Below are positions 1-64,000 of a stretch of 64,000 nucleotides of DNA, in pieces (positions within the stretch are counted from its first letter, which is position 1; every line of letters starts with the position of its first letter). The position numbers and the translations under genes are program-made. The notes beneath the pieces are model-generated. The model ran no database searches. It had not been told where the DNA came from and saw only the letters and a list, made by a program, of their open reading frames with translations. Source of the stretch: a virus (Duplodnaviria > Caudoviricetes); IMG/VR virus record IMGVR_UViG_2885358051_000002, positions 1 to 64,000 of that record; one strand, written 5' to 3'.

Positions 1-62
1 CGGGCACACCCTGCCAGACATGCAGCACCACCGGGCACACCCTGCCGGACATGGATCCACCC
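1..62. repeat. Two tandem ~31-bp GC-rich repeats (CGGGCACACCCTGCC(A/G)GACATG...)
   Basis: 1-31 cgggcacaccctgccagacatgcagcaccac and 32-62 cgggcacaccctgccggacatggatccaccc; a third copy lies at 389-418. Confidence 0.85.
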
Positions 63-388
63 GGAACACGAAAAAAGGCCGGCATTACCGAAACTGTTTT
101 GAGTTTCAGACATAGCCACGGCATACCCCCTTACCATTGGTTGCAAAGTGTGAGCAGAAACGGTAAACCCTTCAGGATTGAGGGCGGCAACGGAAAGCAA
201 AGCCGCGAAAAGTTTTTTATTTTTCATTTTGTTTTTTGTTTTATGCCTCACTGGAGGCGGTTATTTTTTTTGTTGGTGCAAAGTTATGGCTTTTATTTCA
301 TATTACAAAATAAAAACGGAATTATTTTTCGTTTTTCTTGAAAAATTATTTTTTTGACTCATTATTATATAAGAAATGGATCACCACC

Positions 389-418
389 GGGGCACACCCT
401 GCCGGACATGCAGCACCC
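389..418. repeat. Third copy of the left-end 31-bp repeat
   Basis: ggggcacaccctgccggacatgcagcaccc matches copies 1 and 2. Confidence 0.85.
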
Positions 419-767
419 ACGACACTGGCGCCGCTTAATCCGGCCGTAACCATCCAGGGCGGCCGGGGGCATATTTGCCACCCATCCAGGAGCAGGGGCG
501 GGGGGTGAAGGCACCAGTGTGGCGGCTGGTCAGCGGTGAGTTTTAGGGCTTTTGATTTTAGAGGGAATAAAAAAATGAGAGGTAAAACCTCTCATTTACA
601 TTAAGTTACGAAAATTTGTGATATATTTTTGGGAAGGTTGTTACAAACCCACCAACACAACAATTTGACTTTTTGCGTTGATTATCAGCACGTAAAGAGG
701 AGAGAAAAAATAATGAATTTCAACAAAAGGATGCTTTTGTGGCATTTTTTCGCTGAAAGATTAGTTT

Positions 768-838
768 TTTCCTTTGGTTCATCTACTTTCCTTTGGTCCG
801 GTCAGATTGCTTTGGTTTAGACACTTTTCCTTTGGTTC
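768..838. repeat. Four iteron/operator-like direct repeats TTTCCTTTGGT(T/C)C at 19-20 bp period
   Basis: Copies start at 768, 787, 806 (degenerate ATTGCTTTGGTTT) and 826. Confidence 0.7.
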
Positions 839-841
839 GGT

Positions 842-878
842 TCATACGGTGAAGGGAGTAGGTCACTTCACCGTATGA
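842..878. repeat. 13-bp perfect inverted repeat (hairpin)
   Basis: TCATACGGTGAAG (842-854) / CTTCACCGTATGA (866-878), 11-nt loop. Confidence 0.8.
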
Positions 879-1041
879 TGGGTTCTTTAGGGATGAATGC
901 GGAAAAGTTATGAGTGCAAAATCGGATGATATTGATATTACACAATCAGATAAAGTCGCCAAACTCAGCGCACATTTATTACAAGAAAGTTGATTTGATA
1001 TAACGTATTTTATAAAGAGAGTTTTGATGATTTTGTTGTGC

Positions 1042-1434
1042 TTATTTTACTTTCTTCAGTCTGTATGTGGAGAGTTGCATTTCGGATTTGTCGGGTGTGA
1101 GCCATTCGATAGTCCAGACAGCCAATAGCGTTTCTCCTGTATTAGGGAATTTTACGCCTATTTCTTGCGGATAAACAGAATTGACGGTTTGGTATTTTCC
1201 ATATTGATAACTGCCGACCATTCCGTAGTCAATAGAGAACGTACCGTTATCCTCGAAATCAAAAACATAATCTTGGTTGTTGTCAATAGCAACCCAATGC
1301 CCTTTTAGATCATTAGCGTTCCAGTAGGATGTGCCGATTACTGATTCGTCATCATCGTCGCTGCATGACTGGAAAGAGAGGGAAAATAATGAGACAATAG
1401 CCATCAAAAGGAGGGAAAAAATTTTTGCTTTCAT
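1042..1434 (-). CDS. Bacteroidetes-type outer-membrane lipoprotein (lipocalin-like)
   Basis: MKAK + hydrophobic stretch + lipobox FQSC, followed by acidic SDDDDE. Confidence 0.75.
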   Translation of the reverse strand: MKAKIFSLLLMAIVSLFSLSFQSCSDDDDESVIGTSYWNANDLKGHWVAIDNNQDYVFDFEDNGTFSIDYGMVGSYQYGKYQTVNSVYPQEIGVKFPNTGETLLAVWTIEWLTPDKSEMQLSTYRLKKVK

Positions 1435-1492
1435 AATTTCTTGATTTAATGAGTTTATGTATGAATGAATTTATGAATTGATGAAATGAGAA

Positions 1493-1870
1493 TTAACGTT
1501 TTCGCATTAGGTCTCGAAAGATGATGTAACCCATGAATGGATGTTTGGAGATGCCGAAAAGGGCAAGGACGCAAAGTGGAATGAAGAAAAAGACATCACC
1601 TATCGCTGCAAGAACAAAGAGAATAATCAGCCATGGAGAGTTTTTTTCATTGTCTTTCGTTGTATTCTGCGATTCCGTATCTGCATCAGATGTATTCTGT
1701 TCATGTATGTTATCCGGAAGCAGTACTCCCGTGGACAACGATTCCTTGGGAGTTGCGATTGAACTGACGTAGGATGCTTCAGGTGGCACCATGTTGGGAA
1801 TGATGTAGAGTTCCACTTGCTCTTCTTGCTCCGTCTGTTTTTCTTTTTTTACAGTTTCGTCCTTATCCAT
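1493..1870 (-). CDS. Membrane-anchored hypothetical protein
   Basis: Acidic N-terminal region and C-terminal hydrophobic segment WLIILFVLAAIGDVFFFIPLCVLALF. Confidence 0.6.
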   Translation of the reverse strand: MDKDETVKKEKQTEQEEQVELYIIPNMVPPEASYVSSIATPKESLSTGVLLPDNIHEQNTSDADTESQNTTKDNEKNSPWLIILFVLAAIGDVFFFIPLCVLALFGISKHPFMGYIIFRDLMRKR

Positions 1871-1882
1871 TGTATAAAAATG

Positions 1883-2200
1883 TCAGTTGGTGATAATTTT
1901 TGTTCCATCCACTTCTATCACGAGGTAGTCTCGTAGCCAACGGATTTCGCCGGAGTCGATGAATTGGATCATGCGCTGGTGTGTGCGACGGTTCACCTTG
2001 AGACAGATGGCATTACCCTGTTCGAGTATGCCTTTGCCGGTGATGAAGCGGACAAAAAAAGGTACACGCTGTATTTCCTTAGCTGACTGTGGAGGGTTGT
2101 AACCTGTGGTGACGAGGTTTGTGCGCAGGTCACGCCAGGAAAACTTCTCCATGTAGTTGCGGAGGTTCTGCCATGATTGGGTAGGTTGTATTTTGGGCAT
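1883..2200 (-). CDS. Phage hypothetical protein
   Basis: 105-aa ORF co-oriented and tightly packed with neighbours. Confidence 0.6.
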   Translation of the reverse strand: MPKIQPTQSWQNLRNYMEKFSWRDLRTNLVTTGYNPPQSAKEIQRVPFFVRFITGKGILEQGNAICLKVNRRTHQRMIQFIDSGEIRWLRDYLVIEVDGTKIITN

Positions 2201-2211
2201 AGTCAGTACAG

Positions 2212-2637
2212 TTAAACATTTCCTGTTTCCACACCTTCTTCCTGTTCTTTCCCTTCCGACTCATCTTTTTCCATGTCATCCTCTGCATTGATGGGTACAA
2301 TGGCAAACTTTTGATTGCAGGATGGGCACGTGAAAATGTTGTCGGCAGGGGCATTCTCATGAATACTGGAAATAGAGGAAAGAACAGCCTGTGAAGCATT
2401 GGGGTCTGCGGAAAAATCGAAAAAATCGAAAAACGAGCATCCTATAGCATCCGCCATCATCTTGACGTGCATGATGGATGGTGCATAATTGACCAAGGAA
2501 TGAATAGTTGTGACAGACAGGTTCATACGTTCTCCCAACTCCTTATAAGATATGCCATGCGCACGGATTATGCGCTTTGCTACATACCAAGACGGTGTTT
2601 CCGTGCGTGTCGAAAATTTGGATGTTCTTCTTTCCAT
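2212..2637 (-). CDS. XRE/Cro-like HTH regulator with C-terminal CxxC
   Basis: AHGISYKELGERMNLSVTTIHSLV helix-turn-helix pattern; FTCPSCNQKF. Confidence 0.7.
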   Translation of the reverse strand: MERRTSKFSTRTETPSWYVAKRIIRAHGISYKELGERMNLSVTTIHSLVNYAPSIMHVKMMADAIGCSFFDFFDFSADPNASQAVLSSISSIHENAPADNIFTCPSCNQKFAIVPINAEDDMEKDESEGKEQEEGVETGNV

Positions 2638-2654
2638 TGTGTTCTTTATTTTTA

Positions 2655-2664
2655 TGCAAAGGTA
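2655..2664 (-). promoter_or_regulatory. Bacteroidetes sigma-A -7 element for the HTH gene
   Basis: Minus strand TACCTTTGCA (TAnnTTTG consensus), 17 nt upstream of the HTH start. Confidence 0.65.
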
Positions 2665-2852
2665 GTGTAATATGATGATTTATGAAAGTAAAACGGAAAT
2701 AATTTTTTATATTGTTGCCTAATAAATAAATTTTAAGCGGAAAAAAGTATGGGAAAGTGGTCAAAAGTTTCTGAAGACATGGTATCTCAAAAAATCGCCA
2801 TGGTGTCATCACGACAGCACGGCGACAAACATAATCGTATAAAAAGAAAATT

Positions 2853-5477
2853 TCAAACCACAAAAAATTCAACGATAAGGTCTTGTAAACCATCTTTTGC
2901 AGAGACAGAGTAGGAGAGCTTGTTGATGAATCCTACCAGGCCGTTGATGCGAAAACGGCGTTCCCAGTGATTAGGTACGTCGGCCACTTGTGCTGCCGAG
3001 CATTCTATACGGATAGTATATTTGCGTCGCTTGAGAATAAAATGGGCGTATTCAGATAGGAAGGTGTCAAAAAGTCCGCGCGACTTAATTTTCTTCTCTA
3101 CCTCACCTGTTGAAGAATTGATAACATCCGCATCAATAAGTGGGGCATCGGCCCATTCAGGCTGTTTCCATGCCCGGATTTTGAGAGAAAATCGTTCACC
3201 ATTTCCGATACCCTCCTGTGTACCGTTATAGTCATACTCGTTGCCCCACATATCAATAGAATCGGAAGTGAGCGCATAGAGACCTGCCACGCTTCGCCAT
3301 TTTGAGTTACCGAAACCATCATAATTATAATCATAAATCTGATAAGTAGCATTCGTACCACCACCACGCATTATGGCTATTGCCAGCCCCCAGTCGATTG
3401 ACTGCAAGGGAGAGTTTCCATCCTCAGTTCCGGAGGGGTCATAATTCTCTTCCAACTTTATCACCATGTCAATGGAGTATTCACAGATGTTGGATGCAAG
3501 GTTCTGCCGGATTCGTTGCTCAATAAACTCATGTTCCATATCCTCATCTATGAAAGCCGCGAGGATTGGTTCACAACCTTGTGGATTCAGGATTACCGAT
3601 TGTCCATCGCTCTTGTAAGAGCCAGATGCCGTCGCTATCTCTTGCTGGTAATTTACATCATTGAACACCATCGGCTGAAAGTCACTGCTTATCTCCTCCA
3701 CGAAGTCCTCATTGAGTTCCGAACAGTCACCCAGTTCCACTCCTTTATACTGTCCTACCTCGAAGAGGACCGGTTTAAGATCCTGTGCCTTCTCCGCATC
3801 CGAGTTTACCTTAATGCGGTAAGCATTTCCCGTCTTCTTGTCGATATATACATTCATGTTGCCGCTGGCATTATTCTGCTGTGGTGCGCGGAAAATCTCA
3901 TTATAGGTTTTATCCGTTATCGTAGATTTCTTTGGATAGTCGATGTAGTCATAGTCCGTATTATAGTCTTTAACGCCTTGGCGCACATTCGCCTTTTGTT
4001 CCTTGCTGGTACTTTCCTCACTGTAGCACATGCGAACCCCAGTAATTTTCTCCGCCACCTTGTGCATGGAAATCACCTTGCCGGGAAAGTCGATAGGTTC
4101 TTCCTGAGAGCGGAATACCTCCCGGACAAAGTAGGCACGCACATGCTTTTTCTCGTAGTTATACTCAAACTTAATGCCAAATGATGCAAAGAGAGAGTCG
4201 ATGATGGTAGTCACACTCTCATCTGGGAAATTGTCGCTGTTGGCATACATCAGCATGATGTTCGCCTGAATCTTGCGTTCTATGACAGAAGGAAACACCG
4301 TAATTGACGACACGCCATCCGTTCCCACGTTTGCGATATATCTCTGTCCGTCTGAAGCCACATAATCTACACTATTCACCTGCATGTTCTGTCCATCATG
4401 GAACTCAAAAGAACCGCCACAACCACGAGAAGACAGCCAGTTGTTGATGTCATTTATGTCGGTAAAAAATGGAGTAGAACGATTGGGGTACTTATGTTCT
4501 TCGTCATACTTACAGTGTGTAGTGAAGAAACACAGGCGCCGCATGTCATCCACCTTCATCAGCTCCGAGTTGTCGAACGAGACACCAAGATAGGAAAAGA
4601 GGCAGTCAAGGAAGTAAAGCACATAGAAGCAGATGCCCGACTGCTGCCGATCGGCATCAAGTACCCAATACGGCCAGTGCTTATTATGTCCAGTCTTCTT
4701 AGTGATAGGGTCAATAGAATCTGCCGTCTTTTTCCCATCCTCGTCAATGCCATGATGATAATAAGCCACACGCGCATTGCAGTATTTTGCCGATGGATAT
4801 GATTCAGACACATTGATATAAGACCTCTTCACCTTCGGGCGGTTCACAGCATTATTGTCGGCATAAGGTTCCACTGAGTTCACAATAGCCTGTTCTTTTG
4901 TCCCTGTGGTATAGCACTCCCCAGGGTAAGAGAAACCGAGTGCCTGCGGAGTAAATACCGCTACAGCAGATTCTGCCGTGGACGGATATTCGTTTATGTC
5001 CCCCTTTTTCCCCTCAAACTTCACTTGCACGTGATACTTGTATTTCAGTGAAGCTGTCACGTCACCGATTTTTTCACCAATAAGGATTTTATCTTTCAGT
5101 GGAACGTCGCGGCATGATAGGGTACCTATCAAGTCGTCAATAGAATGTTCGGACGCCGTGATGTTCATGGTCAGTGCACCATCCAGTTCCTCGTCTTCCG
5201 AAGTCACAAGCGTGCCCGAACGGAACGGCTGATTATCTACAACGATACGCATCTTCGTGTGTTCGAGCGAAACAGGTCGGTCAATGTTTGCAGGGTCATC
5301 GATGTTGCCAAGCAGGAAGCGGTTTCCCTCCATTGGCATACGAACCGGATAACTGAACATCTCGTTCTCGTTGAAAAGCGGGTTCTGATCGTCTATATCA
5401 ATGGAGAAATCATCGGGCAGGACAAGCGGAATCTGCTTTCCGTTCTTTTGAGCGGTTATGGCGATATGACTATTCAT
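2853..5477 (-). CDS. Minor tail/structural protein (874 aa)
   Basis: Long ORF at the end of the portal-holin operon; N-terminus (SIDIDDQNPLFNENEMFSYPV) resembles Bacteroidales siphophage tail proteins. Confidence 0.55.
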   Translation of the reverse strand: MNSHIAITAQKNGKQIPLVLPDDFSIDIDDQNPLFNENEMFSYPVRMPMEGNRFLLGNIDDPANIDRPVSLEHTKMRIVVDNQPFRSGTLVTSEDEELDGALTMNITASEHSIDDLIGTLSCRDVPLKDKILIGEKIGDVTASLKYKYHVQVKFEGKKGDINEYPSTAESAVAVFTPQALGFSYPGECYTTGTKEQAIVNSVEPYADNNAVNRPKVKRSYINVSESYPSAKYCNARVAYYHHGIDEDGKKTADSIDPITKKTGHNKHWPYWVLDADRQQSGICFYVLYFLDCLFSYLGVSFDNSELMKVDDMRRLCFFTTHCKYDEEHKYPNRSTPFFTDINDINNWLSSRGCGGSFEFHDGQNMQVNSVDYVASDGQRYIANVGTDGVSSITVFPSVIERKIQANIMLMYANSDNFPDESVTTIIDSLFASFGIKFEYNYEKKHVRAYFVREVFRSQEEPIDFPGKVISMHKVAEKITGVRMCYSEESTSKEQKANVRQGVKDYNTDYDYIDYPKKSTITDKTYNEIFRAPQQNNASGNMNVYIDKKTGNAYRIKVNSDAEKAQDLKPVLFEVGQYKGVELGDCSELNEDFVEEISSDFQPMVFNDVNYQQEIATASGSYKSDGQSVILNPQGCEPILAAFIDEDMEHEFIEQRIRQNLASNICEYSIDMVIKLEENYDPSGTEDGNSPLQSIDWGLAIAIMRGGGTNATYQIYDYNYDGFGNSKWRSVAGLYALTSDSIDMWGNEYDYNGTQEGIGNGERFSLKIRAWKQPEWADAPLIDADVINSSTGEVEKKIKSRGLFDTFLSEYAHFILKRRKYTIRIECSAAQVADVPNHWERRFRINGLVGFINKLSYSVSAKDGLQDLIVEFFVV

Positions 5478-5485
5478 TCTTCATA

Positions 5486-6013
5486 CTATATTGATATATC
5501 AATGGCACTTAGACCGGAGAATGTTCGATAGAGTTGCACGGACACTTCACGGCCATAGTAATCTTCAAGGTATCTTTGCATACGGCCTTGTAGATGCCGC
5601 ATTTCCATCATTATGGCAGGGCGATGCGTATCGCCATCTCGAGAATCCCAGATAGACACATAGCGACGTTGGTAGCGAGCCTTGCGGTCGTGTTCCACTT
5701 TTTCCCATGGACGACCTGCCCCCACACCCATATCCACAAAGCGCAGGTACTGATTGAACTCAATGCGAATGGTCTCGTTACCTACTCCAGATGACATCAC
5801 TTCGTAGGTAAAAGAGCGAACTCCACTACCTGTAGCAAACCAGTCTCCACGCTTCTTACGCTCCTCATTCACTTTGGCAAAACCGGGATAAATCTCGGTC
5901 GGCCAAATGTGCTGAGTGCGAAAGTTCCTTTCGAGCGCCTGTACAGACTGGCGAGCGAACGTGCGCAGTACTACATTGACAGGGCGACGTGGAGTTTCTA
6001 TTCGTGTGGCCAT
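5486..6013 (-). CDS. Putative neck/tail-completion protein
   Basis: Basic 175-aa protein in the morphogenesis operon; function inferred from context. Confidence 0.45.
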   Translation of the reverse strand: MATRIETPRRPVNVVLRTFARQSVQALERNFRTQHIWPTEIYPGFAKVNEERKKRGDWFATGSGVRSFTYEVMSSGVGNETIRIEFNQYLRFVDMGVGAGRPWEKVEHDRKARYQRRYVSIWDSRDGDTHRPAIMMEMRHLQGRMQRYLEDYYGREVSVQLYRTFSGLSAIDISI

Positions 6014-6025
6014 GATGCGTAGGAA

Positions 6026-6673
6026 CTAAATAGTATCAGGAGAATCGGAATTATCGGATTTTTCTGACGGGTCAGAAGACTCTTCTATTTCATCTTGCTC
6101 CGAAATTTGTTGTTTGGCTATTTCCTCAGAGTATGCTTCTACGACCTCTTTCTTCTTAGCCTTCCGACGCAGATAGGAGAGCCGAGAAGTGGTCGTTGCC
6201 GTGAGCATGGCTATCTGGTCTTTGTCATTACCCACATAGGTGACGAAACGCTCCACGGTGGGAGTTGTTGCAGGAAAAGCATGAAGAGGCCCCTGCACAA
6301 TGGCATATCCCTCGGATCCATTGATGATGAGCAGAGAGTCCGTGATGGACTTATGGAAGTAAATCTCCACGTGGAAATCCACCGGGAACTCTCTTCTTAC
6401 GGAAGAAGACTCATCGGTTGTGGTGACGATTGTCAATGACTTAAGCCATCCCCGACGACGATACCATTCCAACACACGAAGAATAAGCAGTTCCGACTTT
6501 GGAAGCAGCAAAGTTATTTCAAGAGCAGAGCCAGCAAGATGGCTTACCGCCTTGATGATTTTCTCAAAAGTGACATCTCCATTAGACTGCCAAGTATAGA
6601 GCGGATATTCACGAAGCAAGAGAGGAAGCGTCCGCTCTACGCAGCACGGTTCCTGAAAATTGAACTTATCCAT
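6026..6673 (-). CDS. Phage hypothetical protein
   Basis: ORF 6026..6739; the likely start is ATG at 6673 (MDKFNF), which overlaps the upstream stop. Confidence 0.6.
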   Translation of the reverse strand: MDKFNFQEPCCVERTLPLLLREYPLYTWQSNGDVTFEKIIKAVSHLAGSALEITLLLPKSELLILRVLEWYRRRGWLKSLTIVTTTDESSSVRREFPVDFHVEIYFHKSITDSLLIINGSEGYAIVQGPLHAFPATTPTVERFVTYVGNDKDQIAMLTATTTSRLSYLRRKAKKKEVVEAYSEEIAKQQISEQDEIEESSDPSEKSDNSDSPDTI

Positions 6674-7232
6674 GTTTGTTATATTTTTCTTGATTGATAC
6701 AAATAACGCGCGGAGCAATCTGCTCCAGTTGGATGCCAAGGATGTTCCACTCCGCGTATTTTACGGGTATAGATCCCCATTCTGCCTTGTCGAGGTTGAT
6801 GCCTCGAAGCGCGGCCATCTCTGAAGCATTGAATACACGGCCGGATATAGGACAACGGCCAGTACGTTTCAATTCCCCAAGATATGCGAGCAAGTCCTGC
6901 GCATATTCATCCAGTTCCATCTGGATGCTTTCTCCCATGTCATCATCCTGTCGAGCATTCTTTGCCAATGAATTAGCCTTTGCCCTCGCCAAAAAGTAGA
7001 TTGAATGCGCATAGTTCACCGACTTGTTAGCCGAAGCCTGTGCATCAATCAGAACCGAGTAAGCCATGCAAGGAGACTTTGCCATATTCTGATTACGGAC
7101 AAACTCTGAATTTTCATTGATGGTACGTATTTTGTAAAAAGCCTTGTTTTTGGATCCCTTTTCAGGGTCGTGTGAGATAGGTGCATACATAGCAGCCCAC
7201 GATTCGAGTATGACAGAGAACTTACAGATCAT
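6666..7232 (-). CDS. Putative tail terminator/structural protein
   Basis: ORF 6666..7280; likely ATG at 7232 (MICKF) overlapping the holin stop. Function inferred from context. Confidence 0.45.
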   Translation of the reverse strand: MICKFSVILESWAAMYAPISHDPEKGSKNKAFYKIRTINENSEFVRNQNMAKSPCMAYSVLIDAQASANKSVNYAHSIYFLARAKANSLAKNARQDDDMGESIQMELDEYAQDLLAYLGELKRTGRCPISGRVFNASEMAALRGINLDKAEWGSIPVKYAEWNILGIQLEQIAPRVICINQEKYNKHG

Positions 7233-7734
7233 GTTGATGACGTTTTTCGTTAAGTAACTTTTCCAATTCCTCCTCGTCAATATCGAGATGTCTGGAAACC
7301 TTTGATGTCACTACTTTCTGAACCGCACGTGCCCATACAGCACCATTGCATGAAGACTCATTTTCAAGGATGCTAACGGATGTGCAGAGCACAAAAATAG
7401 CGGCTACGTACTGCCCCAAGTGTAGATTCCCGAGATGTCCGAGCAATTTATCGTCCACACCGACAGCGAGGAGGATGCAGAGCCATACCACGGTGAGGTC
7501 AGAAATCATCTTTGACATTCTTGCCGACTTTAGTTTCCCATCAGTTTTCGCATTAGGCAAAAGGCGTTTAATACGCCTGTTCAATCTGTAGGCCGTCAGA
7601 CAGTCAAGCATTACAGCAAACACGCAGAGCAGTGCATACGGCACTGTGGGTTCAAGGTAGGCCCAGAGAAATCCCAATACTGCGGCACAACAACGTGGAA
7701 AGAAGTTTTGTATGAAAGAGACTATAGTATTCAT
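7222..7734 (-). CDS. Holin
   Basis: Three to four hydrophobic segments, SILENE motif, charged C-terminus; typical phage holin layout. Confidence 0.7.
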   Translation of the reverse strand: MNTIVSFIQNFFPRCCAAVLGFLWAYLEPTVPYALLCVFAVMLDCLTAYRLNRRIKRLLPNAKTDGKLKSARMSKMISDLTVVWLCILLAVGVDDKLLGHLGNLHLGQYVAAIFVLCTSVSILENESSCNGAVWARAVQKVVTSKVSRHLDIDEEELEKLLNEKRHQHDL

Positions 7735-7746
7735 TATATATTAGGA

Positions 7747-8808
7747 TTAAATTGCCAAAGATGCAAGTGGTGAACCATTGATGTCGAGCTGCATGGAGAA
7801 CTGTACCTCGCAAATGCTATTCTCCTGCCTATTCAGACCGGAAATCGTTTCATCTGCAAGGATGTGGCATGGAATCCAGTTAGCACCAATCTTAATCCAT
7901 GCTTTTTTCGTCATCAGAAACTCGTGCATGAACCACGACTGCCAATAGATGTCGAGCGGACCGGATGAAAGTTTCCAAGTCTCGTAGTCGTTACTCTTAA
8001 TCACGACACCGCGTGAGAACTGCCCGAAAGTCTCCTGTATAGAGCGGATGTAAGATTCCGATGTCACGTTCATCTCCGTTGTGCGCAGAGAACATACCGA
8101 AACACTTTCGAGACATCCCAAACCATTTACAAACCGAAACTCGTACCGATCGGTACGTTGAGATGCAGGAAGCGCAAATACCTCACGACCATTAAGCACC
8201 TGCAGACCTTCCTTTGTGATGTTTACTACGGAGGATGTAGGTCCGGAAGAAATACCCGCCTCACTCACCGGAGCATCGAAAGACAGCGGCAGCACCATTG
8301 TCTCACCAACAGCCACCACCTCCGGTGATGAGAACGGTTTACGAGAGAAATGTTGCGCCAGTTTACTCTTTATAGTTTCAGAACCAGAAGCCAGCAAGCG
8401 TTCGAGGTCAGAATATGCCCCGAAGACCGCCTTATGACCTTTGGAATTTGTACTCCATTTATTGAAGTCATCCGGTACATCATGCGCTTCACCATTCAGC
8501 ATCCATTCATCGTGTGCATAGAGGTCATAGACAATATACGGATAAGCGGAAGGCGGTTCAACCGTATATTCGTAACTATCCGCCACCGCCCGCAGTGCCG
8601 AGGAAATATCAAAAGAAAGGATTTCCCCACTCTCGGCAGGAGAAGACAAAATAAGATCCATGTAGTTGCCACCATACAGTGCCGCATGAACAGCCAGATT
8701 AACCCTGTGGAATGCACATGCTCCATTGATAGAGTCAGCCTGGACCTTGTACGTGATGGGAGATCCACAAAGCGGAGAAGCCCCTTGAATGAGTAATCCT
8801 TTTGCCAT
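7747..8808 (-). CDS. Structural protein (putative)
   Basis: 353-aa beta-rich ORF directly downstream of the portal gene. Confidence 0.5.
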   Translation of the reverse strand: MAKGLLIQGASPLCGSPITYKVQADSINGACAFHRVNLAVHAALYGGNYMDLILSSPAESGEILSFDISSALRAVADSYEYTVEPPSAYPYIVYDLYAHDEWMLNGEAHDVPDDFNKWSTNSKGHKAVFGAYSDLERLLASGSETIKSKLAQHFSRKPFSSPEVVAVGETMVLPLSFDAPVSEAGISSGPTSSVVNITKEGLQVLNGREVFALPASQRTDRYEFRFVNGLGCLESVSVCSLRTTEMNVTSESYIRSIQETFGQFSRGVVIKSNDYETWKLSSGPLDIYWQSWFMHEFLMTKKAWIKIGANWIPCHILADETISGLNRQENSICEVQFSMQLDINGSPLASLAI

Positions 8809-8810
8809 AG

Positions 8811-10664
8811 TTACGTATTGGAAGTGTTATCAGAGTTCTGAGAAGTAATACCAGATTTGGAGTTATCAAGTGTTGTCATCACCTCCCGTTGAATTTGCCA
8901 TACCAGATGCTTATCCCACTTGTTGAACGAAGACACCACGTTAAGCGTTTTCAGCATGATGTTCTGCGTTGGAGATTTCATCAAAAGGCGGAGCAAGTAA
9001 CGTTCGCGTATGTCCGTTCCACCATTAGAACCTACAAGAGAAAGAGGAGAAGATCCCAACAATCTTGCATCAAGCCCCATCGCCATGAACACCACGGAAG
9101 ATATTTCTGCCGTTTCCTTTTCGTTGGCTTCCGCTGCAGACTTGCTGTTCGCCACGATTTCTACAATCTCGAACGACTTGTGCTCCTTTCCATCTGCACC
9201 CATGAATGTAAACGCCAAGAGCGACTGTCCCGCGTTGCTGCGATTAGACAGCCATCCATTGATTTGCGCAAATAGTTTGTCGCGCAGTTCTTTTTTCTTG
9301 TCGGCATCTGCATTTGCCCCCATCTGCGTAAAGAGTTGCTGCAGGTAGTCGTTGTGCAGATAGATGACACGCCCAATAATACTGGCATTTCTCTTGCGGG
9401 AAAGGCGGTCGGAAATGATAGTAGAAAGATACTCGTAAATGTCACCTCCAAAGATAGAGTGCCATGCTGGAGTAGGGTAGTACGGTCTCCCTGCCGTGGG
9501 ATATACCGACGGCATGACGAAGCGAGTAGGCCGTTTGCTCACACCTACATGATTTTTCCGTGCATTACGTACATGTTCCTCCAAAGAGTCAAGAGGAGAG
9601 TTCATGTTAAGGCATGGCAACGCATATATGAGCGGTTGAGACTCCCCCAAATCAATGAAAGGAGCATCCAGCCAGCGGTTAGAGCAATATACATAATTGA
9701 TACGATTGTGCTTGTCCATTCGCTCTAATCGTGTTGTATGGCAGGTACGGTGAGACAGGCCGACAACCTTGGGGTACCAATTCTCTGTAGCAACCGGTTT
9801 TCCTTCTTTGTCAAGTGCCAGCTGATTCAGTTGCAGCTCAGGGAATGAGATACCAAAAAGTTCCTGGTCGAGAGCAAGGGAAAGCCAAGTCAAAGCAAGG
9901 TTGTTGCGTTCAATAAAGTAGTGAACCTCTGGCTCCGTATTTTCCCATTCTTTCAGCGCATCCTGCAGGGATTTAATTTGTGCTCCGAGTGACTCCTTAA
10001 GGCCATTGAAAACCATATCTGCCTCTGAGGAGATACAAGAAAGTATTGGATTTTCCTTAGATTCGGACAGGTTGGCATCGTCGCTACCGCCACTGTCAGG
10101 ATGAGTAGAAAACGATGCCTTCCTATCCGAGAGGAGTTTCAACAGTTCTCGCTGCTTGTCGATAATCTGTCCACGAAGGAATGTACCCGCATCCTTATAA
10201 CGAATGAATCGTGTGGTGATATTTCCACCCACATATTGTGCTGTATCGTACATTGGTTGTGGCCCGAGACCTGCACAGAGATCCGCATTAAACTTATGTC
10301 CAGACGCCGTATATGGCTGCAAGTACGTAAGGAAAGCCACGAGATTAGGCAAGGAATTACCGAATCCCCACTCCATCCAGCCAAGGCCCTTAGTACCGAT
10401 GTCGTCAGAACCCTGCAAGTTTTCGTTGCCGGATGAAAAATAAAGCGTAGGAATAGACTTACGTTGGGACGAGCCAGATGCGGCAGATCCGGAACGCAGT
10501 TGCGAACCGATAAAATCCGCCCAAGAGATACCTTGAAACTCATTGACATACGTTTGGTCGTTAGGCATCAGGATAGAATAACCTTGTTCGTGAAGTTCAC
10601 GCGCCTTGTCAATCATCTGCGAGGGCTTGATTCGAGAAATGTTATTCAGATTTTTTTTTGCCAT
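8811..10664 (-). CDS. Portal protein
   Basis: 617 aa; WGFGNSLPN, PTAGRPYYPTP and SNGGTDIRERY segments resemble Bacteroidales phage portals; sits behind a late-type promoter. Confidence 0.7.
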   Translation of the reverse strand: MAKKNLNNISRIKPSQMIDKARELHEQGYSILMPNDQTYVNEFQGISWADFIGSQLRSGSAASGSSQRKSIPTLYFSSGNENLQGSDDIGTKGLGWMEWGFGNSLPNLVAFLTYLQPYTASGHKFNADLCAGLGPQPMYDTAQYVGGNITTRFIRYKDAGTFLRGQIIDKQRELLKLLSDRKASFSTHPDSGGSDDANLSESKENPILSCISSEADMVFNGLKESLGAQIKSLQDALKEWENTEPEVHYFIERNNLALTWLSLALDQELFGISFPELQLNQLALDKEGKPVATENWYPKVVGLSHRTCHTTRLERMDKHNRINYVYCSNRWLDAPFIDLGESQPLIYALPCLNMNSPLDSLEEHVRNARKNHVGVSKRPTRFVMPSVYPTAGRPYYPTPAWHSIFGGDIYEYLSTIISDRLSRKRNASIIGRVIYLHNDYLQQLFTQMGANADADKKKELRDKLFAQINGWLSNRSNAGQSLLAFTFMGADGKEHKSFEIVEIVANSKSAAEANEKETAEISSVVFMAMGLDARLLGSSPLSLVGSNGGTDIRERYLLRLLMKSPTQNIMLKTLNVVSSFNKWDKHLVWQIQREVMTTLDNSKSGITSQNSDNTSNT

Positions 10665-10688
10665 TATTCACTTCAATTATTGATGTTA

Positions 10689-10724
10689 CAAAGATACAAT
10701 CTCTGTCATACGTGAACGGGACAA
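10689..10724 (-). promoter_or_regulatory. Late-type promoter TTGTCCC-N21-TATCTTTG (portal operon)
   Basis: + strand CAAAGATA 10689-10696, 21-nt spacer, GGGACAA 10718-10724. Confidence 0.7.
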
Positions 10725-10732
10725 CCCCATTA

Positions 10733-11437
10733 CTATAGTGCGTCTATATACTTTCGTATGCCATCGACATGCAAATTCTCAATAGCCTCCTTCCCCTCAT
10801 TTGAAAGAAGAAAATCTACATCCGCCTTGCTATCCTGAAAGAGATTTTCCGTCAAAACGGCAGGGCAAGCCGTGTGTGCAAGGACATAGAAATCAACCTC
10901 CTTGTCGCGGTCTCCATCCGTTGTATCTGTACGGAAAGGCTTTTGCGCCTTGGAATACATGCCCAACTTCTTCCGTTCTTCCATATAGGCAGCATAACTT
11001 TTGAGATGGACTTCGGCAGCATCGTAGAGACATTCAGCGAGTGTATCGGCTTTCGTCTTACCTTTTGATGTGTAAGCCGTCCAACCACCAGCATTCATCC
11101 ATTGAGACCCACTACCTGCAGCATCAACATGTAAAGAGACATAGATACAGTTAGAGTTTCCGTAGCGTTTGCAGAGGTCATTTACCACCTTGCAGCGGTA
11201 TTGCAACTCCCGTGACTGCTCCGTTTTTGGTGATGAGGACTTGATAGACGCATTTGGATGTGAATCTACCATGTCTATTACTACATTGTAGCCAAGTTTT
11301 TTTAGTTTGCCCGCGATGCCATTGATTCGAGAGCGAGAATACTGATATTCGCACAGTGACTTGTCGGGCGAGCACTTGCCTGGAGTAGTGGCGAGGTGTG
11401 CCGTGCCAAGGATGATAAGGAAGTTTTGTTTCGTCAT
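10733..11437 (-). CDS. Endolysin, N-acetylmuramoyl-L-alanine amidase (Amidase_3 type)
   Basis: IILGTAH, YVSLHVDA and VLTENLF zinc-amidase motifs. Confidence 0.9.
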   Translation of the reverse strand: MTKQNFLIILGTAHLATTPGKCSPDKSLCEYQYSRSRINGIAGKLKKLGYNVVIDMVDSHPNASIKSSSPKTEQSRELQYRCKVVNDLCKRYGNSNCIYVSLHVDAAGSGSQWMNAGGWTAYTSKGKTKADTLAECLYDAAEVHLKSYAAYMEERKKLGMYSKAQKPFRTDTTDGDRDKEVDFYVLAHTACPAVLTENLFQDSKADVDFLLSNEGKEAIENLHVDGIRKYIDAL

Positions 11438-11454
11438 AAGATATAAGTATTGAA

Positions 11455-14400
11455 TTATAAATTACCAGGAATAAGCAATTTGCCATCAGGAAGAATTTTA
11501 TAGACATCGGTGCTACTTACATGTGAGCGAATACCAAGCACCCCTCTTTGTCCGATTAAGGTCCATCTGACATTATCAGAAGAACCGTATGCCTTAATAG
11601 CTTGAATGGTAATCGTTTCAAGACCATCCAAAGAATGAAATGCACCTACAGACATACCAGAAGCCATCACATTTTCATTGGTAGATCCCGTATAATATGC
11701 CATGAAAATACCATCAGAGGCCTCATACGCAAGCACACCATTAGACATGAAAACGAAGGTAAGCGTAATTCCCTCGTATGCCGATGGTTCAGGAAGATAT
11801 ACAGTTGCCCCAGAAGGAACAACATACGAATTACCGATATTCGTGACAAGATCTACCATCTTTTTGCCATTGACCGTTACATATCCACCTTCAACCGTAT
11901 AGATAGCCTTTGTACGAATAATGCCTTTTGCATCAATTTCTCCAGTAGTACCATCAATACTTATTGTGATATTTCCATTCGCATCACGCGCTTTTGCGTA
12001 GTTCAGCAAGAGGTTCTTAATGAATCCCTCTTTGGCAAGCAGCAAGTCCGTTGCTGTGAATGACAACCTATTCGATTTCTCCCAATGTTCCGTATCAAGA
12101 TAAGGCTGCGTAGAAGATATATATCCTGCAGCAGCAGTACGCCTTTTCAGGCGAAAAAATGCTGTTCCACCAGTAGTAGATGCTGTAGCAATCACCACGT
12201 CACGTACCCCCTCGCAGAAGTAATAAGGTGTGTTTGCCTTCCATTCCCCTCGTGGATTGTTGCTACATTCCGTATCAGCATCATATTCGTGCTCGCACCA
12301 CGCTGTAGGCATAGGAGCTTTTTCCAGTTTCGGCTGGCAGATTTCAACATAAGTGTTGAAGATGCGGAATAGAAGCATTTGTGTGACCTCTGTGATAGCC
12401 GACTTCGTTTTGAATGTAACATAGTGAAAAGTCCATCCCCCCGAGTCCGCGTTGGGCTCATCTTCCGGAGAAGTCCAAGATACATTACCATCCGAACCAA
12501 GTCCATTCTTCACCAATCCGTCCACAAAGTAAGTAGAGCCGCCAATCAAAGCAGATGGAAACAGATAAGTAGAAAACTGAGAACCATTATCTATAGAAAT
12601 GACACGAAACCAATTGATGGTAACAGTTTCTCCATCGTTGCCACCTACACCAGAACTTTTATACGCATAGAAAGAGATATGATAAATTCCTGCCACCGTG
12701 ACATTCAGTGTACCGGAAATTGCAGTAGTGTCCTCTTTAGAAGACACTATTGCCGCTACACTTGCGTTCCATCCAGTGCCCGGTGATGGGAAATATCCAT
12801 GCAGATAACCACGTAAGGCTACAGGAGATGTTGATTCCATAGCAGCTGACGAGCAGTGACCATTGATTTGCAGTTTATATTTCCCCGCTTTGAGATAAAT
12901 CTCGTGAATGGCGAATCCGTACTGCTTTGACGTTTGATTTACCATGCGCCTTGTCCGCGAGAAAAAAGACAGCGTGTACCATTCATTCGGTTGGATTTTG
13001 GCGAAAACACCAGGGACATAAAGTCGCTGTCTCAGCATCTCCTTGTAAGTGGAGCTATTTGGCCAACATCCGAACGCATTGTACGAACCACGTGCCTGTG
13101 GAATCACCTCATCAGCCTTGACCTCCCATTTATCCATTACATTTTCAGAATCGAAAGCCGATTGTTCAAGAAGGTTCGGTTGCATGGAAAGATTGTATGT
13201 ATCAAGAAGACGCAGTACATTCTTATTAAGTGATGTCGTATCAGAATACTCTATATGTTCACACTCCCACAAATATGGATTAGACTGTGTAGCAGCCGTC
13301 GGGCATCCCGTTGTCCCACGCTTATACCATCCGTTTGCCGTTGTCAATGACGTGGTAGAAGGCGGTTCAATGGTAGGAGTCAGTTTGCAATAGAAATCAT
13401 CCACCTTGATTCCGTTGCCCGTAGCTGCTGCTATACGAATGGGCAACGTCTCACGGTCAATTATATTCTCATCTGCTATGGAAGCCATAGTAGTAGCGGA
13501 AGAAAGGATGAACTCGTATGCCGCATAAGGTGTAGTGTTCGGTATAACCAGCGCATAGTTATTTGCAGCAAGAAGATCCTTCATCCATGCCCACGATCCA
13601 TAAGTACCAGTTTTACTAACAGGACGAAAAAATATGTTGTAAGGCGCTCCACCCTGATACCACAGATTATTTACATTCGTACCCGGGTAAGATGTGAAAC
13701 CTGCACCATCTTTTTTAGTATATCCACAATTTATTTTCACCGAAGCAGGTGTGAGCGCATTGGTGTTCGAGCGTGAAAATGCCGCCTCTGTCTGCGAAAG
13801 TAGAAGTTGATATACGGGAACTGGTTTGCCATTTTCTCCAGGGAAGACAGGTTTAAGCGTAAAGACAGCAGTCCGAGAGCCATAAGTAGCGTGGGACACC
13901 TGGATGGTAATACGCACCACTCCGCTTTTCGTCCAAGTTCCAGATGAAGATGATACTATGAGCGTACCACCGACAATTTTGTTTTCGGTATTCACATTGG
14001 TAGAAATAAGTCCGGCTGCATTCCCCGTAATCTCCGTTATGGTAAACACGGCTCCAGCAGCCTCCGTGACCTGCGTAGAACCATAGAAAGCCTTAGCATT
14101 GATTGTCCATGATTGCGACGCAGAAGCAATACCCGAAGCCAACACCGATACGGCATCCATCTCATTATCGAGGTCAAGCACAAATGCGGATGAACCGGAA
14201 TCTCCTTTTGACCCATCCGCAATGACAGGAACAGTCTCACGGTCTATAAGTCCCGTTATGTTAGCATCATCGCTATTCGTGTTGTTGATATAGGAAGAAG
14301 TATTTTTACATAAAATAAATTGAAGTTTATCATAAGTCTTTACGTTAAATGAAGTTAGCAGAGATTTGTATGAAGTATATGAATAATAAAGGGACTGCCA

Positions 14401-15768
14401 ATTATTAGAAGAACGAGAATGTCTCCTGAAATAAATACGATACCCATCTATTGGTGATGTAAAATCTTCCACAACAGAAATGTTTGCACCATCCATCTTT
14501 TTATATCCACATAGTATGGAGATAGACGAAGGAGTTATATCCCCCGTATCAGGATTACGCTGTACGTTAATTGCAGAAAGAGAAGGAATCAGCGCATACA
14601 CCACCGGAGACACACCCGGTTGTCCTGAGCGTACTACAGATGCCGTGTAAGTAGCATTGTATGTATTCCCCTCGTAAATCACAGGTATAGAAACGGCATA
14701 TTTGTTTGCTGAAAATACCGTATTAGCAGGAAGCAGCCACTTTATGTTTATCACCCCAGACGATACGATTATTGTAGGAATCTGAGATGCCAGTCTTATG
14801 GAAGATGCAGCCGGTGCCGTAATGCCAGATGTAATAAGTGAGCCACCTTTGTAGATCCGTACATTCGTTTCGAGGACGAGTGCCGAAAGTAGTTTGCCAG
14901 TACTATCTGTAGGTATGGCATCTTTTTCGTTGTCGAGGTCAATAGAGATGGCAGACTGGCCATCTGTGCCCCATACGGTAGGACCATCCACCACATAGGT
15001 AGTGTCCGTCACTCCGTTACCATCCACATAGACAGTGCGCGTACAACGCCATAGATATTTTTTTTCCGAAGAGTAACCCGCAGAAGTCAATGCGTTCCAT
15101 GTATTCCACTCGCTATCCGATACAGGAGCAGCTGGCGCAATGCCATCCGCATTCGCCTTGAAACGAACATCCTGAGACTGAATACCCCGACCGGCAAGGC
15201 CTTCTGCGCCTTCGGCTATGACACGAATATCATGGCGCTCAATGTTCACCGAACCATATTTCAGTATAAAAGAAATTACGGAACAGTTGGCAGTAGAAAC
15301 CAAAGAGCCGAGTGCATAGGAAGAAGATGTGCTATCTTTGATAACCGTTATAGAATAACCGGCAGGAATCGTGGACTGATTTGTGGCCGTTCCATCCGCT
15401 TCACGCTTGATTAGCGAACAAGATACAGAAGCAGGAGAGAGCGATCCATCTTCTGCTTTCAGGATAGACGAAGCTGATGGCACAAGGTCGTAGTCAATGC
15501 CATTCTTTCCGAGAGAACCGCCGAACTCGATGACAGGAGCCAACGAAGTTCCATCCGTAAGAAATGTGATAGATTTGTGCCAAAGATAGGGTAGGGCGGA
15601 TGTCGGCATTACGGCTGTGCCCCCGACAGGCACATACTGCCAGCGCGAATCATTGGCAGAGGGTGTCTTTCCAGTAGCCTCGATAAGATAATAGTTATCC
15701 GTATGAGAAACGGAGACAACGGGTTTCTCTGCAGAGATTGCGAAAGTTTGAGATATGACAGTTTGCAT
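11455..15768 (-). CDS. Long tail fibre with internally repeated domains (1437 aa)
   Basis: Repeated modules: PYLW/KYLW x3, IDLDNE/LDLDNE x2, CGYKKMDG/CGYTKKDG, IDRETVP/IDRETLP; located in the tail region. Confidence 0.75.
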   Translation of the reverse strand: MQTVISQTFAISAEKPVVSVSHTDNYYLIEATGKTPSANDSRWQYVPVGGTAVMPTSALPYLWHKSITFLTDGTSLAPVIEFGGSLGKNGIDYDLVPSASSILKAEDGSLSPASVSCSLIKREADGTATNQSTIPAGYSITVIKDSTSSSYALGSLVSTANCSVISFILKYGSVNIERHDIRVIAEGAEGLAGRGIQSQDVRFKANADGIAPAAPVSDSEWNTWNALTSAGYSSEKKYLWRCTRTVYVDGNGVTDTTYVVDGPTVWGTDGQSAISIDLDNEKDAIPTDSTGKLLSALVLETNVRIYKGGSLITSGITAPAASSIRLASQIPTIIVSSGVINIKWLLPANTVFSANKYAVSIPVIYEGNTYNATYTASVVRSGQPGVSPVVYALIPSLSAINVQRNPDTGDITPSSISILCGYKKMDGANISVVEDFTSPIDGYRIYFRRHSRSSNNWQSLYYSYTSYKSLLTSFNVKTYDKLQFILCKNTSSYINNTNSDDANITGLIDRETVPVIADGSKGDSGSSAFVLDLDNEMDAVSVLASGIASASQSWTINAKAFYGSTQVTEAAGAVFTITEITGNAAGLISTNVNTENKIVGGTLIVSSSSGTWTKSGVVRITIQVSHATYGSRTAVFTLKPVFPGENGKPVPVYQLLLSQTEAAFSRSNTNALTPASVKINCGYTKKDGAGFTSYPGTNVNNLWYQGGAPYNIFFRPVSKTGTYGSWAWMKDLLAANNYALVIPNTTPYAAYEFILSSATTMASIADENIIDRETLPIRIAAATGNGIKVDDFYCKLTPTIEPPSTTSLTTANGWYKRGTTGCPTAATQSNPYLWECEHIEYSDTTSLNKNVLRLLDTYNLSMQPNLLEQSAFDSENVMDKWEVKADEVIPQARGSYNAFGCWPNSSTYKEMLRQRLYVPGVFAKIQPNEWYTLSFFSRTRRMVNQTSKQYGFAIHEIYLKAGKYKLQINGHCSSAAMESTSPVALRGYLHGYFPSPGTGWNASVAAIVSSKEDTTAISGTLNVTVAGIYHISFYAYKSSGVGGNDGETVTINWFRVISIDNGSQFSTYLFPSALIGGSTYFVDGLVKNGLGSDGNVSWTSPEDEPNADSGGWTFHYVTFKTKSAITEVTQMLLFRIFNTYVEICQPKLEKAPMPTAWCEHEYDADTECSNNPRGEWKANTPYYFCEGVRDVVIATASTTGGTAFFRLKRRTAAAGYISSTQPYLDTEHWEKSNRLSFTATDLLLAKEGFIKNLLLNYAKARDANGNITISIDGTTGEIDAKGIIRTKAIYTVEGGYVTVNGKKMVDLVTNIGNSYVVPSGATVYLPEPSAYEGITLTFVFMSNGVLAYEASDGIFMAYYTGSTNENVMASGMSVGAFHSLDGLETITIQAIKAYGSSDNVRWTLIGQRGVLGIRSHVSSTDVYKILPDGKLLIPGNL

Positions 15769-15792
15769 GGAGGGAACTCATTTATTTTTGAG

Positions 15793-15830
15793 CAAAGATA
15801 AGGATATGAAGTAAGGAACAAGGGACAAAA
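15793..15830 (-). promoter_or_regulatory. Late-type promoter (tail fibre/endolysin operon)
   Basis: + strand CAAAGATA 15793-15800, 21 nt, GGGACAAAA 15822-15830. Confidence 0.7.
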
Positions 15831-15854
15831 ATCCCCGAAGTAAGACTTCGGGGA
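15827..15854 (-). terminator. Probable intrinsic terminator
   Basis: ATCCCCGAAG/CTTCGGGAT stem (one bulge) followed on the minus strand by TTTTT. Confidence 0.55.
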
Positions 15855-15882
15855 TAAAGGTTGTCAGGTCTATGACATCAAT

Positions 15883-16971
15883 TCAGGAAGCTGTCACGAT
15901 GCCAAAGATTTTGTAGCCGTGATTGGCTATGAAATCATAGCTAATAGTAACAGTCCCCTTATTTGAAGAAGTGGTCATAATTGGCACAGACCCGGTTATT
16001 TCCTTTTGCTGGCCATCGAAAAACTGTACAGAGAAATTCGTATAGTTGCTATTGATGGCCGTAGAGTCCGCCATGGTCGCCACCCATGCCGTTACCTCAC
16101 AGGACTCTCCTTGATAAAGTTGTCCGGAGAAATCCGCATTTCCGTTGTTAAGAGAAACGTAGAGATATTCCGGATCCTGCGTATCATCAATGGAAGCAAA
16201 CGCCGTAGCAACCCGGTTTGTATGGTTCGCATCGAGGAAGAAATCACAGCGTATGATGATATTATCCGTTACATCCGCTTCCGATACCGTGAGCGACTTG
16301 GCATCCTTAGCTGCCGTTATCTCCTGACCAGTTCCCGCATTATACCATTGTGTGAACAGCGATGTAACAGCAGAACCGTCTTCTCCAAAGAGAGAAGCGT
16401 TAATGGTTACAGTTTGTCCCTTGGAAGATATAATCGCTGATTCAGGAGAGAGCAATCCGAGATAACCCTGCGTTGTCATCTGAGCAATCTTCACATCCAC
16501 TTGCGTAGCAAACGGAGCCTGTTTCCCTGCAACCTCCACAGCTCCTTGGAATCCGATGGTGTCGAGGTCGATATTCGATGCAGAAGCAAGGTTGGAGATG
16601 ATGGTCAGTTTCGGAACAAGATAAGAAGACCCGTTAAGAGACACAGTAATTGTCCCCGTCTCAAAAAGCGGATCGCCACTTGCATCCAAAAAGTTCGTGG
16701 AAAGGTTGTTTGCATCGAATTGAATAGTAATGTCGTTATAGATCCATTCCGCATTGTTGATTTGTGCGGCCGTGAGATAAGAAATCCCACGGCGGATAAC
16801 CGGATAAATAACAGGTCGCAAGGACGCATCATTCTTCCAGTCAGGTATGCACTTCTGCGTATTCGCATTGTAGTTTTGCGACAGTGACCCCTGCACACGC
16901 AACGACCCCTGCACCGTGATGCCCTCTTGTAGGGCCGTCAGACAGAAATGGTTAGAAATCGTATTAGCCAT
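15883..16971 (-). CDS. Tail-associated protein (362 aa)
   Basis: Beta-rich, Ig-like composition; lies in the tail fibre region. Confidence 0.5.
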   Translation of the reverse strand: MANTISNHFCLTALQEGITVQGSLRVQGSLSQNYNANTQKCIPDWKNDASLRPVIYPVIRRGISYLTAAQINNAEWIYNDITIQFDANNLSTNFLDASGDPLFETGTITVSLNGSSYLVPKLTIISNLASASNIDLDTIGFQGAVEVAGKQAPFATQVDVKIAQMTTQGYLGLLSPESAIISSKGQTVTINASLFGEDGSAVTSLFTQWYNAGTGQEITAAKDAKSLTVSEADVTDNIIIRCDFFLDANHTNRVATAFASIDDTQDPEYLYVSLNNGNADFSGQLYQGESCEVTAWVATMADSTAINSNYTNFSVQFFDGQQKEITGSVPIMTTSSNKGTVTISYDFIANHGYKIFGIVTAS

Positions 16972-16974
16972 GAC

Positions 16975-17331
16975 TTACACATTTAGCGATTCCACGAAGT
17001 CGTTGTAGTTCATAAATTCCTTAAACTGCGGAGAATCGGAAAGTTTTAACTCCTTTATAACCTCTGCCAAAGTCTTACGGAGCATTTTGTGCTCCTCATC
17101 GCGCGGATAGCGTTGCGTGACGATCTCATCTTTCACTCCGTCAGGAAAACGAGCATCCGACACCTCATACACATCGTAAGTGTATTGATTTACCATCTCC
17201 TCACCATCCTCATCAGCATTGAGGGTAGGCACCTGTTCAACTTGTTCGTTCGTGTAAAAAAGTCCACGGTTGGAGCCCGTCAGTTTTTCGAGTCCGAGGG
17301 CATGAGGATGAAAATCTGTAATCTGATACAT
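16975..17331 (-). CDS. Hypothetical protein (possible tail fibre assembly factor)
   Basis: 118-aa acidic ORF between the DGR and tail fibre genes. Confidence 0.5.
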   Translation of the reverse strand: MYQITDFHPHALGLEKLTGSNRGLFYTNEQVEQVPTLNADEDGEEMVNQYTYDVYEVSDARFPDGVKDEIVTQRYPRDEEHKMLRKTLAEVIKELKLSDSPQFKEFMNYNDFVESLNV

Positions 17332-17351
17332 AAGCGTAAAAATATAAGTTG

Positions 17352-17723
17352 TTAATAATTTATAGCAAACTCACGGCGGATGCGTTCCTCTTCCTCTTCG
17401 AGCGTATATACCGTACCCTCGAAATAAAGTCCACGCCAGTCCTTCTGGATTATCTTGTCACGCATAGGCAGCGCCGCCGTGCGCAGTTCCTGCACGAGTA
17501 ATTGTGCACTTGTAGAGTAACGAACCAGACCTTCTCCTTCCACTACTGCTTGGACGTCGAAGTACGGTTGTTTAGTATCTGTCCTTTTAGACGGCCTTTC
17601 CTCCTTGTCCACAATTGTCTGGAGTTTTCCTATAAGCATATCCGCCTTAAACTTTTTACCCGCAAACCGCGTAGGTTGTTTTTGCATATTGATGATGTTT
17701 TTTGTAGTTATCGAATTTTTCAA
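17352..17723 (-). CDS. Hypothetical protein overlapping the RT 3' end
   Basis: 123-aa ORF, probable start ATG 17687 (MQKQ), overlapping the RT stop. Confidence 0.55.
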   Translation of the reverse strand: MKNSITTKNIINMQKQPTRFAGKKFKADMLIGKLQTIVDKEERPSKRTDTKQPYFDVQAVVEGEGLVRYSTSAQLLVQELRTAALPMRDKIIQKDWRGLYFEGTVYTLEEEEERIRREFAINY

Positions 17724-18669
17724 CTTTCTTTCTCAGATTTCTTGCATTACAAACCTGTAATATGCCGTTGTAACTGGCGAGAGAACGTGCCTTGTGGCGT
17801 GTGCGAACATATTTCTTCTTCGTATTGGATAGCATGAACACTTTTCCGTTGGGATGAAACACCAATCCACAGAATCGAAACGGAGCCTTATCAATACGTC
17901 TTATCTGATACGGTTTGAAATGCAGCCGGAGTTTTGTAGCAGCAAAACGACTCCCTTCCTTTGCAATTCGTGCAGCCTCCCACTCTGTTGGTGCCACGGC
18001 CCAAATGTCATCCGCATAGTTTACAACAATAGCTCCTCGTTCCTTGAGGAAACGAACCAACGGAGCTATCATCAGCGAAGCGATAAGATGCGAGATTGGG
18101 TCTCCGATTGCCAGTTTACTCTGTTTCATAATATGATTTCTCAAGAGGGATAATACCACTTTGTCAGAGATGATATGTTCCAGCCGTTTCATCACAAGCA
18201 CATTGTGTATGTTATCATAAAATTTGCGTATGTCTCCCTGCCACATATACATTGCCTGAGACGAACGCATAATGCGCTGCACCTTGCGGACGACCGACCA
18301 TCGAGAATCAGAAGCCGTCACACCCCGATAGGGCAATCCAGCACACATGTCATCCGTTGCCTGATTGATGATAAGCGGTTCAACGGCACCTTTGTATAAG
18401 TTCTGGACACAACGGTCTTTATAAGGAAGAACGGAAATATCCCGTTCCTTTTTCTTGTCGTGAAGTTTGAAATGCCGATACTCCCCTACGCGATATTTCC
18501 CAGAAATGATGTCTGCCATTACCTGCTTAGAAAATCCATCGACATCCTGCATTACATCCGCTACCTCCGGTTTCTGCCGTTGTTTCGCCGACTTTCCCTC
18601 ATAGGAAGTATAACAAGCATCGTAAAGATTGCTGGCGTTGTAGATATATGCACGAGTACTTTTTCGCAT
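17656..18669 (-). CDS. DGR reverse transcriptase
   Basis: KERDISVLPYKDRCVQ, GDIRKFYDNI, LAIGDPISH and NYADD motifs; 337 aa; adjacent to a TR/VR pair. Confidence 0.93.
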   Translation of the reverse strand: MRKSTRAYIYNASNLYDACYTSYEGKSAKQRQKPEVADVMQDVDGFSKQVMADIISGKYRVGEYRHFKLHDKKKERDISVLPYKDRCVQNLYKGAVEPLIINQATDDMCAGLPYRGVTASDSRWSVVRKVQRIMRSSQAMYMWQGDIRKFYDNIHNVLVMKRLEHIISDKVVLSLLRNHIMKQSKLAIGDPISHLIASLMIAPLVRFLKERGAIVVNYADDIWAVAPTEWEAARIAKEGSRFAATKLRLHFKPYQIRRIDKAPFRFCGLVFHPNGKVFMLSNTKKKYVRTRHKARSLASYNGILQVCNARNLRKKVEKFDNYKKHHQYAKTTYAVCG

Positions 18670-19030
18670 TGTTTTCTTGTTATTTCCCCCAGGATTCCCG
18701 GATTGTCTGAAAACATTATGCTGTTTCGGACTTTCCGGGTTCTCCTTTTGGGCATTATTATTTATATATTGATGATAAAATCACCTGTGTGCGCCGATTG
18801 CGGAGTTCTTGACTATCCCCGCGTCCTACAGCCGCTTTTACTGCGCTGTCTGACAGGATTCTTGCTCCCACTGTAAGAATTGTTTGCTCCTTTGTATGAG
18901 CTGGCTCTGCAACTGCCTTGCTCCGAGTGAACCGGTGTATAAACACAGAGACACAGTGAGAAAGGGCTTATATGATAGGCTGAAACATGTAGTAAAGCTA
19001 CACGAAACAGTTGCTATTGGCGCTGGGTTA

Positions 19031-19144
19031 CGAAACCGATGTTCGAGTTCGAGTTCGAGGGCGAATTGTTAGCGTTCATCGTAAACGGAGACAAATTCGT
19101 GTTGTTAGCGTTGTTGCCACGCCGAAAACCACGGACAGAACGGG
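19031..19144 (-). repeat. DGR template repeat (TR)
   Basis: Minus-strand frame reads RSVRGFRRGNNANNTNLSPFTMNANNSPSNSNSNIGF with 11 AAC/AAT codons; aligns ungapped to VR 19483-19596. Confidence 0.97.
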
Positions 19145-19407
19145 ACATTGCAGCCGCCATATTAGCGAGGAAATCTCGCTTCAACCCTCACACAGCGCCG
19201 TTACTATCGCTTCACGGGGTTGTTGCGCTGTGCATAGGATTTTTTGCCATTCGGCCCAAGAGCGGAGTTTTTCACCCTATTCTTCGTCCGCTCTTCAGCT
19301 ATTCAGATGCGCGGCGGCATTAACGCCGCGCATAATACCTTTCAAAGATCCCACTACTGCAGGAGTGGGGCGGGCAAGCCCGCCGTTTCCGTTTTCGCTA
19401 TCGCGAT

Positions 19408-19430
19408 GTGCGTGGGTAATTCCCACGCAC
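19408..19430 (-). promoter_or_regulatory. DGR cis-acting hairpin downstream of VR
   Basis: GTGCGTGGG/CCCACGCAC 9-bp stem with 5-nt loop, 2 nt past the target stop codon. Confidence 0.7.
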
Positions 19431-19432
19431 GT

Positions 19433-21316
19433 TTACGATTGCGCTACCGACATCTCAGACGTATCGACCTCAACACAGGTGCCGAAACCGATGCTCGAGT
19501 ACGAGTACGAGGGCGAACTGTAAGCGTACATCGAAAACGGAGACAAATTCGTGTAGCTAGCGAGGTTGCCACGCCGAAAACCACGGACAGAACGGGTATT
19601 GGTACTCGGTTTTCCACCTGTAAACCAATTGTACGCACCTACATAAGTATGCAAATTAGCACCTGATGCCAGTTCTGTACTTTTTGCAAGGAAAAGGCAT
19701 TTATCATTGTAATCTTTACGATAACCTTCCTTTGTTCCCTGTATCTGACCAATGAAATCGTAAGTTGTCTCAAAAGGTAGAATGGTGGCAACTGCGGTGT
19801 TCTCCGAAGCATTACTGATAAGCATCTTGCTTTGTGTAGGCTGATAGTAAGCCTTGTAAAGTCCAGTGCTATCCTCTGTAAAAATTAGGCCACTCGTCCA
19901 TCTGGAAGGAGAAACATCCGTGCTCCAACCACGATACATGGCACCACAGAATAGGAAATCCACCCGATGACCTTCGAGTGAAGCCCCACCCGTAGGATCC
20001 ACTGTACCTGCAGCGAACTTCGTACTAAACATCTTCCATACAACACAAGTGAGTACACCTTCAGATGGTCCGGAAAATCCATCTATATGTCTCCACTTAT
20101 ACTTGTTCCCTTCAAAGGAAAACCATGTCAGCTCGGGTATGTTGTTTTGGATAGCATAGAACATTACGCGCTGCCGTTCCATGATGCGCCACGGCGACCG
20201 CCAATCGTTGAGCATTTGCGCAACATATATACCTGTTGAACTGGAGATGAACCCATTTTTTCCCAATGAAGCATAGCGTGTGGTAACACTATCGCCACCC
20301 AAGTAGCGCACACCATTGACAGCGAGATTGTCATTAGCCTCCCACCGCGCGGATGTTGTTGCAGCATCGTTCGAGCAGAAGCCTGAGCCCATTAGAGAGG
20401 ACTTATGCGCATCGAACGTACCACCCTCTGCAATGATATGGCCTACCATGGTGGCCACAGCCTTTGCATGTTCGTTGAAGAACGGAATTGTCTTAGAACG
20501 ATCGGCATTCAAGTTCATGGCATACTGCTCACCTACTGGTAATGAGAGATTCGTTGTGTGTAATCCACCGGCTCCTCCGAATATGGCCCCATTCGCATCG
20601 TAAGTTTCCGTGATAGCATCACCGACTCCATTATAAACAAACTTACCTACAAGACCATTCATCACCTGATAAGATCCGTTCCACTCGGGATTATATGCAC
20701 TGTGCATACGAGTTACACCATCGGAATCTGCATGAGCCACACAATTGTCAGGAGAAAGACCAAGCGGTTTGATATGTTCAGCAGCATGTCCCTGCCACTC
20801 AAACATACCACGAGACCGGAGGAACACATCATAGGTGACACCATTCACTGTAACATGTCCATTGATTTGATAAAGGTCATAGATATTCGTGATATGCACC
20901 TCACCCTCGCTACCATCCAATGCACGAGCATGACCGTAGTCATCCACATACCAGTTCAAGTTGTTCAAGACATAGAGCAACCGGCCGGTTCCCTGTTCAA
21001 TCAAGCAAGGACGAATGCAGTCAAAGACAGACTCCATACCTACATCGTGCTTATACGTGCGGAAACCCAGATTCGGATCAGAAGTACCTGCTATGCGAAC
21101 ATACCCCTCGACTCCATATCCAAACAGTTCAGATAGTTTTCCGACAGACTCCTTCAATACATCCAACTGTTCTGTGAGATTTACACCACCGGAAGACAAT
21201 ATCCCCATCAGTTGTTCGCCCGTGGCTTCGAGGATTTGCCCCTTGGAAGTAAGACAATATACCTTAGCGATTGATTCGCCAGAGGACAAAGATGTTTTTG
21301 CTTTTAATACACCCAT
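19433..21316 (-). CDS. DGR target protein, putative receptor-binding tail protein with C-terminal CLec-type variable domain
   Basis: VR occupies the last ~55 codons and ends in IGFG; lies among tail genes. Confidence 0.85.
   Translation of the reverse strand: MGVLKAKTSLSSGESIAKVYCLTSKGQILEATGEQLMGILSSGGVNLTEQLDVLKESVGKLSELFGYGVEGYVRIAGTSDPNLGFRTYKHDVGMESVFDCIRPCLIEQGTGRLLYVLNNLNWYVDDYGHARALDGSEGEVHITNIYDLYQINGHVTVNGVTYDVFLRSRGMFEWQGHAAEHIKPLGLSPDNCVAHADSDGVTRMHSAYNPEWNGSYQVMNGLVGKFVYNGVGDAITETYDANGAIFGGAGGLHTTNLSLPVGEQYAMNLNADRSKTIPFFNEHAKAVATMVGHIIAEGGTFDAHKSSLMGSGFCSNDAATTSARWEANDNLAVNGVRYLGGDSVTTRYASLGKNGFISSSTGIYVAQMLNDWRSPWRIMERQRVMFYAIQNNIPELTWFSFEGNKYKWRHIDGFSGPSEGVLTCVVWKMFSTKFAAGTVDPTGGASLEGHRVDFLFCGAMYRGWSTDVSPSRWTSGLIFTEDSTGLYKAYYQPTQSKMLISNASENTAVATILPFETTYDFIGQIQGTKEGYRKDYNDKCLFLAKSTELASGANLHTYVGAYNWFTGGKPSTNTRSVRGFRRGNLASYTNLSPFSMYAYSSPSYSYSSIGFGTCVEVDTSEMSVAQS
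19483..19596 (-). repeat. DGR variable repeat (VR)
   Basis: 11 mismatches to TR, all at TR T on the + strand (A on the coding strand); encodes RSVRGFRRGNLASYTNLSPFSMYAYSSPSYSYSSIGF. Confidence 0.97.
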
Positions 21317-21352
21317 ATTGATAAGATTTTGAAATTATACATTATTCACAGT

Positions 21353-22531
21353 TCAACTTCTTGCAGTTATGGTAAGTCCGGAAGAAGACAGAATGTCATC
21401 ACCGGATGATGTTTGTAATTTTGCAAACGGACCACGCAGAGAGCATTGCGGATCAGCGATATACTTGATGTCCGAAGAATTGCGCAAGAGTTTATCTGAA
21501 ACAGACACCATCACATCACTTTCAGCGAGAGACATCGGAGTGTCTTTGCTGCCCTGCTTGCGAAGGGTCCAGTCGCAAAGTAGCCATTCACGCTGTTGAG
21601 CCAAGGAAAGGTCACTATGCTTCGGATTATGCACAATCAATCCGAAAGTCATCTCAGACGTTTCTGCAATCACTCTATCACCGCCATAAGAATAGACTAC
21701 AGGCCGCAGGGCCGGGAAACGCCAGGCGATAGATGCCGTAGCCTCATTCGGAATGTCCGGTTTTGTCCCCGTAGGAGAAGTGTTGATACGGCACCGCAGT
21801 AAGATGTTCTCCGTGAAATCCATGTCAATGGTAAGGATATTAGAGTTTTTCCCACTTACATACCATAGGCAATCACCATCAATTTCATTCCAAGAAACCC
21901 CATTATCCTCGGAGAAATCCCAAAACCAAGTTACGATGTCAGTCTTTTCGTTAGAACCGATATATGCTGCCGCCTCGAAAGCGTATTGCGTATCTCCATA
22001 AGCAAGCGGAAAATGCTTGCGTGTGCGGTCGTTAAGAATTTGAATACTCCACTGTTCATCGGCATGAAGAATTGCCGAAAGCGGAATAGAGTCTGAGAGG
22101 ACAAAAGGAGAGCCCGTTCGTGTATCTGTAAAATGCAGTTCACAGTACACGACACCCCCCTTGAGGTGCGTAAAATTCTTACGTACAACGAGTGCATTCC
22201 CGGATAGATAAAAGTCCTTGGTAGCATTCGTGTCGGTAATCTGCATATCGTCCACATACCAGAATACAGTAGGATAAAGCGCAGAAGTATCGAGTACATT
22301 GTCCGTGTCAATTATCGACCATTCCGGCATGAGCATCAATGGTCCATCCACCAAAGCACCGTTCTCGTCGTAGGCGTAAGCGTGCGTATGATCAGGAATC
22401 CATTGCTGTGTAGTCTGTCGATAGAACTGCATGGTGGACATACCACCTTGCGGCACTATCTTCATAGACGTGTTGAGTGGTGCATATTGAACAGCCACTG
22501 CCAATGGTTGAGAATTATTCAGCCTTTTCAT
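21353..22531 (-). CDS. Tail-associated protein (392 aa)
   Basis: Beta-rich ORF directly upstream of the DGR target. Confidence 0.5.
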   Translation of the reverse strand: MKRLNNSQPLAVAVQYAPLNTSMKIVPQGGMSTMQFYRQTTQQWIPDHTHAYAYDENGALVDGPLMLMPEWSIIDTDNVLDTSALYPTVFWYVDDMQITDTNATKDFYLSGNALVVRKNFTHLKGGVVYCELHFTDTRTGSPFVLSDSIPLSAILHADEQWSIQILNDRTRKHFPLAYGDTQYAFEAAAYIGSNEKTDIVTWFWDFSEDNGVSWNEIDGDCLWYVSGKNSNILTIDMDFTENILLRCRINTSPTGTKPDIPNEATASIAWRFPALRPVVYSYGGDRVIAETSEMTFGLIVHNPKHSDLSLAQQREWLLCDWTLRKQGSKDTPMSLAESDVMVSVSDKLLRNSSDIKYIADPQCSLRGPFAKLQTSSGDDILSSSGLTITARS

Positions 22532-22917
22532 CAGTGTGAGCGAGCGATGATGTCATAATCCAAGAGAGACGAAAGCACGTAATCCACCAAGTCCTTCGGC
22601 TTGATAGAGCAAGGTTGCCCATCGGAGTCAATACCCATGATGCGCACTACATTCGATGCTGCATCAATCTCAGGAGTATCTTTCGATGTAGCAGCCTCGA
22701 TAGCGGCACCAACATCAAAATACTTAGACCACCATTCGGTGTCTGTCACCGGATGACCACAGTTATTCGGTTTTCGTGACTGATAGATGGCCGTAGCCAA
22801 CTGCACCTGGTCCAGCACATCGTAATTAAAAGAAGGATCATACTCGCCACGCGAGAAAGGGATGATACGTCCGATTATCTTTTTTGTTACCATAAATTCT
22901 ATATTATTGCCGTACAA
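22531..22917 (-). CDS. Tail-associated hypothetical protein
   Basis: RGEYDPSFNYDVLDQV...WWSKY resembles small carbohydrate-binding-like tail modules; stop overlaps the next start. Confidence 0.5.
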   Translation of the reverse strand: MYGNNIEFMVTKKIIGRIIPFSRGEYDPSFNYDVLDQVQLATAIYQSRKPNNCGHPVTDTEWWSKYFDVGAAIEAATSKDTPEIDAASNVVRIMGIDSDGQPCSIKPKDLVDYVLSSLLDYDIIARSH

Positions 22918-22944
22918 TGAAATTCACGAAACAGTTGTTAATTT

Positions 22945-23400
22945 TTATGATTCAAAATAAAGCGTACCCGCTTCTTCATCAATGCCGAAAGTGCCGGAAC
23001 TGATACCTTCCTGCTCAAGATTTCCCGTTTCCGGGTTGATAGAAAGCACGAGAGGTTCGTTGCCCTCTTCCAAGTCTGTCACTCTTTTAGACAATTCATT
23101 GAAATCAGCATCCGATGGAAAAGAACCTGCATCTAAGACAGAAGAATAAGCAGAGGAGGGCCGACGAGACGAGCGAAGACGAAACTGTTGTCCCTCAGCG
23201 AAACGGACAATAGAGACAATCAAAGAACCGCTTGCCGTGAAATTACGATGGACGACCCACGGATTAGAAGGAGACAACCTCGTTTCGAGTACCACACGTA
23301 CAGGGCATTTCGTTGCAAAGCCCACTTGTACCTTGATGCCCCCATTCAGAATGGGAGAGTAGAAAAACGACTTGTCATAAGAAAAAGCGATGTCCGTCAT
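22945..23400 (-). CDS. Tail-associated hypothetical protein
   Basis: 151-aa first gene behind a late-type promoter. Confidence 0.5.
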   Translation of the reverse strand: MTDIAFSYDKSFFYSPILNGGIKVQVGFATKCPVRVVLETRLSPSNPWVVHRNFTASGSLIVSIVRFAEGQQFRLRSSRRPSSAYSSVLDAGSFPSDADFNELSKRVTDLEEGNEPLVLSINPETGNLEQEGISSGTFGIDEEAGTLYFES

Positions 23401-23424
23401 ATACGAGATAGTTTTATTTTATGG

Positions 23425-23461
23425 CAAAGATACAAAGAGAAGAAATGGAGAATGGGACAAA
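23425..23461 (-). promoter_or_regulatory. Late-type promoter (DGR target/tail operon)
   Basis: + strand CAAAGATA 23425-23432, 21 nt, GGGACAAA 23454-23461. Confidence 0.7.
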
Positions 23462-23548
23462 CTAAAACGCGCAGCGAGACAAGAACTGCCGGAAACCCAG
23501 AAGCCGCTGTCTTGCTGCGCATGGTCAATACTCCATAAATGCAGGGGG

Positions 23549-25537
23549 TCACTCCGGTATAGGCATACACATCCCGGATAAATTGTTTAGATGATACCTG
23601 ACCCCAATATAAAGGTCATCGAAAGCATCCGTGCCATCGGTACGGTATTCCAGTCGTACCGCATCATCGGCATCTTCGGAAAGTTTTTCACCAGCCTTGT
23701 TCTTGCGAAATCCCTTGTAGCCAATGGAAACCTCTGCCGACTGCATGGCAACAATAAGTGCCTCATTGTTTTCCCTATTAAAACGTATGGCAGGGTAGGC
23801 ACAGCCGGCCAGCGATTCGTTGATGTCCTTGTACTTAATCTCGTGTGCCATGGGAGCCCTCATGTCGATAGCAATAACATTCCACCCGAACAAGGTAAGC
23901 GTGTTAATGACTACATCCTTGAAGTCTTCCATACCCTCGACAGCATATCCACGGAACTTGGCAGTAGCATTATAGAAATACACCACATCACGACATTTCG
24001 CCATCTTCGGTTTGTAGTAATGATGCCAGTCGCCACATAGTTCGCGGAGCTTACGCTCATTCTTCACAAACATGGAAGAAATGACATTGAGACATTCCTG
24101 TTTGTCGCGTTGATATAACTGCCCAGTTACAATCCAGTTGATATTCGCATTGTAATCCATGGCGATGTAGAGCGGCAGATTGTCCACCACATCCCCATCG
24201 AGTGTGCAATCCTTCAGTTTCTGTAATTCACCAAAATCAGGCGTCTCATATTCTGTATCAATCTGTTGTCCACCATGAACAGTAGAAGCCGTCCGTTTGA
24301 CGATGGAAGAGTCAATGGCCGGACAGTCGTCAGGAATATATCCGTGTATATTCTCTATGTCCAGATTGGAGTAAAAACCATCGTTTGATTTCGCCTGCTT
24401 GAGATTGAGAATAGAGATGGCAAACACGATGGGTGGAAGGTCACGCTTCATCCTCTCGATATACTCCTTGCCAAGCAAGTCCACATTGTCCAAAGTCGTC
24501 GCCCGCCAAAAGCAAAACGCATAACGTTGCAGTTCCGCAATATGCTTCTTATACGACTTTGACTCGTTAATCATCTGCATATCGAAATCCTGCTCCGGTG
24601 TAATAAGATACTTATGGCAAAAGAGCAGTTCCGCTTCATCAGGAGAAATCAGATTATAATTGATGCACTGCGTCAGCATAGCCTTGTTAATGCGGTGGCC
24701 ATAATTCGGAAGAATGCGGAATGGTCCCTCATGGTTCATCATAGCTTCTGCCTTCACCTTGACCGCAGCAATCTGTTCAGCAGGAAGCACGATGGGCACA
24801 CACCCATCCTTCTGCGCATTACGGAGCAGTTCATTATAGAACATAATCCGTTCCGCATAATTGGTCAATTCCGCCTGAATTTCCCGGTATGACCTATTTG
24901 AAAAAGGCCCCGAAGAAGGATGCTGATCCAGTTTTTCCTCCTCCTTCTCCAGCCAGTTGCCCTTCACTGTAAGTGAGGCATCCGAAGCGAAAAATGTAGA
25001 TTTGTAAAGCGGGTTTTCCTCAGAGAAAGCCGGATTGCCGAGCGGATGCACGATACCAGACAGAGCCGCCATTACCTCCCCGTCAATCTTCGACTTCGAC
25101 ATAAACTTGCACTCATCCGCAACGATAGAGTTGGCCGTGATAGAGTTGGCCGAACCCGTTACGGCCAAAGAAATCAGCTGCCATATCGTACCATTAGCAA
25201 ACCAGATAACATTCTCCCATGATTTCGGTTTGATGATAGGCTCCGGCACCCATCGAGGCGGTTTACCCCATCCGAAGTGCGTACCCTCACGAAGGCCATA
25301 GAAACGTTCTATTGCCGCAATGGTACCCGGCACGGTACGTGTATAAAGCTGTTTACGAGAGTTTCCCAGCCAGATGTTAGTAGCCCGTGGCATAGAGAGA
25401 GAAACCCGATAGATACGAGGCCCAATAGAGCCATCCGTCTTACCGAATCGTCGAGAAGCCAGCAGACGCACATCACGCGCATTCGTATAATAGATGCGCT
25501 GTTGCATCGGGTTAAGATACACATCACGTCGTTTCAT
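23549..25537 (-). CDS. terL: Terminase large subunit
   Basis: Walker A-like ASRRFGKT, Walker B IVADE, nuclease IAMDYN and DGTDAFD; probable start MKRRDVYLNPMQ at 25537 (track ORF extends to 25672). Confidence 0.88.
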   Translation of the reverse strand: MKRRDVYLNPMQQRIYYTNARDVRLLASRRFGKTDGSIGPRIYRVSLSMPRATNIWLGNSRKQLYTRTVPGTIAAIERFYGLREGTHFGWGKPPRWVPEPIIKPKSWENVIWFANGTIWQLISLAVTGSANSITANSIVADECKFMSKSKIDGEVMAALSGIVHPLGNPAFSEENPLYKSTFFASDASLTVKGNWLEKEEEKLDQHPSSGPFSNRSYREIQAELTNYAERIMFYNELLRNAQKDGCVPIVLPAEQIAAVKVKAEAMMNHEGPFRILPNYGHRINKAMLTQCINYNLISPDEAELLFCHKYLITPEQDFDMQMINESKSYKKHIAELQRYAFCFWRATTLDNVDLLGKEYIERMKRDLPPIVFAISILNLKQAKSNDGFYSNLDIENIHGYIPDDCPAIDSSIVKRTASTVHGGQQIDTEYETPDFGELQKLKDCTLDGDVVDNLPLYIAMDYNANINWIVTGQLYQRDKQECLNVISSMFVKNERKLRELCGDWHHYYKPKMAKCRDVVYFYNATAKFRGYAVEGMEDFKDVVINTLTLFGWNVIAIDMRAPMAHEIKYKDINESLAGCAYPAIRFNRENNEALIVAMQSAEVSIGYKGFRKNKAGEKLSEDADDAVRLEYRTDGTDAFDDLYIGVRYHLNNLSGMCMPIPE

Positions 25538-26288
25538 TGAAGATGTCATTTTCAGGTTCAGAATCAGGTTGTTCATCCGGCATCTGCCATGATCCATCCG
25601 GTTGCTGGAACAGTTCGACAGACTGTTTGCGTGTGAGTCCGTATTTGCGGCCCATGCGTGCCTTCTCCTCATCCGTATAGTTCACGCGATCGCGTTTGAT
25701 AACCGTCACATCCCCCGTGATATTTATTTCCATGTTTGGCATCTGATCCGCCGGATTCTCCTTGTCCTTAAAGTTGTCGTACAACTGCATCTTGAGATCG
25801 GCCCCTGCCTTTACCGAGCGCGAGTCCCCCATCTTCATACCTTCCCGCATCAGCCAGTCGGACGCATCCAGTACCTTTGCGCGTTCGATATTATCAATCG
25901 GTGTGTCGAAACGGCCGATAAGATAATTCAGCAAAGCGACATCATTGGAGATCTCCGTTACCGAGCGCGGAACACCCGGCCGGATGTTCAGAACACGCAC
26001 ATATTCCATAGCCTTCTCGTTACCCTCCTCAGCCTTATGAAGAAAAAACGGATATTCACGGGCAGCGATACGCCGGATGATGTCTGACGGCCGGATTTGC
26101 TTATCCTGTAGCCACACCTGATAGGCTTCATACACCAGCATGGCACGGAAACGCCTGTCAGCGGACATCGCCATCTTGTCGATGGAGAGTCCGCCGAGAA
26201 TCCAGCGTTCAACAAGTTCAAAGTATTTTTTTGAAGGAAGAGACATTTTGATTAGCGATTGGTTAAATTTCCGGTAAGTCCGGCACAT
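25524..26288 (-). CDS. Putative terminase small subunit
   Basis: Helical 254-aa ORF overlapping the terL start. Confidence 0.5.
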   Translation of the reverse strand: MCRTYRKFNQSLIKMSLPSKKYFELVERWILGGLSIDKMAMSADRRFRAMLVYEAYQVWLQDKQIRPSDIIRRIAAREYPFFLHKAEEGNEKAMEYVRVLNIRPGVPRSVTEISNDVALLNYLIGRFDTPIDNIERAKVLDASDWLMREGMKMGDSRSVKAGADLKMQLYDNFKDKENPADQMPNMEINITGDVTVIKRDRVNYTDEEKARMGRKYGLTRKQSVELFQQPDGSWQMPDEQPDSEPENDIFNETT

Positions 26289-27442
26289 TACGCTTCTTGT
26301 TCATCATCTTTTGATGATTTTTTTGCTTCAATAGCCGGAATAACGTTGTTGTTGCAATCGTCAATGGCTGCCTGTAGAACAGGTTGATAGACAGCAGCCT
26401 CCTGTTCACCCATCAAGGATTTCAATTCCTCGTAACGAGCCTTCATAGTAGATATACGCTTCGGAGTATTCGGTTTGTCCTTGCGAGTAAGGTATTTCAC
26501 GATGTCAGCCACCTGCTTCTTCTTTATCTCCTCCTGTTCACGGACAGCAGCCTGAGCAGGGTCGTTCGCCTTGATGAAGTCAATCACCGCCGCCTTGAAT
26601 GCTTCCTTATCCTCAATCTTGTCCCAATAAGGACGTAGCATGGTACGCAGTTCGGAAGGATTTACCTGTTTTTCCTCCATCTTTTTGATGAAAGTCGTGT
26701 CCTCTTTAAGGCGCACATACACAGCGGCCAATTCATCATCCACCCGTTCGTATATGCCTTCGTATTCCTCCACCAGTTTTGCAGCAGCTTGGGCGTGCGG
26801 TTCTATGTCCTTCGGATGTTTCCCATCAAGTGCCATCTGTTTTGCAATAGTTGCTTCCTCCGAAGCGCGGTTGCGCAGATCACGGACGGCATCCACAGCC
26901 TCTTGAAGTTTGAGGGGAAGCAGCCATTTCAGTTGGTCAAGATGAAGAAGCGCACCACCGGTTAGCGAGCCAGAGACCGTGGCAGGAGCCGGTGGAGTTT
27001 CGATGGGAATGTCCGCTTTCTTTCCGAATAGCGTTTCTTTATCTTCCTCCGCTTTACGTTCCTGTTCCTCCTTCAACGCACGGGCAGCAGCCTCCTGTTT
27101 GGTGGGTCGTCCCACATGCCGAACAAGAAGCGCCGGGTCGGAGAGATCCACCTTGGTATTCAACATCTTCTCCGCATCTGCCGTTACCTTGTCCGCATAG
27201 CGAGCCAGCGGTTTTATGCGTGAAATATAGTTTTTGAATCGAAGCGACTCTGCCACAAAAGATCGACAATAAGGGAAAGCAGACAGAAGAGACAGACCCA
27301 ACTCGAAATCATTGCGGAATGAAGTCGTCATGGTACGCGCTTTCATCAGTTCCGGCAACACACGGGACTGCCAATTACAGTAATCCTTTGTCCACGACTG
27401 CCGCTCCTCTTCCGACATCTGAGAGAATAATTTATTTGCCAT
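26288..27442 (-). CDS. Coiled-coil phage protein
   Basis: 384-aa E/K/A-rich ORF, first gene of the terminase operon. Confidence 0.55.
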   Translation of the reverse strand: MANKLFSQMSEEERQSWTKDYCNWQSRVLPELMKARTMTTSFRNDFELGLSLLSAFPYCRSFVAESLRFKNYISRIKPLARYADKVTADAEKMLNTKVDLSDPALLVRHVGRPTKQEAAARALKEEQERKAEEDKETLFGKKADIPIETPPAPATVSGSLTGGALLHLDQLKWLLPLKLQEAVDAVRDLRNRASEEATIAKQMALDGKHPKDIEPHAQAAAKLVEEYEGIYERVDDELAAVYVRLKEDTTFIKKMEEKQVNPSELRTMLRPYWDKIEDKEAFKAAVIDFIKANDPAQAAVREQEEIKKKQVADIVKYLTRKDKPNTPKRISTMKARYEELKSLMGEQEAAVYQPVLQAAIDDCNNNVIPAIEAKKSSKDDEQEA

Positions 27443-27493
27443 GATTTAATGAATTTATGAATGAATGAAACGATTGATTTATGAATTTATACG

Positions 27494-27531
27494 CAAAAAT
27501 AGGAACAGGGGAAGAAGAATGCGGGACAAAA
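27494..27531 (-). promoter_or_regulatory. Late-type promoter (terminase operon)
   Basis: + strand CAAAAATA 27494-27501, 21 nt, GGGACAAAA 27523-27531. Confidence 0.7.
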
Positions 27532-27567
27532 CAGGGGAGGAGGGGAAACCATGCAGGGACGGGAATA

Positions 27568-27602
27568 TAAAAAACGTCCCTCGCTATAGTAAACGAGGAA
27601 CG
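27568..27602 (-). terminator. Probable intrinsic terminator after the tail tube gene
   Basis: CGTCCCTCG/CGAGGAACG imperfect stem followed on the minus strand by T6. Confidence 0.5.
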
Positions 27603-27630
27603 CATTAGGAATATCTAAAAGACAACGGTT

Positions 27631-28188
27631 TTATCCTCCGGTAGTAGCAGCGGAAGCAAGCAGGGAATCCCAACCATCTTCCGGTGCTTCCACATAGAAG
27701 TTCGGGAAAGTGACACCACTAAGTTTGAACTCAAGAGTTGTCTGACGATCATCGCCAGGTGCGGCACCCGTGTCCGTCTTGATACCACCAGACTCCGCTT
27801 TGAGACGACGGTTGGGGTCATAGAGGATTTGGTTGTCTTCACCATCGGGTACGATGACACCGATGTTCAGGTTGTTGAAAGAACGAGCAAGCTCAGAAGT
27901 CTTGCGGTTTACCTTATCGAGGATAGCATTCCACGTCTGGTTGTAGCCACCATTTGGACCCTGACTTTCGCCCTGTACATGCTGCGAGTCGTCCTTCAGT
28001 TCAATTTTGTAGAGACCTTTTCCTGACTTAAAAGTAGGAGTAGAATACACATTCTTTGTGCGAGTAAGCGGTGCTGCAAGGTCACTCTTCAAGAAGACAT
28101 ACGCTACCGCAGCGGTGCCGGCTATGTTTTCCTCGCAGAAATCAGAGGTCAAGAAGTCCTCAAGATTCGGGCAATTCTGTTCAGCCAT
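27631..28188 (-). CDS. Major tail (tube) protein, putative
   Basis: Follows the capsid gene; probable start MAEQNCP at 28188; beta-rich, ending KTDTGAAPGDDRQTTLEF. Confidence 0.6.
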   Translation of the reverse strand: MAEQNCPNLEDFLTSDFCEENIAGTAAVAYVFLKSDLAAPLTRTKNVYSTPTFKSGKGLYKIELKDDSQHVQGESQGPNGGYNQTWNAILDKVNRKTSELARSFNNLNIGVIVPDGEDNQILYDPNRRLKAESGGIKTDTGAAPGDDRQTTLEFKLSGVTFPNFYVEAPEDGWDSLLASAATTGG

Positions 28189-28232
28189 AATTATGAATGA
28201 AATTTGAGTTATACATTGGTAAAATTGATGAG

Positions 28233-28266
28233 TGTCGGGTGACGGCAGTGATTCCGTCACCCGACA
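28233..28266. repeat. 13-bp perfect hairpin between capsid and tail tube genes
   Basis: TGTCGGGTGACGG/CCGTCACCCGACA, 8-nt loop, 3 nt after the capsid stop. Confidence 0.75.
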
Positions 28267-28269
28267 GAT

Positions 28270-29556
28270 TTACTCACTGAAGAAAGCTGTGAGGGCCATA
28301 GGCATCCCAGAAGCTGTGATGGAAATCTTGGCATCCGTCTTGCCGTTACTCCAAGACTTGAATGTCTTGCCAGTGTTAGGTACAGCCTCCAGTTCAATCA
28401 CATCATTTGCAGCAAAATCAGCCGGCTCAGTGTATGTCTCACCATTAACCTTTACAGAACCGGCACCATCTACAGACACCACCAGTTTAGAGTTCGTGTA
28501 GTCACCGTTTACCACGTCAGGAGCGATGGAGCCGTCGGACATGACAAACGTGCTGGACAGCGGAGAGAGCAGGCGAGTACCCTGAATGGACTGAACCTGG
28601 AAGATTACATCCTGTACATCCTCGTCGGAACCGAAATGCGTCTTGACAAAAGTCTGGTTGCTGAGCGAATCCACACCATACTGCAGGTTGTCAGGGATTG
28701 TAGCCATAAGGCGGTCGCCGACACCAAAGTTGTCAGAAGGAGCAAATTCTACCTTCGGCATTTCAGGGATGATGAAGTTTCCGTTAGGCTTTCCGTCAGC
28801 GCCCTTGAGGTATTCTACCTTGTCATTGCCGTGGAACTTGTTGGAATACCCCTGAGCGATATAGATACCACGCAGGATGTCGCAGTGGAGGATGACCTTC
28901 TTCTGCTTACGCAGACGAGCATCCCACTTTGTCCACCACTCCGCTACGACATCGTAAGGAGTAGAGTCGTGCGCATCAGTAGGTGCGGTAATGGCCTCGC
29001 AAGCGACAAGATTCCCGTTCTGAGAACTGATAATTCCATCAGCCACATCATGAGCGATAACCGTGTGGAAACCATCGTAGAGTGAGAGTTTCTGGAGGTC
29101 TTCGTCCTCTGCTGTCTCGTTCTCCATATTACCGAAGAAAAGGTTAGAAGTCAGATCCTCGGCATAAGACATCAGAATAGCCTCGCAAGCCTCTGTAGCG
29201 AGAGGGTACAGCCCACCAGGTTTACCATCAGTGCCAAAGACCGTCTCGACATAGTTGTCGATGTTGTCTTTGTAACGGTTCCAGGTCAGTTTAGCCACCA
29301 ACTCGCGTTCCTTGAGGAAGCCAATCTTGTTTTGTACAGGCGTACCCACCTTCTTACGACGAGTGGTGCCACCCTTGCGGACGAGGAGGTGGTCAGTCCT
29401 CTTGAACTTTACACCGGAAATCACCTTAATGCCCAAACGGGTGAGCAATTCAGGGTCGTAGTAAGCAGGACCCATGACGATCTGCTTTCCTACTTGGTTG
29501 GCCACTTGAGTGAGCGCCTCACGGCCAATGAACACAGGAGCATTATTTTCAGCCAT
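28270..29556 (-). CDS. Major capsid protein with C-terminal Ig-like/B-repeat domain
   Basis: Directly follows the S49 protease/scaffold gene; C-terminal VIELEAVPNTGKTFKSWSNG...TA pattern. Confidence 0.7.
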   Translation of the reverse strand: MAENNAPVFIGREALTQVANQVGKQIVMGPAYYDPELLTRLGIKVISGVKFKRTDHLLVRKGGTTRRKKVGTPVQNKIGFLKERELVAKLTWNRYKDNIDNYVETVFGTDGKPGGLYPLATEACEAILMSYAEDLTSNLFFGNMENETAEDEDLQKLSLYDGFHTVIAHDVADGIISSQNGNLVACEAITAPTDAHDSTPYDVVAEWWTKWDARLRKQKKVILHCDILRGIYIAQGYSNKFHGNDKVEYLKGADGKPNGNFIIPEMPKVEFAPSDNFGVGDRLMATIPDNLQYGVDSLSNQTFVKTHFGSDEDVQDVIFQVQSIQGTRLLSPLSSTFVMSDGSIAPDVVNGDYTNSKLVVSVDGAGSVKVNGETYTEPADFAANDVIELEAVPNTGKTFKSWSNGKTDAKISITASGMPMALTAFFSE

Positions 29557-29589
29557 TGTTCTAAGAATTTTAGTTTTATACTATGATAA

Positions 29590-31146
29590 TTACTTGTGGA
29601 GTTTTGCCTTGTATTCGTCAAGAATACGCTTATTCTCCATCGGAGAGAGATTGTCATTGTAGGCCGGCATACCGCCTTCCTTGGTCAGATTAACACCTCT
29701 GCCGTTGGTAGATGGACTTTCATCTGTTGTTTCGGCAGCAGTGTGGGTAAGCGCAGTAATCTGTGCATCACGGTCGGCGATGGCCTGCTGTGCCGTAGCC
29801 AGTTGTTCCTGCACGTCATGCAGCTGCTGCTCCGCCGTCTGACGAGCCTCCTGTTCAGCCTGGATAGCCTGAGCGTGCTCGTTACGAAGTTCGGAGAGCG
29901 CCTGCTCATGTGCAGCGTTCAATTCCTGTTCACGATTTGCGATTGCATTCTGACGGTCAGCGGCATTATCGGCCACCTGCTGTTCCAGTTCTGCAACACG
30001 GTTTTCGGCCTTCTGCCTTGCAGCAGCCGAATCAGCGAGCGACGTTTCCATTTGGTCGAGCATGGCCGGCACGAAGTGTGCCCCCTCCTCATTGACCACC
30101 AGTTCCTGTACGCCACACGCCGAAGCGATGTGAGTGTATTCCTTCATTTTGGATTTAGTTTGAGAATTAGAAGTTTCTTGTGAAGCGCCACCATCGGTGG
30201 CGTTAGATTTTGTTTTTCCGGGTGCTTGTTTGGTGCGCGTTATACGTGCCGCCCCATCGTAGAGCGCGAAAGCACGAAGAATGGTGTCGCCGAAAGAAGC
30301 CTGAGCGTCACAGAGCACACCCGCCACATCCTCGGCATTGAATATCTTGCCATGAATATGGTCGTCGGTCGCTGCGGGGAAAGCAGCAAGCACATCCGAG
30401 CGAAACTCCACACCGAGGTCAGAAAGTTCTTTGACCAGAAGTTTGTCGTTGCCCTCATTCGCTATGTCACGGATGCAACGGTTCTTATCGAACGACTCAG
30501 GGTCGTAAATCTCGTGATACGTCTCGTTGGTATATTTGTTCATTTCTCCGTCCTTCTCCGTATAAAAGGCCGCCATCACACCAATACAACCTATACGGTT
30601 TTTCTGGTGCATGAAATACACCTCATCACACAATGAAGCGAGGTACATACCGGCCGACGCGCACATGCCGTCGATGAAAGCAAGGACAGGTTGGTTGAGC
30701 GAGTGCGCATATTCGATGGCCTGCTGGAAATCATTTTTCGCCCATGCCGATCCACCCGGCGTGTCGATATAGAAGATATGTCCCCGGCACATCTTATCGT
30801 TGGCCGCCCGGACGAGCCAGTCACGAAGTTCTGCAGAACCATAGGAACAAGCACCCCCATTGCGAGTGATAGGTCCCTGAACAGGCAGCACATTGACGAA
30901 AGGAGTCTCCATTGAACCGAGTTTCCAAGAATACTTCACCTTACCATCATCCGTAACCTGATATTCGAGAATATCAGGAACAGCACCTTGTGTGTGCTGT
31001 ACAGCCACAAAAGGATGCTTCTTCTCCTTAAAAGAGATGGGCGAATGCGTATTCAAGTTGTGTTCAATCACCGAACGAGAAGCGTGAACAAAATCCGGAG
31101 AAATCATCCACAATTTGGTAGTCAGTATTTCAAGCAATCCATTCAT
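29590..31146 (-). CDS. S49/SppA-type prohead protease with coiled-coil scaffold tail
   Basis: FYIDTPGGS, GMCASAGMYLAS and RIGCIGV motifs; Q/E/A-rich C-terminus. Confidence 0.85.
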   Translation of the reverse strand: MNGLLEILTTKLWMISPDFVHASRSVIEHNLNTHSPISFKEKKHPFVAVQHTQGAVPDILEYQVTDDGKVKYSWKLGSMETPFVNVLPVQGPITRNGGACSYGSAELRDWLVRAANDKMCRGHIFYIDTPGGSAWAKNDFQQAIEYAHSLNQPVLAFIDGMCASAGMYLASLCDEVYFMHQKNRIGCIGVMAAFYTEKDGEMNKYTNETYHEIYDPESFDKNRCIRDIANEGNDKLLVKELSDLGVEFRSDVLAAFPAATDDHIHGKIFNAEDVAGVLCDAQASFGDTILRAFALYDGAARITRTKQAPGKTKSNATDGGASQETSNSQTKSKMKEYTHIASACGVQELVVNEEGAHFVPAMLDQMETSLADSAAARQKAENRVAELEQQVADNAADRQNAIANREQELNAAHEQALSELRNEHAQAIQAEQEARQTAEQQLHDVQEQLATAQQAIADRDAQITALTHTAAETTDESPSTNGRGVNLTKEGGMPAYNDNLSPMENKRILDEYKAKLHK

Positions 31147-31172
31147 ATATTTGAATTATTGAATTTTCATAT

Positions 31173-31182
31173 TGCAAAAATA
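31173..31182 (-). promoter_or_regulatory. -7 element for the protease-capsid operon
   Basis: Minus strand TATTTTTGCA upstream of the S49 gene; no GGGACAA at the 21-nt position. Confidence 0.55.
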
Positions 31183-31451
31183 AGAAAGCGGGATAGGGGA
31201 GAATGGAATGGGAAAGAGACAAAAAAGAACGTTTTAGGGAGTAGAAGCAAGTAAATTTCACTACTTACAGAACATTCCAAATGATGAAAGAACGACTCAC
31301 AAGATGGAAAAATACAAGATATAATTACAGAGAAAAACAAAAAGGCCGACAGAAAACTGCCGGCCCAAAACAAAAGTTAAACCCAACGCCGTCACGCAGA
31401 CGACCATTATCCAATCTTTTTACCTTGTACCACTATACCTATATATATATA

Positions 31452-31928
31452 TTATGAAAGCGCGATAAGAGCACTCAGAGAAGACAACTTTATTTTGATT
31501 GTGAGAGAAGAGCTTGATGATTCCGTATTTTCCGTATTGCATACCGAAGTGTTAGCGAGCGAGCGAGACAACCATTTTGTATTGTCATCACGCGTAAAAA
31601 CCACATGGAAGTCCTGTAAGTACAAAGGCTCCAAGGCATTTACCACCTCTGCACGCCGTAAGGTCACTGACAATTGGATGTCATGCTCATAGACAACACC
31701 TGCAGACTGACGAGTATCAGAGACTTTGACCATAGGATAGTCCGCCATCACAAATTCACCATCGTCAGGAGAGAGTGAGAAAGCTGCCACCGGAGTACCA
31801 GACAAAGCCCCCTCTGCAAGTGCCATAGACTTCGAGGAGACATTGAACGGGATAGGGAACGTACATTGGCTATCCAAATAAATCTCCATACGGACAATAT
31901 CTGATATATGGTTTTCGAGACAAGACAT
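31452..31928 (-). CDS. Phage hypothetical protein
   Basis: 158-aa ORF on the coding strand. Confidence 0.55.
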   Translation of the reverse strand: MSCLENHISDIVRMEIYLDSQCTFPIPFNVSSKSMALAEGALSGTPVAAFSLSPDDGEFVMADYPMVKVSDTRQSAGVVYEHDIQLSVTLRRAEVVNALEPLYLQDFHVVFTRDDNTKWLSRSLANTSVCNTENTESSSSSLTIKIKLSSLSALIALS

Positions 31929-32102
31929 AATATAATACTATTAAAGATTATCAGAAAAACAAGCAAATAAACGAGAACACCCAACATCCATAACTGGGAG
32001 AGAAGTATGAGCGGACAGACTGCCGCCATAAAAACATCGAAAACATATCATTATTTAACTATTTTTATGTATCAATTTTAATTTTGTTTACATATCATTT
32101 TT

Positions 32103-32849
32103 TCAATCTTCACCATCATATTTTGGTCGTCCACCCGTCAGTTCGTGTTCATCAATGCGAGATACAAGACCATCCTTGATGATGGCAGGACTGCTTGCCA
32201 AGTATGTCGCTTCATTGTGCCATCTCTGTTTGAGGCGTCTCAATGTTTCCCTTTCGTTAAGATCGTGAGACACTGGAATGTCGTATTCCATAAAGAACCG
32301 TTCCATGATTTCCACGTCAGAACGATGGATATTGTTTGCCTGAGCAAAGATGCGGTTGCGCGTCTCGAAATCGAGGAATACCCGGATAAACGACTCACGA
32401 AGGAGTTTACGCAGTTGGTTTGCCGCCGATGAGTCCAGCGTGTAAGACTTTGTGGTGCGCTCCACATGTCCATTAACATAAATCTCCCTTGGAATCTGTA
32501 CACAAAGGAACTCGTAGGCATCCGTTTTAGTCCGGTTGTTAAGTTGTTCCAACGTACAAATCTCCGCATAAGACAGATAGTCCTCCGGGTTACGTAAGAT
32601 GATAGGCTTACCACCCTGCGGCAATCGTCCACGCAACATATTCTGCCAGGCCGACTGCGAGTAGCATGATGCACGATGCTGCTTGGCTTCCGGAACGATG
32701 CGCAATCCATTAGCCAGCACCACGTACTCCTGCGTGTATGGAGAAAACACAACAGGCTGGTGAGCAGGCATTGACATGCCATCACCAGTCGCCCGCATGA
32801 AAGCAGCAACATATCTGGAAGTACGGATATAAATGTTCGCCATAATCAA
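32103..32849 (-). CDS. Phage hypothetical protein
   Basis: 248-aa ORF at the middle/late boundary. Confidence 0.6.
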   Translation of the reverse strand: MIMANIYIRTSRYVAAFMRATGDGMSMPAHQPVVFSPYTQEYVVLANGLRIVPEAKQHRASCYSQSAWQNMLRGRLPQGGKPIILRNPEDYLSYAEICTLEQLNNRTKTDAYEFLCVQIPREIYVNGHVERTTKSYTLDSSAANQLRKLLRESFIRVFLDFETRNRIFAQANNIHRSDVEIMERFFMEYDIPVSHDLNERETLRRLKQRWHNEATYLASSPAIIKDGLVSRIDEHELTGGRPKYDGED

Positions 32850-32888
32850 ATGTAAATATATAGTAAATAGACTTATATAAGAGACAAT

Positions 32889-33077
32889 TCATCTGTTATC
32901 GCCAGAGCCACTTATCTTATGTCGTTCCATACAAGACTTCAGTTTTTTGATGTTCATAGCGATATTCTTAAATTGGGATCCAGCATCATTCAACAGTGTG
33001 GAACAAGACAAAAAAGCCACACTGACTTCCTTAGCCAGTTTAACCCGTTTATACTGTTGATATTCTTTCAGAGTCAT
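32889..33077 (-). CDS. Small hypothetical protein
   Basis: 62-aa ORF fitting the operon spacing. Confidence 0.45.
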   Translation of the reverse strand: MTLKEYQQYKRVKLAKEVSVAFLSCSTLLNDAGSQFKNIAMNIKKLKSCMERHKISGSGDNR

Positions 33078-33100
33078 ATTTGAATAAAGTTATTGATTGT

Positions 33101-33427
33101 TCATTCATAACAGAAACGTAAGTTCAACCATCTTGCCACCTCCTTTTCAAGAGCGCAGCCACGAGAACTTTCGTGACCTTTGAGCAAACAAATCTCATCG
33201 CACGAGGCGAGAAAGAGACAGTCGAGTATGACCTGATATTTATATGGTATTCGTTCAAACAACGGTTGCAAGATACCCCACATACGAGTGGGATTAACAG
33301 GCTGCTCATCAGACTCACGTATCAGTTGCTCGATTCGATGGAAGTGGAGCATGTAATCCTTTTTTGTACGTCCAGACATAGGACCTGATATATAGACCCG
33401 AGCCTTTCTCGTTTTTTTATTTCTCAT
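33101..33427 (-). CDS. DUF4406-like (nucleoside deoxyribosyltransferase-like fold) protein
   Basis: VYISGPMSG...VNP...LASCDEICLLKGHESSRGCALE. Confidence 0.75.
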   Translation of the reverse strand: MRNKKTRKARVYISGPMSGRTKKDYMLHFHRIEQLIRESDEQPVNPTRMWGILQPLFERIPYKYQVILDCLFLASCDEICLLKGHESSRGCALEKEVARWLNLRFCYE

Positions 33428-33436
33428 TGATTAAAT

Positions 33437-33991
33437 TCATTTTTTCATAAAACATATCCAATGGGTATTACTCCTTTTACCAGAAATATGTCCAAATACA
33501 GGCTTTTCTGATGTCAGTTTCAGAACTTCGGAAACTTTGATGTCTGTTTCATTCCATTTGAATATGAGAAATCCACCGTGCATCAGAACTCTGAAACATT
33601 CATTGAAACCCTTGGACAACATATCGCGCCAATCTGAATACAATGCACCATATTTGATATGCTGATACCCTTTTGGTGTTGCTTTCTCATTAAGACTGCC
33701 ATATATGTCAGCAAATTTTGAATTGCCGACGTTTCGCAACAGATGGGGGGGGTCAAAAACAACCATTGAAAAGTGTTCGTCTTCATACGGCATATTTGTG
33801 AAGTCTGCCTGAATATCAGGATCTACTTCAAATGTTCGTCCATCACACAACGTCGTTTCAAAACTGCGAATGTCTTGAAATAGCACCCTATCGTCGTTCT
33901 TGTCGAAGTAGAACATTTTTCCACCACAACAAGCATCAAGAATTGGCGAAGTATCTGTTTTGTTTATTTCTTTATGGTTTCTCATTGACAA
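33437..33991 (-). CDS. Phage amino (N6A/N4C-type) DNA methyltransferase
   Basis: ILDACCGGKMF SAM-binding motif and VVFDPPHL catalytic motif. Confidence 0.8.
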   Translation of the reverse strand: MSMRNHKEINKTDTSPILDACCGGKMFYFDKNDDRVLFQDIRSFETTLCDGRTFEVDPDIQADFTNMPYEDEHFSMVVFDPPHLLRNVGNSKFADIYGSLNEKATPKGYQHIKYGALYSDWRDMLSKGFNECFRVLMHGGFLIFKWNETDIKVSEVLKLTSEKPVFGHISGKRSNTHWICFMKK

Positions 33992-34565
33992 AATCCATTT
34001 GAGACAATTTATTATATAGAATCTTTACCGAAAGACGCGCATTGTCCGAAAGCACCAGTTTGTCAGGAGAGATATAAGCATCTAATGCGTCACGGAGCGA
34101 ATCGAGAGTAGGGTTAGGCGCACAATCATGGTGTCCGCATCGCTCCATTATCAGCTCATCCATTTTCCGATTATGCTCCTTGAGTAATTCCAGCATCATA
34201 TATCCGCACAAGGCTTCGGTACGCATATCCTGATAAGGTGCATTCGGAAGAAGACGACGTATGTCGTTATTCATTGAGCACCACAGCACGGTAAAGTCAT
34301 TTGCCGCTACCTTCAGAAATTTCTGCGATAGGGTAGAAATGCGCTTAATACCCATGTCATCCAAATTCTTTCTGAGTAGTTCATCATACCTTTTATACAG
34401 GACACCTACGGTGCGTGAAAGTTTTTTAAGCACCTCTATACGGTATTTTGCTGCCAGTTCCGTGGTACGAACCGCATACTGCCATGCTATGTCCGCTATT
34501 ACCAATGGTCCCAATGCCATAAAGTAATTCTCCTGTTTGGTAAAAACCTTCAAGCGTTGTTCCAC
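33972..34565 (-). CDS. Helical phage protein whose reading frame extends up to a C11 tract
   Basis: Frame stays open to the poly-C at 34605-34615 (…CSEEVFRQQVRQSVEQRLK). Confidence 0.6.
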   Translation of the reverse strand: MEQRLKVFTKQENYFMALGPLVIADIAWQYAVRTTELAAKYRIEVLKKLSRTVGVLYKRYDELLRKNLDDMGIKRISTLSQKFLKVAANDFTVLWCSMNNDIRRLLPNAPYQDMRTEALCGYMMLELLKEHNRKMDELIMERCGHHDCAPNPTLDSLRDALDAYISPDKLVLSDNARLSVKILYNKLSQMDFVNEKP

Positions 34566-35520
34566 GCTTTGCCGTACCTGCTGGCGAAAGACCTCCTCCG
34601 AGCAGGGGGGGGGGGCGCATCAATGCCGACTGTAACGGAACCGATGGATTCTTGTCAGATACGGATAGGACAGACTGACAGATAGGTTTGGCCGTTTGTG
34701 TGGTAGTACGGTCATCAGGAATAGTACTGTGCATATCATCCGGCCTGTTCTCCTTATAGAAACGGTTGATAGATTTCTTCCATCGAACTATTACACCATG
34801 TTTTAGTGAAAGTTCCGTCACCTTATCTATGAAACGGTCGCACTGTGTCCAGTCGTATCGACGAGGCGAGTAAGGAGAGAGCAATCCGATACGCAGTTCA
34901 CGCACAAAAAGCATTATGTCAATAATACAACTTAGAGAATCATTGAAGTCAATGACCGGTTCGATGGAAGCGAAAACGGAGAACTGCATCTCATGCAGCC
35001 GAGAAATAGCCTTTATGCGCTCCTGAGTAGAAGGGGCACCAGGTTCCATTTCATCATGTCCGGTCAGTGTGAAACCAATGTGAAGCAAATGGCGATAGGC
35101 ATATAGAGAGCCAATATACACATCTTTATACAGCCAATTCACAGCCTTGGTAAGTATATATACCGGAACACCCTGAGATAGTGCATAATCTATGCACGTC
35201 ATTGACAGATCCGTTGTCTGCGGAAGAAACGGGTCAGAAGAGAAAGAGAAGAACAAACCGCCATCCTCAATAATCCGCGTGCGATACTTATCCAGTTCCT
35301 TGCGGAAGATACGGACGGCCGACCACTCATCACCCAACGTAGATTTCAGTACCGCGTGCGGTCCACCCAAAGTATGAGCCATCGGTCCACGTTTGCAATA
35401 GCAATACGAGCAATTATGGTCACAACCCTTGTAAAGGTTACATGCCCATAGGGAATACTCCTCAGCCGCGCCTGCTGGTTGGTAGATAGCCTTACCCTTT
35501 ATACGAGATGTTTCTTTCAT
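34426..35520 (-). CDS. Radical SAM protein
   Basis: CNLYKGCDHNCSYCYC (CxxxCxxC), FSFSSDPF and ASIEPVI; the tail beyond the C11 tract looks out of frame. Confidence 0.85.
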   Translation of the reverse strand: MKETSRIKGKAIYQPAGAAEEYSLWACNLYKGCDHNCSYCYCKRGPMAHTLGGPHAVLKSTLGDEWSAVRIFRKELDKYRTRIIEDGGLFFSFSSDPFLPQTTDLSMTCIDYALSQGVPVYILTKAVNWLYKDVYIGSLYAYRHLLHIGFTLTGHDEMEPGAPSTQERIKAISRLHEMQFSVFASIEPVIDFNDSLSCIIDIMLFVRELRIGLLSPYSPRRYDWTQCDRFIDKVTELSLKHGVIVRWKKSINRFYKENRPDDMHSTIPDDRTTTQTAKPICQSVLSVSDKNPSVPLQSALMRPPPLLGGGLSPAGTAKRGTTLEGFYQTGELLYGIGTIGNSGHSMAVCGSYHGTGSKIPYRGA

Positions 35521-35804
35521 ATATTATCATTGTTTTGAGCCATCAACAGGGACAACGCCGATACGGAGTTTTCTACAGCCTGGAGATTAAGTATGACCGA
35601 GTGAGTAAGCTGTGCGTAATATGACAGTCTTTTATTCTCAGACATACCTTTGTCTTTTTCTTCACGGAGTTGCAATGCCATTTTTCTAAGGACATCCTCC
35701 ACGAATGATTTTGTCATATCGAGTTCCTTCAGACATAATCCTAACTCTGCTGCATACATCATATATATATCTGAATTTTGTGCCATAAATTTTTGCTCCG
35801 CCAT
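35517..35804 (-). CDS. Hypothetical protein
   Basis: 95 aa; stop overlaps the radical SAM start. Confidence 0.55.
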   Translation of the reverse strand: MAEQKFMAQNSDIYMMYAAELGLCLKELDMTKSFVEDVLRKMALQLREEKDKGMSENKRLSYYAQLTHSVILNLQAVENSVSALSLLMAQNNDNI

Positions 35805-35826
35805 ACTCTATTAAACATAATTAGTA

Positions 35827-36351
35827 TTATATCATTTTCTCCACAGTCATTTTTCTGACCTCAGAAACAGGAAGATTGTACACATCAAGATTCGTCCACC
35901 ACGATTCCTTACCTTTTTCAATATAAAGAGGTTGCAAGGCTTTTTCTTTTTCAGGACGACTTACGGAATCCACCCATTCCTCCGGTACAAATGTGTTAAA
36001 TCTATTCTCCACGTACCACGTATTCTGGAAACGATAGCAATACGCACGATGCCTACGGCCATTAGTCCGTCCATTCTCACGGAAAACGACCGTAGCATAA
36101 TTATTGCGCTGCATAGCCGCCATGCAATGAAGGAAGTCATCATCTCCACAGAAATGAGACTTACCATCAAAGAAAATAGGCCATATATCACGCCGGAGAA
36201 AAAACCAAATGTTATCCCTTTCTCTGTCAGACATTTGCGAGATGTACTTCGTGACAATCTCATGCCATATATGCTGCCGGAGATGAGAACCTCGAGCGAA
36301 TCCTTCGATGGCGAAAAGGAAATCGTGCCAATCAAGAACCATTGTAATCAT
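35827..36351 (-). CDS. Hypothetical protein
   Basis: 174-aa co-oriented ORF. Confidence 0.55.
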   Translation of the reverse strand: MITMVLDWHDFLFAIEGFARGSHLRQHIWHEIVTKYISQMSDRERDNIWFFLRRDIWPIFFDGKSHFCGDDDFLHCMAAMQRNNYATVVFRENGRTNGRRHRAYCYRFQNTWYVENRFNTFVPEEWVDSVSRPEKEKALQPLYIEKGKESWWTNLDVYNLPVSEVRKMTVEKMI

Positions 36352-36362
36352 TGCCGTAACAT

Positions 36363-37058
36363 TTAGATTGGAAATATCTTCGCATTGTCGTGAAGATTTA
36401 TTTTTCTTTCAGTGAATGAAATCACACGGGAATCGTTGTAGGCGTCAATCAGCAGGTGTCCATAGTCCTCTACGCTTCCACCAAAAAGTTTAACCGTTAC
36501 AGAACCATAGCATACGATATTCCCTTTCCCAGACACCACTGTTCGATCCATAGCAACGACTTTACCCTTCTCCACGTTAGCCCGGCACGCATCGGAGAGA
36601 CGCACACAGGCTTTTTCTGCATTGACAAAAACATTGCAGGCACCCTTTGTCCACACCTTACGGGCACCAAACACATAGACACGGTGACGACCATCGACAA
36701 CGAGTGCCGGAGACGGGGTTTCTCCATCCGCATCATCATCTCCTACGAGAATGATAGAAGGAGGTGCGGACAACGGAGGCACTTCATTGTAGAACACACC
36801 CGCGAGATTGATGTCCTCACGATAGATGTCATAGTTCTTTCGGAAAGCCTCCATCACCAGGGATGGCACCTCATGCAGAAAACCATCCCAATAGCGTTTC
36901 CATGCCGACACCAGTTCCGGTACAGTATGCGCATTGTGGAAAAAAGCCTGCGATTCCTCACAGTTACCCGACTGCGCCAGGATGCCTATGCACATCTCCT
37001 GAAAACGGGTGAAATACTCATTCTTCTCCACGATTACCCTCCTTTCTGTTCTTATCAA
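36363..37058 (-). CDS. Hypothetical protein with C-terminal beta-solenoid-like repeats
   Basis: Repeating short beta units (VYVFGARKVWTKGACNVFVNAEKACVRLSDACRANVEKG). Confidence 0.55.
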   Translation of the reverse strand: MIRTERRVIVEKNEYFTRFQEMCIGILAQSGNCEESQAFFHNAHTVPELVSAWKRYWDGFLHEVPSLVMEAFRKNYDIYREDINLAGVFYNEVPPLSAPPSIILVGDDDADGETPSPALVVDGRHRVYVFGARKVWTKGACNVFVNAEKACVRLSDACRANVEKGKVVAMDRTVVSGKGNIVCYGSVTVKLFGGSVEDYGHLLIDAYNDSRVISFTERKINLHDNAKIFPI

Positions 37059-37587
37059 TAGCCCGTCTCACCGAATCCCATTCCGCCATATCCAGCACAT
37101 CCGTATCAGGGTCATACGTCCCAACCCAAAGGACGGTTGCCTTGTCTCCCACCACATCCTGAACAACAAAAAACTCGAACGGTTGGATAGTCGGAAAATC
37201 CACGTCCTGCATAGATATGCCATCGGCCGTAGTTCTTCTGATACGCTCCACCTCAGCCTTGGTAAGCATAGCCACCTCAGACCTCCGTCGGCCTACCGCC
37301 TTCGTCTGACAGTCGATGATATAATCATTCCACTGCTTCTGTTGCAATCTATACATCTGACAACAATAAAGATTACTGAGAAAAGTCTTCCAACGGCCCG
37401 CACCCTGTGCAATGAAAAACAGCGCGACAGGTTCGGATATAAACACCCGACGTTCCTTGTCATTCCAAGAAACCAATCCCACGCGAATCATCTTGTCAAA
37501 GATGGCAAACACCTTGGACAAAGCGGAGAGCCATTTCAGTCTCTTTTCCTCCTGACGGTGTTCCCGCCATTTTTTCAGCCATTTCAT
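37018..37587 (-). CDS. Hypothetical protein
   Basis: 189-aa co-oriented ORF. Confidence 0.55.
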   Translation of the reverse strand: MKWLKKWREHRQEEKRLKWLSALSKVFAIFDKMIRVGLVSWNDKERRVFISEPVALFFIAQGAGRWKTFLSNLYCCQMYRLQQKQWNDYIIDCQTKAVGRRRSEVAMLTKAEVERIRRTTADGISMQDVDFPTIQPFEFFVVQDVVGDKATVLWVGTYDPDTDVLDMAEWDSVRRAIDKNRKEGNRGEE

Positions 37588-37599
37588 ATCCGTATATGA

Positions 37600-38484
37600 T
37601 TAAGTCAGAGAAGCATCAGGACCGGCAAACAAACGATGCTGGGAAAGGATTTCCTCGTGTATCAGAGATGCCGCCTGCTTCGCATTCGGATGCGGTTTTC
37701 CCGTATTACCGAGCAGACGAAGCCGAAAGATATGTCTCCATTCAAACGCCGAGTAGGTATATACCACGCGCGTTGCCGTATCAAGCGGCAGAAATCCCCG
37801 TGCATCCTGTGGAGGAAGACCGAGACGCAGCGCCATGCGATAAGCCCATTCCCCACACTTCCATGCCACGTTAGCCAAGAGTCGCTTCGTCCAGTGCGCA
37901 CAATCATACCAGTGAGGCAAACAGATGGTGATACCACGCCCCGGACGGCCGAAGTTCACGTAGCGTGTAGATTGTTCCGCTATGCTGTTCGGACTGGTAC
38001 GGTTCAGTTCACGAGATGTGCTTATCTGCGTCGTCAGACACACCGTATAGCGAAGACACATGAATGCTGTAGGGAAGTGCAGCTCAAGTGCCCGAGACAC
38101 GAACCTATCTACCGACACCTCATAGGGGGTAAGAATTTTGGCAATCTTCAGATTATCATTCAAGTACTGTCCGTTTGTGGACAGGAAATATATACGGCCG
38201 TCCATCCCTTTTTTCTTGTAATATACACAGGTCACAAAAGGCGTATTCGTCAGTGCCACGCACAGACATGCCGGAACATCAGAAGTATTGCCAGATTGGA
38301 ACACATAATAGTAAGACGCATGTCGGAACATCGAAAGATGTCCACGTGAAGCCAATTCATCACACAGTTCCTCCGGAGATTTCTTTCCCCCTTCGGACGC
38401 ATAGCATACGCGTGCTGCACGAGCCACGTGCGCCGGATTAGAATTGTTTACCCACAGTTCTGCGGATGGAAGTATTTTTTTCAT
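37600..38484 (-). CDS. thyX: FAD-dependent thymidylate synthase
   Basis: AARVCY, GHLSMFRH, SRELNR...AEQSTRYV, QDARGFLPLDTAT and WRHIFRLR motifs. Confidence 0.88.
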   Translation of the reverse strand: MKKILPSAELWVNNSNPAHVARAARVCYASEGGKKSPEELCDELASRGHLSMFRHASYYYVFQSGNTSDVPACLCVALTNTPFVTCVYYKKKGMDGRIYFLSTNGQYLNDNLKIAKILTPYEVSVDRFVSRALELHFPTAFMCLRYTVCLTTQISTSRELNRTSPNSIAEQSTRYVNFGRPGRGITICLPHWYDCAHWTKRLLANVAWKCGEWAYRMALRLGLPPQDARGFLPLDTATRVVYTYSAFEWRHIFRLRLLGNTGKPHPNAKQAASLIHEEILSQHRLFAGPDASLT

Positions 38485-38761
38485 TATTACATAGATTATA
38501 CCGTTTTACAAATTTCGCCTCATTGAGACAAATGTGCACATCCGTCCGGTTGCGCAAGAAAGAGTATTTGATGTTCAACTCATCCGACAATCCATCCGCT
38601 TCCACACACCACTGACCAAGGTAAAAATCGTAATGAACCGGAGCCTTGTATCGAAATGTTGTAAAAAAGCGTTCTCCATTACGGAGCATGATGTCGATGT
38701 CAAGGAATATAAACCGTTGCCCGGTGCCATCGACAAACGAATGTTTCGGAGGAGCTTTCAT
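38438..38761 (-). CDS. Hypothetical protein
   Basis: 107-aa ORF overlapping the thyX start. Confidence 0.5.
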   Translation of the reverse strand: MKAPPKHSFVDGTGQRFIFLDIDIMLRNGERFFTTFRYKAPVHYDFYLGQWCVEADGLSDELNIKYSFLRNRTDVHICLNEAKFVKRYNLCNNEKNTSIRRTVGKQF

Positions 38762-38768
38762 ATATTCT

Positions 38769-39779
38769 TTAAGACTTTAATGTGATACCATATTGCGCAC
38801 AGATGTTAAAGAATGTGCCGATACCTATGCGGTCCGGCCGGCTGAGCGCATTGAACTTCTGATCGCAGAGAGAAGCATTATACTTCTGACAGATGGCAGA
38901 CACACGATGGAAGAAGTTGCGCCCCCACGGATCGGGTAAATTAGCCAGGGCAAATCCGACACGAAACCAGTCTGCATAGTCATTAGTGATGTCAATATGG
39001 TGCCGCTCCAGTTTCTCCACCAGAATACCCACCTTGTTCACAAGGTCATCCGAGGGCTCCGTATGCGGTTGATATACGGCCGCCTTTGGCGCCAGCATCT
39101 GAGAACCGAGGTCGATACCCGAATACGGGATTACATTCGGGTTAATATACGGATGTTCATCGTAGGAAGCGAAACGGATGCGCGTCACATCGCCACACTG
39201 CTTGTCAATGACGATTCCCAGTGCCGCATATTCGCGGAGCAAGGCACGGAACTGTTCCTTGTGGTACTGCGGATAATCCAGCGGGATAAGCGCAAAATAC
39301 CCCGTTCCAGAGCAGGACAGCATCAGGAGTGCCACTTCGGGACGATGACGCAATGTACGAAGGACAGATTTCATATCCGAAAGCGACTGATTATCCTGCA
39401 GGTCGATGTCGATGCAAAGAAAACCCGTATGTTGAAGCAGATGTGCCGTGCGCCGACTCACATGTTCCGTCACTGAAAACAGTTCTCCTGTCTTCCGGTT
39501 CACTTTCTCCGAGGTCACTTCGCGCAGTTCAAAAAGTCCCGAAAGCGTAGCCCCAGGCAGAATCGTTTTCATCTTCTTGTAGTCCTCCCGTTTCTTCGCC
39601 TCCTTTGCCCCATACTGATCCACCAAGCCACGCAACTGCATGACCACCGATTTCCAGCGGTCAGTGAGGCAGAAGTCGCGGATGGTCATCTGCCGGATGA
39701 CACTATTCGTAGTACGGTCGTAGAACCGTCCCACATTATCGTGCGCATCCGTATATATAGAGCAAAGTTTATCAAACAT
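38769..39779 (-). CDS. BT4734/VirE-N-like primase domain with PriCT-2 C-terminus
   Basis: HTGFLCIDID, SCSGTGY and DVTRIRFASYD; C-terminal DITNDYADWFRVGFAL. Confidence 0.8.
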   Translation of the reverse strand: MFDKLCSIYTDAHDNVGRFYDRTTNSVIRQMTIRDFCLTDRWKSVVMQLRGLVDQYGAKEAKKREDYKKMKTILPGATLSGLFELREVTSEKVNRKTGELFSVTEHVSRRTAHLLQHTGFLCIDIDLQDNQSLSDMKSVLRTLRHRPEVALLMLSCSGTGYFALIPLDYPQYHKEQFRALLREYAALGIVIDKQCGDVTRIRFASYDEHPYINPNVIPYSGIDLGSQMLAPKAAVYQPHTEPSDDLVNKVGILVEKLERHHIDITNDYADWFRVGFALANLPDPWGRNFFHRVSAICQKYNASLCDQKFNALSRPDRIGIGTFFNICAQYGITLKS

Positions 39780-39791
39780 AGAAAAGGCTAT

Positions 39792-40127
39792 TCAATTCTT
39801 ATTTCTGTCATTATTCTTTTTAAGTTGCCCGTTATGACAGGCTTTGGGCATTTCCGCATGAAGTCGCTCCTTCATTTTGTCAAAGAAGCCACAGAACGAG
39901 TCCATCATGTCCACCTGACTATTCAGTTCCTGCATGAAGCACATCAGCATCAACATGGAAGAACCCAGGACCTCTATTGAGGTGAACGGATTGATACCTG
40001 CCTCTTTCATAAGAGTCAGTACCTTCGGTGTCATTTCTTGCTGAACCTTCAGCGACTCCTCTATGCGCTTCTGCTCGTTTTTGGATGTCAGACACCGGTC
40101 CTTGTCAATTTTCAATTTCTTAATCAT
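39792..40127 (-). CDS. Hypothetical protein
   Basis: ORF 39792..40190; probable ATG at 40127 (MIKKLK). Confidence 0.5.
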   Translation of the reverse strand: MIKKLKIDKDRCLTSKNEQKRIEESLKVQQEMTPKVLTLMKEAGINPFTSIEVLGSSMLMLMCFMQELNSQVDMMDSFCGFFDKMKERLHAEMPKACHNGQLKKNNDRNKN

Positions 40128-40140
40128 ATACACATTTGTA

Positions 40141-40524
40141 TTATAAAGGTGGATTTTTACGTATGAAACGCGCATACAAACATTCCACAATATAGTTGAA
40201 TGCGAGGGTGACAGCGAATCCCGTCACGACATATAGTACAGATGTGAGCCACCATGCCAGCCAAGCGAAGATCAAGGCTATAATCAGTTGAACACAGATT
40301 TCCTGTATATAATTTTTTTTGAAATAAGCATTACGCCATCGCCGTGGCTTGTCTGGATCCTTAATTTTGTAGTATCTCCAGGATGCGAATCCCCCCGTAA
40401 ACATAGCAGCCAGTATGGAGCCTACAAGCAGCCAGGGAGCGTTCAGCAACGGCATAATCCAGCATCCAATGCCTAACACGAAGGCAAGCAGTGACCAGTT
40501 GAGAATGAAAAAATACCTGTTCAT
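40141..40524 (-). CDS. Four-TM membrane protein
   Basis: Four hydrophobic segments; first gene behind a canonical promoter. Confidence 0.65.
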   Translation of the reverse strand: MNRYFFILNWSLLAFVLGIGCWIMPLLNAPWLLVGSILAAMFTGGFASWRYYKIKDPDKPRRWRNAYFKKNYIQEICVQLIIALIFAWLAWWLTSVLYVVTGFAVTLAFNYIVECLYARFIRKNPPL

Positions 40525-40550
40525 CGTGGTTATAATCTGTTATTGTGCTA

Positions 40551-40581
40551 CAAAAATAAAGGTTTTAATCGGATTTACAAA
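40551..40581 (-). promoter_or_regulatory. Canonical Bacteroidetes promoter (TTTG-N19-TATTTTTG)
   Basis: + strand CAAAAATA 40551-40558 and CAAA 40578-40581. Confidence 0.65.
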
Positions 40582-41486
40582 ATAAAATCTCTTGTTTTTG
40601 CGATTACGCCCCTTATTTTTAACGTTTAAGGTTGATTTCGATGAGGAAAGGATGAAAATCTGTCTGCCTGAGTATGTTTATCAGATGTCTTCTAATGGGA
40701 CAACCCGATGACCAGTATTCTCGGAACTTAGCTCTCCGCCTTTGCTCACCACCCCACTCTCCTTATCTTTTTCCTTAGATCCTCAAAATAACTTTTTGAA
40801 GGTTGAGACAATGAAAAGGGGAAAGTCAGAAATGAAATAAAAAGTTGAGCAAAGAGACTAAAAGAGGGGAAAAGTAATTTTGAAAAATGCTCCAAAACAC
40901 TGAAAACTATTACCCTTATACAAGTAAAAAGTTATTTTACCCTCTTTTTTACAAACATTCCGCACACAGGAAGAAAAACAAAAAAAAAGAAAAATCTATC
41001 AGAAACAAGCCAAAATCCCCTCATTTTGCTATCCATAATTTTTTCCTAATTATCTAATAGTCAAAAGAGAAAGTGGAACTTTCGTATATTGCTTTATGCC
41101 TTTTGAGGTCTGGGGAAAAGAGGGTCTTGGAGAGACGCAAAATTCGCAAAATAATCAGCAGGGTATGGAGAAAAACCACTTTTTCTCCTTTTGGACTTGA
41201 AAAAGGAGGGATAAAAGGAGGAAAAGTAGCGGAAATACAAGGGATTCCGAAGATGGGAGGACACTCTTAGCCCTCCTCCTTTTAGTCTCCCTAAGCATCC
41301 TTGAAAATCAGGAATGGCAAAACACACACGAACAGGAGTTTTTTTTGCGCGACCGCTTGCACATGTCAGGGGGATTTAGTAAATTTGCATTGTATATTAA
41401 ATTGGGATATTGTTTGCTTTTTGTTTTGTTATAGGAATTGGAGCCTCTCCATTAGGTCAATAGCGGTTAATCCCAATAAGGTGAGA

Positions 41487-41519
41487 CCAAAAGCGCCCCG
41501 AAGTCCAAACTTCGAGGCG
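41487..41519 (-). terminator. Probable terminator ending the tape-measure/ACP/KS operon
   Basis: CGCCCCGAAG/CTTCGAGGCG stem followed on the minus strand by CTTTT, ~30 nt past the KS stop. Confidence 0.55.
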
Positions 41520-41550
41520 TTGTCTTGTCGATAAGTGGACACCGATTGTC

Positions 41551-42780
41551 CTACGGAAGAAGGTTGAGGAATATGGCCGCGTTGGTACCACCGAAACCAA
41601 AAGAATTGCACAGACAAAGCCCGTGATTGTATTCCTGTGGTCGCGTGGGAATAATGAGAGATGAAGCTGCGCTGTCCTTTTCGGCAAGATGGGGGTGCGG
41701 GGAGACAAAGCCTCCTTGCTGCTGGATGATGGCATAGACGATAGTCGATACCCCGGACATCCAACACTCGTGTCCGGTAAGTGCCTTGATTGGCACCGTG
41801 AGTGGTGGCCGTTCCATCCGCTTCGTCAGTTCAGAGATAGCCTGAGCTTCCGCCGAGTCCCCATCCCTTGTAGAAGTCGCGTGCGGGAAGATGGTTGTCA
41901 GTTGCGGTACGGGTGTCTCCTTGCCCAGCGCCATACGCATTGCCGCGAGAATGCTGTCGGCCGACGGAGACACGATGTTTGGTGATGTAGAGAAACCATA
42001 ACCCAGTACCTCCGCCATCGGATAGTGCAATCTGCCGGACATAGAAAACCTTTGCGCGTAATGCTCTTCCGATTCTATCACCAGTGCCGCTGCACCACCC
42101 GACGGAACAAGACCATCACGCGATTTGTCAAACGGCCGGGAGGCTGTGGAGGGGGAAGACTCATTGCGAGAGAACACCCCCAGCGCATCAAATGCCGTAT
42201 AAGCCAGTGTACCCACTTCCTGCGCCCCTACCACCACTGCAGCGTCGATGATACCAGATGCTATCAAAGAGTGAGCGATGCCGACGGCATGGCCACCACC
42301 GGCACATGCCGCAGAAAGCGTCAGCGAAAGCCCGCTGAATCCAAAGATAGATGCCAGTGCCATAGATACCGTAGAGTTCAGCGAGCGAAAGACCTGAAAG
42401 CCCCCTACCCTTCGTGTATCGTGATATGTCTCCATGATGCCCTCCGTCTCGGCATTGGCACAAGCCGTGGAGTCATTGCTTACGATGAGCGCATAGCGAG
42501 AGCAGTCCGTGATGGACGCCTGTGCAAGCGCCTGTTTCACCGCCATGTAGGCATAGATTGACGGCTCGGAAAGACATTTGCGCTGTGCGTTACGCAGCGG
42601 TTCTTTTGTTAAGTCTGGCATGGAAACCAAGCCCGTGAGAGAAGATTGGTAGCCATATACCTTTCGCGCATGAGATATACCGATACCAGGAGTGCCGGAG
42701 CGGAGACTTTTCGCCACCTCTCCCTGAGACCGGCCGAGACAGGACCAGATACCTATTCCCGTGATTAAAGATTGTCGCAT
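41551..42780 (-). CDS. Beta-ketoacyl-ACP synthase (FabB/FabF family)
   Basis: Cys-His-His triad in SAACAGG, PHATST and KALTGHECW; also SRPFDKSRDG and NSFGFGGTNA. Confidence 0.93.
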   Translation of the reverse strand: MRQSLITGIGIWSCLGRSQGEVAKSLRSGTPGIGISHARKVYGYQSSLTGLVSMPDLTKEPLRNAQRKCLSEPSIYAYMAVKQALAQASITDCSRYALIVSNDSTACANAETEGIMETYHDTRRVGGFQVFRSLNSTVSMALASIFGFSGLSLTLSAACAGGGHAVGIAHSLIASGIIDAAVVVGAQEVGTLAYTAFDALGVFSRNESSPSTASRPFDKSRDGLVPSGGAAALVIESEEHYAQRFSMSGRLHYPMAEVLGYGFSTSPNIVSPSADSILAAMRMALGKETPVPQLTTIFPHATSTRDGDSAEAQAISELTKRMERPPLTVPIKALTGHECWMSGVSTIVYAIIQQQGGFVSPHPHLAEKDSAASSLIIPTRPQEYNHGLCLCNSFGFGGTNAAIFLNLLP

Positions 42781-43034
42781 ACAGAAGGTTTTTTGGAGAT
42801 AAGAAAACTGATTACATCACGAATGGTGCGAACATTTTTAACGTCCACGCTGTTCAAATCGACCGAAAAAGCCGTCTCTATCCCAATGATAAAGTCCACT
42901 ATGTCGAGCGACTCCATACCTATGTCGCAGGATAGGCTGGAATCAAGAGTGATAGACTCCTTTGGTGGCATGAATGCGCTGTCGAAACGAGCCAAAAGGA
43001 TTTCGAGAATCCGAGGGAAAATTTTTTCTTCCAT
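42765..43034 (-). CDS. acpP: Acyl carrier protein
   Basis: DIGMESLDIVDFIIGIETAF (phosphopantetheine Ser; ESL instead of DSL) and VRTIRDV; overlaps the KS start. Confidence 0.85.
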   Translation of the reverse strand: MEEKIFPRILEILLARFDSAFMPPKESITLDSSLSCDIGMESLDIVDFIIGIETAFSVDLNSVDVKNVRTIRDVISFLISKKPSVCDNL

Positions 43035-43054
43035 GAATAAATGAATTGATGAAT

Positions 43055-43471
43055 TTATGATTTTATGAAACGCAAGACTTCAAGTACACGCAATTCCTCC
43101 TTTGTCGCAAACTCTTCAGGTGGCAACGCCCTTACGAGTTTTGCTGTATTACGATTATATTCAGTGATGCAGTATTCAAGTTTAACGCACACATGTGGGA
43201 ACGGCCTACTGTTACTGTAATCCATATACTTTCCACACGACTTACGCAGCATCGGTGTGTCATCCGGAATATCGACGATAATGCAAGCATCATACGACAC
43301 GATGCCTTTGAGGTACCTCCATGCCGTCTTAGGTTCATCCGGAGAAAAGCAGAACCCCTTTGAGACAGATCCACCTTTTCCACCTCTGTAATGGTCGGTA
43401 TTGTTGATAAGTGTCTCTCCTGCCAAGAATTTGTCAAATTCTTGGCGAGAACAAAATCTTGTGAGTATCAT
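43055..43471 (-). CDS. Hypothetical protein
   Basis: 138 aa, coupled to the upstream ORF. Confidence 0.55.
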   Translation of the reverse strand: MILTRFCSRQEFDKFLAGETLINNTDHYRGGKGGSVSKGFCFSPDEPKTAWRYLKGIVSYDACIIVDIPDDTPMLRKSCGKYMDYSNSRPFPHVCVKLEYCITEYNRNTAKLVRALPPEEFATKEELRVLEVLRFIKS

Positions 43472-44580
43472 TTCTTTTTGGATTTCATTTGTTTGTTAAT
43501 ACGCTCCATCTCCTCGTTGTGCCGTGAGATGTCTTCGAGTTGTTGGAGGATAGTCGTATAAGGTTCTCTGTCCACATCACGCGCCGTCATGGACAGATAC
43601 TTCTCCATCGTTGCCGTTGTTCGCGTATAGATTTCAAGAGGGTTAGGTTGCCGCTCATTTTTCCCCACAGGTTGTTTCTTGAATACCTTGGGAAACATCT
43701 TTGCTAAATACATCATCATGGACGACCACCAAAGAAGGACAAGTTGCCAGTCACGATCAGGGAAATTGCGAAAGTAAGGTGCATTATCCGACGACTGATT
43801 GGACTGATAATGGAAGCGCGTCACGGTACGCCCCGTTTCTTCGTCAATATATGTGATACGCCGCTCGTATATAGTTGCGAGGAATAACGCCTTTGCCAAA
43901 TCCACGTTTTTAGAAGCCATCAGCAAATCATTCGGAGAAATCTTCCGTCCCATCCGTTGCATCTTCACGAGATGGTTCTGTGCGTTCATATAGTTTTGCA
44001 TATACTCCTGCGCAAAGCGATACCGCTGCCAGGAGAAGCCATCCATGAGGGGTGCGGGGCCACGAAAGGGCACCTTGCGCAGCGACAAACCACGGCGCCG
44101 ACGGATATTGCGAAGAAGAAACAGAAGCAAGCCATTACCCTGCGTCATATCCAGCCAATCCAACATACCCGGTTGCGCCCTATTCCTCCCTTTGGCCGGG
44201 ACGCCGGAAAGCCACGAGTGAATTTGCCACACATAGAGAGAAAACGTATCGTCATATCCACAGATGCGCCGGATGCACCACGACCTAAACGACCGCCATG
44301 CCCGATAAACGAAGAACCACAAACGCCCCTCATCCTCAATAGAGTAAGAGCGCATCCGGCAAAGGTAATACTGTGCTTCGACCGGCACACGAGGATTCAG
44401 CGGTTCAACCACCTCTATGTTCGTGAGTCGGAAGAACACCGCAATCTTCACCTCCATCATATCAAAAGGACGGAGAGGAGAGGAAAGGAAAGCCCGCTCC
44501 GTCATAATCTCCGCTATTGCCCGAAGTTGTGCGAGCGTACACCTGTTCCACGAAACAGGAAGTCTCAAATCTATCTGCAT
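43468..44580 (-). CDS. Tail-region protein (possible tail assembly chaperone)
   Basis: 370-aa ORF next to the tape measure; MQIDLRLPVSWNRCTLAQL N-terminus. Confidence 0.5.
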   Translation of the reverse strand: MQIDLRLPVSWNRCTLAQLRAIAEIMTERAFLSSPLRPFDMMEVKIAVFFRLTNIEVVEPLNPRVPVEAQYYLCRMRSYSIEDEGRLWFFVYRAWRSFRSWCIRRICGYDDTFSLYVWQIHSWLSGVPAKGRNRAQPGMLDWLDMTQGNGLLLFLLRNIRRRRGLSLRKVPFRGPAPLMDGFSWQRYRFAQEYMQNYMNAQNHLVKMQRMGRKISPNDLLMASKNVDLAKALFLATIYERRITYIDEETGRTVTRFHYQSNQSSDNAPYFRNFPDRDWQLVLLWWSSMMMYLAKMFPKVFKKQPVGKNERQPNPLEIYTRTTATMEKYLSMTARDVDREPYTTILQQLEDISRHNEEMERINKQMKSKKK

Positions 44581-44611
44581 ATCCTATACTATATACAACA
44601 AAAGTTACACA

Positions 44612-47600
44612 TCAACCCTTCCATCTACGGTCGCCCGAATTGCGCCGCATGAAGGCAGCACCCGATGCCGCCTCTTCCGTAACGGAACCCCGCCCAAACT
44701 TATTCACATGAAGACCATTGCGTTGGATAAGCGTCATCATTGCCGCGAAACCATCGAGCGAAGCACGGAGAGACGCCACATCCTCGGAAGAAAGACCAAC
44801 AGGATGCGTGTCAGTCGTCGCGGAGAAGTCCTGCACGTTGCCACTGTCGTAAGCACGATATGTCATACCTGAGCGATAGCGGTCGAACTTCACAATTTCC
44901 GCCATAAGGTCAGGCCGTGCCATCATCATGGCCGCTGTCGTCTCACGACCGATAACCATTTCCGGTCCACGTTCCGCCACAAGTGCCGGCTGTCCATTGA
45001 TGAGTGTCGTGATAGGATCGCGGACAAGCCCAGTGGACAGTTCACCCCCATCCTTGGCCGCATACACATTACCATCGTTACCCACGACCGGATAAGTTTT
45101 TCCATCCTCTACACCTCGGAAAGCCTGCACGTTACCACTATCATAAGTCAGCATACCCGTGACCAGTTTCACATTCGGCCCAGCATCCGAAGACTTGTCG
45201 CCGCCACCCCCAAAGAGCGAAGACACCTTGCTCATAGCGAATGATAGCAAGCCATTCAACAAGGCCGTGATGACCGCCACGAGCGGAATACCCCACCAAC
45301 CGAGCGAACCAATGATTTTAGACGCGCCACTGGCGATACCCATCGTCGTGTTCGCCTGCGTCTTGGCCGATTCCGTCTGCACCTCCTGTTGCGTCTGCGT
45401 CTGCTGCACCTGCAAGGTCTCCTGACCTATCTCCTGCGTAGCCTGTTTGATATTACCCTGTACCTCCTCATTCAAGAACTCCTGAGCCTGGCCACCCACC
45501 TCTTGTGTTTCGGTGATTTGGTCCTGCTTATCCGCTTCGAGCGCGACCATTTTCTTAGTCGATTTCTTCATTGACACAGAAGTAAGACGGTCATTCATCT
45601 TCTGCATGATGCGCCGTTTAGCATACTCTTTAGTCATCTCGATGGTCTGCTTCATAAAGGCTTTAATCATTTCACGGGTTGCCTCCTTCATCGCCTCTTG
45701 TCCTGCATCCGCATCCTCCGTCATAGTCGCGAAAGCCTCTCCGATGGAAGACCCGAAATCCTCGACCGGAGTCGCCAACTGGTAGATGTCATTGATACGC
45801 TGCTTCATCTGTTCGGCCACAGAGCGAGCATACTCCATTTCAGACCTTAGTATAGCCTGTTCCGCATCGCGGAGCGTTTCTGCATCCGCCTGGTGCGCAG
45901 CGAGGAAATCATAGTACGCCGCAGCAGCCTCCATCTTGAGCCGATAGGCATCAATTTCAGGGTCGTGCCCCATCGAGGATATGAATGATGCCGCACCATA
46001 AGTATCCTTTCGCGGAATACTCTCCCCATTCTCTTTGCGGGCTTGCACATCCGCAGAATACTGGCCAACACCGGACGACAGCATCTCGGTGTAATTCTGC
46101 GCAGTCTCGTTTTCATGGAACTCCGGCCGTTTCATCCATTGCTCATCAAGAATCTTCTTCTGTCTCTCGCGCGACTTTTTAAGGGCTTCGGTATAAGAGT
46201 CCGAGTATTTAATAAGTTCGCGATAGAAAACGCGGAGTTCATCACCAGACAGATTAAGGACCTGCGTTAATTCCGTGTCGGAGTTCTTCCAGTCTTCACC
46301 GAAAAGGATTGTCATCAAGTCGTTCTTATCCTTAGCAGCAAAAAGATCCGTGATGTGAGTTCGAGCCGTCAGCAACACACGTTCGATTTCATTGGCACGG
46401 CGTTGCAATAAACGCTCCGCATCTTCACCCCCTGCGAGGAGAGTGTCGGCCTGTGCTTCTGACAAATCGAAGAAACCGAGTTTCTCCATAGACTGTGTAT
46501 ATTCATCATCCACCTTTGCTGTATAGTTATCATCCAAGAGACGGCTTTGCACCTCTCTACGTCGTCTCTGTTCTACGGTCTCATTCGTCTTCTCATTGAG
46601 TGAGGCATTCTTCCATATCGCATCAATGGAAGCATTCCCGGGGATTTCAAGATTGGCCGACAAATTCATTATGAGATTCCGAAGTGCAACGGTATTGGAC
46701 GCATTGATATTATCAAGCAACACCTTTGACTCATTGTAACCTACTTCATCAGCCTGTTCTATCATGTCCGTTTTCATTGTATCACGGAACGATTCCCATG
46801 TATTTTCCACACCCGCGATGGATTTACGAGCCTGAGAGAGTGCAAGGTTCATACGGCCTTCCACCGCCCGTACAGCAGATTCCGTGAGAGCCGTGTCCCA
46901 ATTCTGTTCGTTTGCCGTGCGGAGCACCTCTGTAATCTGCCTCTGATAGAAGTTTTTTATGTTATCAATGACGGCACGAGCCTGGTCCTGAGCATCTTTC
47001 AAGTCTCTTCTCCACTCCTGCTTTTGCCGCGCCGCTTCCTCCTTGGCACGTTTGAGCGCATCTTTGTCAGGAGCTTCATTGTCAAGAGTGCCAGGTTCTT
47101 CATTTTGAACAGAGACATCGGTAATCGTGTCCTCAAAAGGTTTCCATTTCTTATTGACACGATCCATAGCGTTATTGGCTGACACTATTTGCGAAACATA
47201 ACGCATTGCACGATAAAGTTGCTGTTCTTTTGCTGTCAAGTTGCGAGTATTCGATTCCCTACTCATCATGCTCATTACAGCAGACTCGCCATTATCTACA
47301 GCATAAGGAGCAACCGCACTATAATCTTCTTGCGATTTTTCGATGTCTGTCCATTTAGTTGGTACTGCACGAGAACGATTTTTAATGGCATCACTAATAA
47401 TTTTAGCATCCACGTTCCATTTTTTACCAAGATCTTTTCCTATCTGTTCAATAGACTTACCGGCTTCCAAGGCATCTTCAACATATCCCTTCAACCATTC
47501 TCCATTCTGACCCGGATTAGCTCTTTCATCATATTCAGAAAGTCTGTCAGCCGCCCATCCTATACGAGGAGTCACTTGTTTTTCTATATCCTTCTCGCGG

Positions 47601-50395
47601 AGTTGAAGTGCAATCTTCGCTTTCAACTGTTTGACAACCTCCTTATACGCATTAGCAATGTCTTCAGCTGTGGATTTCTCATTGAGAAGGTTCGTAAGGT
47701 AGCCACCAAACTCCTTGTTAAAATTATGTATAGCTGCCTTATGTTCATTAGAACCCTTCTTTGCATTTGTGATAGCATCTGTATATCGCTTCAAGCGGTC
47801 TTCGGCAACAGCAAAATCACGGTTAAAATCAGACAGAGTAGGATTAAACCCACTCATCCATTCATCCATCTTCTGTCCTTTCTTCACCACATCATATATG
47901 GCCGACCCCAAAGCAACAACAGCGGTAATGACAAGACCTATCACGTTGGCTTTTTGAACTGTATTCAACGCTTTCCATGCTGCTACGAGTCCATTTGTCT
48001 GCAAGGTAGCAAGTACAGAAGCCTTACCCATCAATCCGATAGAAGTAGCCACTCCGGTAACAGCCGCTGCCACCCCTTTGAACAGTAAACCAGAAAGAAT
48101 AGCAGGAAGAAGATAGAGGATGGATTTCATTCCAACCGCTATCATTTCAAGCAATGATTTCAAGACCCAAAGAGCAAACTTGTTGGATGTCGTATGCTTG
48201 GAAAAATCATACCAAGCCCGTGCCATTTCCTTCACCATATCCACCCCTTCCGGATTGACAAAGGCTTTCTCCCAGATATTTCCGGCACGTTCCATCAATG
48301 CCTGAGCCGTCTCCTGCTGAATAGCATATTCCTTTGATACGGCCGTAGCTTCTTCAAAAGCCACCTTAGACGTATTCAAGTGTTCTTTTAGCATGTCCAC
48401 ATTCTTGCTCATTGTCACCATCACATTGACAAGACGGGCACCATCAGAACCGAGGTCTTTGAATACACCTTGCAGCGCGTTCATGTTCCCCTTCTCTCTC
48501 ATCTTCTCGAAGATAAGCACCATTGCATCAATGGCACGACCAGCAGAATAAAGTTCGTTTATGGTACCGGGTGCTATCTGCAATTCATTTTCTATCAGAT
48601 TGTGCTTGGTCTGTAAAGAAGAAATCAGTTTGTTGAATGCCGTAGAAGCCACCTCCGGCATCAAATACATAGAGTCGGCAGCAGAACCCAGCGCAAGGAG
48701 TTGGTCCGTGGTAATGCCCGCTGTGCGTGCCATACCCGTGAGACGCTTTGCGAACTCCACGATGTTGTTGGAAGTAGCCGTAGAAGTAGCTGACAGTTGG
48801 AACATGGAAGAACCCACGGCCAGCATGGACTTCTCCACACCCATCTTCGGGATAAGACCCATCACCTCCGTTATTTTAGAGAGAGCCGTAAGTGCATCCG
48901 CACCCAGGTCCTCCTTGAGAGCCACGTTCACCTGATTGGCAGCACGGACGAACTGTTCAAGACCTGCTGTGCCATACTTACCGATACCCAATTTGGCACC
49001 GGCATACGCAATCTCATTCAACTCCTCAATCGTGGTACGAGTGTCGAGCTTAGAAAGAGACTGCGACAAATCATTGACATCCTTCATGGCCAGACCAGAT
49101 ACCTTGCGAATGTCAGCAAGCTGATCCGAGAATTTCAAGTTCAACCGGAACACGGCCGTAAGTTTCTGTTGAACCATGGAGAATAATTGGAAGGCACCAA
49201 AGTATGCCGTCATGTTTCTGAGCGTTGTCTGCCATGCGGACGAATGTTTTTTCACCGAATCTGTAGAACGTTCAATTTCCGCACGGACTTGTCTCAGTTG
49301 TTGTGTCTTTCTGCTATATTCCACCGTGTCCCGCTGGAGCGTTTTCATTTCCGTTTCCAGTTGCTTTGCCGCCTGCTGGAGCTTGTCAAGCGGTGTGGAA
49401 CGAAGATTTTTCAGAACCTTGTTCACATCCACCGTTTCGCGATCCACACCATCCAAAGCCTCGCGAAGTGTCTTGGCAGACTGCACCAACTGGCTGCGCA
49501 TCGGGTCGTTGATAGCCATATTCTTCAGCTGCTTGTTCACATTATCAAGAGCCGTCTCGATTTCCTTTGGGGTAAACCTTTTCGGATCCATGGCAATGTC
49601 TGACGCTTCCTGTGCTATCTGCTGTGTAGTTTTAGCCACCTCCTTGTTTTTGCCGGCGATAGCATCTAACTGTTCGTCCGCCTTTTTCAGTTCGTTGTTT
49701 ACGTTCTTGATTTCCATCGCGGGGTCTGCCACTTGCACTCCACCCGTACCTATGGAGTCACGATAATTTGTCAGGTTCTGACGAGCTGCACGAAGAGAAT
49801 CCGCGCTGGGCGTTCCTGAATTTATGGTAGCCACAGAACGATTACGCTGCTCCTGCGAAAGTTGAGAAAGCACATTCTGCTGGCGGATATATTCCGTAGT
49901 GCCCTGCTTCGTCTGTTGGAGCAAGGATTTCGTCTGTTGAATAGCCTTATTGAGCCATGCGTCTGAAGTAGAAGAGAGGTTTCCGATATGCTTACCAATG
50001 TTCAGCATCTCTCCCTGCAGCACTTTTATCTGGTCGGATATTGCCTTGTATTTCGCACGTAGGTCATCCAACTTCGGACTGTCTGTGCTCACCTTAGCCA
50101 TCTCCTTTTTCACTTGACGCAGCGCACGGTTAAGTTGTGAAAGCGACGAGTTAGAGAGGTCATTCGTCACCTTCACAATACAATCCATATTGTCCTTTCC
50201 CTCTTTGACAGCGACAGAGAGCTCCTTAATGTCGTGCGCCATTTTCTTGGCACGTTCGGTACCCGCCTTTCCGGAATCCACGAGCTGCTTGTAAGTGCCT
50301 TGAAGCCTTTTTAGTTCCGTTTCCATAGCCCGGACTGCGGCCACAGGCTGCTTGGTGTTACATGTAATGATGACTTCCTGTTTTTGAGTACTCAT
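44612..50395 (-). CDS. Tail tape measure protein (TP901-type core)
   Basis: 1927 aa, coiled-coil; LADIRKVSGL...LNEIAYAGAKLG core and a hydrophobic patch near the C-terminus. Confidence 0.9.
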   Translation of the reverse strand: MSTQKQEVIITCNTKQPVAAVRAMETELKRLQGTYKQLVDSGKAGTERAKKMAHDIKELSVAVKEGKDNMDCIVKVTNDLSNSSLSQLNRALRQVKKEMAKVSTDSPKLDDLRAKYKAISDQIKVLQGEMLNIGKHIGNLSSTSDAWLNKAIQQTKSLLQQTKQGTTEYIRQQNVLSQLSQEQRNRSVATINSGTPSADSLRAARQNLTNYRDSIGTGGVQVADPAMEIKNVNNELKKADEQLDAIAGKNKEVAKTTQQIAQEASDIAMDPKRFTPKEIETALDNVNKQLKNMAINDPMRSQLVQSAKTLREALDGVDRETVDVNKVLKNLRSTPLDKLQQAAKQLETEMKTLQRDTVEYSRKTQQLRQVRAEIERSTDSVKKHSSAWQTTLRNMTAYFGAFQLFSMVQQKLTAVFRLNLKFSDQLADIRKVSGLAMKDVNDLSQSLSKLDTRTTIEELNEIAYAGAKLGIGKYGTAGLEQFVRAANQVNVALKEDLGADALTALSKITEVMGLIPKMGVEKSMLAVGSSMFQLSATSTATSNNIVEFAKRLTGMARTAGITTDQLLALGSAADSMYLMPEVASTAFNKLISSLQTKHNLIENELQIAPGTINELYSAGRAIDAMVLIFEKMREKGNMNALQGVFKDLGSDGARLVNVMVTMSKNVDMLKEHLNTSKVAFEEATAVSKEYAIQQETAQALMERAGNIWEKAFVNPEGVDMVKEMARAWYDFSKHTTSNKFALWVLKSLLEMIAVGMKSILYLLPAILSGLLFKGVAAAVTGVATSIGLMGKASVLATLQTNGLVAAWKALNTVQKANVIGLVITAVVALGSAIYDVVKKGQKMDEWMSGFNPTLSDFNRDFAVAEDRLKRYTDAITNAKKGSNEHKAAIHNFNKEFGGYLTNLLNEKSTAEDIANAYKEVVKQLKAKIALQLREKDIEKQVTPRIGWAADRLSEYDERANPGQNGEWLKGYVEDALEAGKSIEQIGKDLGKKWNVDAKIISDAIKNRSRAVPTKWTDIEKSQEDYSAVAPYAVDNGESAVMSMMSRESNTRNLTAKEQQLYRAMRYVSQIVSANNAMDRVNKKWKPFEDTITDVSVQNEEPGTLDNEAPDKDALKRAKEEAARQKQEWRRDLKDAQDQARAVIDNIKNFYQRQITEVLRTANEQNWDTALTESAVRAVEGRMNLALSQARKSIAGVENTWESFRDTMKTDMIEQADEVGYNESKVLLDNINASNTVALRNLIMNLSANLEIPGNASIDAIWKNASLNEKTNETVEQRRRREVQSRLLDDNYTAKVDDEYTQSMEKLGFFDLSEAQADTLLAGGEDAERLLQRRANEIERVLLTARTHITDLFAAKDKNDLMTILFGEDWKNSDTELTQVLNLSGDELRVFYRELIKYSDSYTEALKKSRERQKKILDEQWMKRPEFHENETAQNYTEMLSSGVGQYSADVQARKENGESIPRKDTYGAASFISSMGHDPEIDAYRLKMEAAAAYYDFLAAHQADAETLRDAEQAILRSEMEYARSVAEQMKQRINDIYQLATPVEDFGSSIGEAFATMTEDADAGQEAMKEATREMIKAFMKQTIEMTKEYAKRRIMQKMNDRLTSVSMKKSTKKMVALEADKQDQITETQEVGGQAQEFLNEEVQGNIKQATQEIGQETLQVQQTQTQQEVQTESAKTQANTTMGIASGASKIIGSLGWWGIPLVAVITALLNGLLSFAMSKVSSLFGGGGDKSSDAGPNVKLVTGMLTYDSGNVQAFRGVEDGKTYPVVGNDGNVYAAKDGGELSTGLVRDPITTLINGQPALVAERGPEMVIGRETTAAMMMARPDLMAEIVKFDRYRSGMTYRAYDSGNVQDFSATTDTHPVGLSSEDVASLRASLDGFAAMMTLIQRNGLHVNKFGRGSVTEEAASGAAFMRRNSGDRRWKG

Positions 50396-50423
50396 ATTGG
50401 CAGAGTTTTATCAGAATTTGACA

Positions 50424-50460
50424 CAAAGATAGAACTCGGAGTATGCGAAAAGGGGACAAA
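50424..50460 (-). promoter_or_regulatory. Late-type promoter (tape measure operon)
   Basis: + strand CAAAGATA 50424-50431, 21 nt, GGGACAAA 50453-50460. Confidence 0.7.
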
Positions 50461-50488
50461 CAGAAAGCCCCGGAAGAGGGCTCCGGGG
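50458..50488 (-). terminator. Probable terminator
   Basis: CCCCGGA/TCCGGGG stem followed on the minus strand by GCTTTCTGTTTG. Confidence 0.45.
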
Positions 50489-50518
50489 ACAATAGTCATA
50501 GAGAATAAACGATAAACA

Positions 50519-53053
50519 TTATACGGAAACTATATTTGTAATCTTCAAATCTCCATAGTTTACCGTAACGATGAAGTTAGCCACCTTACCTGACGAACCC
50601 CAAGTAGGTGGGAGGTCAGCATTGGTAATGCGCAGGATTCGTGTGGGCACCGATGATGGCCAATGTGCCTTAACCCATCCGAGGTCAGACTGCTGTTCGG
50701 CCGGTGTACGAGAGTCCACCGCTTCCCCATAATTACCGATATATCGCTCCCAGGACCAATCTTTGTCTTTTAGAGAGTCCGTGATGTCGTAGTTTCCGCA
50801 AAGAAGATGAGGATCGAGGTAGATATTCACATAACCCGGATATGCCGATGCAGAAGTGATACGCTGGCCCGATTCATTGTAAAAACGTATCTCAAGGTCT
50901 TGAAGACCATACACCATGTGCCATACGGAAGACAGCGGATGCGGTTCGTCGGCCACAGAAGATGGTGACACGAGATACCACTTGCAGCCCCCATAGGTAA
51001 CGGTTGGATAAGTGCGAGAAGAGCGTTCATAATTCATTGCCGGGTCCCATTCACCCAAAAACACCTCCTGCGCATAGGCACGTGTCAGGACAAAAGAAGC
51101 GGAAGTGGTGTATGTCTCTGTTGAAGAATCCGTTTGCACGTCACGCGATGCCGCCACGATATAAAGCGCCCCATTCTCCGGAATATCCGTGAAGAAAAAC
51201 TCCAAAGCAGAAGGAATGCCATCGGGATATTTTGCGGCCATGACATCGTTCCACGCCTTATCAGCAACATCATCGCCAGACTGCCGTGTGATGGTAAGTT
51301 TATAGCCACCAGAAATGATGCTGCCCTCCACATCCTGCAAGACAAAATCCGCACGGAGATGTTCGTCTTCGGCTATGGTTCCATCCGGCCGAGAAAGTCG
51401 GATGTCAATGCGGTCGGAGAAGCGAGTGAACTGGTCGAGAATACCATATATATGCGCATTTTTCGTGACGAACCCCTCTCCATCAAATTCTTTGCGAGAG
51501 ACAACCCCGTTGTCGTCGACCCGCAGCATGACAAATCCAGTAAGGTCGCCCCATCCTCCCATAAAAGTATGCTCCTCCCATTCCCAAGTATTGACCCCCT
51601 CGAAACGTGCTGTATAGGAAGTCGTATAGACAAAGAATTTCTGTCGTTCAGGATGGTCAGTTCCGAAGAATCCAGAAACGGAGAGTACCGCCCACTGCTG
51701 TGGAGAAGGCGAATAAGAACCATCGGAGAACTGTCGCGCCTGTACCGTTACCAAACCCGCAGTGAGGACTTTATCATCAGGATGCGGGATGTAGTCCGCA
51801 TCCTGCGCAATATAGGAAACCGTGTCATTCTCCGTGCGCTCCACCACATTGTCCACTGCAATGACCCGACAATAGATAGACTCGAACCCTGCGCGGGAGA
51901 TATTACCCCGGCGGTCATCTGCATTAGCTGACGCATTTTTAGAGCCATCCATATTGTGCCAGAACCCACGAAGAATGTCGTGAACCAGGAACTCACCCGG
52001 TTCCCCGTCATTCAAGTCAAGCACAAACTGGCAGGTGTGTGCCGAAGCATCTACGGCTATCACCTCCTTAACACGACCCTTACCGGCCGAGTCCCAGCGT
52101 GTACCCGCCAACACTTCAATAGAGTTATATTTCAGCGTAGGAACGGATAGCGACTGCGAAAGTTCGAGGTTACGCGCGAAGATAGTTCCATCCGGCAAAA
52201 AACGCATACCCTCGCGAGCACCGATCCCCACCTGGCCATCCTTCTCAAAATCGCCCACAGTAACCGTCTTCTTCAGTACCGTCTCTCCCTTAACCAAGAT
52301 AGAGTTATTGAATGTGATTTTGCCGTTGGCCACATCATCGTGCGTCTTGGAGAGCCAATGATTCTCGGCATAGGCCGGCGTAACGAGATGGTCGTCGGAG
52401 TCCTCTTTCGTACCATCCCCCGCCACCCCGTTGATGATATTACCATTAAGAACAAGCTGCTTTAAGGATGCCCATGTAACCGTCAGTTTCTCAAATGTCG
52501 CTTCCGCTATCGTCTTGATAAAGCGTACCATATCAGCAGAAGCCACATATTCCCACCATGTATCAGATCCACCTGCGGCGATGGACTCATCAGATGCCAG
52601 TTGTCCACTGTTGATGACCTGTTGCCAAGTGCGGTCCTGTACCACACCTCCCACTTCGGACGGAGAGATGATGCCCTGCGTAAAGATATAGTAATGCGTA
52701 TTAGGCCCTACCTGCGTTCCGCTCTCATTGCATCCATAGATGTCAATCAGCTCAGAGGGAAACACCACCTGCGCATTAGCATCGGCATCCTCAGACTTCG
52801 GAATGGCAATGTACACATAACGGATAAGATTGTCGTGAAAAAACGTAGGCGATGCTACCAACGGCCATCTGCGGTAGTTGTGCGCATTGTCATATCCAAG
52901 TCCGGATATGCCACGCATATAGCACATGACCATGGAACCGGAAGAGCAGTTGGCATGGATGTAGTTGCGGTCTCCAGTAGCGTTAAGCTGTATGAAGATA
53001 GCATAATTGGAAAACCAATAGTCAGCAGGACGAGCGAGAGTCATATCAATCAA
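50519..53053 (-). CDS. Tail tip/baseplate-associated protein (844 aa)
   Basis: Large beta-rich ORF with GEWDPAMNY and WGDLTG tail-protein-like motifs. Confidence 0.6.
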   Translation of the reverse strand: MIDMTLARPADYWFSNYAIFIQLNATGDRNYIHANCSSGSMVMCYMRGISGLGYDNAHNYRRWPLVASPTFFHDNLIRYVYIAIPKSEDADANAQVVFPSELIDIYGCNESGTQVGPNTHYYIFTQGIISPSEVGGVVQDRTWQQVINSGQLASDESIAAGGSDTWWEYVASADMVRFIKTIAEATFEKLTVTWASLKQLVLNGNIINGVAGDGTKEDSDDHLVTPAYAENHWLSKTHDDVANGKITFNNSILVKGETVLKKTVTVGDFEKDGQVGIGAREGMRFLPDGTIFARNLELSQSLSVPTLKYNSIEVLAGTRWDSAGKGRVKEVIAVDASAHTCQFVLDLNDGEPGEFLVHDILRGFWHNMDGSKNASANADDRRGNISRAGFESIYCRVIAVDNVVERTENDTVSYIAQDADYIPHPDDKVLTAGLVTVQARQFSDGSYSPSPQQWAVLSVSGFFGTDHPERQKFFVYTTSYTARFEGVNTWEWEEHTFMGGWGDLTGFVMLRVDDNGVVSRKEFDGEGFVTKNAHIYGILDQFTRFSDRIDIRLSRPDGTIAEDEHLRADFVLQDVEGSIISGGYKLTITRQSGDDVADKAWNDVMAAKYPDGIPSALEFFFTDIPENGALYIVAASRDVQTDSSTETYTTSASFVLTRAYAQEVFLGEWDPAMNYERSSRTYPTVTYGGCKWYLVSPSSVADEPHPLSSVWHMVYGLQDLEIRFYNESGQRITSASAYPGYVNIYLDPHLLCGNYDITDSLKDKDWSWERYIGNYGEAVDSRTPAEQQSDLGWVKAHWPSSVPTRILRITNADLPPTWGSSGKVANFIVTVNYGDLKITNIVSV

Positions 53054-54083
53054 GTGAAGGCGTTACGAAGATGACAGATGACGGCCCGTTGTTCTCGAAG
53101 AGCGGAGCCGTTTCCGGCTTAGGCAATTCAGGTTCAACATACAATGGTGAAGACTTGAGCGCATCAAGAGCCACGGATGGGAGAGCAGACTGGTGAAGAG
53201 CAATATATTCAGTCAGTTTGTCGGTGATTGATACCGCCTCATTGTGTGCAACCGTGCGCCGGTCATTCTCCACACGAATAACCTTTGTACGTGCTTCGAG
53301 ATAGCGAGAAGCAGCCTTGCGCAGGGTGTGGAGGACACGAGAAAGCAACGATTTCTCCGAGTTGGTGATGTCGGTCACGGAACCTTGTGAGAACATCACT
53401 ATAAAGTCCATGAAGTCTTCCCCTATGACCGGAGCCAACACATCCTCATGAATGAAGCGCAAATCAGGAAGCATGGAGATAAATTTCTCACGAGAGTCGT
53501 AGATATTCAGATATTCCTGAAGGACTTTCGCCGATGGGATAACGAGAGAGCCAGCAAGATAGAAGAAGCGAGACTCCTGCCACAGACGGACAATCTCCAT
53601 CTGTTCTTCATCTGCATCATCGTCCTGCGCCCAGTCTTCAAGCAACACGAGAAGCCTATTAAGCGCAGCATGTGCCTCTTTGGTACATGTAGCCTTATAC
53701 GCGACGACCGCCTCGCGATCCGCCTTCTGGTAATCATCTGCCACAGACATGTTGATGCCAGATCCATTGATGGAGATGGCCTGCATGTCGATGGCACGGG
53801 AGAGAGCATCGAATACCAGGATGCGCTGTGCTACCGTGAGGAGACGGGCGTATGGAGGGAGGTCAGTCCCGTCTGTGATTTGATGAATATAAGTACCAAT
53901 GCCAGAATCCGAATTGCGGAGATTGCGATAGTAATCCGTGAGCGAACGATGGAGAGACATCCCGAGCTTGTCTGACAGGAAATCATGTTCAGAGGAATCG
54001 AAGAAGCCAGAAAAGACTTCAATATGGTCAATGGCGTTGGCCGGAGCGTAGAGCCTTAACTCTTCAACAGTAGATATAAGCAT
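53046..54083 (-). CDS. Putative head-tail adaptor
   Basis: Probable start MLISTVEELRLY at 54083, downstream of a late promoter. Confidence 0.5.
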   Translation of the reverse strand: MLISTVEELRLYAPANAIDHIEVFSGFFDSSEHDFLSDKLGMSLHRSLTDYYRNLRNSDSGIGTYIHQITDGTDLPPYARLLTVAQRILVFDALSRAIDMQAISINGSGINMSVADDYQKADREAVVAYKATCTKEAHAALNRLLVLLEDWAQDDDADEEQMEIVRLWQESRFFYLAGSLVIPSAKVLQEYLNIYDSREKFISMLPDLRFIHEDVLAPVIGEDFMDFIVMFSQGSVTDITNSEKSLLSRVLHTLRKAASRYLEARTKVIRVENDRRTVAHNEAVSITDKLTEYIALHQSALPSVALDALKSSPLYVEPELPKPETAPLFENNGPSSVIFVTPSLD

Positions 54084-54105
54084 GGGCGATGAAATTTTGT
54101 TTCCA

Positions 54106-54143
54106 CAAAGGTAAGAGGAAGAACGAAGAAAATGGGGACAAAA
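54106..54143 (-). promoter_or_regulatory. Late-type promoter (adaptor/tail tip operon)
   Basis: + strand CAAAGGTA 54106-54113, 21 nt, GGGACAAAA 54135-54143. Confidence 0.7.
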
Positions 54144-54170
54144 CAAAACCCGAAAAACAGAAAGACGGAT

Positions 54171-54379
54171 TCAAAAAAAGTATTCAAAAAAGACTACCGT
54201 CTTCGGAAAATGAGCCAAAGATATAATATCCGATGCTGCCAAATACTCATAACGAGTATTCAGCGTGCAAGCTACTCCACCGTCCGCAGTATTGACAGGA
54301 ACAATTTGCCCCCCCGAACAAACTTCGGAGAAGCGGAGGACGTGATGAAAAGTTTTAGGCAAGACGAATTACATTTCAT
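54171..54379 (-). CDS. TRD-like cassette 10, frameshifted at G7 (G8 restores frame)
   Basis: Corrected: MKCNSSCLKLFITSSASPKFVRGGQIVPVNTADGGVACTLNTRYEYLAASDIISLAHFPKTVVFFEYFF; tract 54309-54315. Confidence 0.7.
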
Positions 54380-54553
54380 GTTCTACAACTATATAGTGCA
54401 TATTTCTATAAAATACTCCAGCAAGAAGTGTAGATGCTACCCCCCCATAGAACGCATATTATACAAATCCAGGAACTCTGCATGATGTGTCGGAGTCCAA
54501 CCCTTCTGTATGAGTTGTGTCAAGTTCTTATTATTCGCAGCCATAATCATCAT
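54369..54553 (-). CDS. TRD-like cassette 9, frameshifted at G7 (G8 restores frame)
   Basis: Corrected: MMIMAANNKNLTQLIQKGWTPTHHAEFLDLYNMRSMGGVASTLLAGVFYRNMHYIVVEHEM; tract 54440-54446. Confidence 0.7.
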
Positions 54554-54712
54554 ACTCTACCAATAAACACATAGGACATCTATAGTCCGATGTACGTAAA
54601 CAAGGACAAACAGGCTTCCACATAGGATGGTCAATCCCCCCCCCCCATGTCGCCATTCAAAGAAATGCCCCCAAATGTGCGGAGCACATTTATAGCCAGA
54701 TACTATCATCAT
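54531..54712 (-). CDS. TRD-like cassette 8, frameshifted at G11 (G12 or G9 restores frame)
   Basis: Corrected: MMIVSGYKCAPHIWGHFFEWRHGGGGIDHPMWKPVCPCLRTSDYRCPMCLLVEYDDYGCE; tract 54636-54646. Confidence 0.65.
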
Positions 54713-54850
54713 ATTCAATCAATATACCGGCATCCTGCATGTTGGCGCGGATGGTACGAGACAAGTTCCACAACGGACCACGGTTGAAATCCGGTGTACA
54801 TTGACAATATACCCCCCCATTCGATATGGTAACGGAGTAGATGCCATCAT
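54690..54850 (-). CDS. TRD-like cassette 7, frameshifted at G7 (G8 restores frame)
   Basis: Corrected: MMASTPLPYRMGGVYCQCTPDFNRGPLWNLSRTIRANMQDAGILIEYDDSIWL; tract 54812-54818. Confidence 0.7.
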
Positions 54851-55059
54851 TAAAGCAAACGTTCTATCCATAAAAGGTTATCTTTTTGAACTGATGTAAT
54901 TGTATTTGTAAACTTCTCGGAGCCCAATTCAATAACCTGATGAAAACGACGATCAGCATGAGCGCCGCGAAACGAAAGGTTGTCGAGATCACGATTGACA
55001 GAAGTTGCAATACGAACACCTGCAGAAGATTCTTCGGGGTATCGGTCATAGATATACAT
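54850..55059 (-). CDS. TRD-like cassette 6 (open, no G tract)
   Basis: Ends FTNTITSVQKDNLLWIERLL; frame is open further upstream (CACRGR) to ~55127. Confidence 0.7.
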   Translation of the reverse strand: MYIYDRYPEESSAGVRIATSVNRDLDNLSFRGAHADRRFHQVIELGSEKFTNTITSVQKDNLLWIERLL

Positions 55060-55124
55060 ATTATCTTTACATCTGCCACGACACGCACAAATGCAGACAT
55101 AAGTAATACGTGCCGTTGGGGATT

Positions 55125-55325
55125 TTAATTAGTATCATACTCAACAAGAATAAGATTATCCTTCAAGACAGAAGTTATCGTGTTGGAGTACGAAGACAGG
55201 GAAGGAAGCAACTGCCGGTCAGAAAATCGACAAAAGCCCCCCCTATCACCATGTATGCGTCGCAAAAGACGAGCGTGTTCCGTGCGAACCGGAATAAGGA
55301 CAGAAAAACACCTAACACAATCCAT
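55125..55325 (-). CDS. TRD-like cassette 5 (G7 tract in frame)
   Basis: IPVRTEHARLLRRIHGDRGGF...SNTITSVLKDNLILVEY; tract 55237-55243; start overlaps the MTase stop. Confidence 0.75.
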   Translation of the reverse strand: MDCVRCFSVLIPVRTEHARLLRRIHGDRGGFCRFSDRQLLPSLSSYSNTITSVLKDNLILVEYDTN

Positions 55326-56460
55326 GCTCCTTGCGAAATGCAGCTATCTCATCATCAGACAACTTATGATCCGTATAAACGTAGATGATGTGAGCAGATT
55401 TATCTGCCTCGTTTGTCTGAAGAAACTTGATGACACTATCCGGTTTAAGGAAATAAGATTCGTCCACCTCTTCATCCAGTACATCAGCAATACATTTCAA
55501 CAACTTGAAAGATTTTGGGAAACGATAAACAGGAAGACCGAGGTCACGACGGACGGACAACATGAAAACTCGCTCACGGTTTTGCGGAACTCCATAGTCC
55601 TTAGCGTTGAGTATAGCCCAATAGTTATCATATCCACAATCACTGCACACCTGCTGCCAGGCACGGAAATCATCAATGTTCACCTCATTAACCAATGCAC
55701 GCACATTCTCTTGAAGCAAGAACTTCGGGTGCAAAGCACGGATGGCTTCCTCTGTGTACCACAAAATAGAAGAACGAGTACCAGAGCCTTTCTTAAGGCC
55801 TGCACGCTTGCCAGCCTGACTGATACTCTGACAAGGTGTAGAATAAGTGAGCATGTCAATGTCATCCTCTCCCTGTTCCTTGAGATGCTTACAGAAAGAA
55901 TGCCAATCAATCTTCGTCATATCGCCGAGATTGCGGTCTTTCCATTGCGGGAAGAGCAAATTATGCGCTACCACAGCCGGCTGCCGTTCGAGAGGGACAT
56001 TCGCTTTTTCCGGGTCAAATTCAGACCATGCCATCAACTCATAAGAAACGGTGTGCCCACCCTGGTTCGCGGCATCCACTAACTGCTGCATAGCAATAGC
56101 TTGCGAGTCATAACCGGAACAAAGCGTGACAAGCCTTATTTTGGATGGCAACGGAGCACGGAATGTAGGGTCAGGAAACAAATTATAGGCATCATCGGGG
56201 TCATCCTCCGTCAGCCAAATGTTGCGAAAGATATAGTAAAGGCAAGAGACCACAATACTGTTTCCTGCCAACTTGTATATAGACGAGCGGGAAAGAGAAG
56301 AATCCTCACACATAGTAATGATGTCAGGCTCTGGTACATCCATCAGACGCAGGCACTCACGTTCAGTAAGTTTGCGAATGTCAAAATACCGGACAGGATG
56401 AGATGGGTCACGCTTTCCCTGTAAGTCAGGATGATTATCCGGGTATATTTTTGCAATCAT
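55312..56460 (-). CDS. Circularly permuted cytosine-C5 DNA methyltransferase core (IX-X-I...VIII) lacking a TRD
   Basis: N-terminal IRKLTERECLRLM (IX) and YKLAGNSIVV (X), then LCSGYDS (I), TPCQ (IV), ENV (VI) and QNRERVF (VIII). Confidence 0.92.
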   Translation of the reverse strand: MIAKIYPDNHPDLQGKRDPSHPVRYFDIRKLTERECLRLMDVPEPDIITMCEDSSLSRSSIYKLAGNSIVVSCLYYIFRNIWLTEDDPDDAYNLFPDPTFRAPLPSKIRLVTLCSGYDSQAIAMQQLVDAANQGGHTVSYELMAWSEFDPEKANVPLERQPAVVAHNLLFPQWKDRNLGDMTKIDWHSFCKHLKEQGEDDIDMLTYSTPCQSISQAGKRAGLKKGSGTRSSILWYTEEAIRALHPKFLLQENVRALVNEVNIDDFRAWQQVCSDCGYDNYWAILNAKDYGVPQNRERVFMLSVRRDLGLPVYRFPKSFKLLKCIADVLDEEVDESYFLKPDSVIKFLQTNEADKSAHIIYVYTDHKLSDDEIAAFRKEHGLC

Positions 56461-56494
56461 TTTTTTATTCTTTTATATCAAAAATCTATTCAAA

Positions 56495-56681
56495 TTATAA
56501 CTCATATTCATAAAGGACAACAGTCATAGGATAATGAGCCATTGAAATGATATTGCCACTTCCTATGGCTTCATAACGGGTTGTAAGCGTAGCCGAACAA
56601 CCATCCGCTGTGGTATTGCAAGGTGTGATTTTACCCCCCGAAGAAGCGTGTAGTTCCTATATAAGTAATACTAAAAATCAT
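56495..56681 (-). CDS. TRD-like cassette 4, frameshifted at G6 (G5 or G8 restores frame)
   Basis: Corrected: MIFSITYIGTTRFFGGKITPCNTTADGCSATLTTRYEAIGSGNIISMAHYPMTVVLYEYEL; tract 56634-56639. Confidence 0.7.
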
Positions 56682-56848
56682 ATTCAATCATAACTGCGGT
56701 TGCAAAAAAACCATTTCCTTTTGCAAACAAAAAGTTATAGACTCCCATTTTATAGTAATTCGCTTTAATGGTACGTACATTTTTCCCCCCCCCCATCTGC
56801 ATTAAGGACAAATAATCTCTTAATGTTACGGTATCTTGCCCAAATCAT
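56671..56848 (-). CDS. TRD-like cassette 3, frameshifted at G10 (G9 restores frame)
   Basis: Corrected: MIWARYRNIKRLFVLNADGGGKNVRTIKANYYKMGVYNFLFAKGNGFFATAVMIEYDF; tract 56785-56794. Confidence 0.72.
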
Positions 56849-57090
56849 TGAGGTGTTATTTCTTCGATGGTCACAGTATATCCTTCACCCTCTTCCGTCC
56901 GCCATTCTTTGCACCGAGGCAAATCTATCAACGTGTCGCCACATTGCTCATTGAATGTTCCCCTGCAATCAGCAAGTTCTTTTTCAAAAGCCCTCATTAC
57001 ATCATCCAGAGAGATGAAAAGATTATGTCTATCCGAAACATTTTCATGTGTTTCAAGGAGTGTCGCAAGAAGATAAAATTTCTGTTTCAT
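56845..57090 (-). CDS. Hypothetical protein inside the cassette array
   Basis: Probable ATG at 57090 (MKQKF); coupled to cassettes on both sides. Confidence 0.55.
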   Translation of the reverse strand: MKQKFYLLATLLETHENVSDRHNLFISLDDVMRAFEKELADCRGTFNEQCGDTLIDLPRCKEWRTEEGEGYTVTIEEITPQ

Positions 57091-57222
57091 TGTATTCAAT
57101 TAAAATTTTCGGTTTATCCATGTCATGTCCTTTACCCCCCCAGCCAAGCATAGTGCGATGCCGATGGGAGAAACTACGATGCCGTTCTGCGAAGGAGAAT
57201 AGTAACCAAGAATTACCGGCAT
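57053..57222 (-). CDS. TRD-like cassette 2, frameshifted at G7 (G8 restores frame)
   Basis: Corrected: MPVILGYYSPSQNGIVVSPIGIALCLAGGGKGHDMDKPKILIEYNETEILSSCDTP; tract 57135-57141. Confidence 0.72.
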
Positions 57223-57224
57223 GT

Positions 57225-57581
57225 TCACAGGCGATTGGACTGGCTTGCGGACCATACGAGGTTTTTATAATGATTATTGGAGCGATTACCATCCTTGTGC
57301 AGCACATGCGGGAGATTATCATCGTTGCGGACAAAAGACATGGCCACCAAACGGTGAACCTTAAAGTTCTTTCCCTGAATGCGAACGCGCCGATACCCCT
57401 TTCCATTGAAAGAGGCAATAGGACGAAAGTCCTGAAAAAACCTTGCAGCATCCATGTCGTAATAGCACAACGGCGAAGAACAGCCTGCACTGACCGTTCG
57501 GGAGGAATAAACCTCCCCACTGTCAGAAATGAAATAAGAGGTCCGGCCAACCTCATAGAATTTTCTCACTCTACAATTCAT
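57225..57581 (-). CDS. HNH (NUMOD4/HNH_3-type) homing endonuclease
   Basis: KVHRLVAMSFVRNDDNLPHVLHKDGNRSNNHYKNLVW. Confidence 0.85.
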   Translation of the reverse strand: MNCRVRKFYEVGRTSYFISDSGEVYSSRTVSAGCSSPLCYYDMDAARFFQDFRPIASFNGKGYRRVRIQGKNFKVHRLVAMSFVRNDDNLPHVLHKDGNRSNNHYKNLVWSASQSNRL

Positions 57582-57754
57582 GTTCTATCAATATGTATGG
57601 TGTAGTATTATACATGTCCGTATTCTTGTCCTTGCATATACCCCCCCCCGGAGAATGAGGTAATGGTGTTGCATATATGTTTGAAGTGATAACGCAACAC
57701 CGTCCCCCGTTTTTCTCCGGAGCGAGTCCACCCTATGAAATGACAGTCATTCAT
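57571..57754 (-). CDS. TRD-like cassette 1, frameshifted at G9 (G8 restores frame)
   Basis: Corrected: MNDCHFIGWTRSGEKRGTVLRYHFKHICNTITSFSGGGICKDKNTDMYNTTPYILIEHEL; tract 57641-57649; start overlaps the dnaN stop. Confidence 0.72.
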
Positions 57755-58886
57755 CAATGCGCATGGGCATTATCAATTCTATCAGTGAAGAATTGGTAGC
57801 ATCCTCACGAACAGTCACTGCACGTTCAGGAGCAGACAATTCGAGACGAACATTATCCGTAGAGACGACAGAAAGAACCGTCAGGAAGTGACTCGAACGA
57901 AGACCAATAGCAAATCCGTCAGGAAGCGTACAATCATCAGAAGACAGGTCTTCGCGGGCCTTGCGTGAAAAGTCCACATCCTCGGCACAGAGAGAAACAG
58001 CACCATCCTGTTTGCGTATAGACACAATCTGTGTGGCAGAATTAGACATAAGGGACACGCGCTTGAGTGCATTTACAAGGTCACGCACCGGCATGACAAG
58101 ATGGTAAGGCGACTGTGCAGGAATGACCGAGTTGTAGTTCGGATATTTTCCCACTACATCCGTCACATAAAGTGTGGTGTCATCAGCCGAAATGATCAGT
58201 TTCTTACCATCATGCCGCAAAGACACCATTTCCACATTTGCGAAGGCGGCATCAATCGCAGGAACAGCCTTTTTATATAATAGGATAAGACACGGTTTAC
58301 CATTTGTAACAAACGGAATCCCATTCGTATAAACATACTTATAAAGCATGTGCCCGGATGTGGCAACAAAAGTAACCCCCTCGTTTGACACATCAAGCGC
58401 CACGGCACTCAGTTGTGGGCGCAAATCATCATCGGCTGTACAGGCAGATGCGGCCTTGACCGAAGGCAGAAAGACCGACAGAGGCAAAGAAAACTCAACC
58501 GTGGTGTTCTCCTGCTCAACTGGCAGAGGAAAGTCTGCACCATTAAAAGCCGGAACAGAGAAGTCACCACCCTTGTAACGAAACGAAGCAAGAAAAGAGG
58601 TGTCATCTATTATCATTTCTACAGGCTGCTCCGGAAGCGTAGCCAAAATGGGTGAAACCATTGCCACTGGGAGGCAGAAAGGGCGAAAAACACCATTGTC
58701 CATGCGACGCAAGTCTATCGGCATTGTCAGTGTATTTTCGGATGACGAACCCGTAATGAAAAACTTATCATCCTTGAAAGACACCAGCGCATTGTCAAGC
58801 AAAGGGAGCGTGTTTCGCTTGAGGATGACCTTAGAAACCGTGCTCAGCGCACGTAAAAGTTCTTTGGAAGAAACAGAAAATTTCAT
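57747..58886 (-). CDS. dnaN: DNA polymerase III beta sliding clamp
   Basis: 379 aa; NTLPLLDN, DDLRPQL, VATSGHML, GKYPNYNSVIP and ELIMPMR. Confidence 0.92.
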   Translation of the reverse strand: MKFSVSSKELLRALSTVSKVILKRNTLPLLDNALVSFKDDKFFITGSSSENTLTMPIDLRRMDNGVFRPFCLPVAMVSPILATLPEQPVEMIIDDTSFLASFRYKGGDFSVPAFNGADFPLPVEQENTTVEFSLPLSVFLPSVKAASACTADDDLRPQLSAVALDVSNEGVTFVATSGHMLYKYVYTNGIPFVTNGKPCLILLYKKAVPAIDAAFANVEMVSLRHDGKKLIISADDTTLYVTDVVGKYPNYNSVIPAQSPYHLVMPVRDLVNALKRVSLMSNSATQIVSIRKQDGAVSLCAEDVDFSRKAREDLSSDDCTLPDGFAIGLRSSHFLTVLSVVSTDNVRLELSAPERAVTVREDATNSSLIELIMPMRIDE

Positions 58887-58911
58887 ATTTAACAGTTTTT
58901 ATGTCTTATAC

Positions 58912-59514
58912 TTAGAATGGCAAATCTTCATCAGCCGGTGCCCACTGTCCGCTGTTGTCATCAATCGGGACTGCAGAAGAATATCCCGTCACACCTTGTG
59001 CAACAGGTGCCGAAACATTCATGTGCGTATTCGCTTGGGTCTGTTCCTCGATAAGATAAGAGTCACCCATCTGGAACGGCATCATCGTGGATATAGCCCG
59101 GGCGAGATCAGTGCCACTCGTGTCCGTCTGTTCTGCCCATTCCGGATGTTCTGCCTTGATACGCTTCTCCAAAGCCGCACGAATCTTCGTGCGTTTCTCT
59201 TCCGGAAGCATGTAGCACACCTGATAGGCAGGAACATTATAAAGCGTCACCTGCTCACCCTTCCGCATCAATCCCTGCTTGACCGCCTCGATGTAACGAT
59301 TAGAGCATGAGCGTTGCTGCGTGTTGATAAAAGCACGGAAGCCAGAAGCATTGCGTTTTGTCTCATCACGATTGTCCGCACGCACATCGATGCCATTGAT
59401 GGCTGCGGGGATGAAGATTCCAGGAACAGGAGCCTGCCCCTCCCCACGCGGAAGATTTATAAACTGCGCCCCGATGAATATGCCGAGGTCTTGAGAATTT
59501 CTGTAACGTGCCAT
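58912..59514 (-). CDS. Putative single-stranded DNA-binding protein
   Basis: Acidic C-terminal tail ADEDLPF; located in the replication block. Confidence 0.55.
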   Translation of the reverse strand: MARYRNSQDLGIFIGAQFINLPRGEGQAPVPGIFIPAAINGIDVRADNRDETKRNASGFRAFINTQQRSCSNRYIEAVKQGLMRKGEQVTLYNVPAYQVCYMLPEEKRTKIRAALEKRIKAEHPEWAEQTDTSGTDLARAISTMMPFQMGDSYLIEEQTQANTHMNVSAPVAQGVTGYSSAVPIDDNSGQWAPADEDLPF

Positions 59515-59532
59515 AATTGCTTTATTTTTATA

Positions 59533-62500
59533 TTAAAACGGTAAATCTTCTTGTGACGGATCAACCGGGTTTCCCGGAGCTGGATTCCCGGAAACAGGAG
59601 ATGCGGGTGCCGAAATCAGCGCCCGTTTTCGCTGCCGTGAATCAAGGTAGTTGCGCCAGCGTTCCTGCTCCTCCAAAGATAGAGAGACCACGTTTCCCTC
59701 ATCATCCACGATTGGTGTCGGGTCTGGCAGGGAGAGAAAATGCGTATAGACCTTCATCAGTTCATCGTTATTCTCAGGTATGCTATCCTTGCCCTGTCGA
59801 TAGAAATACACTGCGTGCTCCGTGCGTTGCAGTTCGCGTATCTGCTTGGGATGAATGGTGGTATCATCCTCCCACTCACGTCCCACAAAGTAGCGTCGCG
59901 TACACCAGGCCTGGTGTGCAAAATAATTTGTCTCGACCGCTTTCTTGAGCGTCTTTCCATCCGCACGCTTGAAAAGTTGCGGAGGATTCATCAGGATGCC
60001 AGCCGTCTCGCAATAATCGAGCACGCGCCGTTTGAACGCCTTTGGAGAAAAGCTGTCCGTCTTATTTTTAGAGGCTTCTGCAAAATCAGACTTATATTCC
60101 TCAAGCATAGAGTCAAGGTCAATGGGGATGCCATAAACCTCCCGCTCGAAGAAGACACGCGCAAAGCGGAGGAAAGCCTCGCCGAGCGACTGAGTAAGTG
60201 TTCGTTGCTCCATATATTTTTTCTGTGCATCCACCTTCTCATCGTAGCGCATAACAAACTGTACCGAAAGCGCACAAATCATGGCTATCTGGTTACGTGA
60301 AGATGCGGACAACTTATCGGGCGAGACCGCATTAAAATCCGGCATAATGTCAGAAATATAACGGGCCGCCTTATTCTTCATAATGTTCTGCCCGCAGAAA
60401 CGATGAGAGAAGCCACCAAGACAGACACGACGCATGGTAGAGTCGTCAAGGTCGTGAAGCGGATAATTAGATGTGACCACATGACCTGGACCTTCAGACA
60501 GCGGTATTGTGATGCGATCCTTGTACATATATCTCACGGAAAAATCACCTGTCGTGAGATTATATAATTTTCCGAAGTCAAGAGTTTGATCTACGTCCTC
60601 CCAATGCACGATACGATGCTTATGGTGCTGGTATTCGGCAAGGTTAGACGAAAACTCCTTATTGGAAATCAGGTCGCGACCATTTACGTTCAAAATATGC
60701 GCCGCACAACCCGCGAAGATGCGCACGAAAGTAGATTTTCCAGAGCCACCCTCAGCGCGGTTGGCAGCAGTCACCACATTCTCTATCAGATAAGAAATGC
60801 AATTAGACTTAGAATCACGATAGCGCCACAACATACGGCCGAGACAGAAGACAAGATTGGCAAAGCGGCAATCCAGTTCCATCTGCTCCTCAGAAGAGAA
60901 CTCACGACCATCATGCAGCAGTTCCTGCTCATGTTCCCATTCCTCATTGGCAAAGCCACGCAACACACGAAGCGTAGGCCACAATTCAGCCTCCTTCTTT
61001 CCTTTCCAATCCACTATCCAACGATGAGACTGTGCCCATAGAGCAAGTTCATTTTCTTCCTGCGCCAGTTGTTGAAGCGTATAAAGCGGTTTGCCAAGAT
61101 CGTCTTTCTGCGTGCGTTTCCGCTGAATATCGTCCTTACGCTTGCGGTAAGCAGGATTTTCTGAAATATCAAAAGGAAGGTTACGGATAGGTGTCATGTT
61201 CCAGTGAAGCAATGCCGCACGATCCACATTGAAGTCGATGCTGTCATAAGTGCACATGGATATTTCTTTCTCCGTGATGCGCAATGCCCCATTATCGTAG
61301 AAAAAGTGCTCCACATGTCGTCCATAACCATCTGTATAGTTCAGTTTTACAGCAGGAAGAGAAGCTATCGTCTTCTCGTTAATCTCCTTATTCGCCCGGA
61401 GAACAGCCTGCACCATCTTCTCGTATTCGTCCGGGGTGGAACGTTCATCGTTCACCTGGCGAGCATACTCCTTGAGCTTCTCAATCGTAGCCTGCACCAT
61501 AGATGCAGCATCCAGTTCGTCGGCAAAAGGACCATCGATGTGGATATATCGTCCAATCTTATCCGGCTCATCAGTCCGCACATCACGAGCATAACCCGCA
61601 GAAGCCATAAACTCCCATAAAGTAGCAGGATTGATGGTATAGAAAACCTCCTTAACAATGCCATTCCTGTCACGCTTCTCCTTGCGCTCGAACGGGTCAG
61701 AGCAAAGGGCCGAAGTGATGCAGGCAGAGAAAAGGCGGTTGATGTCATAATCGTACTGAGAACCCTCACGTGGCAACATACGATAAGAAAGAAAAAAGTC
61801 GCGAACGGAAGACACCGGATTACAGTAGAGCCGAGGAAAAAACAAGTGCGCCCGGTCGGAGACTGTCCCAGGTAGTTCCGCCCGCATTATAGAGCGGTAT
61901 CGGCAGCTTATGTCACGCGCATGGAGACGCTGCTTGTTAGACGATGGAAACAACGTATAAAGATTATCCGCAAAACGGTACATTTTGTTGTAATGAACCG
62001 AAGAAAACGGCACATCTCCATAGGGGAAACAAACATGAAACCATCGAGATCCAAATTGTGAGGGATAAGTATGACGGAGCGCCTTCAAATGATAGTATGT
62101 GGCAATAGCATCAGGAGCAGTAGCACAGAAGATGATGTTACGCGCCTTGATGTCCTTCTCCTTGATTTTCTCTTCCTTTTGCTCAGCCTTGAGTGTCCCA
62201 CGTTCATTCACATCCTCCATCCATATTGTACGAGAATGCTCATATACCTCAGACGCGTCCGTCTCCTGTATGGCATCAAATACACCTGTATTGTCCGATG
62301 TGCGCAATTCAACAGCCCGTTTGAACATCTTGTCACCAGCCAGCCAGCGAGAAACCTTAGAAGAAGAATGCTCGTCCGTATTAGAGAACACCATGGGAGT
62401 AAGGTGGTCGTTAGCCGGAAAAAAAACACATCCGCAGTCCTCGCGTTCGTCATCAGCCAGGCAGATAAAGATAGGCGACCACGGAGTAGAAACAAGCACC

Positions 62501-63168
62501 TCAGACCGAGGCGTGCCCTGACGAGACACCTGCGGCAACGTTACTTTCAGCACGGCATAGACATGGAAATCCTGTTGAATCATAGATGGATGAAAATGCC
62601 ATGAAGACTGTTTATTTGGAGACTCGAAGCCATAATGCTCAATGCCATTGTGGTCGAGCCATGTGGTACATCCGAGTGCCGCGAGGTCCTGTGGGGTGAA
62701 GTCCGTCTTAGGCTCAAAAGAAAGCACCGACTGCGGGCGCTGAGCCATAATACGGTAGTCACGCTGGAGAAGTTCAGGCCACTTCTCAGTTATCTCCTCC
62801 ATGGTATGCCCGGCCCGGATTGCCAGTTCGAGACAGGCGCGACGCAAATCCTCCCCCACGCAGATGAACGTAGAAGGAGAAACATCATCCCTTTTCCACC
62901 AATAACCATAGCCATTGATAGCTGCAAACAGTTCTATTGCCCCGAATCCGGCACGAGAAGACCTGGTACACCGCCAATACTCCACCGGCCTGCCATATAG
63001 TCCTCCCCTCCGCTGCTTGTAGATGATAAAATGCGGCGTGCCGTTCTGCATCTTACAGAACGGACACCAACAAGCCACCTGTCCCTCCTCCGTCTGTTGG
63101 TCTGAAGGATTGACAAGCAACGTAAGCGGGAGAGCCGCCAGTTCATCTATAAGAGGGTCGTAAATCAT
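59533..63168 (-). CDS. Primase-helicase-like replication protein
   Basis: N-terminal Cys-containing zinc-finger-like region (CWCPFCK), P-loop AEGGSGKSTF, C-terminal EDLPF. Confidence 0.75.
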   Translation of the reverse strand: MIYDPLIDELAALPLTLLVNPSDQQTEEGQVACWCPFCKMQNGTPHFIIYKQRRGGLYGRPVEYWRCTRSSRAGFGAIELFAAINGYGYWWKRDDVSPSTFICVGEDLRRACLELAIRAGHTMEEITEKWPELLQRDYRIMAQRPQSVLSFEPKTDFTPQDLAALGCTTWLDHNGIEHYGFESPNKQSSWHFHPSMIQQDFHVYAVLKVTLPQVSRQGTPRSEVLVSTPWSPIFICLADDEREDCGCVFFPANDHLTPMVFSNTDEHSSSKVSRWLAGDKMFKRAVELRTSDNTGVFDAIQETDASEVYEHSRTIWMEDVNERGTLKAEQKEEKIKEKDIKARNIIFCATAPDAIATYYHLKALRHTYPSQFGSRWFHVCFPYGDVPFSSVHYNKMYRFADNLYTLFPSSNKQRLHARDISCRYRSIMRAELPGTVSDRAHLFFPRLYCNPVSSVRDFFLSYRMLPREGSQYDYDINRLFSACITSALCSDPFERKEKRDRNGIVKEVFYTINPATLWEFMASAGYARDVRTDEPDKIGRYIHIDGPFADELDAASMVQATIEKLKEYARQVNDERSTPDEYEKMVQAVLRANKEINEKTIASLPAVKLNYTDGYGRHVEHFFYDNGALRITEKEISMCTYDSIDFNVDRAALLHWNMTPIRNLPFDISENPAYRKRKDDIQRKRTQKDDLGKPLYTLQQLAQEENELALWAQSHRWIVDWKGKKEAELWPTLRVLRGFANEEWEHEQELLHDGREFSSEEQMELDCRFANLVFCLGRMLWRYRDSKSNCISYLIENVVTAANRAEGGSGKSTFVRIFAGCAAHILNVNGRDLISNKEFSSNLAEYQHHKHRIVHWEDVDQTLDFGKLYNLTTGDFSVRYMYKDRITIPLSEGPGHVVTSNYPLHDLDDSTMRRVCLGGFSHRFCGQNIMKNKAARYISDIMPDFNAVSPDKLSASSRNQIAMICALSVQFVMRYDEKVDAQKKYMEQRTLTQSLGEAFLRFARVFFEREVYGIPIDLDSMLEEYKSDFAEASKNKTDSFSPKAFKRRVLDYCETAGILMNPPQLFKRADGKTLKKAVETNYFAHQAWCTRRYFVGREWEDDTTIHPKQIRELQRTEHAVYFYRQGKDSIPENNDELMKVYTHFLSLPDPTPIVDDEGNVVSLSLEEQERWRNYLDSRQRKRALISAPASPVSGNPAPGNPVDPSQEDLPF

Positions 63169-63178
63169 TTCATAAGGA

Positions 63179-63826
63179 CTAACTTATATAAGACAAGCAA
63201 GTGTTTACGTTCCACGATGTACGCAAGGCATCGTAAAACGCATTATGCGGTTGTCCGTCAGCAACAGCCTCTTGTGGCAAAGGTGGAAGACACTCATACA
63301 ACTTCTCTGTATCAGCCGGAACAGAAGCATACCCGTTATTTATAGCCACCAGTTCAAGAATAAAAGAACGAGCATCGCGGAAATCCTGATGAGAGACAGG
63401 TAAAGGTATGTCATATTTGTTGCACACATGACGCAAGATGGCGATGTCGAAGTCAGCACCCTGTGCCCAAAGTGAAACCGTTTCGGCCTTTGTCAGTCCC
63501 TTGATGTCGGCAATCCATACGCAAAACTCACGGAACACCTCGTCGATAGGGTAACAATCACCATCCGCCAAGTTGTCACGCAATTCCTTTTGTTGCCCAG
63601 ACCACCACTGTATCGTATTCCTGTCAAAGTCAAATCCATCCATCACGCAAGAACGAAGATCCACCTTTGACTCAAACGTAGGCAACTCGTCTGGAAACAA
63701 ATCCGTGAGAGTCTTGGAACCACGCACCCAAGGCAATGCAGCAATCTGTATGACCGCAGCATGGGGATCGAGAGAACACGTTTCGAGGTCAAATGTTATA
63801 TCTATGTGTGTCAATTTCATTGTCAT
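63179..63826 (-). CDS. DEDDh 3'-5' exonuclease
   Basis: FDLET, WAQGADFDIAIL, RDARSF and HNAFYDA. Confidence 0.85.
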   Translation of the reverse strand: MTMKLTHIDITFDLETCSLDPHAAVIQIAALPWVRGSKTLTDLFPDELPTFESKVDLRSCVMDGFDFDRNTIQWWSGQQKELRDNLADGDCYPIDEVFREFCVWIADIKGLTKAETVSLWAQGADFDIAILRHVCNKYDIPLPVSHQDFRDARSFILELVAINNGYASVPADTEKLYECLPPLPQEAVADGQPHNAFYDALRTSWNVNTCLSYIS

Positions 63827-64000
63827 TATATATTTAGGAATTTATTTATAGTGAACCAAGTCACCGTGCAAGGATGCAGCCTATGCAGTGTGGCCTCAAT
63901 CAGCAGCGTCATATCCTTAAGAGAGCAAAAATGATAGTTAGGCCGAATCATAGACACCGCTATGCGCCAGAAGCCTTTACCATTCCTACGTATGCAGTCA

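Follow-up and report, generated by a model that had tools for sequence, protein, structure and literature searches.

Several Bacillus phages were already known to encode multispecific C5-cytosine methyltransferases (M.SPRI, M.Phi3TI, M.Rho11sI and M.H2I), in which one catalytic scaffold serves several target-recognition domain (TRD) modules of about 40-60 aa (Wilke et al., 1988; Lange et al., 1991; both cited in PMC8936443). Each module is thought to give one target sequence, and an anti-restriction role is presumed. In these enzymes the TRDs are tandem parts of one polypeptide, lie between motifs VIII and IX, and are always expressed. In addition, the two-polypeptide enzymes M.AquI and M.EcoHK31I, along with fragment complementation of split C5-methyltransferases, show that the fold tolerates non-covalent reconstitution from chains broken in the variable region (PMC3404938). 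Those enzymes have two fixed chains and one specificity, the TRD is never a free peptide chosen from a library, and there are no repeats. Natural circularly permuted enzymes (M.BssHII, M.Alw26I, M2.Eco31I, M.Esp3I and M2.BsaI) place motifs IX-X before I-VIII with the permutation point in the variable region, and they keep the TRD in the same chain (PMC5944983).

Phase-variable Type III mod and Type I hsdS genes (phasevarions, e.g. M.NgoAV poly-G; PMC9577141), as well as poly-G tracts in phages (Fletchervirus receptor-binding genes, a BPP-1 methylase gene and T-even contingency loci; bioRxiv 10.1101/2025.10.21.683753), are switched ON or OFF by homopolymer slippage in a coding region. Tract lengths differ between near-identical genomes, methyltransferases are frequent targets, and known cases switch a whole enzyme or one of two domains of an S subunit. 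In Type I restriction-modification systems, specificity is carried by a separate polypeptide (HsdS) that joins a common catalytic subunit, and populations vary it by recombination in shufflon or inverton variants (PMC7672463). However, this enzyme class is unrelated (N6-adenine, multi-subunit), and we found nothing comparable described for C5-methyltransferases.

We examined a 64-kb stretch of DNA (hereafter the window) from a phage of about 90 kb. On its minus strand, between 54171 and 57754, lies a C5-cytosine methyltransferase core with the permuted motif order, in which motifs IV (PCQ), VI (ENV) and VIII (QNRER) are readable. This core starts after the TRD and ends before it. Specifically, its alignment to M.HhaI falls into two segments that leave out the stretch equivalent to M.HhaI residues ~214-270. 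The core is flanked by ten overlapping minigenes, or cassettes, of 58-69 aa and about ten families, and nine of the cassettes carry their own coding-strand G run (Table 1). Thus, the modules that are tandem parts of one chain in the Bacillus phage enzymes are here separate genes on both sides of a permuted core, and nine independent switches each gate one module of a single C5 enzyme. No paper describing this layout was found.

Table 1. Features of the methyltransferase locus, listed in coding order. All are on the minus strand. L numbers denote related loci and X numbers denote isolates used for comparison; ON and OFF mean in frame and out of frame.
Feature	Coordinates	G run	State	Observations
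Cassette C1 (60 aa when in frame)	57571..57754	G9, 57641-57649	OFF, needs G8 or G11	Homologous to the N-terminal fused module of the L004-L007 core ORFs (E 5e-10) and to the L040 C-terminus; L162 orthologue ON at G8; X4 has G11 (ON)
HNH_3 endonuclease gene inside the array	57225..57581			Pfam PF13392; PHROG HNH endonuclease E 9e-24; also present in L002
Cassette C2	57053..57255	G7, 57135-57141	OFF, needs G8	Orthologues with G8 are ON (L002, L164, L165, L168); family profile hits the TRD region of PF00145 proteins; dN/dS 0.13
Orphan ORF inside the chain (81 aa)	56845..57090			Not TRD-like; function unknown; no Pfam or PHROG family and no homologue in the loci retrieved
Cassette C3	56671..56848	G10, 56785-56794	Long form OFF, needs G9/12; short form open (56671-56811)	X1 and X3 have G11
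Cassette C4	56495..56681	G6, 56634-56639	OFF, needs G5 or G8	34 intact homologues; L162 and L164 ON; L165, L168 and L169 OFF
C5-cytosine methyltransferase core (382 aa), motifs IX-X, then I, IV, VI, VIII, without the central TRD	55312..56460			PF00145 E 3.5e-44; residues 194-343 align to M.HhaI 65-213 and residues 28-82 to M.HhaI 271-319
Cassette C5 (66 aa)	55125..55325	G7, 55237-55243	ON	ATG overlaps the last codons of the core; matches the module fused in front of motif IX in the L064/L067 C-part ORFs (E 1.4e-5); orthologues mostly OFF, L165 ON
Cassette C6 (69 aa)	54850..55059	none	ON	Orthologues in L002, L163, L164, L166, L168 and L170; related to modules in L077 and L066
Cassette C7	54690..54871	G7, 54812-54818	OFF, needs G8	Matches the TRD module at residues 357-388 of L066 (E 5e-4); L162 ON at G8
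Cassette C8	54531..54712	G11, 54636-54646	Long form OFF, needs G9/12; shorter form open (54531-56656 region, 54531-54656)	X3 has G12 (ON); X5 has G9 (ON); the X4 contig breaks at the tract
Cassette C9	54369..54553	G7, 54440-54446	OFF, needs G8 or G11	X5 has G11 (ON); L170 at G8 ON; L164 and L168 at G9 OFF; tract-free L167 ON
Cassette C10	54171..54379	G7, 54309-54315	Long form OFF, needs G8; TTG-start form open (54171-54362)	28 intact homologues

All nine runs listed in the first-pass annotation of this sequence were found at the positions given there, appearing as C runs on the plus strand. They comprise 9 of the 12 runs of C≥6 in the window (binomial P 1e-9), and they include 8 of the 52 runs of G/C≥7 in the whole 2.95-Mb assembly (P 3e-15). 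When each tract was set to its nearest in-frame length, frame analysis gave ten ATG-to-stop cassettes. As that annotation had claimed, eight cassettes are exactly one base out of frame and only C5 and C6 are open at full length. The T-I/L or C-L core and the hydrophobic-E-Y/H ends that it described are also present. One correction is needed, in that shorter forms with alternative starts are open for C3, C8 and C10. Each cassette has its own ATG and stop (mostly TAA), in differing frames, and each start ATG lies inside the last codons of the preceding gene, giving one coupled chain from the clamp gene to C10.

To determine whether the cassettes correspond to TRDs, we searched for homologues of each. 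Single cassettes hit nothing in Pfam, PHROGs or PDB sequences. In contrast, a profile of the C2 type found 209 clusters among 1.84 billion representatives, with library-wide E values of 1e-9 to 1e-5 for full-length PF00145 enzymes. All ten long hits tested are PF00145, and the match lies between motifs VIII and IX. Furthermore, C1, C5, C6 and C7 match modules fused next to motif IX or VIII in related enzymes, including the single-chain multi-TRD enzyme of locus L066. TRD homology is therefore shown for C1, C2, C5, C6 and C7.

The existence of single-chain multi-TRD relatives (L066, P0123 and P0124), coupled with the eight out-of-frame cassettes in the window, could suggest that the cassettes are decaying remnants of a once continuous enzyme and that the core is an orphan fragment. 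This explanation is very unlikely. The only lesion in each OFF cassette is at the G run, and every window cassette has intact stand-alone homologues that span both sides of the tract. The dN/dS ratio has a median of 0.13, so OFF copies are not decaying; the C2 cassette of the window (OFF) compared with that of L002 (ON) gives dN 0.09 and a saturated dS of 1.8. Moreover, the relative L006 has no G runs and keeps five intact overlapping minigenes, plus a C1-type module fused in frame before motif IX (TRD-IX-X-I-VIII, matching the permuted M.BssHII class). Another relative, L070, shows the order N-part, about 17 cassettes, C-part. These findings indicate that the cassettes are free-standing genes under purifying selection.

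Modules fused to either end of the catalytic parts in relatives (L006, L040, L064 and L078), the short conserved ends shared by the cassettes, and the HNH endonuclease within the array leave some room for a different role. The cassettes might be a silent donor library from which recombination or gene conversion moves one module into an expressed site fused to the core, as in pilin-type antigenic variation. We consider this improbable, because each cassette has its own start codon overlapping the previous stop and an in-frame stop, and because the core in the window has no fused module to be replaced. No recombinase or flanking repeats were seen, and clonal isolates differ by tract length, not by rearrangement, with no joints found.

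Comparison of assembled contigs revealed that the tracts are hypervariable. Isolates X1, X3 and X4 have no substitutions over 5 kb and differ only at the tracts at 56785, 54636 and 57641, and two of those changes switch a cassette ON. These three isolates come from one study and may include the source of the window. The break in the X4 contig at the G11 tract is only a weak hint of heterogeneity within one population, which contigs alone do not show. Orthologous tracts likewise vary across contigs of related phages, where cassettes are ON or OFF according to tract length alone, while all G5 runs and an in-frame G7 inside the core (17 of 17 loci) stay constant. Among 114 classifiable tracts, G8 is mostly ON, whereas G7 and G9 are mostly OFF. 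In the C2 family, frame breaks go with uninterrupted runs (7 of 11 against 2 of 29; Fisher P 5e-4). In some relatives a tenth switch sits in the core (L170).

Because long G runs are error-prone on several platforms, and the tracts that differ between the isolates are the longest ones (G9-G11), we considered whether the frameshifts are errors of sequencing or assembly in a genome whose cassettes are all in frame. This possibility is remote. G7 runs are called consistently, as the constant G7 of the core in 17 independent contigs demonstrates, and no indels occur at A/T runs. OFF states need +1 in some tracts and -1 in others, the runs are confined to one strand and one locus, and the same pattern recurs in hundreds of independent assemblies.

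A further possibility is that slippage during transcription or translation, rather than heritable DNA change, is the working mechanism. In this case every cassette would be made at a low level from out-of-frame DNA, and the G runs would tune dosage rather than act as ON/OFF switches. Homopolymer runs can be sites of RNA-polymerase slippage (see PMC5009743), and most cassettes are out of frame in most assemblies (59% of 114 tracts), which would be wasteful if OFF meant fully silent. However, DNA length itself varies between clonal isolates and relatives, in-frame lengths dominate at G8, and some lineages replace the run by interrupted Gly codons and are then always in frame. This pattern is what selection on the DNA reading frame would produce. 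Although the two mechanisms can coexist, we regard slippage in expression as an unlikely main mechanism.

Taken with moderate confidence, these data are best explained by a multi-piece, multispecific C5-cytosine DNA methyltransferase of a phage of rodent-gut Bacteroidales. Both ends of the catalytic scaffold fall in the small, DNA-reading domain, whose recognition loops are missing, and a module peptide is proposed to complete this domain non-covalently and so set the sequence that is methylated. Gain or loss of bases by replication slippage would move each of nine modules in or out of frame, such that a phage population would hold many combinations of active specificities, up to 2^9. The phage therefore probably varies which DNA sequences it methylates. 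This would hedge between hosts whose restriction enzymes are blocked by m5C and hosts that attack methylated DNA. The first-pass annotation had likewise inferred a library of methylation specificities made as separate peptides, each switched by slippage, that lets subpopulations evade host restriction. Its reading is supported, and in the contigs compared we saw neither one in-frame length everywhere, nor one continuous ORF in relatives, nor an absence of TRD similarity. However, there is no direct evidence that a free cassette peptide binds the core, and trans assembly, one specificity per cassette and the anti-restriction benefit are inferred. Also, with only two of ten cassettes in frame in the consensus, most of the library is silent in this isolate, and the cis-fused module of L006 makes it unclear how its free modules would compete for the core.

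It is somewhat more likely than not that free-standing ~60-aa TRD peptides act as exchangeable specificity subunits for a TRD-less core, as a C5 counterpart of HsdS. Gut phages would use arrays of up to 17 such minigenes, each gated by its own poly-G contingency switch, with some lineages adding a master switch in the core, and would thereby generate combinatorial methylation patterns within a single burst. Such a system would be widespread, given more than 500 related loci in IMG/VR and the 209 clusters for one module type. If the peptides work in trans, this would be the first C5-methyltransferase whose specificity is supplied by interchangeable free subunits, and a phage counter-defence whose target range is randomised by nine independent mutational switches. 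It would help explain how broad-host or persistent gut phages cope with the many restriction systems of Bacteroidales, including those that attack methylated DNA, and would offer a natural toolkit of small, portable recognition modules, falling into conserved families, for programmable cytosine methylation. Gene callers and Pfam/PHROGs currently miss these minigenes and treat the frameshifts as errors or pseudogenes.

The locus is read on the minus strand and is built around an ORF of 382 aa that encodes a C5-cytosine methyltransferase (PF00145, E 3.5e-44). When aligned to M.HhaI, this protein matches in two pieces whose order is swapped. Specifically, residues 194-343 match HhaI 65-213 (motifs IV-VIII and the start of the variable region), while residues 28-82 match HhaI 271-319 (motifs IX-X). 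The enzyme is therefore circularly permuted, and it lacks the roughly 57 residues of HhaI (about 214-270) that carry the recognition loops. Four short reading frames lie upstream of this core and six lie downstream. All nine G runs reported in the first-pass annotation are present, and all nine lie on the coding strand. These runs represent 9 of the 12 C>=6 runs of the window (P 1e-9), and they include 8 of the 52 G/C>=7 runs in the whole 2.95-Mb assembly (P 3e-15). The contig itself is 90,283 bases long.

Joining the frames on either side of each run yields ten ATG-to-stop cassettes of 58-69 aa (C1 to C10), whose present tract lengths and coding states are listed in the table below. Shorter forms that begin at alternative starts are open for C3, C8 and C10, a feature that the first-pass annotation did not mention. 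The ATG of each cassette lies within the last codons of the preceding gene, and the Tyr-acidic codon pair at the cassette ends contains the next ATG. The result is one overlapping chain that runs from a sliding-clamp gene through C1, an HNH endonuclease, C2, an orphan 81-aa ORF, C3, C4 and the core, and then from C5 to C10. The HNH_3 endonuclease gene sits at the same place in L002, one of the related loci examined, and may be a homing element. The orphan ORF, which is translationally coupled between C2 and C3, has no family and no homologue in related loci, and L002 carries an unrelated 87-aa ORF at the same position. We also considered whether stop-codon reassignment might join the cassettes, but rejected this possibility because most cassette stops are TAA and neighbouring long genes are intact under table 11. 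Ribosomal read-through into one long protein was rejected for the same reason, and because frames differ between neighbours.

Coordinates and G-run states of features of the locus and of other runs on the same phage contig
Feature	Coordinates	Strand	Tract now	In-frame length	State
Sliding-clamp gene	57747-58886
Cassette C1	tract 57641-49	-	G9	G8/11	OFF
HNH_3 endonuclease gene	57225-57581	-
Cassette C2		-	G7	G8	OFF
Orphan 81-aa ORF	56845-57090	-
Cassette C3	tract 56785-94	-	G10	G9/12	OFF (long form)
Cassette C4		-	G6	G5/8	OFF
Methyltransferase core	55312-56460	-
Cassette C5		-	G7	G7	ON
Cassette C6		-	none	n/a	ON
Cassette C7		-	G7	G8	OFF
Cassette C8	tract 54636-46	-	G11	G9/12	OFF (long form)
Cassette C9		-	G7	G8	OFF
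Cassette C10		-	G7	G8	OFF (long form)
Radical-SAM-like gene	ORF 34426-35520; run 34605-34615	-	C11
197-aa ORF that follows	33972-34565
184-aa ORF with DPPH motif	ORF 33437-33991; run 33745-33752	-	C8	in frame
Six more G/C runs of 7-10 bases	64227, 71305, 71765, 73607, 73743, 85894

Single cassettes gave no hit in Pfam, PHROGs or PDB sequences, and so homology was tested in other ways. The ESM Atlas gave no usable hit for C5. A profile made from 21 in-frame C2-type cassettes was searched against 1.84 billion representative proteins and found 209 clusters at E<=1e-3, most of them 36-115 aa. All ten longer hits examined are PF00145 enzymes, and in each the match lies between motif VIII and motif IX, with library-wide E-values of 1e-9 to 1e-5. 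In representative protein P0123, for example, motif VIII is at 182, the match is at 277-311 and motif IX is at 440. Another representative with a C2-like TRD, the 680-aa C5-methyltransferase P0145, also carries Hint/intein domains (PF13403, PF07591) in its N-terminal part. In contrast, the C2 profile gave only a chance hit against PDB, a word-indexed search for longer relatives of the C2 cassette found only seven close relatives of 96-144 aa, and hhalign of the profile against the unsplit related locus L056 placed it on the TRD without reaching significance (E 0.05).

Several other cassettes match modules that are joined to catalytic parts within the fetched related loci. C1 matches the first 35 residues of the core ORFs of L004-L007, where the module is fused in frame directly before the region holding motif IX (E 5e-10), and it also matches the C-terminus of the L040 core. 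Likewise, C5 matches the module fused before motif IX in the C-part ORFs of L064/L067 (E 1.4e-5), and C6 matches a module in L077. C7 matches residues 357-388 of L066, a single-chain enzyme with three or four tandem modules between motifs VIII and IX. The cassettes are TRD modules.

The cassettes are also real, free-standing genes. Every window cassette, when read with its tract corrected, has between 11 and 38 intact stand-alone homologues in independent viral contigs, and these homologues cover both sides of the tract. The corrected frames are therefore the biological ones. Relative L006 (core 69% identical, GC 0.40) has no G runs at all, yet it still has five intact overlapping minigenes of the C10/C4, C6, C8 and C2 types after the core. 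L070 shows the unpermuted version, wherein an N-part ORF (motifs I-VIII) is followed by about 17 G-run cassettes over 3 kb and then by a 92-aa C-part ORF (motifs IX-X). Other relatives are unsplit (L056, L043) or have modules fused to one of the catalytic parts, and the core ORFs of the L011-L045 clade (e.g. L018:4968-6266) have a conserved helical C-terminal extension of about 80 aa that is not TRD-like. For the C2 family the median pairwise dN/dS is 0.13, and the window's OFF copy against the ON copy of L002 gives dN 0.09 and dS 1.8. This evidence of selection, together with the confinement of lesions to the tracts, contradicts the view that the cassettes are decaying pseudogenes.

The tracts are hypervariable. 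A blastn search with the locus against the phage record collection found no match, but Logan contigs of three isolates from one 2018 study (X1, X3 and X4), one or more of which may be the window's source, carry this stretch with no substitutions over 5 kb. Their only differences are tract lengths. The C3 tract is G11 in X1 and X3, the C8 tract is G12 in X3, which puts C8 in frame, and the C1 tract is G11 in X4, which puts C1 in frame. The X4 contig breaks at the C8 tract. A 2021 gut metagenome (X5, about 2.5% divergent) has other lengths at five tracts, two of which would switch C8 and C9 ON. A silent donor library for recombination is not supported, because the cassettes have their own starts and stops and no joints appear in the isolates.

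No indel occurs at the A7 or T7 runs of the stretch. Furthermore, across IMG/VR contigs, orthologous cassette tracts vary (for example G6/7/7/7/8/9), whereas all G5 runs, and an in-frame G7 inside the core of one clade (17 of 17 loci), are constant. Given these internal controls, sequencing error is very unlikely. In the C2 family the Gly-Gly-Gly motif is written in two ways. With interrupted codons, 27 of 29 copies are in frame, whereas as an uninterrupted run G8 is in frame and G7 is out of frame, while the downstream DNA is unchanged (Fisher P 5e-4). Closer relatives from metagenomes (core 73-89% identical) show each of C1, C2, C4, C5, C7 and C9 ON in some contigs and OFF in others, according to tract length alone. 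Of 114 classifiable tracts in 161 loci, 47 are in frame, 37 need +1 and 30 need -1, with G8 mostly ON and G7 and G9 mostly OFF. Transcriptional or translational slippage may add to this DNA-level switch and cannot be excluded.

The methyltransferase core itself carries a G7 run in the L002 lineage (for example L164:3471 and L166:748). One metagenome contig, L170, has G8 there (L170:812) and a core split into 180-aa and 261-aa frames, which suggests a master OFF switch in some lineages. The window's core has that run interrupted. X5 shows a +1 at the homologous window position 56055.

The locus thus combines a scaffold that lacks recognition loops, a library of recognition modules encoded as separate conserved genes, and mutable runs that set the frame of each module. 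We infer that a translated module most likely completes the small domain of the core non-covalently, that each module gives one target sequence, and that the mix of ON modules in a phage population hedges against hosts with different restriction systems. Both termini of the permuted core lie in the small domain, and C5-MTases are known to work as two chains and to tolerate both fragment complementation (PMC3404938) and permutation in the variable region (PMC5944983). AlphaFold2 applied to the natural fusion in L006 gave a confident catalytic domain, but the fused cassette (residues 1-52) and both small-domain ends were below pLDDT 50-57, and so the model is uninformative with regard to docking. 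Adding free C1-type cassettes to deepen the underlying alignment caused them to be misaligned. Keeping most modules OFF may limit competition for the core or may avoid methylation-dependent restriction, although this point is speculation.

The individual components of this arrangement are known, including multispecific phage C5-MTases, two-chain and permuted C5-MTases, and poly-G contingency loci, which also occur in phages (bioRxiv 10.1101/2025.10.21.683753). In contrast, an array of free TRD minigenes, each with its own switch, was not found in full-text literature searches, although this is weak evidence of absence since most subscription journals were not covered. In many cases coding-strand G-run clusters lie next to the methyltransferase. 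Named genome records with relatives are mostly gut Bacteroidales, such as Prevotella sp. MGM2 and a Muribaculaceae isolate, and the sequencing runs holding this phage are rodent and pig gut samples.

Additional homopolymer runs occur elsewhere on the 90-kb phage contig, which holds 16 of the 52 G/C>=7 runs of the whole assembly. A C11 run lies on the coding strand near the 3′ end of a radical-SAM-like gene (PF04055, 24 bits, below the Pfam cutoff), the frame after the run looks unnatural, and a further ORF follows. This may be another tract-controlled DNA-modification gene. Similarly, a C8 run lies on the coding strand of an ORF with a weak methyltransferase-domain hit, which may represent a second phase-variable methyltransferase. 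Six more runs are located beyond the window.
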